In this document: positions 1 through 52,256 of the stretch, in pieces
Position numbering within the stretch: the stretch's first letter is position 1
Layout of the letters: the number at the start of each line of letters is the position of its first letter
Origin: Limisphaerales bacterium
GTDB taxonomy: Bacteria > Patescibacteriota > Microgenomatia > UBA1406 > GWC2-37-13
Length of the DNA: 52,256 nt
Direction of reading: 5' to 3'
Assembly (NCBI GenBank): GCA_044356445.1
Contig: JBIKWE010000001.1
Coordinates: 1-52,256 of the forward strand
Made by a program: the position numbers and the translations under genes
The notes under the pieces: model-generated
The model's input: the letters and a program-made list of their open reading frames with translations, nothing else
The model's database searches: none
Told to the model about the DNA's origin: nothing

Positions 1-890
1 GCCTTATTAAATTTCCATTTAATGAGATTTCTAATTTGGACTTAAAACATAATCTAAAAGCTAACAAACATCTTTTGGGTATAGGAGGCGGAAAAGACTC
101 CATAGTTTCTGCTGAGAGACTTATTGAGAAAAACATTGATTTTGAGAGTTTTGTTGTTGAAACCGGACGAGAATATGAAATAGCAAATAATGTCGTTAAA
201 TTAATTGGAAAGCCTGTTTTTAAGGTTTCAAGAGAAGTTGATACAATTTCTTTGGCTAAATTAAAAAATCCCTATAATGGCCACATCCCAATTTCTTTAA
301 TTTATGCAGTTCTTGGTGTTGCTGCTTCACTTTTATATGGTTACTCTGGTTTTTTGACCAGCAATGAAGCAAGTGCCAATGAGGGAAATTTAGAGTATTT
401 AGGTTATAGTATCAACCATCAATGGAGTAAATCTAATGAGTTTGAGACATTATTTAAGCGGTATATACATAAATATATTTCACCTGATATTGATTATTAC
501 TCCTTGTTAAGAAGCTTAACTGAGTTTGAGATTAGTAAAGAGTTTTCCAACTTAAATAAATATTTTTCTGTTTTTTCCAGTTGCAATAGAAATTTCTCGA
601 TAACAAAGGGGCTTAAAAAAGGCAATTCAAGATGGTGTGGTTCTTGCCCTAAGTGCGTATTTGTGTTTATAATGTTGGCAGCTTTCTTAACTCCTGAAGA
701 GTTAAGCAAGATTTTTGATAAAAATATTTTTGATGATTTAGCTTTATTACCGACAGTTAAAGAGCTAATAGGAGAATCTGGCCACAAGCCTTTTGAATGC
801 GTTGGCACAAGCGACGAGGTTTTGAAGGCTTTAAAACAAATCAAACAAAAAGGATTATACGATAGTTCGGCAATTATAAAAATGCTATAA
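1..890 (+). CDS. PP-loop (adenine-nucleotide alpha-hydrolase fold) protein, probably 5'-truncated by the window edge; candidate MurL-type UDP-MurNAc-L-Ala-L-Glu epimerase (hypothesis)
   Basis: The reading frame is open from nt 3 to the stop at 888-890; the ORF track begins at TTG 36. PP-loop-like motif LGIGGGKDS near the start. C-terminal Cys cluster RWCGSCPKC and ECVGT. The stop is 2 nt before the murD start. The functional call rests on fold motif plus context only. Confidence 0.55.
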   Translation, partial: LIKFPFNEISNLDLKHNLKANKHLLGIGGGKDSIVSAERLIEKNIDFESFVVETGREYEIANNVVKLIGKPVFKVSREVDTISLAKLKNPYNGHIPISLIYAVLGVAASLLYGYSGFLTSNEASANEGNLEYLGYSINHQWSKSNEFETLFKRYIHKYISPDIDYYSLLRSLTEFEISKEFSNLNKYFSVFSSCNRNFSITKGLKKGNSRWCGSCPKCVFVFIMLAAFLTPEELSKIFDKNIFDDLALLPTVKELIGESGHKPFECVGTSDEVLKALKQIKQKGLYDSSAIIKML

Positions 891-892
891 AA

Positions 893-2131
893 ATGGAGAT
901 TTCTGAATTAAATAATAAAAAAATTCTTATTGCTGGTTATGGAGTTGAAGGTCGAGTGACAGAAAAATTTTTGAAGAAGTTTTTACCAAGAGTGAAATAT
1001 GATATAACTGACATCAAAAACGGCAACAATTATCTTGATAAGCAAGATACCTATGATTTGGTTATTAAATCTCCGGGAATTCCTTCTAATAAAATAAACG
1101 TTCCATACACAACAGCTTCGAATCTTTTTTTTGCCAATATTAACCCTCTACATCATATAATTGGTGTCACAGGAACAAAAGGTAAAAGCACTACATCATC
1201 TTTAATTCACCATATTTTAAAAAATAATGGATTTCATACAGAGCTAATTGGCAATATCGGAAAGCCTATGTTAAGCGTTCTTTTAAAAAAAGAGATACGA
1301 TACACTGTATACATTGTTGAATTATCGAGTTATCAACTTGAGGATATAAATTATTCACCGAATATATCAGTTTACGTCTCGTTATTTCGAGAGCATTTGA
1401 ATTATCATGGAAGTGAAGAAAATTATTTTATGGCCAAAAATCGTATGATAAAGTTTTCCAACCCATCTAATTACATGGTTTATAATCCTCAATTTAAACA
1501 GTTTATTAATTGGGCAAAAAAAACTCAAGCAAGAACAATTCCATTTGATCTAAAAATTAAAGTTCCGTCATCTCCTCTAATTGGAGAGCACAATAAAACG
1601 AATATTCAGGGCGCTATAACAACTTGTCGAATATTGGGCATAAATAGCACAGATGCCCTTCGCGCTATTAAAACTTTTAAACCTTTGCCCCACAGATTGG
1701 AAAAAGTTGGTGTTTTCAACAACATTACATTTTATGATGATGCCATCTCAACAACACCAGAGTCAACAATTCAAGCCTTAAAAGCATTAAGCTCAGTCGA
1801 TACAATTCTTCTGGGAGGTGAAGACAGGGGATATGACTTTAAAAAGCTTGCGGAGCAAATTGTTAAAGACAATATTCAAAATGTTGTTTTATTTCCAAAG
1901 ACTGGATTAAGAATCAAGGAGGAGCTCATTAAAAAAGGTTATGCAAATGAGATTTTGGAAACAGACTCCATGAATGAGGCGGTTAAATTTTCATACCAAA
2001 AAACTAAAGCTGGCAAGATATGCTTGTTGTCAACTGCCTCGCCCAGTTATTCATTGTGGCGTAATTTTGAACATAAGGGTGAAGAGTTCAGAAAGTTTAT
2101 TATAAAGTATGCGTCCGTTAAGAAGAAGTAA
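893..2131 (+). CDS. murD: UDP-N-acetylmuramoyl-L-alanine--glutamate ligase (MurD family)
   Basis: 412 aa Mur ligase. N-terminal Rossmann KILIAGYGVEGR and P-loop GVTGTKGKSTT. Sits directly upstream of ftsW-murG, as in dcw clusters. Confidence 0.85.
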   Translation: MEISELNNKKILIAGYGVEGRVTEKFLKKFLPRVKYDITDIKNGNNYLDKQDTYDLVIKSPGIPSNKINVPYTTASNLFFANINPLHHIIGVTGTKGKSTTSSLIHHILKNNGFHTELIGNIGKPMLSVLLKKEIRYTVYIVELSSYQLEDINYSPNISVYVSLFREHLNYHGSEENYFMAKNRMIKFSNPSNYMVYNPQFKQFINWAKKTQARTIPFDLKIKVPSSPLIGEHNKTNIQGAITTCRILGINSTDALRAIKTFKPLPHRLEKVGVFNNITFYDDAISTTPESTIQALKALSSVDTILLGGEDRGYDFKKLAEQIVKDNIQNVVLFPKTGLRIKEELIKKGYANEILETDSMNEAVKFSYQKTKAGKICLLSTASPSYSLWRNFEHKGEEFRKFIIKYASVKKK

Positions 2132-3233
2132 AGAAAAAAATTCTCAAGCTACTTCAAAAAAACAAAGTTCAAATGTAGTTTTATTCATAATTACACTTGT
2201 TTTAATGAGTCTTGGACTAATATTTGTTTTTGAGGCATCGTCAATCAGGGCATTAAATGAATCAGGAGATTCTTTTTTCTATCTTAAGCTGCAGTTTCGC
2301 TGGATTATGATAGGGCTTTTTACGATGTTTATTTTATCAAAATTACCATACAAAGTTTTTTTAAATTTAAGTACTTTTATAATCGGTTTTATATTTGTAA
2401 GTTTAATAATTGTCTTAATTCCCAGCCTTGGGAAAACAGCTGGCGGCGCCAGAAGCTGGATAGATCTTGGTTTTTTTAATTTTCAGCCTGCTGAATTTGC
2501 CAAAAGCGCTGTCATAATTTATCTTGCAACTTGGTTTTTTAAAAGAAAAAAAGTCAGTTTTTTATCTTTTATATTATTTCTTGGAGCATTAATTGCTCTT
2601 GTTTTACTCCAACCTGATATGGGAACGGCAATAATGTTATTCACATTAGGCATTGGGATGTATTTTGTATCTGGACAAGCTTTAAAGCCGTTATTATTGT
2701 TAATTCCGATAATTATTTCCGGTTTTTTGTTTTTAATTGTTTCTGCGCCTTACAGGTTAAAAAGATTGACTGCCTTTTTGAGACCAAATGAGGATCCATT
2801 GGGAGTTGGTTTTCATATTAATCAGATTCTCATATCTATAACTGAAGGTGGGGTGTTTGGTCGCGGTTTTGGAGCCTCAAGGCAGAAATTTTTATATCTT
2901 CCTGAAGCACACACTGACTCCATTTTTGCAATAATAAGCGAAGAGTTGGGTTTTATTGGCAGCATATTGGTTTTATTTTTATTTTTTATCATGCTTTATA
3001 AGATTTATAAACTATATACAGTCTCAATAGATCCATATGCAAAAATGATTTTGAGCGGCATATTTATATATTTTTCATTACAAATCATAATTAATCTTGG
3101 AGGCATGGTTAATATAATGCCGTTAACCGGCGTTACTCTGCCATTTATTTCTTATGGTGGATCATCTATGATTACATCATGCTTACTTATGGGAATTGTA
3201 TTTAATATATCAGCACAACAAAAAAATGTTTAA
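2109..3233 (+). CDS. ftsW: SEDS-family peptidoglycan glycosyltransferase FtsW
   Basis: Polytopic membrane protein with SEDS motifs QPDMGTA, LPEAHTDSIFA and LPFISYGGSS. Lies between murD and murG. Confidence 0.85.
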   Translation: MRPLRRSKEKNSQATSKKQSSNVVLFIITLVLMSLGLIFVFEASSIRALNESGDSFFYLKLQFRWIMIGLFTMFILSKLPYKVFLNLSTFIIGFIFVSLIIVLIPSLGKTAGGARSWIDLGFFNFQPAEFAKSAVIIYLATWFFKRKKVSFLSFILFLGALIALVLLQPDMGTAIMLFTLGIGMYFVSGQALKPLLLLIPIIISGFLFLIVSAPYRLKRLTAFLRPNEDPLGVGFHINQILISITEGGVFGRGFGASRQKFLYLPEAHTDSIFAIISEELGFIGSILVLFLFFIMLYKIYKLYTVSIDPYAKMILSGIFIYFSLQIIINLGGMVNIMPLTGVTLPFISYGGSSMITSCLLMGIVFNISAQQKNV

Positions 3234-4359
3234 AGACAAATCAAAAAAAATTCTCATCACTGGCGGACATCCAGCTCCTGCTATTGCAGTTATTGATTAT
3301 ATTTTGAAAAGTGAGTCAAATATTGAGATTATTTTTGTTGGCAAAAAGTTTAATAACTCATTTGAAAAGTCATTAAGTTTTGAGTTTCAGGAAATTAGTA
3401 ATAGGAATATATTATTTGAAAAAATTGAAACTGGACGGTCAGGGCATTTCATGAGCTTAAATGGTCTTTTACAATTTTATCTATTTATAATTGCAATTTA
3501 TCAAGCTTACAAAATTTTAAAAAATCATAAACCAAACGCAATTTTAACATTCGGAGGCTATATCGGATTACCAGTTATTTTTTTAGCAAAATTATTTAAT
3601 ATACCGATTGTTATTCACGAGCAGACAGCAATTGCCGGTACTGCCAACAGATTAATGGCGTTTTTTGCCAAAAAAGTATGTATTTCGTTTCCAGAATCAA
3701 GGAAGTACTTTGTGAATAAAAATATTGTCATCACAGGAAACCCCATAAGAGATAACATATTTGACACGAATGATTGTAGGATCGACTTGCCATCTGACAA
3801 TTCATTTCCTGTGATTTATGTGACTGGTGGTTCTCTTGGGTCACACGCTATAAACAACCTGATAGAGCCCATCCTGCCTGAGGTTTTAGAGTTTGCAAAT
3901 GTTATTCATCAAACAGGTAATGTTTTAGAATTTGCTGATTTTGATAGATTGCAAACTTTAAAGAACAGTCTTCCTGATGAGTTAAAAAAGAGATATTATC
4001 TGTTTAAGCATATTGCGACAGAAAATATTGGTTGCGTATATGACAAATCAGACCTAATTATTTCCAGATCAGGCGCAAACACCTTCTTTGAGATTTTGGC
4101 TTTAAAAAAACCCTCAATTTTTATACCGTTACCATATTCTGCCCATGGGGAACAATTAAAACATGCCAAAATAATGGCGGATGCCGGGACAGCTCATATT
4201 TGTCTTCAATCTGATTCGCCAAAAACCTTGTTAAAATTAATACATGATTCTCTTAAAACGCTTAAATTCCAACAAGAGGCGTTTAAAAATCTCAGAGTCG
4301 AGTACATCAAAAACGCTTCAGAAAAAATCATTAATGAGTTTTTTTCCGTTCTTAATTAA
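3226..4359 (+). CDS. murG: UDP-GlcNAc:lipid I N-acetylglucosaminyltransferase MurG
   Basis: GT28 architecture: KILITGGHPAPAIAV N-terminal G-loop, IHEQTAIAG, GGSLGS. Start taken at ATG 3226 (MFKDKSKK...). The ORF-track start at 3196 lies 38 nt inside ftsW. Confidence 0.85.
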   Translation: MFKDKSKKILITGGHPAPAIAVIDYILKSESNIEIIFVGKKFNNSFEKSLSFEFQEISNRNILFEKIETGRSGHFMSLNGLLQFYLFIIAIYQAYKILKNHKPNAILTFGGYIGLPVIFLAKLFNIPIVIHEQTAIAGTANRLMAFFAKKVCISFPESRKYFVNKNIVITGNPIRDNIFDTNDCRIDLPSDNSFPVIYVTGGSLGSHAINNLIEPILPEVLEFANVIHQTGNVLEFADFDRLQTLKNSLPDELKKRYYLFKHIATENIGCVYDKSDLIISRSGANTFFEILALKKPSIFIPLPYSAHGEQLKHAKIMADAGTAHICLQSDSPKTLLKLIHDSLKTLKFQQEAFKNLRVEYIKNASEKIINEFFSVLN

Positions 4360-5044
4360 ATCTTTGATTTTTGCAATATTAACAGGGGTATTATTTTTTT
4401 CATTTTTACAGCTTGACAAACTCTTTAAAGTAAATGAGGTTTTATCAATTAGTGACGATGGCTCACTAATAGATTTAAACGGTAAAGATGTTTATCTTGG
4501 TAAAAGAATATATACACTCTCAAAAAATGATATATTTAAGCATTTAGCTTCATCTAACCCCAAGATTAAATTATTAAGTGTAGAGCTAAATTATCCGTCA
4601 AAAATACATATTTATTATGAGGACATAGCGCCAGTGGCGGTTTTTGAGACGGATAACGGATTTTTTTTATTATCAAGTGAAGGAAAAATAATAGCAAAAG
4701 TAAGGGATTTAAAAGAATATAATTTGCCTTTAATCAAATATTATAGACCTATCACTTATTTTATAGCTCAGGTCGGAGAGAGCATGCCATTAGCCGATGT
4801 TGTATCTGCAACAACCCTAATTTCATTTTTAACTGATGTGGAGAGCACAAATTTTGTATTAAGCATTAATACAAACGGTGATTTAATCATCAAAGATGAT
4901 AAATTTGAGCTTATTTTTACAATAAACAAAGATTTAAAATTACAAGCTTATCAATATAAAGAATCTATAAAGTACTTGACACTCGAAGGGAAAAATTTTG
5001 CTATACTTGATTTTAGGTTTGAAAAAACCGTTGTAAGATATTGA
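4334..5044 (+). CDS. ftsQ: FtsQ/DivIB-like cell division protein
   Basis: Single N-terminal TM helix (LIFAILTGVLFFSFL) followed by a POTRA/FtsQ-sized body. Conserved position between murG and ftsA. Start taken at ATG 4334, overlapping the murG end; the track start at 4244 is inside murG. Confidence 0.6.
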   Translation: MSFFPFLIKSLIFAILTGVLFFSFLQLDKLFKVNEVLSISDDGSLIDLNGKDVYLGKRIYTLSKNDIFKHLASSNPKIKLLSVELNYPSKIHIYYEDIAPVAVFETDNGFFLLSSEGKIIAKVRDLKEYNLPLIKYYRPITYFIAQVGESMPLADVVSATTLISFLTDVESTNFVLSINTNGDLIIKDDKFELIFTINKDLKLQAYQYKESIKYLTLEGKNFAILDFRFEKTVVRY

Positions 5045-5077
5045 TGTAATAATTTTGTTGATATGGTATAAATTTAT

Positions 5078-6346
5078 ATGGCTGATACTTTAATTTGTGG
5101 AATTGATATTGGTAGTTCCAAGGTGGCAACAATTCTTGCTATTAAGTCAAAAGATTCTGACGATTTAAGAATAATTGGTTTTAATGCCACACAGTCAAAA
5201 GGTGTTAAAAAGGGAATTATAGTTGATATAGATCAAGCAACTCTTTCAATAGAATCAAGTGTTGAGAAAGCGGAGCGTATGGCAGGCCATCAGATTAAGG
5301 AAGCATATGTCACAGTAGGTGGTCCCCATATCTCATCTCTAAATTCAAGTGGAGTTGTGGCGGTTTCCAATCCACAACTAGAGGTTGTGTCTGAGGATGT
5401 GCAAAGAGTTATAGAGGCAGCAAAAGCAATCTCTCTTGCTAATACAAGAAAAGTTATCGATGTCTCACCTCGAGAGTATTCCGTTGATGGTCAAAGTGGC
5501 ATAAGTAATCCAATAGGAATGAGTGGCGTCAGGCTTGAGGTTAATACGCATATTATAACTGCATCAACTCCCAACTTGAAAAATACAGATAAGGTGCTTG
5601 CTGACCTTGGTATTAAAAATAAGGGATATGTATTTGCTGGAGTTGCCTCTTCAGAGGCCGTACTTACTGATACTGAAAAGGATTTAGGAGTTGCGGTTAT
5701 TGATATTGGGGGAGGCAAAATGGATATCTGCATATATATAGAAGGCGCATTATCATATTCTGCTTCAATTCCCGTTGGCGCAAGACATATTAGTAATGAT
5801 ATTGCTGTTGGTTTAAGAGTTTCCCTTGACACCGCTGAGAAAGTTAAGGTTTATTTGTCAAATAAATATCAAATCGAAGTTTTGAAAAAAAAAGAAAAAA
5901 TTATGCTTTCAAGTGCAAAAATTGGAGTAACAGAGCAGTTGCCTGAAGTTCCAGAACGAGAGATTATTGACGGTATTATATTGCCGAGGTTAGATGAGAT
6001 GTTTTCTCTAATTTCAGAGGAAATTCAAAAGAGTGGTTTTGCCAAAAGTATCCCTTCGGGAATTGTTCTTACAGGAGGTGGCGCACTAACTGTTGGTATG
6101 GTTGAGGTTGGTAAAAAAATAACCAGACTTCCAATAAGAATTGGAGTGCCAGAAAAAGGAACTGGTTTAGTTGATGAAGTCATGTCTCCTTTATATTCGG
6201 CAACTTTAGGTTTAATATATCATGACAGTTCATTATATGAAAAAGAAGATATTGGTTTAAAAGATTTTAATGCAATTCTGAAAAACTTTTCCATAAATGA
6301 TATAATTAGCAATGTTCGTAAACTGGTAAAACAATTTATTCCATAA
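5078..6346 (+). CDS. ftsA: Cell division protein FtsA
   Basis: Actin-fold motifs ICGIDIGSSK, VIDIGGGK and LTGGGA. C-terminal amphipathic tail. Directly upstream of ftsZ. Confidence 0.92.
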   Translation: MADTLICGIDIGSSKVATILAIKSKDSDDLRIIGFNATQSKGVKKGIIVDIDQATLSIESSVEKAERMAGHQIKEAYVTVGGPHISSLNSSGVVAVSNPQLEVVSEDVQRVIEAAKAISLANTRKVIDVSPREYSVDGQSGISNPIGMSGVRLEVNTHIITASTPNLKNTDKVLADLGIKNKGYVFAGVASSEAVLTDTEKDLGVAVIDIGGGKMDICIYIEGALSYSASIPVGARHISNDIAVGLRVSLDTAEKVKVYLSNKYQIEVLKKKEKIMLSSAKIGVTEQLPEVPEREIIDGIILPRLDEMFSLISEEIQKSGFAKSIPSGIVLTGGGALTVGMVEVGKKITRLPIRIGVPEKGTGLVDEVMSPLYSATLGLIYHDSSLYEKEDIGLKDFNAILKNFSINDIISNVRKLVKQFIP

Positions 6347-6402
6347 TAAATATTGTAATTAACTGTGTGGTTTCGTAATTTACGAGCATTTTAAAAACTA
6401 AT

Positions 6403-7596
6403 ATGTTGATTAAACCTAAAGCAGGCTCAGCTGCAAAAATAAAAGTCGTGGGTGTTGGTGGCGGCGGTGGTAATGCAATTACATCCATGATAAATGAAGG
6501 AGGAATTGAGGGGGTAGAGTTTGTAGCTATAAATACAGATTCTCAGGCATTACTACATAACAAAGCAGAGATTAAAATACAGATAGGAGATCAGGCAACC
6601 AAGGGACTTGGATCTGGTGGAAATCCTGAAGTAGGCAGAAAAGCTGCAGAGGAATCACGTGAAAAACTTAAAGATGAATTGGGGACTGCCGATATGATTT
6701 TTATTACCTGTGGTGAAGGAGGAGGAACTGGGACAGGTGCTTCTCCGATTGTTGCGGAAGTGGCAAAAGAATCAGGTGCATTGACTGTTGCTGTTGTTAC
6801 AAGGCCATTTGATTTTGAAGGGGCACCAAGAAAACATCAGGCAAGAGAGGGTATTGATGCGTTGAAAGAAAATGTAGATACGCTTATTGTTATTCCCAAC
6901 CAAAGAGTACTTGAAGTTATTGATAAAAAAACCTCGATTGTTGATGCATTTAGACGAATAGACTCTGTTTTGCATCAAGGTGTAAAAGGTATAGCTGAGC
7001 TCATAACCCTTCCCGGGCTTATAAATGTGGACTTTGCAGACGTAAGGTCAATTATGAGTAATGCTGGAAATGCACTTATGGGAATGGGTATTGGCACAGG
7101 AGATAAGCGAGCAATTACGGCAATAAGGCAAGCCATTTCATCTCCTTTGCTTGATGCTTCAATAGATGGGGCAAAAGGTATCTTGCTAAATGTAGTTGGA
7201 GGCACAGATTTATCAATGAGTGAAATAGATGAAGCAGCCAGTATGATTCAAAAGTCAGTTGACCCTGAGGCAAATATAATATTTGGTGCAGCAATTGACG
7301 AATCACTTCATGATCAGATAAAAATTACCGTAATAGCCACCAGATTCGATGACTCAAAGCTTCAAGCATATAATTTCAATAAACCAGCGACATTTAGTTC
7401 AAGCACAGAAACCAAAACTATTGAGGAAGCTGAAAATGAAGAGTTTGAAAGCTCTGATCTTGATAAAGAAAACTTATCCGAATCCTTCAATGTAAAGGAT
7501 ATAAACCCATCAATTGATAAATCAAATTTTTTTAGTAAGAATTCAGATAAAGATGAGGATGAGTTTGACATCCCCGCATTTCTAAGGAAAAGGTGA
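6403..7596 (+). CDS. ftsZ: Cell division GTPase FtsZ
   Basis: Tubulin signature [11 protein letters not shown]-terminal GVGGGGGNA, acidic linker and conserved C-terminal peptide DIPAFLRKR. Confidence 0.98.
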
Positions 7597-7751
7597 GAGA
7601 GACTACTCTTAATTTAAATAGAAAACACACTCTATATATTTTTTGTTCCCATTGAGCATTTTTTATTATCTCAATTAGTTGGGAATAAACTATTAATCTT
7701 CAACAATCTTTACCCCTTTTTATTCCTCAAGTATCTGATAAAATTTCTCAT

Positions 7752-10739
7752 ATGCAAACAAACAAAAACCCCTTAAGTGCATTTTTTATAGACATGGAGC
7801 ATAAATGGCTCGCCTCATGGGGAGATAATAATATTTATAGACAATATTTAGACAAGAATAAAAAGTCAGATAAATATTTTTCTTTTCAAGACGGTCCAAT
7901 AACTGCTAATAATCCAATGGGAGTTCATCATGCATGGGGTCGTACTTATAAAGATTTATGGCAAAGGTTTCATAATCTTTTAGGTTTTAGACAGCGTTTC
8001 CAAAATGGTTTTGATTGTCAAGGTTTATGGGTTGAAGTGGAGGTTGAAAAAGAGTTGGGATTAAGATCCAAAAAAGATATAGAAAATCTGGTGCCCGGTG
8101 ACAAGGTGGCATCTATTGCTAAATTTGTTGAGCTATGCCGAGAGCGTGTTTTCAAATATGCCAATATTCAAACAGAACAGTCAAAAAGACTAGCTTATTT
8201 TATGGATTGGGAAAATTCTTATTTCACAATGGATGAAGAAAACAATTATATGATTTGGCACTTCTTAAAAACATGTCACAAAAACGGTTGGATTTATAAA
8301 GGCAAAGACAGTGTGCCATGGTGTCCAAGGTGCGAAACTGCGATTTCCCAACATGAAATGTTAACTGAGGATTATAAAGAGATTGTTCACGAAACTGTTT
8401 TCTTTAAATTAAAGATTCAAAAAAGCTCAGTTAGCCAAAAATTACAAAAAGTTGTTGCTGATATGAGTGTATATTTTGTTGCATGGACTACAACGCCGTG
8501 GACCATTCCTGGTAATGTGGCTCTTGGAATAAACAAGGATTTGGAATATGTTTTTGTAAGGCATAATGAACAAGTATATATTCTTGCCGAGGATAGATTA
8601 GAAAATGTACTCACTACAAACTTTAAACTGTTGTTAAAGGTAAAAGGATCAGAGCTTATTGGAATTAAATATGACGCCCCATTTGATTTTACTGAAAGAT
8701 CATTGACAGCAAGAAATGAAAATTCAGAGACTTTTCATACAGTGGTTGATGCCACAGATATTGTGACTGCCACAGAGGGAACAGGCATTCTTCATATCGC
8801 ACCCGGACAAGGTAAGGAGGATTTCGAGCTTGGAAAAAAATATAAATTACCAATCATTGAGCTAATAGCAGATGACGCTTCTTATTTTGAAGGATTAGCA
8901 CAGTTTTCCGGCAAAAATGCTAAAAAACATCCTGAGTTAATAATTGATTTCTTAAATAAGGAAGCTTCGGATTTTTTATTAAAGACAGAAAAGTATAAGC
9001 ATCGATATCCCGCTTGTTGGCGATGTAAGGCTGAGCTTGTTTGGAAGATTGCTGATGAGTGGTATATTGCCATGGATAAGCCATCCAAAACTGGTGATCA
9101 ACGTACTTTGCGTGCCAGAATGATCGAAGTTGCCAAGAAAATAACTTGGATGCCGTCTTTTGGTTTAGATCGTGAACTTGACTGGTTAAATAATATGCAT
9201 GACTGGCTTATATCAAAGAAAAATAGATACTGGGGATTAGCTCTTCCTATTTATGAATGTGATACTTGTGAAAATTTTGATGTTATAGGGTCAAAAGATG
9301 AGTTGAAAGAGAGGTCGATAAGTGGATTTGATACATTTGAAGGTCTTACACCTCATAAACCATTTATTGACGAAGTTATTATATCTTGTTCAAAATGTGG
9401 TCAAAAAATGAGCCGAATAGGAGATGTTGGTAATCCTTGGCTTGATGCTGGAATTGTGCCTTATTCAACCATAAAAAGAGATAATAAAGGGAAACCACTA
9501 TATTTAATTGATAAAAAAGAATGGAAAAAGTGGTTTCCCGCTAATTTTATAACAGAATCCTTTCCCGGACAGTTTAAAAACTGGTTTTATGCCATGATTG
9601 CTATGTCAACTGTTCTTGAGGATGTGCCTCCTTATGAAAGAGTTTTGGGATTTGCCACCTTAACTGGTGAGGATGGTCGCCCCATGCATAAGAGTTGGGG
9701 AAACTCAATTGCTTTTGAAGAGGGGGCTGATATTATAGGGGTTGATGTAATGAGGTGGATGTATGCAAGGCAAAATCCGGGAGAAAATCTTTTATTTGGT
9801 TATCATAAAGCCGATGAAGTAAGACGCAGTTTTTATTTAATTCTGTGGAATAGTTTTAAGTTTTACCTGCAAAACAGAGAGGTGGACAATATAAAATATG
9901 TAAATATTGAGCTTGATATTGATAAGTTGCAGTCTGTACTTGACAGGTATATTTTGTATAGGTTAGAGGAAACAATTAACTCAGTTTATGAAAGTCTCAA
10001 GAAATTTGATGCCAAAAATTCAGCTTGGCTAATTGAGGAATTTGTCCAAGATTTATCAACATGGTATATAAGAAGATCAAGGGATAGAGTAGGGCCTGCC
10101 GCTGAAATCTTAGAAAAAGAAAGCTTTTATAAAGTTATGCAACAAGTTTTTTATAAACTTTCCATTATTTTATCCCCTTTTATGCCGTTTATTTCTGAAG
10201 AAATTTATACAATATTAACAGGTAATAAATCAGTTCACCTTGAAAGCTGGCCTCAAAGACTGACATTAAAATCAAATGAGGTCATAACAGATATGAATTT
10301 AATAAGACGAATATCTGAATGTGGACACCGTGTAAGAAAAGATTTAAAGCTGAAAGTGCGCCAGCCTTTAAGCAAAGTTGAAGTAAGCTTACCATCTCAA
10401 TTAGTATTTGTTGAAAAGGAGCTTGAAACACAATATATTGATATTTTATGTCAGGAATTAAATGTAAAATCGGTTATATTTTTAAATAAAAGTGATATTT
10501 CCGACATTTCAATTTCTTACGACACGACATTAACCAATGAATTAATTATTGAAGGTGAGTTAAGGGACTTATTAAGAGAAATTCAACAAAAGCGTAAAGA
10601 ACTTCATCTTGGCATAAAAGATAGTATAAAATTAACAATCCCAAAAAAATTTGCTCCATTTAAAGATAAAATTTCACTTGCTGTATCAAGTAATATGACA
10701 TTAATTGGGGAAGCACTTGCTGTTGAAAAATCAATATAA
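7752..10739 (+). CDS. ileS: Isoleucine--tRNA ligase (type 2-like)
   Basis: 995 aa class Ia aaRS. HIGH-type GPITANNPMGVHHAWGR, DCQGLWVEVEVEKELG, WCPRCETAISQHE, and KMSKS-type PMHKSWGNS. Confidence 0.8.
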   Translation: MQTNKNPLSAFFIDMEHKWLASWGDNNIYRQYLDKNKKSDKYFSFQDGPITANNPMGVHHAWGRTYKDLWQRFHNLLGFRQRFQNGFDCQGLWVEVEVEKELGLRSKKDIENLVPGDKVASIAKFVELCRERVFKYANIQTEQSKRLAYFMDWENSYFTMDEENNYMIWHFLKTCHKNGWIYKGKDSVPWCPRCETAISQHEMLTEDYKEIVHETVFFKLKIQKSSVSQKLQKVVADMSVYFVAWTTTPWTIPGNVALGINKDLEYVFVRHNEQVYILAEDRLENVLTTNFKLLLKVKGSELIGIKYDAPFDFTERSLTARNENSETFHTVVDATDIVTATEGTGILHIAPGQGKEDFELGKKYKLPIIELIADDASYFEGLAQFSGKNAKKHPELIIDFLNKEASDFLLKTEKYKHRYPACWRCKAELVWKIADEWYIAMDKPSKTGDQRTLRARMIEVAKKITWMPSFGLDRELDWLNNMHDWLISKKNRYWGLALPIYECDTCENFDVIGSKDELKERSISGFDTFEGLTPHKPFIDEVIISCSKCGQKMSRIGDVGNPWLDAGIVPYSTIKRDNKGKPLYLIDKKEWKKWFPANFITESFPGQFKNWFYAMIAMSTVLEDVPPYERVLGFATLTGEDGRPMHKSWGNSIAFEEGADIIGVDVMRWMYARQNPGENLLFGYHKADEVRRSFYLILWNSFKFYLQNREVDNIKYVNIELDIDKLQSVLDRYILYRLEETINSVYESLKKFDAKNSAWLIEEFVQDLSTWYIRRSRDRVGPAAEILEKESFYKVMQQVFYKLSIILSPFMPFISEEIYTILTGNKSVHLESWPQRLTLKSNEVITDMNLIRRISECGHRVRKDLKLKVRQPLSKVEVSLPSQLVFVEKELETQYIDILCQELNVKSVIFLNKSDISDISISYDTTLTNELIIEGELRDLLREIQQKRKELHLGIKDSIKLTIPKKFAPFKDKISLAVSSNMTLIGEALAVEKSI

Positions 10740-10745
10740 GGATTT

Positions 10746-11795
10746 ATGCCTCTTGTATTTTTTTTGCCAATATTATTTATATACTTTTTAGGCCTGTTAA
10801 ATCTAATTGGAATTAGGCAAGATTTAATAATTAATTCCGTAATTCATTTTGGAATAGGACTTTTTTTATTCTTTATATTAAGAAACTTTCAAAAAGTTAG
10901 ACATCATAATTTTTTTAGGGATCATAGTTTTTATTTTTATATTTTTTCCCTTTTCTTATTAATCTTAACTTTAATACTTGGTGAACAAATTAAAGGTTCC
11001 AAAAGATGGTTAGATTTATACCTATTTCCTTTACAAACTTCAGAATTATTTAAAATATTTTTCATTTCGTTCATGAGTTATATTTTTTCAAGAAAGATTA
11101 TGATTTCTGATAGAAAAAGCATATTTTTAAAAGCACTGCTTTTCACAGTAATTCCGGTTGCAATCATTATGTTGCAACCTGATTTGGAAACATCTGTTAT
11201 AGTTTTTGGAATTTTTTTATTTATAGCTATTAATTCTGAGATACCAAAAAAATATTTTTTTTATATATTTCTAATATTCCTTTTGAGTTTGCCAGTTGCT
11301 TGGGAGTTAATGCACGATTATCAAAGGAATAGAATTTTAAGTTTTATAGCCCCTCATGAAGATTATTCTGGAACATCATATAATATGACTCAAGCAAAAA
11401 TAACCGTTGGCTCAGGCGGGATATTTGGTGAGGGTTTAAGTATGGGAAAGCAAACACAACTATCATTTTTACCAGAACATCATACAGATTTTGCCTTCTC
11501 TTCTTTAATTGAACAGTTTGGGTTTTTTGGAGGCGCTATTTTAATTATTTTATATCTGGCTTTTTTTGCTGTACTGTTTATTAAATTATTAAAATTATCA
11601 GATAAAACTGATTATGATAGTAGATATGAATTTTTTTATTTACTTGGATTTTCCTTTATTTTAATTTCTCAAGCTGCAATAAATATTGGGATGAACTTGG
11701 GAATTGTGCCAATTGCCGGGGTCACTTTACCTTTTGTGTCATATGGAGGCTCATCTTTGATTACGTTTATGATAGGTCTTGCATTATTGCCTTAG
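10746..11795 (+). CDS. rodA: SEDS-family protein (RodA-like)
   Basis: 349 aa polytopic protein with QPDLETS, LPEHHTDFAFS and LPFVSYGGSS. It is the second SEDS paralogue, outside the dcw cluster, so RodA is assigned by context only. Confidence 0.7.
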   Translation: MPLVFFLPILFIYFLGLLNLIGIRQDLIINSVIHFGIGLFLFFILRNFQKVRHHNFFRDHSFYFYIFSLFLLILTLILGEQIKGSKRWLDLYLFPLQTSELFKIFFISFMSYIFSRKIMISDRKSIFLKALLFTVIPVAIIMLQPDLETSVIVFGIFLFIAINSEIPKKYFFYIFLIFLLSLPVAWELMHDYQRNRILSFIAPHEDYSGTSYNMTQAKITVGSGGIFGEGLSMGKQTQLSFLPEHHTDFAFSSLIEQFGFFGGAILIILYLAFFAVLFIKLLKLSDKTDYDSRYEFFYLLGFSFILISQAAINIGMNLGIVPIAGVTLPFVSYGGSSLITFMIGLALLP

Positions 11796-11813
11796 ATAAA
11801 GTTTTAATTACTC

Positions 11814-11841
11814 TTGATATTTACACATTCTTAAGTATAAT
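11814..11841 (+). promoter_or_regulatory. Sigma-70-type promoter of rplU-rpmA (TTGATA-16 nt-TATAAT)
   Basis: TTGATA at 11814-11819 and TATAAT at 11836-11841. The ATG at 11848 is 6 nt after the -10, implying a leaderless transcript. Confidence 0.5.
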
Positions 11842-11847
11842 TATAAT

Positions 11848-12159
11848 ATGAGTACACATGCGGTTATCCTTGTAAAAGGAAAGCAATATTTAGTTCAAAA
11901 AGGTGATGTTTTCTATGTTGAACGTCTTGGAGAGGATAAAGACAAAACTATTTCCGTACCTTCTTTAATGTCTTTTGATAAGGATTCAAGCAGCGTTGAA
12001 ATCGGTACGCCTGAACTTAAATCCGAAGTTTCTCTTAAGATTATCGAACACGAAAAAGGTGATAAATTAAGAGTCGCCAAATTCAAATCAAAAGTCAGAT
12101 ACAGAAAAGTTAGGGGTTTTAGACCAATGCTTACTAAGGTTGAGGTTTTATCAATATAA
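11848..12159 (+). CDS. rplU: 50S ribosomal protein L21
   Basis: 103 aa, AVILVKGKQYLVQKGD start typical of L21. Immediately upstream of L27. Confidence 0.92.
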   Translation: MSTHAVILVKGKQYLVQKGDVFYVERLGEDKDKTISVPSLMSFDKDSSSVEIGTPELKSEVSLKIIEHEKGDKLRVAKFKSKVRYRKVRGFRPMLTKVEVLSI

Positions 12160-12165
12160 AATTAT

Positions 12166-12411
12166 ATGGCACATACAAAAGCTCAAAGAGCGGTTAAAGG
12201 AAATAGAGACTCAATTTCGAAAAGATTAGGCGTTAAGCTTTATGGTGGTCAAAAAGCTATTCCGGGAAATATAATTGTAAGACAAAGAGGGAGTAAATTT
12301 CATGCTGGAGACGGCGTTTTAACATCAAGAGATTTTACTTTAGTGTCACTTAAAGAAGGAATTGTGACTTTTTATAAGAGGCTGGGCAAGAATTTTGTCA
12401 GAATTGATTAA
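12166..12411 (+). CDS. rpmA: 50S ribosomal protein L27
   Basis: MAHTKAQRAVKGNRDSISKRLGVK...IIVRQRGSKFHAG matches the L27 signature. Confidence 0.96.
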   Translation: MAHTKAQRAVKGNRDSISKRLGVKLYGGQKAIPGNIIVRQRGSKFHAGDGVLTSRDFTLVSLKEGIVTFYKRLGKNFVRID

Positions 12412-12435
12412 AACTGCATATTGTCTTCTTAAATT

Positions 12436-12981
12436 ATGCACATAGATTTACAAAATCTAATAGAGAGTGCTAAGAAAGAAAAAGATCCCTTTACTTTAGC
12501 TGGTATTTTTTTAAAACTTAGAGATCAGTGGGAGTATCCCTTATCAAAGTTGGCAACTGAAATTGGTAAACATCCATCATATGTTTCATCTCTTATTAGA
12601 GTAAATTTATTGCCTGAAATTGTGAAAGATGGCTATTATGCAAAGCAGATATCAGAGTCACATCTTATTGTCTTGTCGAGGTTAAATCACCCACAGGATA
12701 TGAGAGAGGCGTATGAGGAGGTTCTAAAGAATAATTTATCGCTTGCTAAAACTCAGATTTTAGTGCGCAAATACTTATATGGCATATATGATGATGGCAC
12801 AGCCCCCGATCTTAACAAGTCATATAAATTTGCAAAAGACCTACAAAGGATTTATGAGGCTAAAGTAAACATTTTACAATCAAGAGCGACTGCAAAAATA
12901 GTATTGGAGAAAAAAGGAAATGTTGCTGAAACCTCTCAATTTATTGCTCTTATTTCTAAAAAATTACTTCAGGAAGATTAA
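12436..12981 (+). CDS. ParB-like HTH domain protein lacking the N-terminal ParB/CTPase domain
   Basis: The segment LSKLATEIGKHPSYVSSLIRVNLLPEIVK resembles the ParB/Spo0J helix-turn-helix. No GERR-type N-terminal box and no adjacent parA. Confidence 0.45.
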   Translation: MHIDLQNLIESAKKEKDPFTLAGIFLKLRDQWEYPLSKLATEIGKHPSYVSSLIRVNLLPEIVKDGYYAKQISESHLIVLSRLNHPQDMREAYEEVLKNNLSLAKTQILVRKYLYGIYDDGTAPDLNKSYKFAKDLQRIYEAKVNILQSRATAKIVLEKKGNVAETSQFIALISKKLLQED

Positions 12982-12990
12982 ATCAGATAA

Positions 12991-13572
12991 TTATATCTTG
13001 TTCCTAAATGATTCATGAAAAGGATTTTTTATGACCCCCATCTTTGTTGTTGGAAAATATCTATAAAACACTTGTCCGACAACACTTACAAATTTAATTG
13101 GTCCAAATTCTCTTGAATCAGCCGATCTTGGTCTATTATCGCCCAAAACAAATATTTCACCGTCTGAAACAATCACGGGAACATTATTTTTAACAAAATT
13201 TTCAGGAGTCAATGTTGTCGGAGCTGAGATATAAGGTTCCGAAATCTCTTTACCATTGACAAATACTTTAGAGTCAGAAATTGTAACCGTATCCCCCGGC
13301 AAGCCTATAATTCTTTTAATGTATTCAACATCAGGATTTTGAGGGGAATGAAAGACAACAATGTCTCCTCGTTGAGGATCTCTAATCTTATAAGTGACTT
13401 TACTTGTAAAAATATATTGACCGTTATGAAATGTCGGCTCCATGGAGATGCCATTTATTTGGTTTGGTTGCAGGATAAATAAGTAAACTGTAATAAACAT
13501 GGAGCCAATTATTGCAATGGTTTCTAATATCTCCATTACGAAGGATATGAAGATTTTTATCAATTTCATCAT
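12991..13572 (-). CDS. lepB: Signal peptidase I
   Basis: N-terminal TM. S26 boxes GISMEPTF (Ser), RGDIVVF, YIKRIIGLPGD (Lys) and GDNRPRSADSREFG. The second Met (13569) may be the true start. Confidence 0.9.
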   Translation of the reverse strand: MMKLIKIFISFVMEILETIAIIGSMFITVYLFILQPNQINGISMEPTFHNGQYIFTSKVTYKIRDPQRGDIVVFHSPQNPDVEYIKRIIGLPGDTVTISDSKVFVNGKEISEPYISAPTTLTPENFVKNNVPVIVSDGEIFVLGDNRPRSADSREFGPIKFVSVVGQVFYRYFPTTKMGVIKNPFHESFRNKI

Positions 13573-13614
13573 TCAATTTTAAATTAGTTTTAATACAAAT
13601 ACAACAATAAGATG

Positions 13615-13620
13615 TATAAT
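13615..13620 (+). promoter_or_regulatory. Candidate -10 box (TATAAT) for tRNA-Val and the downstream envelope genes
   Basis: gatgTATAAT lies 15 nt upstream of the mature tRNA 5' end. I did not identify a -35. Confidence 0.4.
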
Positions 13621-13635
13621 GTGTTTTAGTAATTA

Positions 13636-13708
13636 GCGCGCATAGCTCAGTTGGTAGAGCATTCGATTCACATTCGAAAGGTCTCTGGTTCAAGTCCAGA
13701 TGTGCGCA
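13636..13708 (+). tRNA. tRNA-Val (anticodon CAC)
   Basis: Hand-folded cloverleaf. Acceptor GCGCGCA/TGTGCGC, D arm GCTC-AGTTGGTA-GAGC, anticodon arm TTCGA-TTCACAT-TCGAA, T arm TCTGG-TTCAAGT-CCAGA, discriminator A. CCA is not encoded. Confidence 0.9.
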
Positions 13709-13709
13709 C

Positions 13710-13943
13710 ATGAAAACAATTATAGATTTTTTAAAGAGATTTTTCGTTGATTTGTTTTATGGTCTATATTTTTCAGCGATTGAGTATGATAATCGCTTAA
13801 AATTAACAAAAACTTTTACTCAAAGACTTATTATCTGGTCCATCATTACAGTTGTTTCAAGTATATTGATTTTTTTAGTTATTTTATCAATCTGGAGATT
13901 TATTGATTCAGTCAATGCTTCATCTCTTGAGTTTGGGAATTAG
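13710..13943 (+). CDS. Small membrane protein, unknown function
   Basis: 77 aa with one clear TM helix (IIWSIITVVSSILIFLVILSIW). The ATG is 1 nt after the tRNA-Val discriminator, and the stop is 3 nt before the glycosyltransferase gene. Confidence 0.5.
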   Translation: MKTIIDFLKRFFVDLFYGLYFSAIEYDNRLKLTKTFTQRLIIWSIITVVSSILIFLVILSIWRFIDSVNASSLEFGN

Positions 13944-13946
13944 AAA

Positions 13947-14702
13947 ATGAGTATTTCAGCTTGCATAATTTATCAAGACGATCTCAAAAAACTGGCAAAA
14001 TTATTAGAGTCATTAAGATTTTGTCAAGAAGTTCTCATATTATCTTCAAAAAACGATAAGCAAAATTACTGTTTATATAACCCAAAAATAAAATTTATTT
14101 ACTTAAATGAAGAAATTCAAGATTTTTCAAAAATCAGAAATGAGTTTCATAAATTTGCAACTTGTGATTGGTTATTGCATATTGATTCTGATGAAAGATT
14201 AACCAAACCTCTTATAAGCGAGATTGAGACTGTGGTTAAACAAAATAATTTTGAAGCTTTCTATATTAAACGTGAGGATGTTTTTTTAAATGCTAAGGTT
14301 AAATATGGCGAGTTATATAATGCAAGTCATAAAGGGTTTATTCGCCTGTATAGAAAAAATTCAGGCACTTGGAAAAATAATGTTCACGAAGTTTTCGAGC
14401 TAAATAAAGGACTAAAAGCTTCATACCTTAAAAATAATTTTACTCATCTGGCGCATGAAAGTGTGTCATCTTTTATACTTAAAGTTAACAACTACAGCAC
14501 GTTAAGAAGTATAAGTATTAGCAATATTTATTTTTCATCCAATATTATTTCAATTATTTTTTTACCCCTTATTAAATTTATTTATACTTTTTTTTTCAAA
14601 TTGGGCTTTATGGATCGTGAAGTTGGCTTTATTTATTCATTCTTAATGAGTTTTCATTCTTTTTTGGCACGTTCAAAAACATATGCATCATCTCAAAAAT
14701 GA
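13947..14702 (+). CDS. Family 2 glycosyltransferase
   Basis: GT-A type N-terminus (ISACIIYQDD...), DxD-type HIDSDE, hydrophobic C-terminal segment. Confidence 0.7.
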   Translation: MSISACIIYQDDLKKLAKLLESLRFCQEVLILSSKNDKQNYCLYNPKIKFIYLNEEIQDFSKIRNEFHKFATCDWLLHIDSDERLTKPLISEIETVVKQNNFEAFYIKREDVFLNAKVKYGELYNASHKGFIRLYRKNSGTWKNNVHEVFELNKGLKASYLKNNFTHLAHESVSSFILKVNNYSTLRSISISNIYFSSNIISIIFLPLIKFIYTFFFKLGFMDREVGFIYSFLMSFHSFLARSKTYASSQK

Positions 14703-15864
14703 GTTTCTATTTAAATTACGCGAAATCGTATTGTCTGCAGCTATTATTCTTTTTGGTTTAGGTCAGCTTGGGAGACTGGAGTTTTTTAACATAGATGCAC
14801 CGATATATCTTTATGAAATTTTTTTAGCACTCTTTCTATTTCTTTTCATCATAAAGAGATTTAAAGTTAAATTTAATAAACTAATAATTTCGGGTTTTAT
14901 CTTTATAAATTTTTTAGGTATTTCTTTAATTTTTTCACTTCATAAATATCCTGCGACACATTCAATTGAAGCAATATTGTATTTTTTACGCCTAATAACT
15001 TATGTAATATTAATATGTTTAAGTTCTTCTTCATTTAAACAATTTAAAAATTCGCGCTCAATCAAGTTATCGTTTTTAATAAGCCTTGTTTTTATTATCA
15101 CAACCTCTATTATTCAGTTTTTATTTTTTCCAAAAGTCGGTATATTATCGTATTTAGGTTGGGATCCTCATATGTATAGAGTTATTGGACTTTTTTTTGA
15201 TCCACCAATAACAGTTTCCGTTTACGCGATTATTGCAATAATATTTTTAAGTTTAAAAAACATCTCAAATTATTTTAAGTATGGCGTCACATTTATATTA
15301 TTGTTATTATCAATTCTCACTTATTCAAGAGGCGGATTTGTTGCCATTATACTGACATCCATTATATTTTTAATTCTTAAAAAGAGGTTTAAGTATATCA
15401 TTTTAATCTTTATTACATGCTTAATAATATTTCCATTAATCTCCTCTAATCATCTTGAGAGTTTAAACTTATTAAGGACAATGTCAATTGAGTCAAGGAT
15501 TAAAAACAATAAAGAGGGTCTGTCATTTTTTTACAAAAATCCAATTATCGGACTTGGTTATAACCAGATAAAAAGCGAGAAGATTAAATCAAGACCCGAA
15601 CTTTATTTAAAAAATTTAAACTCAAATAGTATCGCCTCATTTCATTCAAGCTTCATAAATATATTGGTAACAGGAGGAGTTTTAGGCTTATTCTTTTTTA
15701 TAATTTTTCTAATATCCTTAACAAAAATTTCTTTAATTCATTTTTATGCTGTGGTTTTTTCAAGTATTATCTCTTTATTTGATAATGTATTGCTGCATCC
15801 ATTTGTTTTATTTCTATTTTTTTGCTTAGCCTATTTCAATAAAGAAAAAGCTAAAAATCAGTAG
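14683..15864 (+). CDS. O-antigen ligase/Wzy_C-family polytopic membrane protein
   Basis: About 10-12 predicted TM helices. TYSRGGFVAIILTS motif and an external loop typical of O-antigen-ligase-like proteins. Overlaps the GT2 gene by 20 nt. Confidence 0.6.
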   Translation: MHHLKNEFLFKLREIVLSAAIILFGLGQLGRLEFFNIDAPIYLYEIFLALFLFLFIIKRFKVKFNKLIISGFIFINFLGISLIFSLHKYPATHSIEAILYFLRLITYVILICLSSSSFKQFKNSRSIKLSFLISLVFIITTSIIQFLFFPKVGILSYLGWDPHMYRVIGLFFDPPITVSVYAIIAIIFLSLKNISNYFKYGVTFILLLLSILTYSRGGFVAIILTSIIFLILKKRFKYIILIFITCLIIFPLISSNHLESLNLLRTMSIESRIKNNKEGLSFFYKNPIIGLGYNQIKSEKIKSRPELYLKNLNSNSIASFHSSFINILVTGGVLGLFFFIIFLISLTKISLIHFYAVVFSSIISLFDNVLLHPFVLFLFFCLAYFNKEKAKNQ

Positions 15865-16561
15865 AAACATTTACCATCAATTCCTTAGAGGTTTGATTTC
15901 CAGCCCTATCCTCGGCTAAAAAGCTTAGCTTATTCTCGCCATTTTTCAATTTAAAAGGAGATGAAAAAGCTCCGTTTGAGCTTACAACAAAGGGTATATT
16001 ATTAACCTTTAAAGTTGTTCCCGGGTCAACTGTCCCCGAGATATTTATGTCGACAGTAGTAAGTTTAGAGTTTTCAGAAGGTGTGTCAATTTTTAATTCG
16101 GGAGGTGAATTTTTATACTCCACTGACACTGTTTCTGTTTTTTCTTTGTTTTTAGAGGATAAATGCTCTGCCTCGGCATAAATTTCATTATTTCCGGGTT
16201 TTAAATTCTTTAATTCAAATTCGAATTCTTCCTCTATAACTTCTGCTTCTCCCACGGCATCGTTGTTCAGATACATGGTTACCTTGTCAAAACCTCGTAC
16301 TTGACCTGAAATATATAAACTCGCGGAGTTTGTGGCGACAAACGGAGAGCTGATATCGATAATGCCGTATATATCGGGTTTTGTAATGGAAGATTCATCC
16401 GCGATGTTCTTTTTATCAGGACTAAAAAACATTGCTCCCGAAATAATCGCACGAAATCCGAAAATAGTAAATCCAACAAAAAATAAAATTAAAAAAAATC
16501 CCGCTAAAAGCGTTTGTTTAAAAATAATTTTGTTTCTTTGTTGATTTAATCTGGTTCCCAT
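15851..16561 (-). CDS. Membrane-anchored protein with tandem Ig-like (Big-type) beta domains
   Basis: N-terminal TM (LLAGFFLILFFVGFTIFGF), then two beta-rich repeats (ISGQVRG..., ISGTVDPGTTLKVNN...). Start placed at ATG 16561, because the track start at 16594 would overlap tRNA-Thr. Confidence 0.55.
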   Translation of the reverse strand: MGTRLNQQRNKIIFKQTLLAGFFLILFFVGFTIFGFRAIISGAMFFSPDKKNIADESSITKPDIYGIIDISSPFVATNSASLYISGQVRGFDKVTMYLNNDAVGEAEVIEEEFEFELKNLKPGNNEIYAEAEHLSSKNKEKTETVSVEYKNSPPELKIDTPSENSKLTTVDINISGTVDPGTTLKVNNIPFVVSSNGAFSSPFKLKNGENKLSFLAEDRAGNQTSKELMVNVSTDF

Positions 16562-16564
16562 ATG

Positions 16565-16635
16565 AGCCGCTTGGGAGAATTGAACTCCCATCACCGGTTT
16601 ACGATACCGATGCTCTGCCGTTGAGCTAAAGCGGC
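16565..16635 (-). tRNA. tRNA-Thr (anticodon CGT)
   Basis: Reverse complement folds as GCCGCTT-TA-GCTC..GAGC-A-TCGGT-ATCGTAA-ACCGG-TGAT-GGGAG-TTCAATT-CTCCC-AAGCGGC-T. CCA is not encoded. Confidence 0.85.
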
Positions 16636-16644
16636 ATATTTAAG

Positions 16645-16653
16645 ATTATAACA
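16645..16653 (-). promoter_or_regulatory. Candidate extended -10 (TGtTATAAT) for tRNA-Thr
   Basis: The reverse complement of 16645-16653 reads TGTTATAAT, 9 nt upstream of the tRNA-Thr 5' end. Confidence 0.4.
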
Positions 16654-16843
16654 TGAAGATAAATTAAGTATTTATTATCTTTCATACCAGTAATGGCGCT
16701 TGTAATGTTAGGGGTATTTATGAAGCATCTTGAAATGCTAATTTACTTTTAAATAGTCTTGCAATAATTTAATGTAAGTGACAAGAAATGTGGGATGAAA
16801 GACTAAAATCAGTATAAAAGTAAAATTTTTAGTTTAAAATATA

Positions 16844-16917
16844 TGGAGCGGGATACGAGAATCGAACTCGCTTCTCATCCTTGGGAAGGATGCATACTAC
16901 CGGTGTACTAATCCCGC
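16844..16917 (-). tRNA. tRNA-Gly (anticodon CCC), CCA encoded
   Basis: Reverse complement: GCGGGAT-TA-GTAC..GTAT-G-CATCC-TTCCCAA-GGATG-AGAAG-GCGAG-TTCGATT-CTCGT-ATCCCGC-T-CCA. Confidence 0.9.
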
Positions 16918-16924
16918 ATGTTTT

Positions 16925-17443
16925 TTATCTTGGAATTTTAAGTGTTTGACCAACTTCGATTAAATCAGGATTTTTTATGTTATTCTGAGTTGCAATTTTC
17001 ATCCACGCTTCCTTGTCGCCGTATGCTTTTTGCGCAATTATAAAAAGAGTATCACCTTTTTGCACAATATATGAGTCTTTAGTATGCGAGACCTTGTCCG
17101 AAGCCACAGAGCTTATCTGTCCTGACTCAATTGTTAAAACTTCAGGCTGAGCACTATTTGTGGCAACTTTATCGTCTGCATTAAGAATTGAGGTTAAGCC
17201 ATTATCTTTTTGACCTGTTGATATTAAATTCATATATTCCTTTGTTTTCTGGTTAAATGAGCTTAGAGAGGAAATAATTTCTGAAGAAAACTCATTAACA
17301 AAAATTATAGAAAGGCTCAAAATAAGAAGAATTATTGTTGAAAAACCTATGCCAAATTTAAGAGGTTCTTGCTTGAGTAAATTTATGGAGGCAGTCTTTA
17401 TAATTCTTAATGTTTTTAAATCTGATATTTCGCTTTTTGGCAT
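16925..17443 (-). CDS. LysM domain peptidoglycan-binding protein
   Basis: N-terminal TM and C-terminal LysM (YIVQKGDTLFIIAQKAYGDKEAWMKIATQNNIKNPDLIEVGQTLKIP). Confidence 0.8.
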   Translation of the reverse strand: MPKSEISDLKTLRIIKTASINLLKQEPLKFGIGFSTIILLILSLSIIFVNEFSSEIISSLSSFNQKTKEYMNLISTGQKDNGLTSILNADDKVATNSAQPEVLTIESGQISSVASDKVSHTKDSYIVQKGDTLFIIAQKAYGDKEAWMKIATQNNIKNPDLIEVGQTLKIPR

Positions 17444-17568
17444 AAGATATTATACCAGAACAGAGCAATCAAAGGGATATTTTTGAGATCTATAATGCGT
17501 AATATAAATTTATAATTTGTAGAAATTAAAACAGTGTATAATGAAAAGGTGAATAATTTTTAAAATCT

Positions 17569-18120
17569 ATGAATGAGGTATATATATTAATTATCCTGTC
17601 GTTTCTTATAGTTTTGCCAATAATTATAACTTTTAATAGTCTTGTCACGCTTCGTGCAAGAATTCATGAGGCATTATCTGGAATTGACATTCAATTAAAG
17701 CGAAGGTTTGATCTCGTCCCTAATCTTGTCGAAACGGTTAAAGCTTATGCATCGCATGAAAAATCAGTTTTTCAAAATGTAACTGAAGCAAGAAGTGCTT
17801 TAATAAAGGCGGAAGGGGTTCATGATAAGGCGCAAGCAAATGATTTATTAACTGGAGCACTTAAGTCTCTATTTGCAGTTGCTGAAGCTTATCCTGAATT
17901 AAAGGCAAATGAGAACTTTAAAGAGCTGCAACGCCAACTTGAAGATACGGAAGATAAAGTCGCTTATTCAAGACAGTTTTACAATAGTCAAGTTCTTGAT
18001 TTTAATACTAAGATTGCTATATTTCCGATAAATTTGGTTTCCGGACCTCTTGGTTTTAATAAATTTGATTTTTTTAAATCAGATGATCAGGATAAAGATT
18101 CGGTAAAAGTCGCTTTTTAA
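17569..18120 (+). CDS. lemA: LemA family protein
   Basis: N-terminal TM plus LemA helical body (LRARIHEALSGIDIQLKRRFDLVPNLVETVKAYASHE). Confidence 0.85.
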   Translation: MNEVYILIILSFLIVLPIIITFNSLVTLRARIHEALSGIDIQLKRRFDLVPNLVETVKAYASHEKSVFQNVTEARSALIKAEGVHDKAQANDLLTGALKSLFAVAEAYPELKANENFKELQRQLEDTEDKVAYSRQFYNSQVLDFNTKIAIFPINLVSGPLGFNKFDFFKSDDQDKDSVKVAF

Positions 18121-18123
18121 TTC

Positions 18124-19017
18124 ATGGCAAACACGTTATATGGTGAAATAGCGGGCAATAAATTTAAGACTTTTATAATTTTTATAATATTTTTACTTAT
18201 TTTTACAGGTTTTTGGGGAGTTTTAGGAACTTATTATGATGATCCCTGGCAATTTGCCCTTTACGGTCTTATTTTTTCATTTTTTTCAATTTTTATTTCT
18301 TATTTTTTTTCAGATAAATTAGTACTTTCCTCATTACAGGCTAAACCGGCAAGAAAAGAAGATTTTTTTGATTTTTATACTGTCACTGAAAATTTATGCT
18401 TAGCATCAGGGCTTCCAATGCCCAAAATTTACATTATTAATGATACATCACCCAATGCTTTTGCAACTGGTAGAAATCCAAAAAATGCAGTTATTTGCGC
18501 AACAACTGGTCTGCTCACATTGTTAAAAAGAGCAGAACTTGAGGGAGTTGTTGCGCATGAACTATCACACATTAGAAATTATGACACCCTCCTCATGTCT
18601 GTTGTTGCTATGTTGGTTGGAAGTGTAAATTTTATATCAACCGCACTTTTAAGAAGAAGGCTTACGATTGGTAGAAAAAACAGTTCAGGTCCCTCTCCTT
18701 TTACTTTTTTATTTCTTTTTATTTCAATATCAGCAGCTCCATTTATCTTATTTCTTATTCAGATGTCAATTTCAAGACAGCGAGAGTATCTGGCAGATGC
18801 CAGCGCAGCTCTTTTAACAAGATATCCTGAAGGATTAGCCGATGCTTTGGAAAAATTAAACTTAAATAACAAGGGATTAAGGGTGGCTTCAACTTCAACT
18901 TCTCATTTGTTTATTATTAATCCGTTTGCCGATTCTGGTTTTCAGGGTCATTTGTCCCACTTATTTAGTACTCATCCTTCTATTGAAAATAGAATACAAG
19001 TTTTAAGAAGTCTTTAA
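18124..19017 (+). CDS. htpX: M48 zinc metalloprotease HtpX
   Basis: HEXXH as HELSHIRNYD, four TM segments, C-terminal FSTHPSIENRI. Confidence 0.9.
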   Translation: MANTLYGEIAGNKFKTFIIFIIFLLIFTGFWGVLGTYYDDPWQFALYGLIFSFFSIFISYFFSDKLVLSSLQAKPARKEDFFDFYTVTENLCLASGLPMPKIYIINDTSPNAFATGRNPKNAVICATTGLLTLLKRAELEGVVAHELSHIRNYDTLLMSVVAMLVGSVNFISTALLRRRLTIGRKNSSGPSPFTFLFLFISISAAPFILFLIQMSISRQREYLADASAALLTRYPEGLADALEKLNLNNKGLRVASTSTSHLFIINPFADSGFQGHLSHLFSTHPSIENRIQVLRSL

Positions 19018-19018
19018 T

Positions 19019-19768
19019 ATGTTAAAACCAAATGAAGGAAAAAAGCTGGAAATTGATGTTTATGAGAAAAGTTATAACCGCTTTCCCATAAGAACCGAAG
19101 TTTTTAAAAATGGTGATCCATATGTTCAAAAGATCTGTGAGTATGTTTGCACATTTTTAAAAGATCCTAATCAGATTATTGCAAAAAAAAATACCAATTG
19201 GTTTATTATTATATCTGAAAAAATTATCGCCATCTCTCAAGGAAGATCATATTTATTAACAGACATTAAACCTCGAAAATTGGCTTATTTATTATCAAAA
19301 TATGTTAAAAAGACGCCACATGGAATAGGGCTTGGTAGTGCGTATACCATGGAGCTTGCTTTAAGGGAAGTTGGGGAGTTAAGAATTATATTTGCCGCGA
19401 TAATATCTGTGATATCTAAGTTTTTGGGATTTTCGGGCGTTTTTTATTTAATTGCTGGACGAGAAGTCGCTTGTATTGATGGTCCAACACATTATTCATT
19501 ATACCCATCAAATGTCTCTGCCAAACTGGGTCCTAAAAACCCGAATAAAGTCTGTGAGGAAATATATGAAAATTTAAAAAAAGAATTGCATCCCGATTTG
19601 TTTATGAAACTAAAAGGGGTTGTAATAATTGATGCAAACGATCTTGGCCGTGTGGTTTTAGGCATTAAATCAGAGTATAAAACAAGATTTTTTGAACAGG
19701 TTATGAGGGATAATCCCATGGGGCAAGGAGTTGAGCAAACACCAATAGTCATTGCGGTTGAAAAATAG
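19019..19768 (+). CDS. CofE-like protein (F420-0:gamma-glutamyl ligase family fold), function unknown
   Basis: From memory of archaeal CofE: IIISEKIIAISQGR resembles VISKAEGR, VVIIDANDLGRVVLG resembles VIITDTNGR..G, and PMGQGVEQTPIVIAV resembles LMGEG..GIPAVVV. Not verified by alignment. Confidence 0.45.
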   Translation: MLKPNEGKKLEIDVYEKSYNRFPIRTEVFKNGDPYVQKICEYVCTFLKDPNQIIAKKNTNWFIIISEKIIAISQGRSYLLTDIKPRKLAYLLSKYVKKTPHGIGLGSAYTMELALREVGELRIIFAAIISVISKFLGFSGVFYLIAGREVACIDGPTHYSLYPSNVSAKLGPKNPNKVCEEIYENLKKELHPDLFMKLKGVVIIDANDLGRVVLGIKSEYKTRFFEQVMRDNPMGQGVEQTPIVIAVEK

Positions 19769-19776
19769 ATAAAATA

Positions 19777-19804
19777 TTGCTTTTAAATTTATAAACATTA
19801 TAAT
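19777..19804 (+). promoter_or_regulatory. Candidate promoter of gatCAB (TTGCTT-16 nt-TATAAT)
   Basis: TTGCTT at 19777-19782 and TATAAT at 19799-19804. The ATG at 19811 is 6 nt after the -10. Confidence 0.5.
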
Positions 19805-19810
19805 GTTTCC

Positions 19811-20110
19811 ATGATTAAAGGCTTAACGAATGATGAAGTTTTACACATTGCTGAATTGGTAAACATTACGCTCAACGATGAAGAGATAACGAGATTTAAA
19901 AATCAACTGGCAGAAACAGTATCTTACGTAAATAATTTAAAAGAACTCGACACATCAAACATAGAGCCAACTTCACACTCGACAAAATCAGAAAATGTTT
20001 TTTTTGAAGACGGATCACTTAATATGCGTCAGTTAAGTTCCACGTCTGCTGTCTCTCAAGCAAAAAAATCAAAAAATAATTTATTTGTTGTGGAAAGGAT
20101 AATGGGTTAA
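19811..20110 (+). CDS. gatC: Asp/Glu-tRNA amidotransferase subunit C
   Basis: 99 aa, LTNDEVLHIAELVNITLNDEE start typical of GatC. Upstream of gatA-gatB. Confidence 0.9.
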   Translation: MIKGLTNDEVLHIAELVNITLNDEEITRFKNQLAETVSYVNNLKELDTSNIEPTSHSTKSENVFFEDGSLNMRQLSSTSAVSQAKKSKNNLFVVERIMG

Positions 20111-20115
20111 AAGAT

Positions 20116-21501
20116 ATGCTGGGCACTTCATTATCAAAACTAATAGAAATGGTTAAGAATAAGGAAGTGTCCACTCAAGAAGTTTATGATTATTTTTTAA
20201 AGCGATCTAAAAAATATAATCCAACCTTAAACGTATATCTTTCTTTTATCAATAACAATGATAAGACCGCTATAGATGGGCAACTGTCAGGTTTGCCGAT
20301 TGCCATAAAAGACAATTTTTGCACAAAAGGAAACGTAACCACTGCTTCTTCAAAAGTTCTTGAACATTATTCTTCTCACTATGAATCAACAGTTACGGAT
20401 AAGTTGTTGAAAGCGGGTGCCAAAATTATTGGCAAAACAAATATGGATGCATGGGCACATGGCTCAAGTACTGAAACATCTGATTTTGGACCAACAAAGA
20501 ACCCTTGGGATATTGAAAGAGCACCCGGTGGATCATCAGGTGGTTCCGCCGCTGCGGTTTCAGCCTATTTAGCACCTTGTGCCATCGGATCTGAAACGGC
20601 AGGTTCAATTAGACAGCCTGCAAGTTGGTGCGGTATTGTTGGCTTAAAACCAACATACGGCAGAGTATCAAGATATGGTGTTATTGCGATGGGATCTTCT
20701 TTTGATTGTCCGGGACCGATGACGCTCACTGTGGAGGATGCGGCTTTGCTCCTTGAAATTATAGCTGGCAAGGATCAATTTGATGCAACAACTTCAGATG
20801 AACCCGTTCCTAAGTACTCAAAAATGATAAACGAGTCGCGACCTTTAACTATTGGTATTCCAGAGGAATACATGAAGGATTTGAGTTTAGATGTAACAAT
20901 GTCTTTGGAAAAATCATTTAAGATTCTTGAAAAAATGGGTCACAAGTTAAAGAAAGTATCACTGCTTGATCCAAAATACTCAATTTCAGTATACACAATT
21001 CTCCAAAGAGCTGAAGTTTCATCAAATCTTGCTCGTTTTGATGGTATAAGATATGGGAATGATAGATCCTTTTTTGCCAAAGAAGCAAAGCGTCGTATGA
21101 TGCTTGGCGCTTACACTCTTTCTCATGGGTATTATGACGCATATTATAGGAAGGCACAAAAAGTAAAAACAATTATTATTAATGATTTAAAAAGAGTTTT
21201 TTCTGACGTGGATATTATTGCCGCTTCGCCAACCCCAATAACGGCAATAAAACTTGGAGAATTTGAAAAGTATCCTTTTTTTGGTGAAACAATGGATGTT
21301 TTGAATGAAGCAGCGGCCGTTGCCGGAACGCCGGCAATTAGTGTCCCATGTGGATTTGATAAGTTGGGTTTACCAATTGGTATTCAATTTATGGGAAATT
21401 ATAATGATGAACAAACATTGCTTGCTCTTGCAAATCAATATGAAAAAGAAACAGATTTTTTTGGTGTTATTAAACAAGGAGTAAGCCTTTATAAAGATTG
21501 A
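20116..21501 (+). CDS. gatA: Asp/Glu-tRNA amidotransferase subunit A
   Basis: Amidase signature GGSSGGSAAAVSA...GSETAGSIRQPAS, LSGLPIAIKDNF. Confidence 0.96.
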   Translation: MLGTSLSKLIEMVKNKEVSTQEVYDYFLKRSKKYNPTLNVYLSFINNNDKTAIDGQLSGLPIAIKDNFCTKGNVTTASSKVLEHYSSHYESTVTDKLLKAGAKIIGKTNMDAWAHGSSTETSDFGPTKNPWDIERAPGGSSGGSAAAVSAYLAPCAIGSETAGSIRQPASWCGIVGLKPTYGRVSRYGVIAMGSSFDCPGPMTLTVEDAALLLEIIAGKDQFDATTSDEPVPKYSKMINESRPLTIGIPEEYMKDLSLDVTMSLEKSFKILEKMGHKLKKVSLLDPKYSISVYTILQRAEVSSNLARFDGIRYGNDRSFFAKEAKRRMMLGAYTLSHGYYDAYYRKAQKVKTIIINDLKRVFSDVDIIAASPTPITAIKLGEFEKYPFFGETMDVLNEAAAVAGTPAISVPCGFDKLGLPIGIQFMGNYNDEQTLLALANQYEKETDFFGVIKQGVSLYKD

Positions 21502-21506
21502 GAATT

Positions 21507-22895
21507 ATGAATAGCAGTAAATATTTTCCAGTAATAGGTCTTGAGATACATGTTGAGCTTAGCACAAAATCAAAGATGTTTTGTCAATGTGCTGGGGATT
21601 ATTTCGGTATGAAGCCAAATGAAAATACTTGTCCAGTATGTCTTGGGTTGCCCGGCGCACTTCCTGTTCCAAATAAGCAAGCGGTGTTGTGGACAATGAA
21701 GATTGCACAGGCGCTCAACTGCCAAATTAATGAATATACACAATTTGACAGAAAACATTATTTTTATCCTGATTTACCAAAAGGTTATCAAATTAGTCAG
21801 TATGACAATCCGATTGGGAAAAAAGGAGCTTTATCTATAAGCATGAAGTCCGCGGATAATAAAATTATCAATCGTGAATTTGGAATAACAAGAGTGCATT
21901 TAGAGGAAGATACTGGCAAACTTTCTCATTCAGGCTCTGATACTTTGGTTGATTTTAATCGCTCTGGAGTTCCCTTGGTTGAAATTGTGACTGAACCATG
22001 TTTTGAAAATTCGGTGGATGTAAAGATATTTTTAGAGGAATTGCATGCGATTATAAAAACTCTTGATGTTTCAACATGTGATATGGAAAAAGGCAGTATG
22101 CGCCTTGAGCCAAATATATCTTTGTCTAATATATCTGATTTTGATAAGAGAATGAAGAATCTGCCGCAATATAAAGTAGAGGTAAAAAATATAAATTCAT
22201 TTAATTACGCCAAAAAAGCCATAGATTTTGAGCTTGTAAGGCAAGCAAAAATACTTGACACTGGAAAGAATCCACAACAAGAAACGCGCGGATACAATGA
22301 AACAAAAGGCGAAACATATTCTCAAAGATCAAAAGAAAATGCTCAAGATTATCGTTATTTCCCAGAACCGGATATTCCACCAATAAGATTTAAAAAAGAG
22401 GATATAGATCGTTCATCCAGCTCATTACCCGAACTGCCAAATGCAAGATTGATGCGCTTTATAAATCAATACTCTTTAAAATTTGATGATGCTTTTATAT
22501 TATCAAGAGGAGCTTTGATCAGTAAATTTTATGAAAATATTATAGATCTTTTGAAAAGGGTAGATTTATCAAAGCTTTCGGAAAATGTGTCCTCTAATAT
22601 TCCACAAGCAGTCGCTAATGCAATTATTAATAAAAAAATTAAAGAAACTGAATCAGCTGATAATTTTATAAGTGAGTTTTTTATTATTAATGAAAAGCAT
22701 GAAATTAACGATGCAGAACTCGAAGAAAATATACTTAATATACTTAACGAATTTAAACCTCAAGTTGCGCAATTTAAAGCCGGTAAACAGGGACTGTTGG
22801 GATTTTTTATTGGCAAAGTTATGACAAGTATGAAAGGTAAGGCTAATCCGTCATTAATAAGGAAAAAAGTTGAAGACGCCTTAACTCGTTCATAG
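21507..22895 (+). CDS. gatB: Asp/Glu-tRNA amidotransferase subunit B
   Basis: PVIGLEIHVEL, CPVCLGLPGALP, YFYPDLPKGYQISQ, RVHLEEDTGK. ATG 21507 chosen; TTG 21498, overlapping the gatA stop, is the alternative. Confidence 0.95.
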   Translation: MNSSKYFPVIGLEIHVELSTKSKMFCQCAGDYFGMKPNENTCPVCLGLPGALPVPNKQAVLWTMKIAQALNCQINEYTQFDRKHYFYPDLPKGYQISQYDNPIGKKGALSISMKSADNKIINREFGITRVHLEEDTGKLSHSGSDTLVDFNRSGVPLVEIVTEPCFENSVDVKIFLEELHAIIKTLDVSTCDMEKGSMRLEPNISLSNISDFDKRMKNLPQYKVEVKNINSFNYAKKAIDFELVRQAKILDTGKNPQQETRGYNETKGETYSQRSKENAQDYRYFPEPDIPPIRFKKEDIDRSSSSLPELPNARLMRFINQYSLKFDDAFILSRGALISKFYENIIDLLKRVDLSKLSENVSSNIPQAVANAIINKKIKETESADNFISEFFIINEKHEINDAELEENILNILNEFKPQVAQFKAGKQGLLGFFIGKVMTSMKGKANPSLIRKKVEDALTRS

Positions 22896-22909
22896 AGTAT
22901 AATTTTTGT

Positions 22910-25900
22910 ATGTCTTTTGTTCATCTCCATGTCCATTCAGAATACTCACTTCTTGATGGCATGTGTCGAATCTCCAAATTAATTGAAAAGGCAAAAGAGC
23001 TTGATATGCCAGCTGTAGCTCTTACAGATCATGGTGCAATGTATGGAGCTTTTAAGTTTTTTATTCAAGCAAAAAATGCCGGGATTAAGCCAATTATCGG
23101 CTGTGAACTTTATAAAGCAAATGGTGAACGAGGGGAAAAGACTGACAAGGGTGAGCGAAACCATTATCATTTATTAACTTTTGCTAAAAATTTAACTGGT
23201 TACCTAAATTTGCTAAAACTGGTTACCAAGGCAAATCTTGAAGGTTTTTATTACAAGCCGCGAGTCGATTGGGAGCTTCTTGAGGAGCTACACGATGGGC
23301 TTATCGCCACAACTGGCTGTTTGGCATCTGAAGTTCCGCAATTAATCTTACAGGATCAAATAATCAAAGCGGAAGAAGTCCTTCTTAGATATCATAGTTT
23401 ATTTAAAGACGATTATTATATAGAGCTTCAGAGACACCCGGGTATTCCTGAGCTTGATAAAGTTAACGAAGTTCTTGTTTCCTTCTCAAGAAAACACAGT
23501 ATTCCATTAATTGCCACTAATGACGTTCATTATTTAAATAAAGATGATGCTTATGCTCAAGAAATTTTGCTTTGTATCCAAACTCAACGAACAATTATTG
23601 AAAAAAATAGACCATTAAGCATGATTAATGTTCCAGACTATTACTTCAAAACTGAAGAGGAGATGCGTTCAATTTATTACGATTTTCCTGAAGCTATCGA
23701 CAATACCGTTAAGTTAGCTGAAAAATGCAACTTGGAAATTCCATATGGAAAGCTTATTTTGCCAAATATTGACTTACCTAAAGGTCATACTAACGAATCT
23801 TACCTTGAGGAGATGGTATATCAAAAAGTTGATCGTGTTAAGGGATTTAGCAGTGAACTAATTAAAAAAAGATTAGATTATGAATTGAAAATTATAAATA
23901 ATAAAGGTTATGCGCCATATTTTTTATTTGTTCAAGACATTGTTAATTGGGCAAAAAACTCCGGTATTGCAGTTGGTCCGGGCAGAGGATCGGCTGCTGG
24001 ATCATTAGTTTCATATGTATTGAGGATTACAGATATTAACCCATTAGAATACAATCTGCCTTTTGAACGTTTCTTAAATCCCGATAGACCAACGCCACCT
24101 GATATAGATATTGATTTCTCAGATAAAAGAAGAGATGAAGTTATAAGATATATTGCTCATAAATATGGAGAAGAAAATGTTGCGCAGGTTATAACTTTTG
24201 GAACGATGGAGTCAAAGATGGCTATACGTGATGTTGCAAGAGCACTTGGTTATTCATACTCTCAAGGTGATAGAATTTCAAAAATGGTTCCTGCTGGCAA
24301 GCAAGGTAAAAAAGTTTCAATTGATCAAGCATTAGAAGAGTCTCCTCCTTTAAAACAGGCATATACCACAGAAGAAGATGTAAAGAAAGTTATTGATATT
24401 GCCAAAAAGGTTGAGAGCTTGCCGAGGCATTATTCTGTTCACGCCTCAGCTGTTATTATCGGCGACAAAGCATTAACCAACTATGTACCATTGCAAAAAG
24501 ATAATAAGGATAACGGCATCATAACCCAGTACGATATGTACAGTCTTGATCTAAATGCTGTTCAAGATGATCAAGCGGTGGGCCTAATCAAAGCCGATAT
24601 TCTGGGCTTAAGAAATTTATCTATTTTAGAGGAAGCCCTAGGCTATGTCAGAGATTTTACAGGCAAAACTATCGACATACATGAAGTACCTCTTAATGAT
24701 AATTTGACATATGAACTGATGGGTCGAGGAGAAACAATTGGCGTATTTCAATTGGAGTCAGGCGGCATGAGGAGGCTTGCCAAAGAGATAAAACCATCAA
24801 AACTTTCAGATATAACAGCCATGGTAGCTCTTTATAGGCCCGGACCCATGGATCTTATACCAACATTTATCAAGGGAAAAAAAGATCCAAAAACAGTTCG
24901 ATATCTTCATAAAGACTTAAAACCAATACTTGAGGAGACCTATGGTATATTGGTTTATCAAGAGCAAGTTATGGATATAGCTGTTGCGCTTGCCAATTTT
25001 TCAATGAGTGAAGCTGATCTTTTAAGAATGGCTGTCGGAAAAAAGAAGATAAAGCTAATGGAGAAAGGTAAGAAAAACTTTGTTTCTGGAATGACTAAAA
25101 AAGGATACGCGGCAAAGTTGGCAGAACAAATTTTTGGATTTATTGAAAAATTTGCTTCATATGGATTTAATAAATCACATGCCGCATCTTATGCACTTAT
25201 TGCATACTGGACAGCATATATGAAGGCAAATTATCCGGTTGAGTTCATGACAGCATTGATGACAGCTGAACTTCAGGGAGTAGCTGGACCAATGAGAGAG
25301 ATTAAAATGACTCAAGCCCTTGAGGAAGCAAAAAGAATGCATCTTGAGGTATTGCCACCGGATATTAACAAATCGTTACTTAAATTTTCAATTGAGGACA
25401 GAAGAATTAGATTTGGTTTATCGGCAATTAAAAATGTTGGATCAGCTGCAATTGAATCTATAATAACTTCAAGAGATTCTTCTGGCGCTTTTAGGTGCTT
25501 TAAAGATTTTTTATATAGAGTTGACTTAAGAAAAGTTAATAAAAAAACTATTGAAAGCTTAATAAAGTCAGGCGCTTTCGATCAATTTGCAAATAAGAAA
25601 ACATTAATGGTAAATTACCCAGTTATTGTTGCTGAGATTTCAAAAGCAAAGGAACAAACTGATAATGGACAATTTGATTTATTTGGTGTTGAAAAAGTAA
25701 CTTACGAAAATGATAATTTTGAAAAATTAAATGAATTTACGGAGGATGAATTAGTTGCTTTTGAAAAAGAGATTATAGGTTTTCTTATAAATAAAAATCC
25801 TTTAAGCAAACATATGGCAATAATAAATAAAAAAGTTACCAAAAAAATATCAGACCTCGCTCATGATGATATTGATAAAATTCATATTTTTGCAGGAAGC

Positions 25901-26137
25901 ATATCTTCAGTAAAAATTGTCAAAACCAAAAAAAACAACGAAGATATGGCTTTTATTCAGATTGGTGACAATACGGGCACCGTTGAAGCTATTGCCTTCC
26001 CTAAAACTTTTGCCAAAATAAAAAATGCTTGTATACCAAATTCAGTTTTATTATTTAAAGGTAAGGTAAGTGAGCGTGAAAATGAGTATTCGATTATCAT
26101 TGAAAAAGCCGTTAACTTAGATCAAAATATGCAATGA
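22910..26137 (+). CDS. dnaE: DNA polymerase III alpha subunit
   Basis: PHP domain FVHLHVHSEYSLLDG, GPGRGSAAGSLVSY, PPDIDIDF, FNKSHAASYA, C-terminal OB fold. 1075 aa. Confidence 0.97.
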   Translation: MSFVHLHVHSEYSLLDGMCRISKLIEKAKELDMPAVALTDHGAMYGAFKFFIQAKNAGIKPIIGCELYKANGERGEKTDKGERNHYHLLTFAKNLTGYLNLLKLVTKANLEGFYYKPRVDWELLEELHDGLIATTGCLASEVPQLILQDQIIKAEEVLLRYHSLFKDDYYIELQRHPGIPELDKVNEVLVSFSRKHSIPLIATNDVHYLNKDDAYAQEILLCIQTQRTIIEKNRPLSMINVPDYYFKTEEEMRSIYYDFPEAIDNTVKLAEKCNLEIPYGKLILPNIDLPKGHTNESYLEEMVYQKVDRVKGFSSELIKKRLDYELKIINNKGYAPYFLFVQDIVNWAKNSGIAVGPGRGSAAGSLVSYVLRITDINPLEYNLPFERFLNPDRPTPPDIDIDFSDKRRDEVIRYIAHKYGEENVAQVITFGTMESKMAIRDVARALGYSYSQGDRISKMVPAGKQGKKVSIDQALEESPPLKQAYTTEEDVKKVIDIAKKVESLPRHYSVHASAVIIGDKALTNYVPLQKDNKDNGIITQYDMYSLDLNAVQDDQAVGLIKADILGLRNLSILEEALGYVRDFTGKTIDIHEVPLNDNLTYELMGRGETIGVFQLESGGMRRLAKEIKPSKLSDITAMVALYRPGPMDLIPTFIKGKKDPKTVRYLHKDLKPILEETYGILVYQEQVMDIAVALANFSMSEADLLRMAVGKKKIKLMEKGKKNFVSGMTKKGYAAKLAEQIFGFIEKFASYGFNKSHAASYALIAYWTAYMKANYPVEFMTALMTAELQGVAGPMREIKMTQALEEAKRMHLEVLPPDINKSLLKFSIEDRRIRFGLSAIKNVGSAAIESIITSRDSSGAFRCFKDFLYRVDLRKVNKKTIESLIKSGAFDQFANKKTLMVNYPVIVAEISKAKEQTDNGQFDLFGVEKVTYENDNFEKLNEFTEDELVAFEKEIIGFLINKNPLSKHMAIINKKVTKKISDLAHDDIDKIHIFAGSISSVKIVKTKKNNEDMAFIQIGDNTGTVEAIAFPKTFAKIKNACIPNSVLLFKGKVSERENEYSIIIEKAVNLDQNMQ

Positions 26138-26442
26138 AAAAGTATAGTAACGTTATTACATCTAATAATGATAATAATGACAAGGTTACATATTTTGAAA
26201 TAGGTCCAGAAGGGGAGCCGTTAAAAAAAATAAAATCAAGAAAAAAAAAGAGAAAATTTGAAATGGGGCCCGAATACTTCAGTTTGGGTTTTTATTTAAT
26301 TATTCCTATTTTAATTTTCTTATTTCTTGGCTTGTATCTTGATGACAAGTTTTTTAAAAACGGTAAAATTATCCCCTTGTTTATTATGATTGGTGTGATA
26401 TCATCTTTTTATAATTTATTTGCATTAACTAAACAAAAATGA
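26134..26442 (+). CDS. AtpZ/AtpI-like small membrane protein of the ATP synthase operon
   Basis: 102 aa with two TM helices (LGFYLIIPILIFLFLGLYLDDKF...). Located immediately before atpB. ATGA overlap with the dnaE stop and with the atpB start. Confidence 0.55.
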   Translation: MKKYSNVITSNNDNNDKVTYFEIGPEGEPLKKIKSRKKKRKFEMGPEYFSLGFYLIIPILIFLFLGLYLDDKFFKNGKIIPLFIMIGVISSFYNLFALTKQK

Positions 26443-27341
26443 GTCCTCATATAAGTATTAAAGGTGAAGCAATATTTGAGTTGTTTGGCATTACTATAAC
26501 CAATACAATTATCACCACTGTATTGATTTTAATATTGTTTGCTCTTTTTGCAATCAATTTTTTTAAAGAAAGTAATAAAAAAAAGAAGTCTTTATTCTTT
26601 TATGCATGTGTTGCTGCAATAAAAGCGGTATATGATCTTATCTCTTCAGTCTTAACCAAAAATACTGACAAATTTTTTCCCTTATTAGGTGGATTCTTCT
26701 TTTTTATTCTGGTCATGAACTGGTCTGGTCTTGTGCCGGGCGTTGGATCTATAACTATACAACCATTAGTCCATCATGAAGAAAGTAAAGATCATGAAAA
26801 TAAAGCTGTTGAAGAAGAGTCTTACGAAAAAGGAAATACAGCGAATAAAGAAACTTCGCATATTGCAACCACAGAATCACTGAAAGAAGACGTGCATGCT
26901 AAGGAAAAATCAGAATATAAAGAAGGTGCTCACGGTAAAATTCCGTTATTAAGAGGGGGCACAGCAGATCTTAATACCACTATTGCCCTCGGATTAATTA
27001 GCGTGATAATTACACAGTTTTATGGATTTAAAATGCTGGGCTTTAAGGAGCATTTAGGTAAATATTTCAACTTTAAAAAAGACCCTATGTTGATTTTTTT
27101 AGGGCCTTTAGAGATAGTTCTAGAATTTGCAAGAGTATTGTCTTATGGCTTTAGACTTTATGGGAACATATTTGCAGGTGAGGTCTTATTAACATTAATC
27201 CCTTTTTTGTTACCCATATTTCTTGGCTTCGTAGTTACACCCATATTTTTTATGGAGATTTTTGTTGGAGTAGTTCAAGCATTAGTATTTGTTATGTTAT
27301 CGTCGGTGTTTCTTAAGATGGCTGTATCAAGCCATCATTAA
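26439..27341 (+). CDS. atpB: F0 ATP synthase subunit a (with loop insertion)
   Basis: ADLNTTIALGL, essential-Arg region SYGFRLYGNIFAGE, C-terminal VVQALVFVMLS. Contains a charged insertion of about 55 aa at residues 111-166. Confidence 0.87.
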   Translation: MSPHISIKGEAIFELFGITITNTIITTVLILILFALFAINFFKESNKKKKSLFFYACVAAIKAVYDLISSVLTKNTDKFFPLLGGFFFFILVMNWSGLVPGVGSITIQPLVHHEESKDHENKAVEEESYEKGNTANKETSHIATTESLKEDVHAKEKSEYKEGAHGKIPLLRGGTADLNTTIALGLISVIITQFYGFKMLGFKEHLGKYFNFKKDPMLIFLGPLEIVLEFARVLSYGFRLYGNIFAGEVLLTLIPFLLPIFLGFVVTPIFFMEIFVGVVQALVFVMLSSVFLKMAVSSHH

Positions 27342-27367
27342 AAAAGTTGTTAAAATATTATTATTAA

Positions 27368-27616
<249 letters not shown>

Positions 27617-27635
27617 GATTTAGTAAGACAAGAAT

Positions 27636-28130
27636 ATGGAAAATTTAGGAATTGACGTCAAGCTTATTCTTGCGCAGATAACAAGTTTTGCAATTTTTTA
27701 CTTTGTTTTCTCAAAGTATATTTCCAAGCCTTTTATTAAGTATTTGGAAAAACAAAGAGAGCAAGACAAAATAAGAGAACAGGTTTCAGCAAATCTTGAA
27801 AAACGCAACGCAGAACTTGCCGAAAAAGATAAAAAAGCAGATGCTGAACGAAAAAAAGCACTTGACTTAGCTATTAAAAAGAGCAAGCAAGAAGCATCTG
27901 AGATCAGAGATCAACTTGTTATAGAAGCTAAAAAAGAAGCAGAAAAAATTTTATCTCAGGCGAAATCTCAGATTACTGAGGAAAGAGAAGCCATGATGAA
28001 GGATGTTAAAAAGCATATTACGGAACTTAGCATGATTGTGGTTGAAAAAGCTTTAAAGGATTACTTGACTCCACAAGCTCAAAAAGATGTTACGGCGCAT
28101 ATTATAAAGCAAGTTCCAAAAGTTAGTTAA
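27636..28130 (+). CDS. atpF: F0 ATP synthase subunit b
   Basis: N-terminal TM followed by a long charged Ala/Glu/Lys helix. Operon position. Confidence 0.82.
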   Translation: MENLGIDVKLILAQITSFAIFYFVFSKYISKPFIKYLEKQREQDKIREQVSANLEKRNAELAEKDKKADAERKKALDLAIKKSKQEASEIRDQLVIEAKKEAEKILSQAKSQITEEREAMMKDVKKHITELSMIVVEKALKDYLTPQAQKDVTAHIIKQVPKVS

Positions 28131-28184
28131 TATAGCTTTATATGTTGTTTTAACATTTAAATATTAGTAACTAAAACAGAAATT

Positions 28185-28472
28185 ATGCATATTGATCCAA
28201 AAATTAAATCAGAGCTAAAAACTTATCTCATAAATAAGATGCACTCAAAACAAGTACCAGAAGTTACTGTTAGAGCGCCTTATAGACTTTCTGACAGTGA
28301 GATTACATCGCTTAAGGATAGGTTTCCATTGCTCAAAGAGGCAAAAATTGAAGTTGTTGCGGATGATAACATTCTTGCTGGTTTTATAATTCAGTTTGGC
28401 TCAAACATCATAGACGTTTCTGTAAATTCAAAGTTACAAACATTAGAAAAAATGCTTTATGAAACAGCTTGA
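28185..28472 (+). CDS. atpH: F1 ATP synthase subunit delta, short form (C-terminal half only)
   Basis: 95 aa. The C-terminus ILAGFIIQFGSNIIDVSVNSKLQTLEKML matches the conserved delta/OSCP C-terminus. Lies between atpF and atpA. There is no room or frame for the N-terminal domain. Confidence 0.6.
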   Translation: MHIDPKIKSELKTYLINKMHSKQVPEVTVRAPYRLSDSEITSLKDRFPLLKEAKIEVVADDNILAGFIIQFGSNIIDVSVNSKLQTLEKMLYETA

Positions 28473-29964
28473 TTTATATCTTAAAGAAATCGAAAAAGAG
28501 TTGACACAACAAAAAGGAGTCTCGACTCAACAAAAACAAATTGGCATCGTGACTGAAGTTAAGGATGGAGTTGTGACGCTTAGCGGACTTGATGAGATTG
28601 GTTATGGAGACTTGATTGAATTTGAGAATGGAGAGCGCGCAATGGTTATTGATTTATTTGAGGACGCGGTTGGAGCTATCGTTCTTGGCGATTATTTGGG
28701 AATTACCGCCGGACAGACAGTTAAAGGAACTGGAATAACGCTTTCTATTCCTGTATCTGATGAAGTTATTGGGCGAGTTCTTGATCCGCTTATGAGACCT
28801 CAAGATGGCGGATCTTCTATAAAATCCAAAACAATGTATCCAATTGAGAGAACTGCACCCGGGATTGTGAGAAGAAAATCAGTTTCACAACCACTTCAAA
28901 CGGGAATAAAAGCCATTGATGCCTTGATCCCAATTGGAAGAGGGCAACGAGAGTTGATTATTGGAGATAGAGGCACGGGAAAAACAACAATTGCGGTGGA
29001 TACTATTTTAAATCAAAAGGGAAATGGTGTGATTTGTGTATATTGTGCCATTGCTCAAAAAAGCTCCAAGGTGGCAACTCTTGTTGAACTTCTCAAGAGT
29101 CGTCAAGCCATGGATTACACAGTTGTTGTTTCGGCAACCGCCTCAGATCCTGTTACATTACAGTATATGGCTCCATATGCCGCAACTGCCGTTGCTGAGT
29201 ATTTTATGGATCAAGGAAAAGATGTCTTAATAATTTATGATGATTTGTCAAAGCATGCATGGGCATATCGTCAAATATCTCTAATATTAAGAAGGCCAGC
29301 AGGTCGCGAAGCGTATCCCGGAGATGTTTTTTATCTTCACTCAAGATTGCTTGAAAGATCCGCACGAATTCATCCTGATTATGGAGGCGGGTCGATAACC
29401 TCGTTGCCTATAATCGAAACTTTGGAAAATGATGTTTCGGCATATATCCCAACAAACGTTATCTCAATTACAGATGGACAGATATTTCTTGAAACAGACT
29501 TATTTAACTCAGGTGTCAGACCGGCTGTAAATGTTGGTTTATCAGTGTCTCGTGTCGGATCATCAGCACAAACTAAAGCTATGAAGCAAGTTGCTGGAAA
29601 ACTAAAACTTGATTTGGCACAATATCGTGAATTATCAGCATTCTCTCAATTTGAATCTGACCTTGACCCTGAGACAAAAAAACAACTTAATCGCGGTGCC
29701 AAAATGACAGAGATTTTGAAACAAAAAAACAGTAATCCATATAGTTTAGCGGAACAAGTTTCTATTATTTGGGCAGTTGGAAAAGGCTTTCTTGACGAGC
29801 TTACTTTAAGACAGGTTGCTGATTTTGAGGGTAAGTTCTTGGATGATTTAAGACTTAGAGGATCTAAAATTTTATCAACCATTCAAAAGGAAGAAGTTAT
29901 TTCTGAAGCGATGGAACAGGAACTTGAGAAATACGTCAAATCCAACTTGCCAGAGATAAAATAA
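28459..29964 (+). CDS. atpA: F1 ATP synthase subunit alpha
   Basis: Walker A GDRGTGKT, LIIYDDLSKHA, PAGREAYPGDVFYLHSRLLER. Confidence 0.97.
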   Translation: MKQLDLYLKEIEKELTQQKGVSTQQKQIGIVTEVKDGVVTLSGLDEIGYGDLIEFENGERAMVIDLFEDAVGAIVLGDYLGITAGQTVKGTGITLSIPVSDEVIGRVLDPLMRPQDGGSSIKSKTMYPIERTAPGIVRRKSVSQPLQTGIKAIDALIPIGRGQRELIIGDRGTGKTTIAVDTILNQKGNGVICVYCAIAQKSSKVATLVELLKSRQAMDYTVVVSATASDPVTLQYMAPYAATAVAEYFMDQGKDVLIIYDDLSKHAWAYRQISLILRRPAGREAYPGDVFYLHSRLLERSARIHPDYGGGSITSLPIIETLENDVSAYIPTNVISITDGQIFLETDLFNSGVRPAVNVGLSVSRVGSSAQTKAMKQVAGKLKLDLAQYRELSAFSQFESDLDPETKKQLNRGAKMTEILKQKNSNPYSLAEQVSIIWAVGKGFLDELTLRQVADFEGKFLDDLRLRGSKILSTIQKEEVISEAMEQELEKYVKSNLPEIK

Positions 29965-29981
29965 TTTAACGATGCATTTGT

Positions 29982-30854
29982 ATGAACCTAAGGACGGTTA
30001 GAAAAAAAATCAAATCCATAAAGAATGTGCGAAAAATTACAAAAGCCATGCAAATGGTTTCTGCGGTTAAAATGAGAAAAGCGCAACAGCTTGAAGTGGA
30101 AGGTCGAGCATACAGAGAGGGTTTAAGGGAAATTATCGGTAAAATAGCAGCCAAAATTGATCTTAAATCAATTAAATTATTTGATGTGGATACATCAGAA
30201 GCAAATAGAGAGCTTGTACTTGTTATCTCGTCAAATAAAGGTTTAGCCGGGTCTTTTAATGTAAATATAATGAAGGGGTCACTTTCTTACATTAAAGATT
30301 TTTCAAAAACTGACATTGTAACAGTTGGATCAAAGGGATCACAGTTTTTTGCAAGAGTACAGAATGCAAATGTCCTAGCTGATTTTTCACATAAAAATCC
30401 AATTATTCAGGTTTCAGCAATTTTTGACTATATCTTAAACGCTTATAATTCAGGGTCATATAAAAAAATATCTTTAATATATAGCAAATATATAAGCACC
30501 ACAAAATCGGATATCCGTGTAGAAACTTTATTGCCGTTTGAAAACATAATAAGTGAGATAGCCAATCTTAAGGCTGAGTCAAAGATTGCTCACCACTCTG
30601 AGCTAATAATTGAGCCCAATCCGATTGTTATTGTAAAAGAGATACTAATGAGCTTTTTAGAAAATGATATCAGAGGGGCAATTTTAAGTAGTGAAGCAGT
30701 TGAGCACTCAGCGCGTATGATGGCAATGAAGAGTGCAACGGATAACGCTACCGAGATTATATATCAGATGACGCTATTATCAAACAGGTTAAGACAAGAG
30801 AAAATTACCAATGAGTTGCTTGATATGATAACGGCAAAAGAAAGTGTGTCTTAA
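29982..30854 (+). CDS. atpG: F1 ATP synthase subunit gamma
   Basis: IKSIKNVRKITKAMQMVSAVKMRKAQ N-terminus and ITNELLDMI C-terminus. Confidence 0.92.
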   Translation: MNLRTVRKKIKSIKNVRKITKAMQMVSAVKMRKAQQLEVEGRAYREGLREIIGKIAAKIDLKSIKLFDVDTSEANRELVLVISSNKGLAGSFNVNIMKGSLSYIKDFSKTDIVTVGSKGSQFFARVQNANVLADFSHKNPIIQVSAIFDYILNAYNSGSYKKISLIYSKYISTTKSDIRVETLLPFENIISEIANLKAESKIAHHSELIIEPNPIVIVKEILMSFLENDIRGAILSSEAVEHSARMMAMKSATDNATEIIYQMTLLSNRLRQEKITNELLDMITAKESVS

Positions 30855-30890
30855 TTACAAGTTTGATTTAAAAAAATTATTAAATTATAA

Positions 30891-32276
<1,386 letters not shown>

Positions 32277-32281
32277 TATGT

Positions 32282-32692
32282 ATGCTAAATGTAAGAATAA
32301 TCACCCCAAAGAAACTGGTAAGAGAGATTGAAGCAACATCTCTGATTATTCCAACGGTTGATGGCGAAATTACAATACTACCAAAACATGCTCATCTGCT
32401 TGCCTCATTAAAAGAGGGTGTCATTACAATAAGGATTAAGGATAAAGAAGAGTATTTGTCTATTGGCGGCGGATATGTTGAGACAGATGGATTATCAGTT
32501 AAGATATTAGTTTCTAAAGCTTATGGTCAAGACGAAATTAATGAGGAGTTAACAAAAGAGGCTTTAAACAACGCTAAAAAAATATTAACTGAAGTTAAAG
32601 ATAAAAAAGACCGCGAAGAAGCTTTATCCCAGATAAGAAGATCTGTTGTGGATATGAAGTTGTTGTCAAAGATTAAAAAGAAGACACATTAA
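32282..32692 (+). CDS. atpC: F1 ATP synthase subunit epsilon
   Basis: 136 aa, beta-sandwich N-terminus (IPTVDGEITILPKHAHL) plus helical C-terminus. Last gene of the operon. Confidence 0.85.
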   Translation: MLNVRIITPKKLVREIEATSLIIPTVDGEITILPKHAHLLASLKEGVITIRIKDKEEYLSIGGGYVETDGLSVKILVSKAYGQDEINEELTKEALNNAKKILTEVKDKKDREEALSQIRRSVVDMKLLSKIKKKTH

Positions 32693-32712
32693 TTTCGTGT
32701 ATAATTGCCTTC

Positions 32713-34785
32713 ATGTCACTTATTGTTGTTGAATCCCCAACCAAAGCTAGAACCTTTAACCGAATCCTTAAAACAAAGGATTGGGGAGAAAATTATTTTG
32801 TATTTGCAACCGTTGGTCACTTTAGAGATTTGCCAGCCGATAAAATGGGCGTTGATATCAAACATAATTTTCAGCCTTCTTACACCATACTTGAAAAAAA
32901 AATGGCTATGGTTGAAAAGTTAAAAGAGCTCGCCAAAGAACATAAAGATATTATCTTAGCAACTGACGCAGACCGCGAAGGCGAGTCAATATCGTTTCAT
33001 GTGGCAAGCATTTTAGGCTTAACAGAAGAAAAATGGCCAGATATAAATCTGGCTAAGGGCAAAAATTTAAAAAGAATTGTGTTTCATGAAATAACACCTT
33101 CAGCCTTAGAAGAGGCTCTTAACAATCCTGAAAATCTGCGACTTGACCTTGTTCAGGCTCAACAAGCTCGAAGAATTTTAGATAGAGTTGTGGGGTATCA
33201 AATGTCTCCACTTCTTTGGAAAAAAATGGGCAAAAATTGGTTATCCGCCGGACGAGTGCAGTCTGTTGCATTGAGGCTTATTGTAGAAAGGGAAAAAGAA
33301 ATTTTAGCTTTTGGCAAAGAGCCTTATTTTCAGATTTACGGGTTTTTTGGCAACGAAGGAACTTTAAAAGCAAGACTCATTAAAGAAAATGGTAAATCAA
33401 TTGACGAATCAACTAAGATTCAACTTTTTGAGGGAGATTACGAATTCTCAAAAACCATTATTAACAAAGAAAAAGCCGCCGAAATTGAGAATAATTTGAA
33501 ATCTGACATCTTTACCATAGAAAGACTTAATAAATCCACCGTTGCCAAATATCCTCCGCCCCCTTTTACAACATCGCTTCTACAGCAAGAAGCATTTAGG
33601 AGATTGAGCTTTCCATCTAAGCTAACAATGAGAATTGCTCAATCTTTGTACGAAAAAGGCCTTATAACTTATCATAGAACCGACTCTTTTAATCTTTCAG
33701 CCAAGTATGTTTTTCCGGCTAAAGATTACATCATCAATTCTTATGGTAAAAAATATGCACTTGAAAAACCAAGAGGATTTAGAACAAAAACAAAAAACGC
33801 TCAAGAGGCACATGAGGCAATTAGACCCACAAAAGCAGATAGACCTTTGAAAGATATTACAAATAAAAAACTGAGTCTTCAAGAAAAAAAACTGTACGAA
33901 CTTATATTTAATCGGGCATTAGCAACTCAAATGAAAGAGGCCGAAATTATTGAATCAAAAATATATATTAAATCTTCCAAAAATTATGAATTTGAAGCCA
34001 TTCATCAACAAGTTATCTTTGATGGTTACTTGAGAGTTTCTAATCCTCAGTTTGCCAAAAATAACACGATGCCACTTTATCAATATGAAGAATCGAGCCG
34101 CATTGAGTTAAATAAGATAGAGACAGAATCAAAAGAAACAAGACCACCCAACAGATACTCTGAAGCATCAATAATCAAAACACTTGAAGAAAAGGGGATT
34201 GGTAGGCCGTCAACCTACTCCTCAATAATCACCCTAATTATAGACAAGCATTACGTTGAAAAAGAGTCGCGTTATCTTAAGCCGACAGTTTTAGGATCAA
34301 GTATTTCTGATTATTTATCTTTGGCATTTCCACAAGTCTTAAACTTAACTTTTACAGCAAAAATGGAAGATGATCTTGATGAAATTGCAGGAGGTAAAAA
34401 GAAGGTCATAGAAGTGCTAAATGATTTTTACGCTCCATTTGAAGAATCGTTAAAAAAATCGACAAATGATGACACAAAAATCGACGTTGCAGAGGACAAA
34501 TTAGAGGAACCCTGTCCCAAATGTGGCTCAGATCTTGTTGCCAGATATGGAAAATATGGAAAATTTTACGCTTGCAAATCATATCCAACATGTAAATATA
34601 TAAAGCCGAATCTACGGTTTATTGACGGTTATTCATGCCCACAATGTGGAAAAAGAATTGTCATGCGTTTTAGCAAGGCTGGTCGTAAATTCTATGGATG
34701 CGAAGGGTATCCGGACTGCAAGCACCTATCTTGGGTGTTAGGTCCAAAAAATACCGAAACTAACTCACAGAGTGTAAAAAAATAA
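32713..34785 (+). CDS. topA: DNA topoisomerase I
   Basis: Toprim LIVVESPTKA and DADREGE, active-site region ITYHRTDS, two C-terminal C4 zinc ribbons (CPKCGSDL...CKSYPTC; CPQCGKRI...CEGYPDC). Confidence 0.96.
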   Translation: MSLIVVESPTKARTFNRILKTKDWGENYFVFATVGHFRDLPADKMGVDIKHNFQPSYTILEKKMAMVEKLKELAKEHKDIILATDADREGESISFHVASILGLTEEKWPDINLAKGKNLKRIVFHEITPSALEEALNNPENLRLDLVQAQQARRILDRVVGYQMSPLLWKKMGKNWLSAGRVQSVALRLIVEREKEILAFGKEPYFQIYGFFGNEGTLKARLIKENGKSIDESTKIQLFEGDYEFSKTIINKEKAAEIENNLKSDIFTIERLNKSTVAKYPPPPFTTSLLQQEAFRRLSFPSKLTMRIAQSLYEKGLITYHRTDSFNLSAKYVFPAKDYIINSYGKKYALEKPRGFRTKTKNAQEAHEAIRPTKADRPLKDITNKKLSLQEKKLYELIFNRALATQMKEAEIIESKIYIKSSKNYEFEAIHQQVIFDGYLRVSNPQFAKNNTMPLYQYEESSRIELNKIETESKETRPPNRYSEASIIKTLEEKGIGRPSTYSSIITLIIDKHYVEKESRYLKPTVLGSSISDYLSLAFPQVLNLTFTAKMEDDLDEIAGGKKKVIEVLNDFYAPFEESLKKSTNDDTKIDVAEDKLEEPCPKCGSDLVARYGKYGKFYACKSYPTCKYIKPNLRFIDGYSCPQCGKRIVMRFSKAGRKFYGCEGYPDCKHLSWVLGPKNTETNSQSVKK

Positions 34786-34848
34786 CACAACTTTAATTTT
34801 TGTATTATAGTTTCTATGTTTTTTTAAAAAAATGTTGTAAAATTATAT

Positions 34849-36552
34849 ATGCAAGGATTGAAATATATATTTGTATCAGGTGGAGTTATTTCCGGAATAG
34901 GGAAAGGTGTTACCACAGCTTCAATTGCACTTCTTCTTAAACAAGCAGGTTATGTAGTTTCGCCTATTAAGTTTGAAAACTATTTGAATGTTGACGCTGG
35001 CACAATAAACCCCATAGAGCACGGAGATCCCTTCTTGTGTGAAGACGGCACTGAGGCTGACATGGATATGGGTACGTACGAAAAGTTTTTAGGACAAAAT
35101 ATGACTAAAGACAATTTTGTAACCATGGGTAAGATATATCAAACAGTCATTGAAAGAGAGCGACGATTTGAGTACAAAGGTGAAGATGTTGAAGCAATCC
35201 CTCACATTACAGATGAAATTATAAAAAGAATTCATGATTTAGCCAAAAAAGATAAATCAGATATTATGATTGTGGAACTTGGTGGCACAGCAGGTGAGTA
35301 TCAAAACATTTTTTATTATGAAGCGTCAAGAATTTTGACGTTAAGACAACCCGATGATGTTATTCATGTTCATGTGAGCTATGTCCCAACACCTTCACAT
35401 ATCGGCGAACCAAAAACAAAGCCCACACAACTTTCTGTTAGAACTTTAAATTCAATGGGTATTCAGCCTGATTTTATAGTTGCTAGGTCCGATAAAATGT
35501 TAGATAAAAGAAGAAAAGACAGATTTGCGCTGTTTTGCAATATGCATCCATCAGAAATAATTTCTAATCCTGATCTTGACAATATTTATAAGATTCCCCT
35601 CACATTTCATGAACAACATTTTGAAAAAATGATCTTAGAAAAACTTAAGCTTAAAGAAAGAAAGCCAGATTTATCAGCTTGGCAAAAATTAGTTGATTCA
35701 ATAGTTGTGCCTAAAACAAAAATTGTTGAAATTGCCATAATTGGAAAATATTTTGGAACAGGAGAATATCAGCTAAAAGATTCTTATGCGGCATTATTTG
35801 ACGCCATAGATCATGCAAAATGGAGATTAGGTATAGACGTTAAAACAAAATGGATAAATTCTGAAAAACTTGAATTTAATAATATTGAAGAAACCATAAA
35901 ATACGAGAAAATTAAAAATATTCTGGGAAATCCTGACGGAATTATAGTTCCTATTGGGTGGGGTGAAAGGGGTTCAGAGGGAATGATTGAAGCGGCAAAT
36001 TATGCAAGAATTAAAAAAATACCGTACCTTGGTCTTTGTTACGGCATGCAGCTTGCGACAGTTGCGTTTGCAAGATATGTTTTAAATATAAAAGATGCTC
36101 AGACAGCAGAAAATCACCCAGATGCAAAAAATCAGATTGTGCATATTATTCCATCACAAAAAGAGCTTATGGCAAGGCGAGCCTACGGCGGGACAATGCG
36201 TTTGGGCAGTTGGGAGGCAAAGATTAAAAAAGATTCGCTTGCCTATGACCTTTACCAAAAGTATGGCGGACCAATAACTAAAGAGGGAATTACAAGCGAA
36301 AGACACAGGCACAGATATGAGTTTAATGATAAATACGCTGAAATTTTTGAGCTAAATGGTATGCACATTTCGGCAAGATCCGTTGTTGAAAACTTAGCTG
36401 AAATTATTGAGCTACCAAAAGATATGCATCCATTTTATATTGGCACACAAGGCCATCCCGAATATAAAAGTCAGCCATTATCTCCGCATCCCTTATTCCT
36501 TGGATTTCTTGAAGCTAGTAACTTTTACAAAACAATCAAAAAATCTGATTGA
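34849..36552 (+). CDS. pyrG: CTP synthase
   Basis: KYIFVSGGVISGIGKG N-terminus. Glutamine amidotransferase LGLCYGMQ and GTQGHPE. Confidence 0.97.
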   Translation: MQGLKYIFVSGGVISGIGKGVTTASIALLLKQAGYVVSPIKFENYLNVDAGTINPIEHGDPFLCEDGTEADMDMGTYEKFLGQNMTKDNFVTMGKIYQTVIERERRFEYKGEDVEAIPHITDEIIKRIHDLAKKDKSDIMIVELGGTAGEYQNIFYYEASRILTLRQPDDVIHVHVSYVPTPSHIGEPKTKPTQLSVRTLNSMGIQPDFIVARSDKMLDKRRKDRFALFCNMHPSEIISNPDLDNIYKIPLTFHEQHFEKMILEKLKLKERKPDLSAWQKLVDSIVVPKTKIVEIAIIGKYFGTGEYQLKDSYAALFDAIDHAKWRLGIDVKTKWINSEKLEFNNIEETIKYEKIKNILGNPDGIIVPIGWGERGSEGMIEAANYARIKKIPYLGLCYGMQLATVAFARYVLNIKDAQTAENHPDAKNQIVHIIPSQKELMARRAYGGTMRLGSWEAKIKKDSLAYDLYQKYGGPITKEGITSERHRHRYEFNDKYAEIFELNGMHISARSVVENLAEIIELPKDMHPFYIGTQGHPEYKSQPLSPHPLFLGFLEASNFYKTIKKSD

Positions 36553-36586
36553 TTTTTATAGTATTTAACCGTATAATATCTTTTTT

Positions 36587-36922
36587 ATGGCAAACTCAAT
36601 TTCATTTAAGGACAAACTTTTAACAATAGGAGATACAATTTGTGTTGATTATAAAATTCTTGAAGCAGAAAACAAAGAGCGTATTCAAGAGTTTTCAGGA
36701 ATAGTTTTAAAAATAAGAGGAGCTACACCTGAGACTAAGATGATTACAGTCCGCAAGATTTCAAAAAGCGGAACTGGAGTTGAACGCATTTTTCCATTAT
36801 CTTCACCGTTTATCTCTGATATTAGAGTTGAAAAGCGATCCTTATTCTCAAAGGCAAGAGCATACTTTGTCAGAGATCTCTCACAAAAGAAAATACGCCA
36901 ACGTTTATACAAAAATACATAA
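36587..36922 (+). CDS. rplS: 50S ribosomal protein L19
   Basis: 111 aa. ERIQEFSGIVLKIRG...ITVRKISKSGTGVERIFPLSSP matches the L19 pattern. Confidence 0.95.
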   Translation: MANSISFKDKLLTIGDTICVDYKILEAENKERIQEFSGIVLKIRGATPETKMITVRKISKSGTGVERIFPLSSPFISDIRVEKRSLFSKARAYFVRDLSQKKIRQRLYKNT

Positions 36923-36932
36923 CTCTTCAAGA

Positions 36933-37304
36933 ATGATCAATATCCCTGACATGCATAATAAGTCAGTTGGACGAATAGGTGAAGACTTAACAGCAGCTCA
37001 CCTAATTGAAAATGGCTATCAGATAATTGAACGAAACTATACTTCACGATGGGGTGAAATCGATATAATTTCTCAAAAAGATAATGTTCTAATTTTTGTT
37101 GAAGTTAAAACTAAAATAGGGGATAAGTTTGGTAAACCTTGGGAAGCTGTCACTTTTTCTAAATTAAAAAAATTAAATCGCTCTATACAATATTATTTAA
37201 CTAGTAATAATATAAAAGATATCAAATGTCGCATAGATGTAGTGGCCATTGAGTTGACAACATATAAGACCTTAAAATCTCTAAAAATTTATGAAGGTCG
37301 ATAA
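36933..37304 (+). CDS. yraN: YraN family (UPF0102) putative endonuclease
   Basis: GRIGEDLTAAHLIENGYQIIERNYTSRWGEIDIISQKDNVLIFVEVK is the family signature. Start taken at ATG 36933; the track start at 36780 overlaps rplS. Confidence 0.72.
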   Translation: MINIPDMHNKSVGRIGEDLTAAHLIENGYQIIERNYTSRWGEIDIISQKDNVLIFVEVKTKIGDKFGKPWEAVTFSKLKKLNRSIQYYLTSNNIKDIKCRIDVVAIELTTYKTLKSLKIYEGR

Positions 37305-37363
37305 GATGCTTGGAAAAAAATTAAAAATTTTGTTAAAATATCCTTTAGCTGTTTTTTTTAAAC

Positions 37364-37436
37364 GGCCCCATCATCTAGAGGCCTAGGATACCGGGCTTTC
37401 ATCCCGGACACACGGGTTCGAATCCCGTTGGGGTCA
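37364..37436 (+). tRNA. tRNA-Glu (anticodon TTC)
   Basis: GGCCCCA acceptor, TCTAGAGGCCTAGGA D region typical of tRNA-Glu, anticodon arm CCGGG-CTTTCAT-CCCGG, T arm ACGGG-TTCGAAT-CCCGT, discriminator A. Confidence 0.9.
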
Positions 37437-37524
37437 CAATTTCAACGGGTAGGGAGAAGTGACGGTATGAAATACCTAGTCCCGTTGGGAAATCCCGCTT
37501 CTGGTCACCAAAATCATTTTTTTT
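37437..37524 (+). other. Structured tRNA-Glu trailer with echoes of the tRNA 3' end, ending in a T8 run (possible small RNA or tRNA remnant)
   Basis: CAACGGG (37443-37449) pairs with CCCGTTG (37481-37487). Inner hairpin GGTAT-GAA-ATACC (37464-37476). TCCCGTTGGG repeats tRNA positions 37423-37432. AATCCCG...GGTCAC (37491-37508) echoes 37421-37437. T8 run at 37517-37524. Confidence 0.3.
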
Positions 37525-37754
37525 AAAATCAATCTGTAAAACAGAAGTAGTAATATAAGAGATTTTTAAAATCATACAAGCAAGATCTCTGCGCTTGATG
37601 CTTTAAAATATGAATAAGAAAAAAGAGCTATAATAATTTTATGGTTTGGTGTTTTTCAAAACTACCTAATTTTTTATAAAAGTAAACTGCTTAATAAATT
37701 TATAAAAAGAATAATTTAATACCATTTGTAAAATAATGTGCTAAATTAAATTAT

Positions 37755-38201
37755 ATGACAAAATTTAATCTTTTTTTAATTATTGTAGTTGTTTTTTTGG
37801 TGTCAGGAGCTGTATTTTACAGATTTAATTTAAACAATGAGAAAGTAGACATGACAACTTCCACTAAATCAAACATAGCAAATACTATTGGTTACCTTGA
37901 GTTTTCACCTGAGAATCAAACATCTGCAAAATTTAAAGGAAAAAGCTTATTATTTTTTGCAGCGACTACATGGTGTCAAACCTGTTCTGAATTGGATAAA
38001 GAGATTTTGAAACGAATAAATGAGGCGCCTTCAGATTTAACAATACTAAAAGTTGATTACGATAACGATAAAGAGATGAAAAAACAATATAATATCACAG
38101 TTCAGCATACGCTTGTACTTCTTGATGAAGATGGGGTAGAGTTGGATCGTTGGGTTGGAGGTGGACTTGATAACATATTGGAGCGAATACAAAAAAGTTA
38201 A
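37755..38201 (+). CDS. Membrane-anchored thioredoxin-fold protein
   Basis: N-terminal TM and CxxC as WCQTC in a thioredoxin-like context (LLFFAATTWCQTCSELD). Confidence 0.72.
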   Translation: MTKFNLFLIIVVVFLVSGAVFYRFNLNNEKVDMTTSTKSNIANTIGYLEFSPENQTSAKFKGKSLLFFAATTWCQTCSELDKEILKRINEAPSDLTILKVDYDNDKEMKKQYNITVQHTLVLLDEDGVELDRWVGGGLDNILERIQKS

Positions 38202-38202
38202 A

Positions 38203-38937
38203 ATGTTTTTGCTTTTACCTATTGTTTTTATTTCAGGAGTTTTGACAGTATTTTCCCCATGTGTTTTGCCAATTTTGCCAATTGTTCTTGCCAGTGGCAT
38301 TGATGGAAATATAAACAGAATAAGAGGAACAATTTTAGGTCTTATATTTAGTTTTACTACAGCTTCATTGCTACTTGCAACTTTTGTCAGGGTGATGAAT
38401 GTACAGGCTGATACAGTTAGACTTTTTGCCGTAATTTTGCTAATTATTTTAAGCATTAGTTTGATTTTTCCCTCTGTTTGGGAATTAATTCAAGTTTTTA
38501 TAGAAAAATTTTGGCGTTTTCAACCTAAAAAAGTTGAAGGTGGTTTTTTTGGAGGGTTTCTAACTGGCATTAGCTTAGGAATTGTTTGGACTCCTTGTAT
38601 AGGGCCGATAGTTGCAACGGTTGCGACTCTTGCTGCGGTAAGCTCTATAAATTTATTATCTATTATTATAGTTCTCACCTACGCAATAGGCACTGGCTTA
38701 CCTCTATATTTCATAGCAAAAGGTGGAAAAAGCGTTTCTGAAAGAGTTGCCTTTTTTAAACAAAAAAATCAAAAAGTAAGGCAGATTTTTGGAATAATTG
38801 TTCTTGCTTCAGCTCTTTTTATCTGGTCTGGTGCAGATCGTGCATTTCAAGCATGGACTCTCTCTAATTTGCCTGAATTCTGGACACAGTTACCATCAAC
38901 ATTTGAGAACATTTTTAATGTTGAATCTCAGTTCTAA
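38203..38937 (+). CDS. ccdA: CcdA/DsbD-family thiol:disulfide electron transporter
   Basis: Six TM helices with the two conserved Cys motifs FSPCVLPILP and WTPCIGPIV. Start at ATG 38203, 1 nt after the thioredoxin gene stop. Confidence 0.8.
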   Translation: MFLLLPIVFISGVLTVFSPCVLPILPIVLASGIDGNINRIRGTILGLIFSFTTASLLLATFVRVMNVQADTVRLFAVILLIILSISLIFPSVWELIQVFIEKFWRFQPKKVEGGFFGGFLTGISLGIVWTPCIGPIVATVATLAAVSSINLLSIIIVLTYAIGTGLPLYFIAKGGKSVSERVAFFKQKNQKVRQIFGIIVLASALFIWSGADRAFQAWTLSNLPEFWTQLPSTFENIFNVESQF

Positions 38938-39023
38938 TGGTTTTAAATATCAAAATACGTCTATATGAAAAAGCGTCAATTTTTTTGTGATTTATTAAAT
39001 CATAATAAAATCATAAAAAAATA

Positions 39024-39473
39024 TTAAAGGATGGATTTTATCGTAATTTTTTTAATAAAACCATTAATTTCAAGCTCGACCGATTCTCCAACTTTTTTAT
39101 TTAAAATAACCTTTCCTATCGGCGAAAGGTATGAAATGTAACCTTTTGAAGGATCAGCCTCATGCGAGCCAACAACCTTGTATTCAAAATCTTTCCCATT
39201 TATCTCAAGAGATACCCGGCAACCTATCTCAATTTTAGATGTACCAGATGGAGCAACAACTTTAGATCTATTTTTTAAACTATTTAAATAAGATATTCGA
39301 TTAGATGTTTGCCTTAACTTTGATTTTGCAACGCGGTATGCCGCATTTTCGCTTCTGTCACCAAGTTCGCTGGCTTTTTTAAGCTCTGAGACAAGGTATG
39401 GCATTGAATTTTCAAGTTCTTGAATTTCGTTTACCAAGTTGTTAAAGCCTTCACTTGTAAAAAGTATATTCAT
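39024..39473 (-). CDS. greA: Transcription elongation factor GreA
   Basis: N-terminal coiled coil with LGDRSENAAY. C-terminal domain ISYLSPIGKVILNKKVGESVEL. Confidence 0.87.
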   Translation of the reverse strand: MNILFTSEGFNNLVNEIQELENSMPYLVSELKKASELGDRSENAAYRVAKSKLRQTSNRISYLNSLKNRSKVVAPSGTSKIEIGCRVSLEINGKDFEYKVVGSHEADPSKGYISYLSPIGKVILNKKVGESVELEINGFIKKITIKSIL

Positions 39474-39506
39474 ATACGTAGATTATGGCAGAAAAAAACA
39501 AAATTG

Positions 39507-39578
39507 TGAGCCCGCCGAGACTCGAACTCGGAACCAATAGCTTAAAAGGCTACTGCTCTACCATTGAGCTACGGGCCC
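39507..39578 (-). tRNA. tRNA-Lys (anticodon TTT)
   Basis: Reverse complement: GGGCCCG-TA-GCTC-AATGGTA-GAGC-A-GTAGC-CTTTTAA-GCTAT-TGGTT-CCGAG-TTCGAGT-CTCGG-CGGGCTC-A. Confidence 0.9.
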
Positions 39579-39662
39579 AAAAATTAAATTAATCTTATAT
39601 TTTACCATAGATAGCATTTCTTTAGGTGTAATATTTAATATTTCTATAACGATGAAGTCTTA

Positions 39663-39691
39663 TTGACAAATGCAAACAACTTGCATATAAT
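39663..39691 (+). promoter_or_regulatory. Consensus promoter of znuABC-ddl (TTGACA-17 nt-TATAAT)
   Basis: TTGACA at 39663-39668 and TATAAT at 39686-39691. The ATG at 39698 is 6 nt after the -10. Confidence 0.6.
39670..39686. promoter_or_regulatory. Palindrome ATGCAA-N5-TTGCAT in the znu promoter spacer (candidate metalloregulator operator)
   Basis: Perfect 6-bp arms (39670-39675 and 39681-39686) between the -35 and -10, the classical position for Zur-type repression. Confidence 0.35.
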
Positions 39692-39697
39692 CAAGAT

Positions 39698-40687
39698 ATG
39701 TTACATAAAAAAACAATATTTTCCTTTTTAATTTTAGGCGTTTTTTTGTTGGTTGCAGTATTCCTCTTTTTAAGAAACAACTGGTCTTCTGAAATTAAAA
39801 ATAATAATAAGCCAAAAGTGACTGCCAGTATTTTTCCCATTTATGATATTGTAAAAAAGGTCGCAGGTGAGAAAATTGATGTTGAGCTTATTTTACCACC
39901 GGGTGCCAGTCCTCATACATATGAACCAAAACCATCAGATATTAAAAAGATACAAAATTCCTCAGCCGTATTTATTGCTGGTCATGGACTTGATTTGTGG
40001 GTTTCAAATATTATCAAAGATGGTAATAGTGTAACAATAATTCCTGTAGACAAAAATGTTACGCTTAAGAGTTATGAAGAATTTGAGAAAATAAACGCAG
40101 TAAAAAGTGATAATCACACTGAAGACACTCACCACAATGAACATGAGGAAACTGATATTAGTCATTCCCATGAAGGTGTTGACCCTCATTATTATTTATC
40201 TATAAAAAATGGACAGCTCATTGCAAAACAAATAAGTTCAGAGCTTCAAATATTGTTTCCTGAATTTAAAAATGAAATCTTAAAAAATGAAAAACAATAC
40301 TTAACTGAATTGAGAAAAATCGAAGAAGAAATAAATTCTAAAATTAGTAAAGTTCAAGGTAAAAGAATAGCCACATTTCATAATGCATGGAATTATTTTG
40401 CTGAAGAATTAGGAGTGAAGGTGGTAGCAACTTTTGAAGAATATCCCGGTGAGGAACCAACCGCACTTTATTTAAAGAATTTTAGTGAAAAAATAAAAGA
40501 TAATAAGCTTAAAGTTGTATTTACAGAACCGCAATTTTCCACAAAAGCGCTATTACCTATCGCGAAGGATTTAGGAGTTACAATTATTGAGATAGATCCA
40601 ATTGGTGGGTTACCTGAAAGAGATAGTTTCATCAAGTTAATGAAGTATAATGTTTTAGAGATTGAAAAAACATTATCTAATCAATGA
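39698..40687 (+). CDS. znuA: Metal (probably zinc) ABC transporter substrate-binding protein
   Basis: Cluster A-I SBP (PGASPHTYEP, DPHYYLS, ATFHNAWNYF) with a His/Asp/Glu-rich loop DNHTEDTHHNEHEETDISHSHEG, as in ZnuA. Confidence 0.8.
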   Translation: MLHKKTIFSFLILGVFLLVAVFLFLRNNWSSEIKNNNKPKVTASIFPIYDIVKKVAGEKIDVELILPPGASPHTYEPKPSDIKKIQNSSAVFIAGHGLDLWVSNIIKDGNSVTIIPVDKNVTLKSYEEFEKINAVKSDNHTEDTHHNEHEETDISHSHEGVDPHYYLSIKNGQLIAKQISSELQILFPEFKNEILKNEKQYLTELRKIEEEINSKISKVQGKRIATFHNAWNYFAEELGVKVVATFEEYPGEEPTALYLKNFSEKIKDNKLKVVFTEPQFSTKALLPIAKDLGVTIIEIDPIGGLPERDSFIKLMKYNVLEIEKTLSNQ

Positions 40688-41397
40688 ATATTCTTGAAGT
40701 AAAAAGCATAACTGCACAATACGACAACACCCTTGAACCAGCAATTGAAAATATTAGCTTTAATCTTGAAAAGGGAACGATCACGGCTTTACTTGGACCC
40801 AACGGATCAGGAAAGTCAACAATATTAAAAGCTATCTTAGGCAGCATTTCTTTTTCGGGTGAAATTTTAATAAATGGTGTTAAAGCAAGTAAAAAATTAG
40901 GAATAGTTTCTTATGTTCCTCAAAGATTTAATTTCGACACATCATTTCCCTTAACTGTTTATGAGTTTTTAAATATTTCTGCACCAGAGACAATTAATCA
41001 ATCTATTCAAATTTCAAAAGTTTTAGATCAAATTGAGATGATAAAGTTTAAGGACTCACTTTTATCACAATTATCTGGCGGTCAGTTACAAAGAGTGCTT
41101 ATTGCCCGAGCATTATTAAAAGAGCCTCAACTCTTAATTCTTGATGAGCCTGAGTCGGGTATAGATATAAATATTAGTCAGAAATTTTATAATCTTATAA
41201 AATTTCTGGTTGCCACAAAAGGCTTAACGGTTCTAATCGCAACTCATGAGCTTGAAATAATAAACTCCTTTTCAGATCAAGTCATATGTATTAATAAAAA
41301 TATTCTATGCTCGGGACGGCCTTCAGACGTTTTGGATTCTAATTTTTTTTCGAGACTTTATGGGACTAATGTGAAAATTTATCCTCATAAGCATTAA
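40684..41397 (+). CDS. znuC: Metal ABC transporter ATP-binding protein
   Basis: Walker A GPNGSGKST, signature LSGGQLQR, Walker B LLILDEP. ATGA overlap with znuA. Confidence 0.87.
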   Translation: MNILEVKSITAQYDNTLEPAIENISFNLEKGTITALLGPNGSGKSTILKAILGSISFSGEILINGVKASKKLGIVSYVPQRFNFDTSFPLTVYEFLNISAPETINQSIQISKVLDQIEMIKFKDSLLSQLSGGQLQRVLIARALLKEPQLLILDEPESGIDINISQKFYNLIKFLVATKGLTVLIATHELEIINSFSDQVICINKNILCSGRPSDVLDSNFFSRLYGTNVKIYPHKH

Positions 41398-41398
41398 T

Positions 41399-42196
41399 AT
41401 GGATTTATCATTTATAGCTTTACCATTTTTTCAAAGAGCCATTTTGGGGGGCTTAATTGTCAGTTTTCTGTTATCTTTCTTTGGCGTAATTACCATCTTA
41501 AGAAGGTCGTCCTTTTTTGGCGACGCCGTGGCTCATGCCTCGCTCACGGGCGTCGCCATTGGATTATTGTCTGGTTTTTCACCGCTTTTGTCAGCAATTT
41601 TTTATGCATCAGGTGTGTCTTTTTTAATTCCATATCTTAATAAAGTAAGCAAACTTGCCATTGATTCATTACTGGGAATAATATTACCCGTCTCTATGTC
41701 TTTGGGAGTTATTTTAATAACCGCATCCCCAGGTTATCAGCCTGAGTTATTATCTTTTTTGTTTGGCAACATATTAAGCATTAGTAATACAGATCTTATT
41801 GTAATTTCTATAACGAGCTTCATTGCCATATTCTGCTTTTTTTTCTTTTTTAGAAAAATTATAAATATCAGTTTTGATCCAGATTACGCAGTAATATTGG
41901 GTATTAGAGTAAGGCTCATTGATAATCTGTATCATATTTTGCTGGCTATTTCGATTGTGCTTGGCGTTTCGATTGTTGGGGTAATTTTAGTAAATGCCTT
42001 ATTAATAATTCCGGCATCTATTGCCAAACTTTATTCTAAATCATTAACTCAAATGCTTGTTCTAACTCCAATATTAGCCGTATCCATAACATTATTTGGT
42101 ATTTTTTTATCAATATTATTCGATATCCCAACCGGTCCAACCATTGCTTTGGTTGGAGGATTTGCTTTTCTCGTCTCTGCTATAATTAAGCGATGA
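41399..42196 (+). CDS. znuB: Metal ABC transporter permease (ABC-3 family)
   Basis: 265 aa, about 8 TM helices, FFGDAVAHASLTGVA motif typical of ZnuB/TroCD-type permeases. Confidence 0.85.
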   Translation: MDLSFIALPFFQRAILGGLIVSFLLSFFGVITILRRSSFFGDAVAHASLTGVAIGLLSGFSPLLSAIFYASGVSFLIPYLNKVSKLAIDSLLGIILPVSMSLGVILITASPGYQPELLSFLFGNILSISNTDLIVISITSFIAIFCFFFFFRKIINISFDPDYAVILGIRVRLIDNLYHILLAISIVLGVSIVGVILVNALLIIPASIAKLYSKSLTQMLVLTPILAVSITLFGIFLSILFDIPTGPTIALVGGFAFLVSAIIKR

Positions 42197-43191
42197 AGAA
42201 TATTGTTATATTCTGCGGAGGGAATTCATCGGAGCACGAAGTCTCAATTTTAAGCACTAAATCCATTCTTGAAGTATCAAGTATTCTGCCTTATAAATTT
42301 TCAGTTTTGTATATTTCAAGGGATTTGAAATGTGTTTATATAAGTGAACCTAGACTACCTTTTGACACTGAATTAAACGGTGATTTAGAACCGCTTGAAG
42401 AAAAGTTATCTGAGCTTAAAAACAAAATTGATTTAGCTTTTCTTGCGGGAATTCACGGAGGTTTTGCTGAAGACGGAACCTTACAAAAAATTCTAAGCAA
42501 TATAGGGATTAAGTTCTCAGGTTCAGATACTACTTCAAGCCGACTGTGCATGAACAAACATTTAAGCACTCAAGTTGTTGTAAATTCAGTTAAGGGAGTT
42601 CTTATACCGCAATCAGAGATTATTTTTGATCCTAATATTAATTATAGTCCTAAAATTTCATTTCCCTTAATAGCTAAACCAAACAAGGACGGGTCAAGTA
42701 ATTTTGTAAAAATAATTAATAACCAAAAGGACCTGAACGATTATTTTTCTGACTTTTCAGAAAAAGTTAATAAGGATGGGATTCTTCTTCAAGAATTTTT
42801 AAATGATGGTATTGAGCTGACTTGCGGTTGCTTGCAAAAGATAAATGGTGAATTTATTTCTTTACCTCCAGTTGAGATAATTCCCAAAAAAAATTTATTT
42901 TTTGATTACTTATCAAAATACAAGGATGAAGGAGCTATTGAAATTTGTCCACCAAAATCTATAGATTCAGATTTTTCTAAGTTTATCAGCCAAATTGCAA
43001 TAGATATTCACAACGCTCTTGGGTGTCGGCTATACTCTAGATCAGACTTTATATACAAAGATAATAAATTTTATTATCTGGAAACAAATACCTTACCGGG
43101 AATGACCAAAAATTCACTTATTCCTAAGGAAGCCAAGCAAGTGGATATGGAGCTTCCTGATTTGATAAAATTCTTGATAGAAAACTCATAA
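42193..43191 (+). CDS. ddl: D-alanine--D-alanine ligase
   Basis: IVIFCGGNSSEHEVS N-terminus, ATP-grasp body, YYLETNTLPGMT C-terminal loop. ATGA overlap with the znuB stop. Confidence 0.9.
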   Translation: MKNIVIFCGGNSSEHEVSILSTKSILEVSSILPYKFSVLYISRDLKCVYISEPRLPFDTELNGDLEPLEEKLSELKNKIDLAFLAGIHGGFAEDGTLQKILSNIGIKFSGSDTTSSRLCMNKHLSTQVVVNSVKGVLIPQSEIIFDPNINYSPKISFPLIAKPNKDGSSNFVKIINNQKDLNDYFSDFSEKVNKDGILLQEFLNDGIELTCGCLQKINGEFISLPPVEIIPKKNLFFDYLSKYKDEGAIEICPPKSIDSDFSKFISQIAIDIHNALGCRLYSRSDFIYKDNKFYYLETNTLPGMTKNSLIPKEAKQVDMELPDLIKFLIENS

Positions 43192-43224
43192 TATTGCGTT
43201 GTGTAATTATACAATAAAATACAC

Positions 43225-43253
43225 TTGCATTTTTTTAATCTCTCATATACAAT
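43225..43253 (+). promoter_or_regulatory. Candidate promoter (TTGCAT-17 nt-TACAAT) of the zinc-ribbon protein gene
   Basis: TTGCAT at 43225-43230 and TACAAT at 43248-43253. The ATG at 43261 is 7 nt after the -10, which supports ATG 43261 over the track TTG 43225. Confidence 0.45.
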
Positions 43254-43260
43254 TCTCAAT

Positions 43261-43809
43261 ATGAATATAAAAGATACACAACAAACCAACTGTCCTAAAT
43301 GCGGTTCTCCGCTTGCACCTGTTGAAGAAACACCAACAGGTAAGAAATTACAAAGATGTTCGGCTGGATCATGGAACCCTCAAACTCGCCAAACTGAAGG
43401 CTGTGATTATGTTAAATGGTTCGCTCCTGAACCAGAAGAGCTTGATGAAGCATGTCCAAAGTGTGGTGCCAAATTAATTATGATGACAACAAGAGCTGGT
43501 AAAAAAATGAAGAAGTGCAGCACAGGTGGTTGGGATCGTGTAGAGAGAAAAGCGACTGGGTGTGATTTTGTTGAGTGGTTTAACGGAACAAAAGAGGAGC
43601 TTGAGGAGCTTTGTCCAAAGTGTAATCAAAAATTACTTCTTGTAACAACGGCTAACGGTAAAAAAATGAAAAAATGCTCAACTTCAGGTTGGGACCGCGA
43701 AGCTAAAAAGGCAACAGGATGCGATTATGTGGAGTGGTTAAGTGGGAGAAATAAAAAACCAGAAAGTAATTCGGTAAATGGAGATGAGAATTTTCCGGAG
43801 TATGAATAG
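43261..43809 (+). CDS. Stand-alone triple topoisomerase-type C4 zinc-ribbon protein (YrdD-like)
   Basis: Three tandem units CPKC-x16-C-x14-C, each followed by D(Y/F)VEW. Related to the topA C-terminal ribbons in this same window. Confidence 0.7.
   Translation: MNIKDTQQTNCPKCGSPLAPVEETPTGKKLQRCSAGSWNPQTRQTEGCDYVKWFAPEPEELDEACPKCGAKLIMMTTRAGKKMKKCSTGGWDRVERKATGCDFVEWFNGTKEELEELCPKCNQKLLLVTTANGKKMKKCSTSGWDREAKKATGCDYVEWLSGRNKKPESNSVNGDENFPEYE
43291..43743 (+). repeat. Three tandem in-frame repeats of about 53 codons (zinc-ribbon modules)
   Basis: Units start at Cys11, Cys65 and Cys118. The pattern is CPKCG/N..L....T..GKK(L/M)(Q/K)(R/K)CS.(G/S)(S/G)W.......(E/T)GCD(Y/F)V(K/E)W. Confidence 0.7.
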
Positions 43810-43812
43810 AGA

Positions 43813-44307
43813 TTAGCTTAATCCCAATACATTAAGAAGGGCCTTATTATAGCCATTTTGGTTTAAAATTTCAAAGTTTTTTTCTTCATTTCCAAAAAAG
43901 AAAGATTGTGGACCTTTCTCTTGGGAATATGACTCATAATGCCCAGCAAAAACATAGCCATCTTTTCTATTAGCTTTAAATAATAAAGACTGTATTTCTA
44001 ATGAATTAAATCTAAAAACACTATCTAAGCATAGAACTCTTGGAAAGTCATAAAAAATTGATCGAATCATTATATTGCCAGAGCAATCATCTATTCTATT
44101 ATCATTAGGTATAAAATCGTATTCAAATGCTTTCCACGTTACATTATAACCATATTGGGTTATTTGCTCATTACGATTTTTAAAACCCATTTCAATTGAA
44201 TTAGCAATCTCTATAGATTTAGAAGCTATTGTCAACAGGGTGCACCTTGAATCAGAATATAGATCTGAACTTATCGGTCTTAGTGTATACGGCATGTTTT
44301 GAAGCAT
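43813..44307 (-). CDS. Hypothetical protein (no recognisable family)
   Basis: 164-aa ORF with no signal peptide, no TM and no motif I recognise. Convergent with the zinc-ribbon gene (3-nt gap). Lies 143 nt downstream of rsmI. Confidence 0.5.
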   Translation of the reverse strand: MLQNMPYTLRPISSDLYSDSRCTLLTIASKSIEIANSIEMGFKNRNEQITQYGYNVTWKAFEYDFIPNDNRIDDCSGNIMIRSIFYDFPRVLCLDSVFRFNSLEIQSLLFKANRKDGYVFAGHYESYSQEKGPQSFFFGNEEKNFEILNQNGYNKALLNVLGLS

Positions 44308-44450
44308 TGTTTCAACAGTTGGAACCTGATTTCTTGCAAGCTCGTTGGGAGTATAAAATCAACGCAAGCGGTTTAAAAAAGTATAACTTCGCTCCCCTGA
44401 CAAAACTGTTTGAGCCTCTCGAAGGGCTTCATTTTTCGAGTATGACATAC

Positions 44451-45161
44451 TTAAGGAAAATACAAAACGACAGTCAACTCTCCCTTGTATTCTAGTTTTT
44501 TAAGCTCAGCGGGCTTCCCGCGCCGAACCTCTTCGTACTCTTTTGTCATTTCTCGGCAAATTATAACGCTTAAATCGGGATAATCCCTTTCTAATATCTC
44601 CAATGTGGTATTAATCCTGTTTGGCGATTCAAAAAAAATAAATGCAGTATTTTTAAAAATATTGCTTACTTTGGAGGTTTCTTCCAAAACTTTAGAAAGG
44701 TCAACCGATTTTTTAGGCAAAAATCCCATAAAAACGAAATTGTCAGTTTTAACGCCAGTATGGAGAAGTGCTGTTGTAACAGCTGATGGTCCGGGAATAA
44801 CAGTGTAGGGCAGATCTCTCTGAATTACCGATTTTATAAGTAAAAAACCCGGGTCAGAAATTATAGGCATCCCAGCTTCTGAGATTAAAGAAATTTTAAG
44901 TCCTTGTTCAAGAAGCCCTATAATTTCAGGCAATTTGGTCATTTCTTTCTCCTTGTAATAAGACACTACTTTTGGAATTTTATTTAAATTGAAATTGAAA
45001 ACATTAAGCCTTTTAATATTATGAAGTAAGGTCATGGCAGATCTTGTATCTTCTGCCAGAATTAAATCAGAATTAAACAATGTTTGAGCTTGTCTTAAAG
45101 AAATATCTTCAATGTTGCCAATTGGGGTTGAAACAAGATACAGCATAATTATTTTGCCCAA
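44451..45161 (-). CDS. rsmI: 16S rRNA (cytidine1402-2'-O)-methyltransferase RsmI
   Basis: Tetrapyrrole-methylase fold, LYLVSTPIGNIEDISLRQ, AEDTR, ISDPG. The alternative start at 45146 (MLYLVSTPIGN) is equally plausible. Confidence 0.9.
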   Translation of the reverse strand: MGKIIMLYLVSTPIGNIEDISLRQAQTLFNSDLILAEDTRSAMTLLHNIKRLNVFNFNLNKIPKVVSYYKEKEMTKLPEIIGLLEQGLKISLISEAGMPIISDPGFLLIKSVIQRDLPYTVIPGPSAVTTALLHTGVKTDNFVFMGFLPKKSVDLSKVLEETSKVSNIFKNTAFIFFESPNRINTTLEILERDYPDLSVIICREMTKEYEEVRRGKPAELKKLEYKGELTVVLYFP

Positions 45162-46003
45162 TAAGAATAAATACCTGTCGAAAGAAGTCTTTTTGAAAAG
45201 CTTTCTTGTAAAACAAGCTCGCCATAATTTATCTTTCCACCAAAGTCATTTGTTAAATCTGAAAGCAGATTATGCAACATAATCGATGATGAAGAAATTG
45301 CATAGGCATTAAAAATTATAAAAATTGGGTTTTTAGAAAGTATTTTTTTACAATTTGCAAGAAGCTCAACAATATTTTTATAAAAATCCCAAGGTTCGCC
45401 TTGTGGTCCATGACCATAAACTGGCGGATCAAGGATAATCCCATCATAAAAATTTCCACGTTTAATCTCCCGGGCAGTAAATTTTATCGCATCATCAATA
45501 ATCCATCTAATTGAGTTTTCAGGCAATCCGGATGCCAACATATTCTCTTTTGCATAAGTAATCGAAGGTTTTGACGCATCAACGTGAGTAACAAATGCGC
45601 CAGCTTTGGCACAAGAGATAGAGGCTCCTCCTGTATAGCCAAATAAATTCAAAATCTTAGGACGATTAAATTTTGAGCTTATAATAAATTCTGAAGCCAT
45701 CTTCCAAAAAATTGCTTGTTCTGGGAATAATCCGACATGTTTAAAAGGGGTTAATCGGGCAAGTAGCTTTAAATTTTCAAACTCCACAACCCATGGTTGC
45801 TTAATATCTTTTTTTAATTGCCATTTGCCATTTTGGAATACTGCATCAGCTCTTTGCCACATCGAAAGTGGGGCTTTTTTTTCCCAAATGGCTTGTGGAT
45901 CTGGTTTGGACACTACATATTTACCAAACCTTTCTAAGCGCATACCATCACCTGAGTCAATAAGCTCATAGTCGTCAAAATCTTTAAGAGTCAATATTTG
46001 CAT
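45149..46003 (-). CDS. Class I SAM-dependent methyltransferase (RlmI/RlmK-like rRNA methyltransferase)
   Basis: Motif I LNLFGYTGGASISCA and motif IV ILDPPVYG. Start at ATG 46003 (MQILTLK). The track start at 46057 would overlap the divergent uvrB. Confidence 0.75.
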   Translation of the reverse strand: MQILTLKDFDDYELIDSGDGMRLERFGKYVVSKPDPQAIWEKKAPLSMWQRADAVFQNGKWQLKKDIKQPWVVEFENLKLLARLTPFKHVGLFPEQAIFWKMASEFIISSKFNRPKILNLFGYTGGASISCAKAGAFVTHVDASKPSITYAKENMLASGLPENSIRWIIDDAIKFTAREIKRGNFYDGIILDPPVYGHGPQGEPWDFYKNIVELLANCKKILSKNPIFIIFNAYAISSSSIMLHNLLSDLTNDFGGKINYGELVLQESFSKRLLSTGIYSYWAK

Positions 46004-46009
46004 ATAGGA

Positions 46010-46017
46010 ATTATAAT
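46010..46017. promoter_or_regulatory. Overlapping back-to-back -10 boxes serving uvrB (+) and the methyltransferase-rsmI operon (-)
   Basis: Plus-strand TATAAT at 46012-46017 lies 6 nt before ATG 46024. Minus-strand TATAAT (reverse complement of 46010-46015) lies 6 nt before ATG 46003. The whole intergenic region is 20 bp. Confidence 0.5.
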
Positions 46018-46023
46018 ATATAC

Positions 46024-48078
46024 ATGAATTTTGTTTTAAAGTCTGCATTCTTGCCAACAGGCGATCAGCCTAATGCCATTTCTAAACTTAAAAACGGGGT
46101 GAATGTTGGCTTAAAAAATCAGGTTTTGCTTGGGGTAACGGGTTCAGGTAAAACTTATACAATGGCTAATATTATAAGGGATTTAAATATGCCAGCGCTT
46201 ATAATTTCACATAATAAAACCCTTGCTGGTCAGCTTTATCAAGAATTTCGCGATTTTTTCCCTGATAATGCTGTTTCTTACTTTGTATCATATTACGATT
46301 ATTATCAGCCCGAAGCATATATTCCATCAACAGATACATACATTGAAAAAGAGGCCGATGTCAACGAAAAGATTGATAAACTGCGACTTCAATCTTCAAC
46401 AAATATCTTAACTCGCAAAGACGTTATAGTTGTGGCATCTGTTTCTTGCATTTACAACATAGGTTCACCTGCTGAGTATGGCAAAAATATGCATACTTTA
46501 AAAATTGGAGATTTTGTTGACTGGAAAACACTTTCTGTAAAACTTACTGAACTACTTTATGAAAGATCCGAGTTTGAGTTTGGTCGTGGCACATTTAGAG
46601 TTCGTGGAAATCACATGGACATATATTTGCCATATCAGGATTACGCGATAAGAATAATAGAGGAATATGGTCGCATAACTGAAATACAACATATTGATCC
46701 ATTAACCGGTCAGAAAATTAAGTCAGAAGTAGGTGATTTCGCAATATATCCAGCAAAATTATACGTTGCCGATTCAGAATCTTTTAAAAATGCTGAGGCT
46801 CAAATTAGGCATGATCTTGAAATTGAACACGCGCAGCTAAAAAATCAAGGCAAGGAGATTGAGGCATATAGATTGTTAAAAAAAGTTAATTATGATCTTG
46901 AGATGATAAAGGAGGTTGGATATGTTAATGGTATAGAGAATTATTCACGATATTTCGATGGCAGAAAACCGGGCGATCCTCCTTATAGTTTGCTTGATTA
47001 CTTTACCCATGCATATGGCAATGATTTTTTAGTAATCATTGACGAATCTCATATGACTGTGCCTCAGATTAGGGGAATGTTTAACGGTGATAAGGCACGA
47101 AAAAAAACATTAATTGAGTTTGGTTTCAGGCTAAATGCTTCTTATGATAACCGACCTTTAAGATTTGAAGAGTTTTATGAAAAACCACCTCATTTCATTT
47201 ATGTTTCGGCAACACCTGATGAGTGGGAGATTGAACAATCAAAAAAAGAAATTGAGTTAAAAGGTGTTGATGCGGGCCACTCAGGCGTGGTTGAGCAGCT
47301 CATAAGGCCAACTGGCATTATTGATCCTGAAATTGAGATACATCCGGCAAAAGACGAAATTCTACATCTAATTTCTGAAATTGAAAAAAGAATAAAAATT
47401 GGTGAAAAGGTCCTTGTAACAACTCTCACCAAAAAACAAGCTGAAGATTTAAGCGAATTTCTTAAAGAAAAGGAAATTCGCGCATCTTATTTGCACTCAG
47501 ATATTCACACCCTTGAAAGATCAGATGTTCTTGATAATCTTCGCAAAAACCAATTTGATGTTTTGATAGGAGTAAATTTATTAAGAGAAGGTTTGGATTT
47601 ACCAGAAGTTACTTTAGTTGCCATACTTGATGCAGACAAAGAAGGGTTTTTAAGATCCAGAACCTCACTTATTCAAACAATGGGAAGAGCCGCAAGAAAT
47701 ATAAAAGGTAAAGTCATTTTATACGCTGACAGAATTACAAACTCCATTGAGAAATCGACCTCTGAAATTAAAAGGCGTCGTGCACAGCAACTTGAGTACA
47801 ATAAAACTCACAATATCACACCCCAAACAATTTATAAGCCGGTTAGAGAAAAAATTATTGAAGACACGGAAACCGAGCTCATGATGTTTGATAAAGTTCA
47901 AAAAGAATTTAGCATAAAGGAGCTTGAAAAAATAAACACAGACTCAATGACGCCAATGGATAGAAAAAAACTTATTAAAAAAATGGAAAAAGAGATGAAG
48001 CAGTATGCTGAAGATATGAATTTTGAGATTGCAATTTTGCTTCGTGATAAAATTAGAAAATTAAAAAGTGAAGTGTGA
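46024..48078 (+). CDS. uvrB: Excinuclease ABC subunit B
   Basis: FLPTGDQPNAI, GVTGSGKT, DESH box, helicase C motifs, C-terminal UVR domain (NFEIAILLRDKIRKLK). Confidence 0.97.
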   Translation: MNFVLKSAFLPTGDQPNAISKLKNGVNVGLKNQVLLGVTGSGKTYTMANIIRDLNMPALIISHNKTLAGQLYQEFRDFFPDNAVSYFVSYYDYYQPEAYIPSTDTYIEKEADVNEKIDKLRLQSSTNILTRKDVIVVASVSCIYNIGSPAEYGKNMHTLKIGDFVDWKTLSVKLTELLYERSEFEFGRGTFRVRGNHMDIYLPYQDYAIRIIEEYGRITEIQHIDPLTGQKIKSEVGDFAIYPAKLYVADSESFKNAEAQIRHDLEIEHAQLKNQGKEIEAYRLLKKVNYDLEMIKEVGYVNGIENYSRYFDGRKPGDPPYSLLDYFTHAYGNDFLVIIDESHMTVPQIRGMFNGDKARKKTLIEFGFRLNASYDNRPLRFEEFYEKPPHFIYVSATPDEWEIEQSKKEIELKGVDAGHSGVVEQLIRPTGIIDPEIEIHPAKDEILHLISEIEKRIKIGEKVLVTTLTKKQAEDLSEFLKEKEIRASYLHSDIHTLERSDVLDNLRKNQFDVLIGVNLLREGLDLPEVTLVAILDADKEGFLRSRTSLIQTMGRAARNIKGKVILYADRITNSIEKSTSEIKRRRAQQLEYNKTHNITPQTIYKPVREKIIEDTETELMMFDKVQKEFSIKELEKINTDSMTPMDRKKLIKKMEKEMKQYAEDMNFEIAILLRDKIRKLKSEV

Positions 48079-48097
48079 TTGAGTAAGAATAAATTTT

Positions 48098-48171
48098 CGG
48101 AGTGTAGTTCAGATGGTAGAACACACGGTTCGGGACCGTGAGGTCGCTCGGTTCAAGTCCGGCCACTCCGA
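48098..48171 (+). tRNA. tRNA-Pro (anticodon CGG)
   Basis: C1-G72 acceptor CGGAGTG/CACTCCG, anticodon arm CACGG-TTCGGGA-CCGTG. The T arm has one extra or mispaired base (GCTCGG-TTCAAGT-CCGGC). Confidence 0.8.
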
Positions 48172-48230
48172 CAGAGAATAATGTTAAATCTAGTTAATAT
48201 TTAAAATAATATAGGTATAATACATAATAA

Positions 48231-48304
48231 CGGGACGTAGTTCAGATGGCTAGAACGTACGCTTTGGGAGCGTAAGGTCGCGAGTTCAAGTCTCGCCGTC
48301 CCGA
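48231..48304 (+). tRNA. tRNA-Pro (anticodon TGG)
   Basis: CGGGACG/CGTCCCG acceptor, anticodon arm TACGC-TTTGGGA-GCGTA, T arm GCGAG-TTCAAGT-CTCGC, discriminator A. Confidence 0.9.
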
Positions 48305-48492
48305 CATTAGGTCTTCATAAGAATCTTCTTTACATTTTTTTATAAATTTCATCTACATGAATTTATATTTAAAATAGAAAAAATAGTAAGAACATAAATC
48401 TATAAGAATAGTATGTTTTTATAATACCCTTTAAACTCATTCTTTAATAATTCATAGCCCGTAAACAATTTAGCAGATTTTGTTTTTGAGAT

Positions 48493-48513
48493 AATTGATT
48501 CGTTAAATCAATT
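48493..48513. promoter_or_regulatory. Perfect inverted repeat AATTGATT-N5-AATCAATT overlapping the -35 box
   Basis: Arms at 48493-48500 and 48506-48513. The right arm overlaps TTGACA (48512-48517). Candidate operator. Confidence 0.3.
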
Positions 48514-48539
48514 GACAAACAAAGGGCAAATGCTATAAT
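48512..48539 (+). promoter_or_regulatory. Near-consensus extended -10 promoter (TTGACA-16 nt incl. TGc-TATAAT) of the CooC-like/PLP operon
   Basis: TTGACA at 48512-48517, TG at 48531-48532, TATAAT at 48534-48539. Unlike most operons here, it predicts a leader of about 38 nt before ATG 48584. Confidence 0.6.
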
Positions 48540-48545
48540 CTTTAT

Positions 48546-48560
48546 TGCAACATATTTGCA
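48546..48560. promoter_or_regulatory. Palindrome TGCAA-N5-TTGCA at the predicted transcription start or leader
   Basis: Arms at 48546-48550 and 48556-48560. Same core and spacing as the znu promoter palindrome (39670-39686). Confidence 0.3.
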
Positions 48561-48583
48561 TTTATATATTTACATTTTAAATT

Positions 48584-49528
48584 ATGAGAATTGGATTTTT
48601 AGGAAAAGGAGGAAGTGGTAAATCAACGCTTTCTGCCTCATATATCACATATCTTGTTAAAAAAAAACAATCTGTAATTGCTATTGATGCAGATGTGAAT
48701 GTTCATCTTGCAAAAATGTTGGTACCAAAATCAACAGATATAAGAACCATCGGTAGCAATTTTCTTGAAGTCAGTAAGTATCTAAAAGGTAAACGAAAAG
48801 GTATAAGCACCATGGTGGCTACCACTCCACCATCACTGCAATCACGATTTATTTATCCAAATAAAGATGATGCCTTTATTCGCAAATTTGGGGTACAAAT
48901 TAATGACTATCTATCACTTTTAACCATTGGGACTTACGACGAATCTGACGTTGGACACACCTGTTATCATGGAAAATTAAATACGCTTGAAGCAATATAT
49001 CATCACATGCTTGATAATGAGTATAGTCACGTTGTTGCTGATGCGACAGCAGGAATTGATAATTTAGGAACATCACTCTTTTTTGCATATGATTTGAATG
49101 TATTTATTGTAGAGCCAACACTAAAAAGTATTCAAGTGTATAAAGAATTTAAAAAAATTTCTGATAAAGAGGGCTTGCATACAGTTGCCATTATCAATAA
49201 ATGCGAACAAGAAGATGAAGTCTTTATTCATAAACATATCGATACAAAAAGTATTATTGGATATGTGCCATATTCAACTTATATAAAAAAAATGGAGCAA
49301 GGAAAAGCGTCGGCCTTTGATAGTTTTATTGAAGAACAGAAAGCTGTATTTACATCTCTAGAAAATTATATAAAAGAATCAGTTAAAAAAGATTGGAACA
49401 TTTATTACAAACGGCTTCTTGAAGTACACATTAAAAACTCAAAAGAGTGGTGGAATGATTATTTTCACGAAGAAATTGATAAGCAAGAAGATAAAAAATT
49501 TTCTTATGAAAAAGTATTTACCATATAA
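48584..49528 (+). CDS. CooC-family (MinD/ParA-class) P-loop ATPase, Cys-x-His variant, with C-terminal extension
   Basis: Deviant Walker A GKGGSGKST, AIDADVNVHL, GHTCYHGKLN in place of the CooC ..C-x-C.. metal motif, VVADATAGIDNLG, FIVEPT, INKC, GYVPYS. The last 60 aa or so have no counterpart in the CooC I remember. Confidence 0.8.
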   Translation: MRIGFLGKGGSGKSTLSASYITYLVKKKQSVIAIDADVNVHLAKMLVPKSTDIRTIGSNFLEVSKYLKGKRKGISTMVATTPPSLQSRFIYPNKDDAFIRKFGVQINDYLSLLTIGTYDESDVGHTCYHGKLNTLEAIYHHMLDNEYSHVVADATAGIDNLGTSLFFAYDLNVFIVEPTLKSIQVYKEFKKISDKEGLHTVAIINKCEQEDEVFIHKHIDTKSIIGYVPYSTYIKKMEQGKASAFDSFIEEQKAVFTSLENYIKESVKKDWNIYYKRLLEVHIKNSKEWWNDYFHEEIDKQEDKKFSYEKVFTI

Positions 49529-50933
49529 CCAAATAATTACACCAAAAATACATCCTGATGTGGCATATTTCATTGATCACTTTACTTCAGTGATTATAGA
49601 AAAAACAACAGATTCATTAGGTGTATTACATGTTGTTTTTCCTCATGTAGTAACAGAAAGAATTGAAACAATGCAAAAATATTTTGCAGAAAACAACACA
49701 AATGTTCAAATATACGCTGCACATAAACCAACTCGCTCTACCGCTTTAATGCGTGCTTTGTATAAAAAAGGAGTTCATGTTGATGTTGCATCTTTAGGAG
49801 AGCTTGAACATGCGCTAAGTATCGGTTGGGATGGAAAAAATATCGAATGCACAGGTTCAAAACATCCTCAATTTATTCAAAAGGCTATAGACGTAGGCGC
49901 ATTAATCAGTGTTGATTCAGTTCATGAATTACAACTTGTTATTGCCTTATCAAAGAAGAAAAATGTTCGGATATTGTTGCGTATTTCTAATCCAAGTTGC
50001 TCTGACAGAAATCAAGTATTGCGCACATCTCGTTTTGGAATTATCAAAGATCGTATAGAATCTTTTGTGTATCCACTTTTAAAAGATAATCAACATATTC
50101 AGCTAATGGGTTTTCATATTCATAACGATGAGCGGGACGCTGATGTAAAGGGAGAATATGTTTTTGATCTGCTTAGCTTGATACAAAAAGCCTATGCACA
50201 AGGATTCTTACCTTCAATTATAAATATTGGAGGCGGTTGGCGAGATACTGAGCTTAGTTATCCAGATCAGTGGCAATCATTTATAGAATCTCTTGAGCAT
50301 AATCTAGTAAAGGGAAAAACGCTAAAGACATGGAGACAAGGGTCTTTTGGTCTTTATCTAAATGAAAAGGGTAGAATTTCCGGAAGAGAAAAGATTCAAG
50401 GAAAATTTTTAGAAATTCCCATGCAAGTAAGTATTTTTAAATTGCTCAACAAGAAGAATAGTGAAGGACACACTGTAAAAGAATTAATTAACGAATCTTT
50501 GTTGCAGCTTATGATTGAACCCGGCTATACGTTATTTACGAGCGCAGGATTTAGTGCCATGACAGTTTTATCGGTTGAAGATAATGCAGACGGCACAAAA
50601 CGTGTAGTTGTTGATGGAAATATGTATGATTTATCAATTCAAATGAGAGAACAATTTTTTGATCCATATTTATTATCTAAACAAGACAAAGACGAAGAAA
50701 CTAATTGGGAGGGTTATATTGTGGGCAACTTATGTCGTGAAGAAGATATGCTACTCAAGCGAGCTGTTAACTTTTCAAAGATACCCGAACCCGGCGATGT
50801 TATTGTTTTTTTAAATACAAGTGCTTACAGTTCTTCATTTGAAACTTCTCATTCTCACATGCATGCTCCTGCAAAGGAGTTGGTCGTATATAAGGAAAAA
50901 AATAATAAGTTTACATACTCTATATCTTTATGA
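49506..50933 (+). CDS. Fold-type III PLP-dependent enzyme, Orn/DAP/Arg-decarboxylase-like
   Basis: AAHKPT (PLP lysine context), HIHNDE, INIGGGW, MIEPGYTLF, GNLCREEDML. Start at ATG 49506 (MKKYLPYN), which overlaps the upstream gene by 23 nt. The track start at 49419 is deeper inside it. Confidence 0.7.
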   Translation: MKKYLPYNQIITPKIHPDVAYFIDHFTSVIIEKTTDSLGVLHVVFPHVVTERIETMQKYFAENNTNVQIYAAHKPTRSTALMRALYKKGVHVDVASLGELEHALSIGWDGKNIECTGSKHPQFIQKAIDVGALISVDSVHELQLVIALSKKKNVRILLRISNPSCSDRNQVLRTSRFGIIKDRIESFVYPLLKDNQHIQLMGFHIHNDERDADVKGEYVFDLLSLIQKAYAQGFLPSIINIGGGWRDTELSYPDQWQSFIESLEHNLVKGKTLKTWRQGSFGLYLNEKGRISGREKIQGKFLEIPMQVSIFKLLNKKNSEGHTVKELINESLLQLMIEPGYTLFTSAGFSAMTVLSVEDNADGTKRVVVDGNMYDLSIQMREQFFDPYLLSKQDKDEETNWEGYIVGNLCREEDMLLKRAVNFSKIPEPGDVIVFLNTSAYSSSFETSHSHMHAPAKELVVYKEKNNKFTYSISL

Positions 50934-52256
50934 TTTATCAAAATATATCTGAATTAATTGGAAACACTCCACTGTTAAAAATAGATCCACATGTTCACGG
51001 TTTAAAAAATATTGATGTGTATGCAAAGCTAGAGTACTATAATCCATTTGGTTCAGTAAAAGACCGTATAGCTCAAGGAATGCTTGAACCAATTCTAAAT
51101 AATTTAAAAAAACATGACAAAACTGTTGTAGAGGCCTCCAGTGGAAATACTGCAAAAGCATTGAGTGCCCTTTGTGGTATTCATTCTTTACGATTTAAAA
51201 CGGTAACAAATAGAATCAAAATGCCCGAGGTCAGAATGATACTACAAACTTTAGGTTCAGAAATTGAGGAACTTCCAGGCCTTTCTGATTGTCCAGACCC
51301 AAATGACCCCAATGACTTTACCACTGTTGCAGCAAATACGGCAAAACAGCACCCTGAAAAATATTATTACACAGATCAATATTTTAATGAGAGAAACCGA
51401 CAAACCCATTATGAAACAACAGGTAAAGAGATAGCGCAAGATTTAGAAAGTGTGGATTATTTTTTTGGATTTTTAGGAACATGCGGTAGCTCCATGGGAG
51501 CGGGTCAATATTTGAAAGAGCATAAAAAAACAAAAGTAGTGGGGGTAGTTGCAGATGCTGGGCACCACATACCCGGTGGAAGAAATATTAATGAATTATG
51601 GGAAGTTGGTTTTTTTGAAAAGGATTTTTATGAAGATATAATCTCTGGTTCGAGCATTGAAGCTATTGAACATATGCTAATTTTAAATAGAAAAGCAGGA
51701 ATGTTATGTGGACCGACGACAGGGCTTACATATGCAGCCACAATACGTCATTTAAAAAAAATTGATTCTATAATTCCAAAAGAAGAAAGGCGTTCGGCTG
51801 TGTTTATTGCTTGTGATAGGTTAGAACCATATATGAGCTATGTGCAACGATATAAACCTGAGTTGTATAGCAATAAAACAACAAGTCGTAAAACTGTTTA
51901 TTCATTATCAGAAGACATTGTTGCAACAGCAAAAACAATAAATGCTCAAGATTTAGAAAAAGAGAAAGATGTGATGGTTATAGACATACGAAGTAGATTT
52001 GCTTATAGAATAGGGTCGATACCAAACTCTATAAATATTATGGATGAATTTCTTGCTCAAATTATTGAGGAAGGGCAGGCATTTCCTATTTCACAAAAAA
52101 TCGTCATTGTGTGTCGTATTGGAGATATCTCCAAGAAGTATGCGGCATTTTTAACTCAAGAAGGCTATGACGCAAAATCTTTAGAAGGAGGGATAACTGC
52201 TTGGCGAGATGCAGGATTTATGTTGAATAGACATTTAAAAAACATTCATGAAAGCA
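50930..52256 (+). CDS. Fold-type II PLP enzyme (CysK/CysM/SbnA-like) fused to a C-terminal rhodanese domain; 3' end beyond the window
   Basis: My own translation; the ORF has no stop in the window, so it is absent from the track. MIYQNISELIGNTPLLKI, NPFGSVKDR (Lys codon 51059-51061), SSGNTAKAL, GTCGSSMG. Rhodanese from about 51936 with active-site loop CRIGDIS (Cys codon 52112-52114). ATGA overlap with the upstream stop. Confidence 0.8.
   Translation, partial: MIYQNISELIGNTPLLKIDPHVHGLKNIDVYAKLEYYNPFGSVKDRIAQGMLEPILNNLKKHDKTVVEASSGNTAKALSALCGIHSLRFKTVTNRIKMPEVRMILQTLGSEIEELPGLSDCPDPNDPNDFTTVAANTAKQHPEKYYYTDQYFNERNRQTHYETTGKEIAQDLESVDYFFGFLGTCGSSMGAGQYLKEHKKTKVVGVVADAGHHIPGGRNINELWEVGFFEKDFYEDIISGSSIEAIEHMLILNRKAGMLCGPTTGLTYAATIRHLKKIDSIIPKEERRSAVFIACDRLEPYMSYVQRYKPELYSNKTTSRKTVYSLSEDIVATAKTINAQDLEKEKDVMVIDIRSRFAYRIGSIPNSINIMDEFLAQIIEEGQAFPISQKIVIVCRIGDISKKYAAFLTQEGYDAKSLEGGITAWRDAGFMLNRHLKNIHES

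What the first reader, a model, noticed from the sequence alone, without database searches (positions are those of the whole stretch)
48584..52256. tRNA-Pro-adjacent operon: CooC-type ATPase + type III PLP decarboxylase-like enzyme + CysK/SbnA-like-rhodanese fusion
Three ORFs are translationally coupled: a 23-nt overlap at 49506-49528 and an ATGA overlap at 50930-50933. They follow a 280-bp spacer directly after two tRNA-Pro genes, and the cluster is cut by the window end. Gene 1 is a CooC/MinD-class ATPase, a family known as the Ni-insertion chaperone for CO dehydrogenase, but no CODH/ACS gene is visible. Gene 2 is an Orn/DAP/Arg-decarboxylase-fold PLP enzyme, with no lysine or polyamine neighbours visible. 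Gene 3 is a cysteine-synthase-fold PLP enzyme fused to a catalytic rhodanese, with no cysE visible. I know of no characterised pathway that combines these three. Two partial analogies exist. One is the CysM/CysO/MoeZ(rhodanese) thiocarboxylate route to cysteine. The other is SbnA (CysK-like L-Dap synthase) plus SbnH (type III decarboxylase) of staphyloferrin B. A plausible reading is biosynthesis of a sulfur- or diamine-containing small molecule (thiol, cysteamine-like amine, metallophore precursor) linked to a metal-handling ATPase. That would be unusual for what looks like a biosynthetically reduced genome.
Basis: partly seen in the sequence, partly recalled or inferred. Interest (0 to 1): 0.8.

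Follow-up and report, generated by a model that had tools for sequence, protein, structure and literature searches.

The report
Zinc-starvation metal-ligand biosynthesis gene cassette
A horizontally acquired five-gene operon in a tiny-genome (CPR) bacterium appears to switch on together with the zinc importer and most likely makes a small sulfur/nitrogen metal-binding molecule; the same uncharacterised cassette occurs in many bacteria (including Streptomyces and Nocardia) and some archaea.

Summary
A CooC-like ATPase, a fold-III PLP decarboxylase-like enzyme and a CysK-like/rhodanese fusion are translationally coupled after two tRNA-Pro genes. An identical longer contig shows two further coupled genes, a SAM methyltransferase and a SufS-type cysteine desulfurase, followed by uvrA.

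Close relatives have uvrB, tRNAs and uvrA with nothing between, so the ~6 kb segment is an insertion. The decarboxylase/fusion pair is adjacent in 78 of 80 species genomes fetched, from CPR bacteria and Woesearchaeota to Streptomyces and Nocardia. The desulfurase accompanies it in 70.

In many non-actinobacterial loci and some Streptomyces/Actinoplanes loci the cassette sits beside COG0523/CobW GTPases, Fur-family genes and Zur-type boxes. In this window, TGCAA-N5-TTGCA occurs only twice: in the znuABC promoter and in the cassette promoter.

The fusion's best structural match is aspergillomarasmine A synthase, which makes a fungal metal chelator. The ATPase carries Cys-x-His where CooC has its Cys-x-Cys metal site.

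Best reading: a zinc-starvation-induced pathway to a small S/N metal ligand. The product is unknown and no publication was found. It is a new variant of SbnA/SbnH- and EDDS-type metallophore chemistry.

The parts
39671..39685 (.). Operator-like palindrome TGCAAACAACTTGCA. It fills the 17-nt spacer between the -35 (TTGACA, 39663-39668) and the -10 (TATAAT, 39686-39691) of the znuA promoter.
   Evidence: One of only two exact matches to TGCAA-N5-TTGCA in the 52-kb window (expected 0.18, and 2 of 100 shuffles reach two or more). Sequence read. The same element precedes znuA in relatives L094, L095 and L096.
39698..42196 (+). znuA-znuC-znuB-type metal ABC importer. It is not part of the cassette but is the predicted co-regulated operon.
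   Evidence: Pfam ZnuA 227 bits, ABC_tran 106 bits and ABC-3 220 bits. Syntenic with L094 and L096.
48098..48305 (+). tRNA-Pro(CGG) at 48098-48172 and tRNA-Pro(UGG) at 48231-48305. These are host genes that mark the left side of the insertion.
   Evidence: ARAGORN and Rfam. Relatives have tRNAs directly followed by uvrA.
48306..48583 (+). Left end of the inserted segment and the regulatory region of the cassette (278 nt).
   Evidence: No Rfam family or riboswitch was found, and no terminator. This stretch is absent from relatives L094-L096.
48493..48513 (.). Second palindrome, AATTGATT-cgtta-AATCAATT, abutting or overlapping the -35 hexamer. Its meaning is unknown.
   Evidence: Read directly from the sequence. 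No counterpart was noticed in the upstream regions of other loci printed (no dedicated search).
48512..48539 (+). Sigma-70-type promoter TTGACA-16 nt-TATAAT with a TG extension (12 of 12 consensus positions).
48546..48560 (.). Operator-like palindrome TGCAACATATTTGCA, starting 7 nt after the -10 and covering the predicted transcription start.
   Evidence: this is the second of the two window matches. The same element lies upstream of g1 in L006 and L091, of g2 in L008, of cobW genes in L089, at the head of the cluster in L088, and near g1 and a weak Fur-family match in L012.
48584..49528 (+). g1: CooC-like MinD-class ATPase (314 aa). It has the deviant Walker A GKGGSGKS and an invariant Cys127-x-His129.
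   Evidence: Pfam CbiA. PDB CooC1 3KJE at E = 1e-14 for the single sequence and 5.5e-32 for the family profile; 'CYH' aligns with the 'CYC' of CooC1. About 170 clusters at 50% identity with E <= 1e-30.
49506..50933 (+). g2: fold-type III PLP decarboxylase-like enzyme (475 aa), of the family NCBI calls 'Y4yA'.
   Evidence: Pfam. lysA model 118 bits against a cut-off of 298. Invariant K74, H206, GG242-243, EPG338-340, C410 and Y441. AF2 pLDDT 90.4; Foldseek hits DAPDC, D-Orn/Lys decarboxylase, BtrK, FslC and SbnH. 'Y4yA' name.
50930..52256 (+). g3: CysK-like PLP domain fused to a GlpE-like rhodanese domain. The window cuts it one codon plus the stop before its end (443 aa in full).
   Evidence: Pfam PALP plus Rhodanese. 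PLP Lys44, Cys121 and rhodanese Cys395 are each conserved in 86 of 86 sequences. AF2 pLDDT 91.6; the top Foldseek hits are AMA synthase 8H4H/8H4Q. The rhodanese Cys aligns with the catalytic Cys of GlpE.

Best explanation
The finding is the first three genes of a horizontally mobile five-gene operon: g1 ATPase, g2 decarboxylase, g3 CysK-rhodanese, g4 methyltransferase and g5 SufS-like desulfurase. It belongs to the cell's metal-starvation regulon, most probably zinc (Zur-type), and most likely builds a small sulfur- and nitrogen-containing metal ligand. That ligand would be either a secreted zincophore or an intracellular zinc-carrying aminothiol or thioether.

Proposed steps:
1. When the metal is scarce, a repressor leaves the TGCAA-N5-TTGCA operator shared by the znuABC promoter and the cassette promoter. 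The shared operator is shown; the repressor and the metal are inferred.
2. g5 takes sulfur from cysteine as a persulfide and passes it to the invariant rhodanese Cys395 of g3, and possibly on to invariant Cys121. This is inferred from strictly conserved catalytic residues.
3. The PLP domain of g3 turns O-phospho- or O-acetylserine into an aminoacrylate and couples it to the nucleophile by beta-replacement. The nucleophile would be the persulfide sulfur, or, as in AMA synthase and SbnA, an amino-acid nitrogen. This is inferred from fold and architecture.
4. g2 removes the alpha-carboxylate, leaving a 2-aminoethyl arm, as SbnH does. Inferred.
5. g4 methylates an amine or thioether. This is inferred; a g4 homologue matches the NNMT/PNMT/TEMT family.
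6. g1, a CooC-type ATP switch whose Cys-x-Cys metal site has become Cys-x-His, handles the metal in connection with the pathway. It is physically tied to g4, because natural g1-g4 fusion proteins exist. The fusion is shown; the role is inferred.
For: Cassette and conservation:
- Five translationally coupled genes lie on the identical contig L001.
- In 80 GTDB species loci, g2 is adjacent to g3 in 78, g5 is present in 70 and g1 in 11.
- Streptomyces, Actinoplanes and Micromonospora keep g2-g3-g5-methyltransferase in 30 loci.

Insertion:
- Relatives with 90% and 78% identical UvrB have uvrB, tRNAs, uvrA with no cassette.

Metal link:
- COG0523/CobW genes flank or interrupt the operon. There are three directly upstream in L089, one between g1 and g2 in L091, and adjacent copies in L086 and L087. 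Seven more loci, including a Woesearchaeote and Streptomyces, have one within 10 kb.
- A Fur-family gene lies directly upstream of g1 in L013, L014, L043 and L087, and divergently in L097.
- Canonical Zur-type boxes (GTTATAnTATAAC) lie upstream of g1 in L086 (two copies) and L007. They also precede cobW and the fur-g1 unit in L087.
- In this window, TGCAA-N5-TTGCA occurs only in the znuA promoter and the g1 promoter. The same element precedes znuA in relatives and cobW or g1 in other loci.

Chemistry:
- Invariant across the fetched loci: g3 PLP Lys, Cys121 and the rhodanese Cys (86 of 86); g5 PLP Lys and catalytic Cys (73 of 73). The g2 catalytic set is invariant in the diverse alignments of 23 and 25 sequences.
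- The g3 model's best PDB matches are AMA synthase 8H4H/8H4Q across both domains. AMA synthase and Fda4 are PLP plus rhodanese-like enzymes that use O-phosphoserine to build chelator or Dap units (PMC12751119).
- EDDS is a Zur-repressed chelator (PMC9252823).
- Variable tailoring and transport genes surround the cassette, as expected for a metabolite cluster. They include ABC exporters and MFS (L088), FecCD/FecE (L072), SBP_bac_5 plus permease and an ATP-grasp (L039), GNAT (6 loci), and Cys_Met_Meta_PP plus DAO (L098).

g1:
- CooC1 homology, with C-x-H in place of C-x-C.
- g1-g4 fusions P0299 and P0305 sit inside cassettes.
- A g4 homologue hits NNMT_PNMT_TEMT.
Against: - No product is known, and nothing here shows a metabolite.
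- This CPR window has no dedicated exporter or importer next to the cassette. The SBP_bac_5 gene after secG is also present in relatives that lack the cassette.
- The metal is not proven. PF01297 importers can be Mn- or Fe-specific, TTGCAA-N5-TTGCAA resembles the Streptomyces Nur (nickel) box (my recollection), CooC is a nickel chaperone family, and Nocardia replaces g1 with a CopZ-like HMA-domain protein.
- Most actinobacterial loci show no clear Zur box and carry PucR, TetR or two-component regulators instead.
- If g5 only feeds sulfur from cysteine into a cysteine-forming beta-replacement, the sulfur steps would be futile unless the acceptor or the fate differs.
- By sequence, g3 is no closer to AMA synthase or SbnA than to CysK/CysM. 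Its rhodanese domain shows no sequence match to that of AMA synthase.
- What a CooC-type ATPase would do in a metallophore pathway is unexplained.
Confidence: 0.5

Rival explanations
1. An AMA/EDDS-type, nitrogen-only aminopolycarboxylate zincophore. g3 works like AMA synthase or SbnA, forming a C-N bond between O-phosphoserine and an amino acid such as Asp, Glu or Ala. g2 decarboxylates the Dap-like end to an ethylenediamine arm. The product contains no sulfur, and the rhodanese domain and g5 serve another purpose, such as regulation or self-protection.
For: - The top structural matches of g3 are AMA synthase, covering both domains.
- AMA synthase and Fda4 share the PLP plus rhodanese-like build and form C-N bonds from O-phosphoserine.
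- g2 resembles SbnH and FslC as much as it resembles DAPDC.
- g3 has several invariant arginines (R95, R102, R218, R297) that could hold carboxylates.
- EDDS is Zur-controlled.
- L098 carries a DAO-type FAD oxidase, like Fda3.
- L087, L089, L097 and L099 have g1-g2-g3 without g5.
Against: - The rhodanese Cys and a second Cys in the PLP domain are conserved in 86 of 86 sequences.
- g5, with its catalytic Cys in 73 of 73, accompanies the pair in 70 of 80 loci. That degree of conservation argues for real sulfur transfer.
- No SbnB-type or NIS-synthetase genes appear in the neighbourhoods.
- The SbnA model scores below the CysK/M model.
Confidence: 0.17
2. A zinc-sparing housekeeping bypass rather than a metabolite pathway. 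Under zinc starvation the cassette would replace a zinc-dependent step in sulfur or amino-acid metabolism. Examples are persulfide trafficking that normally needs the Zn-protein SufU, cysteine supply from thiosulfate, or a low-molecular-weight thiol that replaces one made by Zn enzymes.
For: - Zur regulons commonly carry zinc-independent substitutes next to COG0523 genes (Haas et al. 2009, PMC2770081, listed; my knowledge of its content).
- The cassette occurs in minimal genomes (CPR, Woesearchaeota) that rarely carry secondary-metabolite clusters.
- Thioredoxin, glutaredoxin and a SulP transporter lie nearby in L090.
- No transporter lies beside the cassette in this window.
Against: - The role of a dedicated decarboxylase and methyltransferase is hard to fit.
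- The patchy distribution, with variable tailoring and export genes, looks like an accessory metabolite cluster.
- Close relatives do without it.
- The gammaproteobacterial-type carriers probably do not rely on SufU (my inference; the taxonomy of L086 and L087 was not established).
Confidence: 0.15
3. A maturation system for a metal cofactor or metalloenzyme. g1 (with COG0523 where present) would insert a metal into g2, g3 or another client, and the PLP and sulfur enzymes would build a sulfur-ligated metal site. This would be analogous to CooC with CODH, or LarE/LarC with the nickel-pincer cofactor.
For: - CooC homology.
- Two classes of NTPase metallochaperone sit in one operon in L091.
- An HMA-domain protein occupies the equivalent place in Nocardia.
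- A SufS-type sulfur donor is present.
Against: - No candidate client metalloenzyme is conserved with the cassette.
- g2 and g4 have no invariant Cys/His cluster that would form a metal site.
- The cassette is self-contained in L087 and L089, where only g1-g3 are present.
Confidence: 0.08
4. Three unrelated ordinary housekeeping genes (minD/mrp, lysA, cysK) that happen to be neighbours.
For: Pfam assigns only generic domains.
Against: - Scores are far below every equivalog cut-off.
- Gene order is conserved across phyla.
- The genes are translationally coupled.
- The cassette is absent from close relatives.
- The rhodanese fusion is invariant.
Confidence: 0.02

Closest known systems
Aspergillomarasmine A synthase (Aspergillus oryzae; PDB 8H4H/8H4Q) and Fda4 (Fusarium poae)
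   Same: They share the two-domain build of g3: a CysK-like PLP domain followed by a rhodanese-like domain. AMA synthase is the best structural match of the g3 model, at E = 7e-29 over about 470 columns. Both use O-phosphoserine in a beta-replacement to make building blocks of metal chelators or L-Dap.
   Different: They are fungal, only 23-24% identical to g3, and no closer by sequence than CysK. Their rhodanese domain is not detectably similar in sequence to that of g3. They form C-N bonds and have no desulfurase, decarboxylase or ATPase partner. Whether their rhodanese domain has a catalytic Cys was not checked here.
SbnA/SbnH of staphyloferrin B; the aes genes of the Zur-regulated zincophore [S,S]-EDDS; the y4yA-y4xP cluster of Sinorhizobium fredii
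   Same: Each pairs a CysK-fold beta-replacement enzyme with a fold-III decarboxylase to install an aminoethyl or Dap unit in a chelator. EDDS production is repressed by zinc through Zur. The g2 family is named after Y4yA, whose cluster also holds a cysteine synthase, y4xP.
   Different: None of these has a rhodanese fusion, a SufS-type desulfurase, a CooC-like ATPase or the g4 methyltransferase. The SbnB and NIS synthetases, which are essential there, are absent here. The SbnA model scores 143 against a cut-off of 350. The gene content of the aes cluster is from my memory and was not verified. The function of y4yA is unknown.
CooC1 (Ni-insertion ATPase of CO dehydrogenase; PDB 3KJE)
   Same: g1 is homologous over residues 1-236 (profile E = 5.5e-32). 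It shares the deviant Walker A with the signature lysine, and the metal-site cysteine sits at the same alignment position.
   Different: The metal site is Cys-x-His instead of Cys-x-Cys (invariant C127 and H129). g1 has an extra C-terminal region of about 80 aa. There is no CODH/ACS context. g1 associates with Zur-type and COG0523 genes and is sometimes fused to a methyltransferase or a HAD hydrolase.
CysM-CysO-MoeZ thiocarboxylate route to cysteine, and SufS-SufE/SufU persulfide relays
   Same: Both combine a PLP beta-replacement enzyme with protein-bound activated sulfur, and a rhodanese Cys or group-II desulfurase Cys acts as persulfide carrier. The g5 family keeps the RxGxHC motif in 73 of 73 sequences.
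   Different: No ubiquitin-like sulfur carrier, adenylase, SufE or SufU lies in the cassette. The rhodanese is fused to the synthase itself. g5 scores 307 against a cut-off of 475 for the SufS model.

Membership tests
CooC (CODH nickel-insertion ATPase) | MinD-class fold with deviant Walker A, and overall homology to CooC1 | tested here: met
   GKGGSGKS motif. 3KJE matches at E = 1e-14 (single sequence) and 5.5e-32 (family profile), aligned 1-236 against 1-219.
CooC (CODH nickel-insertion ATPase) | Cys-x-Cys metal-binding motif at the dimer interface | tested here: not met
   The motif aligns as Cys-Tyr-His. C127 and H129 are invariant in 16 family members.
CooC (CODH nickel-insertion ATPase) | Genomic association with cooS/acs genes | tested here: not met
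   No CODH/ACS Pfam family appears in any neighbourhood listed.
LysA (meso-diaminopimelate decarboxylase) | Score at or above the TIGR01048 equivalog cut-off | tested here: not met
   117.8 bits against a cut-off of 297.9. Streptomyces and Nocardia homologues score 105-122.
LysA (meso-diaminopimelate decarboxylase) | Fold-III catalytic set (PLP Lys, HxH His, GGG, EPG, Cys, Tyr) and the Arg of the EPGR motif | tested here: inconclusive
   K74, H206, G242-243, EPG338-340, C410 and Y441 are invariant. The Arg after EPG is Tyr in the window and is present only in one subfamily. A conserved insertion of roughly 60 aa with an invariant Trp lies between the barrel and the EPG motif.
CysK/CysM (O-acetylserine sulfhydrylase) | Score at or above the TIGR01136/01138/01139 cut-offs | tested here: not met
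   155.9 against 344, 138.8 against 394, and 127 against 351.
CysK/CysM (O-acetylserine sulfhydrylase) | PLP lysine and Asn-loop | tested here: met
   K44 and S70-S71-G72-N73-T74 are conserved in 86 of 86 (T74 in 84 of 86).
SbnA family (ACEGA synthase) | Score at or above the TIGR03945 cut-off, and an SbnB partner | tested here: not met
   143.5 bits against a cut-off of 350. No ornithine-cyclodeaminase-type gene appears in the neighbourhoods.
AMA synthase-like PLP plus rhodanese-like enzymes | CysK-like domain followed by a rhodanese-like domain; structural similarity over both domains | tested here: met
   Pfam PALP plus Rhodanese. Foldseek ranks 1-4 are 8H4H/8H4Q, with 460-478 aligned columns and TM about 0.63.
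AMA synthase-like PLP plus rhodanese-like enzymes | C-N bond formation between O-phosphoserine and an amino acid | not testable with these tools
   This needs an enzyme assay. Sequence identity is only 23-24%.
SufS-type (group II) cysteine desulfurase | PLP Lys and catalytic Cys in the RxGxHC motif | tested here: met
   HK in 73 of 73 and Cys in 73 of 73. Aminotran_5 scores 300 bits.
SufS-type (group II) cysteine desulfurase | Score at or above the TIGR01979 cut-off; SufE/SufU/SufBCD context | tested here: not met
   306.8 bits against a cut-off of 475. No suf genes are adjacent.
Zur (zinc-uptake regulator) regulon | Operator shared with the zinc importer promoter in the same genome | tested here: met
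   TGCAA-N5-TTGCA occurs only at the znuA and g1 promoters. ZnuABC confirmed by Pfam.
Zur (zinc-uptake regulator) regulon | Canonical Zur boxes and COG0523 or Fur-family neighbours in homologous loci | tested here: met
   L086, L087 and L007 boxes. cobW in L086, L087, L089 and L091 and in seven further loci. fur genes. This is not general in Nocardia or most Streptomyces.
Zur (zinc-uptake regulator) regulon | Zinc-dependent repression by a Zur protein | not testable with these tools
   No Fur-family gene lies in the 52-kb window. The metal specificity of the importer and of the operator is inferred.

The most novel reading that the evidence does not exclude
This is a previously unrecognised, horizontally mobile zinc-starvation pathway that makes a sulfur-containing zinc ligand (an aminothiol or thioether type zincophore or zinc shuttle). 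The ligand would be built by a persulfide-fed AMA-synthase-like enzyme. The pathway would be served by a new Cys/His branch of the CooC ATPase family acting as a zinc-handling switch. It is shared by CPR bacteria, DPANN archaea, Proteobacteria, Cyanobacteria-related lineages and very many actinomycete species.
Probability: 0.3. Interest if true: 0.85.

Novelty: new variant of a known kind. Interest (0 to 1): 0.72.

Why it matters
If correct, this would add a widespread and so far unstudied branch to bacterial and archaeal zinc acquisition. Possibly the first sulfur-based one.

- It would show that ultra-small CPR and DPANN cells, usually viewed as biosynthetically poor, acquire a dedicated pathway to cope with metal scarcity.
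- It would give a function to the enigmatic 'Y4yA family', to the bacterial CysK-rhodanese fusions (currently annotated 'cysteine synthase B') and to a CooC-like ATPase subfamily that has no CO dehydrogenase partner.
- Relatives of its key enzyme make aspergillomarasmine A, a zinc chelator that I recall as an inhibitor of metallo-beta-lactamases. The products could therefore be of practical interest.
- The hypothesis is directly testable, because cultured Streptomyces and Nocardia strains carry the cassette.

Tried and rejected
- An apparent g1-g2 fusion in L053 was an artefact of my ORF extension. Translation shows a stop codon between the two genes. Genuine fusions, g1-g4 and g1-HAD, were found later in the exhaustive search and checked in their genomic context.
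- Riboswitch or other RNA in the 278-nt spacer: there were no credible Rfam hits and no terminator.
- att-like direct repeats flanking the inserted segment: none was convincing. Cassette GC and GC3 match the host, so composition gives no sign of recent transfer.
- A Fur-family or COG0523 gene inside the window: none found by tblastn.
- Plasmid collection: only two unannotated Streptomyces megaplasmids matched.
- Literature: nine searches on combinations of rhodanese, cysteine synthase, decarboxylase, desulfurase, Zur, COG0523 and CooC found nothing describing this cassette. One apparent 'CooC' hit was the word 'cooccurrence'.
- The Nocardia gene X (428 aa) is not a diverged g1. Its N-terminal 340 aa match no Pfam or NCBIfam family.
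- The Streptomyces methyltransferase that follows g5 is not detectably homologous to g4 beyond the shared fold.
- Foldseek on g2 did not discriminate between DAPDC, D-Orn/Lys decarboxylase, BtrK, FslC and SbnH.
- A link to the neighbouring uvrABC genes or to the tRNA-Pro genes was rejected, because relatives have the same uvr/tRNA synteny without the cassette.

Full report
**1. The observation**

The window holds tRNA-Pro(CGG) at 48098-48172 and tRNA-Pro(UGG) at 48231-48305 (Rfam). A 278-nt spacer follows, and then three same-strand ORFs:
- g1, 48584-49528 (314 aa).
- g2, from ATG 49506 to 50933 (475 aa).
- g3, from ATG 50930 to the end of the window.

Pfam gives CbiA/MinD-type P-loop for g1, Orn_Arg_deC_N plus Orn_DAP_Arg_deC for g2, and PALP plus Rhodanese for g3. 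No NCBIfam equivalog cut-off is approached. The lysA model scores 118 against 298, cysKM 156 against 344, and SbnA 143 against 350. For g1, the minD models score 26-34 against cut-offs above 200. These are therefore not ordinary lysA, cysK or minD genes.

**2. What lies beyond the window**

The exact g1 protein is encoded on several metagenome contigs. L001 is identical to the window over the shared 4257 nt and extends it.
- g3 is 443 aa, so the window stops one codon plus the stop short of its end.
- g4 follows with a 14-nt overlap. It is 237 aa with a class-I SAM methyltransferase fold (weak Pfam hits). A full-length homologue in L098 (30% identical, E = 7e-38) is on record as matching the NNMT/PNMT/TEMT small-molecule N-/S-methyltransferase family.
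- g5 follows with an ATGA overlap. It is 388 aa, with Aminotran_5 at 300 bits; the SufS model scores 307 against a cut-off of 475.
- Then come an orphan 107-aa ORF (g6, no relatives), uvrA, uvrC and secG.

The unit is thus a five-gene, fully translationally coupled operon.

**3. Host and origin**

The UvrB encoded beside the cassette is most similar to proteins named as Woesebacteria and Roizmanbacteria (72-75% identity). The host is therefore a Microgenomates-type CPR/Patescibacteria bacterium.

Relatives whose UvrB is 90% identical (L094, L095) and 78% identical (L096, GCA_002329205.1) have uvrB, tRNAs, uvrA, uvrC, (secG) SBP_bac_5 with nothing in between. The roughly 6.2-kb segment from just after tRNA-Pro(UGG) to just before uvrA is therefore an insertion. 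I found no flanking repeats, and its GC and GC3 match the host. The tRNA adjacency marks the insertion point and is not a functional link.

**4. Conservation elsewhere**

The g3 architecture (PALP plus Rhodanese, about 440 aa) is a tight family. Members share 50-76% identity across Patescibacteria, Alphaproteobacteria, Chloroflexi, Verrucomicrobia, Deltaproteobacteria and Woesearchaeota.

The best 80 loci include many Nocardia, Streptomyces, Actinoplanes and Micromonospora species. They also include Bdellovibrionota, Obscuribacterales, a cyanobacterium, Clostridia and Bacillales.

tblastn of the six proteins against these loci gives:
- g2 directly upstream of g3 in 78 of 80.
- g5 present in 70 of 80.
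- g1 present in 11 of 80, all non-actinobacterial.

Lineage-specific layouts:
- Streptomyces, Actinoplanes and Micromonospora keep g2-g3-g5-methyltransferase (30 loci). That methyltransferase is not sequence-homologous to g4.
- Nocardia has PucR, a CBS-pair protein, g5, X, g2, g3, TetR. X is a 428-aa protein with an unknown N-terminal part and a CopZ-like HMA domain carrying MTCKHC.

Catalytic residues are strictly kept:
- g3: PLP Lys, Cys121 and rhodanese Cys395 in 86 of 86.
- g5: PLP Lys and the RxGxHC Cys in 73 of 73.
- g2: K74, H206, GG, EPG, C410 and Y441 invariant in the 23- and 25-sequence alignments.

**5. The metal link**

This is the main new result.

*(a) COG0523/CobW GTPases.*
- Three copies lie directly upstream of g1 in L089, the closest cassette relative.
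- One sits between g1 and g2 in L091.
- Adjacent copies occur in L086 and L087.
- Seven further loci have one within 10 kb, including a Woesearchaeote, a Bdellovibrionota genome and Streptomyces/Actinoplanes.

*(b) Fur-family genes.* One lies immediately upstream of g1 in L013, L014, L043 and L087, and one is divergent from it in L097.

*(c) Operator motifs in other loci.*
- Zur-type boxes (GTTATAnTATAAC) precede g1 in L086 (two copies) and L007.
- In L087 they precede both cobW and the fur-g1-g2-g3 unit.
- In L086 one also lies between cobW and an ABC transporter.
- L014 and L043 carry TGAAAATnATTTTCA in front of the fur gene that leads the operon.

*(d) Evidence inside this window.* The cassette has a perfect sigma-70 promoter at 48512-48539. 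The palindrome TGCAACATATTTGCA follows at 48546-48560. The pattern TGCAA-N5-TTGCA occurs exactly twice in the 52 kb (expected 0.18; 2 of 100 shuffles reach two). The other copy, at 39671-39685, fills the -35/-10 spacer of the promoter of ORFs 39698-42196. Those ORFs are ZnuA, ZnuC and ZnuB by Pfam.

The same element precedes:
- znuA in the cassette-free relatives L094-L096.
- g1 in L006 and L091.
- g2 in L008.
- cobW genes in L089.
- the head of the Verrucomicrobial cluster L088.

It also lies near g1, and near a weak Fur-family match, in L012.

The cassette is therefore predicted to be co-repressed with the metal importer. Zinc is the best-supported metal, on the basis of COG0523, canonical Zur boxes and ZnuA, but it is not proven. 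PF01297 importers can also be Mn- or Fe-specific. The element resembles the Streptomyces Nur box as I recall it. Most actinobacterial loci lack an obvious Zur box.

**6. The proteins**

*g1.* The family profile matches CooC1 (3KJE) at E = 5.5e-32 over residues 1-236. The next best hits, MinD and ArsA, match only around the P-loop. CooC1's Cys-x-Cys metal motif aligns with an invariant Cys127-Tyr-His129. In a dimer this would give a Cys2His2 site, which is an inference. The family is modest in size: about 170 clusters at 50% identity with E <= 1e-30.

Natural fusions exist:
- g1 plus a g4-type domain: P0299 and P0305 (BLASTP of g4 against the C-terminal part gives 3e-26 and 2e-27).
- g1 plus a HAD hydrolase: P0271.

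All three fusion genes sit inside cassettes next to g2-g3, each beside a second g1-sized gene (CbiA-type in L097 and L098; no Pfam hit in L099).

*g2.* The AlphaFold model is confident (pLDDT 90.4). It matches DAP decarboxylase, D-Orn/Lys decarboxylase, BtrK, and the siderophore decarboxylases FslC and SbnH about equally. NCBI calls a Streptomyces relative 'Y4yA family'. In S. fredii, y4yA lies beside the cysteine synthase y4xP in a cluster of unknown function.

*g3.* The model (pLDDT 91.6) has as its four best PDB matches aspergillomarasmine A synthase, 8H4H/8H4Q (E = 7e-29, both domains aligned). These rank ahead of CBS, CysK and SbnA.

AMA synthase and the Fusarium enzyme Fda4 are PLP enzymes with a rhodanese-like domain. 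They couple O-phosphoserine to Asp or Ala, giving the metal chelators toxin A and AMA, or L-Dap (PMC12751119). The rhodanese domain of g3 is GlpE-like, with its Cys aligned to the catalytic Cys of GlpE.

**7. Neighbourhood variability**

Around the conserved core the loci carry:
- exporters: two ABC exporters plus an MFS in L088, and MacB-type ABC with DUF3299 in L086, L087 and L007;
- importers: FecCD/FecE in L072, and SBP_bac_5 plus permease next to cobW in L039;
- tailoring enzymes: GNAT, ATP-grasp, a second methyltransferase, a response-regulator-fused pyridine-nucleotide disulfide oxidoreductase, Cys_Met_Meta_PP and DAO.

This pattern is typical of a small-molecule biosynthetic cluster.

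**8. Interpretation**

The best-supported reading is a metal-starvation-induced pathway, probably responding to zinc, that makes a small metal ligand. The logic resembles SbnA/SbnH, EDDS and AMA: a serine-derived C3N unit is attached by PLP beta-replacement and then decarboxylated to an aminoethyl arm. The difference is a built-in persulfide relay, from g5 to the rhodanese Cys and perhaps on to Cys121. This argues that sulfur enters the product.

*Shown:*
- the gene set, its coupling, its conservation and its insertion;
- the regulatory and genomic link to zinc-homeostasis genes;
- conservation of the catalytic residues;
- the structural kinship to AMA synthase;
- the g1-g4 fusions.

*Inferred:*
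- the substrates, the nucleophile (S or N) and the identity of the product;
- whether the product is secreted;
- what g1 does.

The rivals are set out separately: a sulfur-free AMA/EDDS-like chelator, a zinc-sparing housekeeping bypass, cofactor maturation, and chance neighbours.

**9. Novelty**

No curated family covers any of the five proteins at its cut-off, and nine literature searches found no description of the cassette. It is best classed as a new variant of the known kind 'metal-regulated metallophore pathways built on a CysK-fold enzyme plus a fold-III decarboxylase'.

Its unusual features are the active rhodanese fusion, the dedicated desulfurase, a Cys/His CooC-type ATPase, and a host range that includes CPR bacteria and DPANN archaea. 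Cultured actinomycetes carry it, so the hypothesis is directly testable.

Noticed in passing
window 39663-42196: A znuA-znuC-znuB operon has a near-consensus promoter (TTGACA, 17 nt, TATAAT) whose spacer is filled by the palindrome TGCAAACAACTTGCA. The ATG lies only 7 nt after the -10, so the mRNA may be leaderless.
   Followed up: partly
window 48493-48513: A second, different palindrome (AATTGATT-cgtta-AATCAATT) abuts the -35 of the cassette promoter. No counterpart was noticed in the upstream regions of other loci printed; no dedicated search was run.
   Followed up: no
L001 7151-7474 (about 2.0-2.3 kb beyond the window end): An orphan 107-aa ORF (g6) lies inside the inserted segment, between g5 and uvrA. 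It has no Pfam or NCBIfam hit and no homologue in any other locus.
   Followed up: partly
L094 12100-12510 compared with window 48098-48305: The close relative appears to carry three tRNA genes between uvrB and uvrA, where the window has two tRNA-Pro. The middle one was judged by eye and not run through ARAGORN. The window has lost it or the relative has gained it.
   Followed up: no
L008 2866-10341: A Bdellovibrionota genome carries two diverged g2-g3 pairs in convergent orientation (59% and 41% identity of g3 to the window protein).
   Followed up: no
L049 12573, L051 12635, L065 12571, L092 11538: In several Streptomyces loci a 7-1-7 palindrome, perfect or with one deviation (consensus TGAAAACCGTTTTCA), lies between g5 and the downstream methyltransferase gene. 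It may be an internal operator for a Fur-family or other regulator.
   Followed up: no
L031 7177-8463 and 33 other loci (Nocardia spp. and two actinomycete MAGs): Gene X sits between g5 and g2. It has a 340-aa N-terminal region with no known family, plus a C-terminal CopZ-like heavy-metal-associated domain (MTCKHC). It occupies the place that the CooC-like ATPase has in other phyla.
   Followed up: partly
L098 6934-17689 (GCA_030431715.1): An expanded cassette: a g1 paralogue, a g1-HAD hydrolase fusion, a 390-aa unknown protein, a 558-aa Cys_Met_Meta_PP enzyme, g2, g3, a g4-type methyltransferase, g5 and a DAO-type FAD oxidase.
   Followed up: partly
L086 3824-5447 and L007 5203-6400: Two conserved small genes of unknown function (289 aa and 134 aa) lie directly upstream of the Zur boxes and g1. 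The 134-aa protein is His-rich near its C terminus, with a GHDHG motif.
   Followed up: no
L090 14918-20303 (Patescibacteria relative of the cassette): Thioredoxin_3, an ArsP permease, a SulP/STAS sulfate-family transporter and a glutaredoxin lie within 7 kb downstream of the cassette. A resolvase and a restriction-modification module lie upstream, which suggests a mobile or island context.
   Followed up: no
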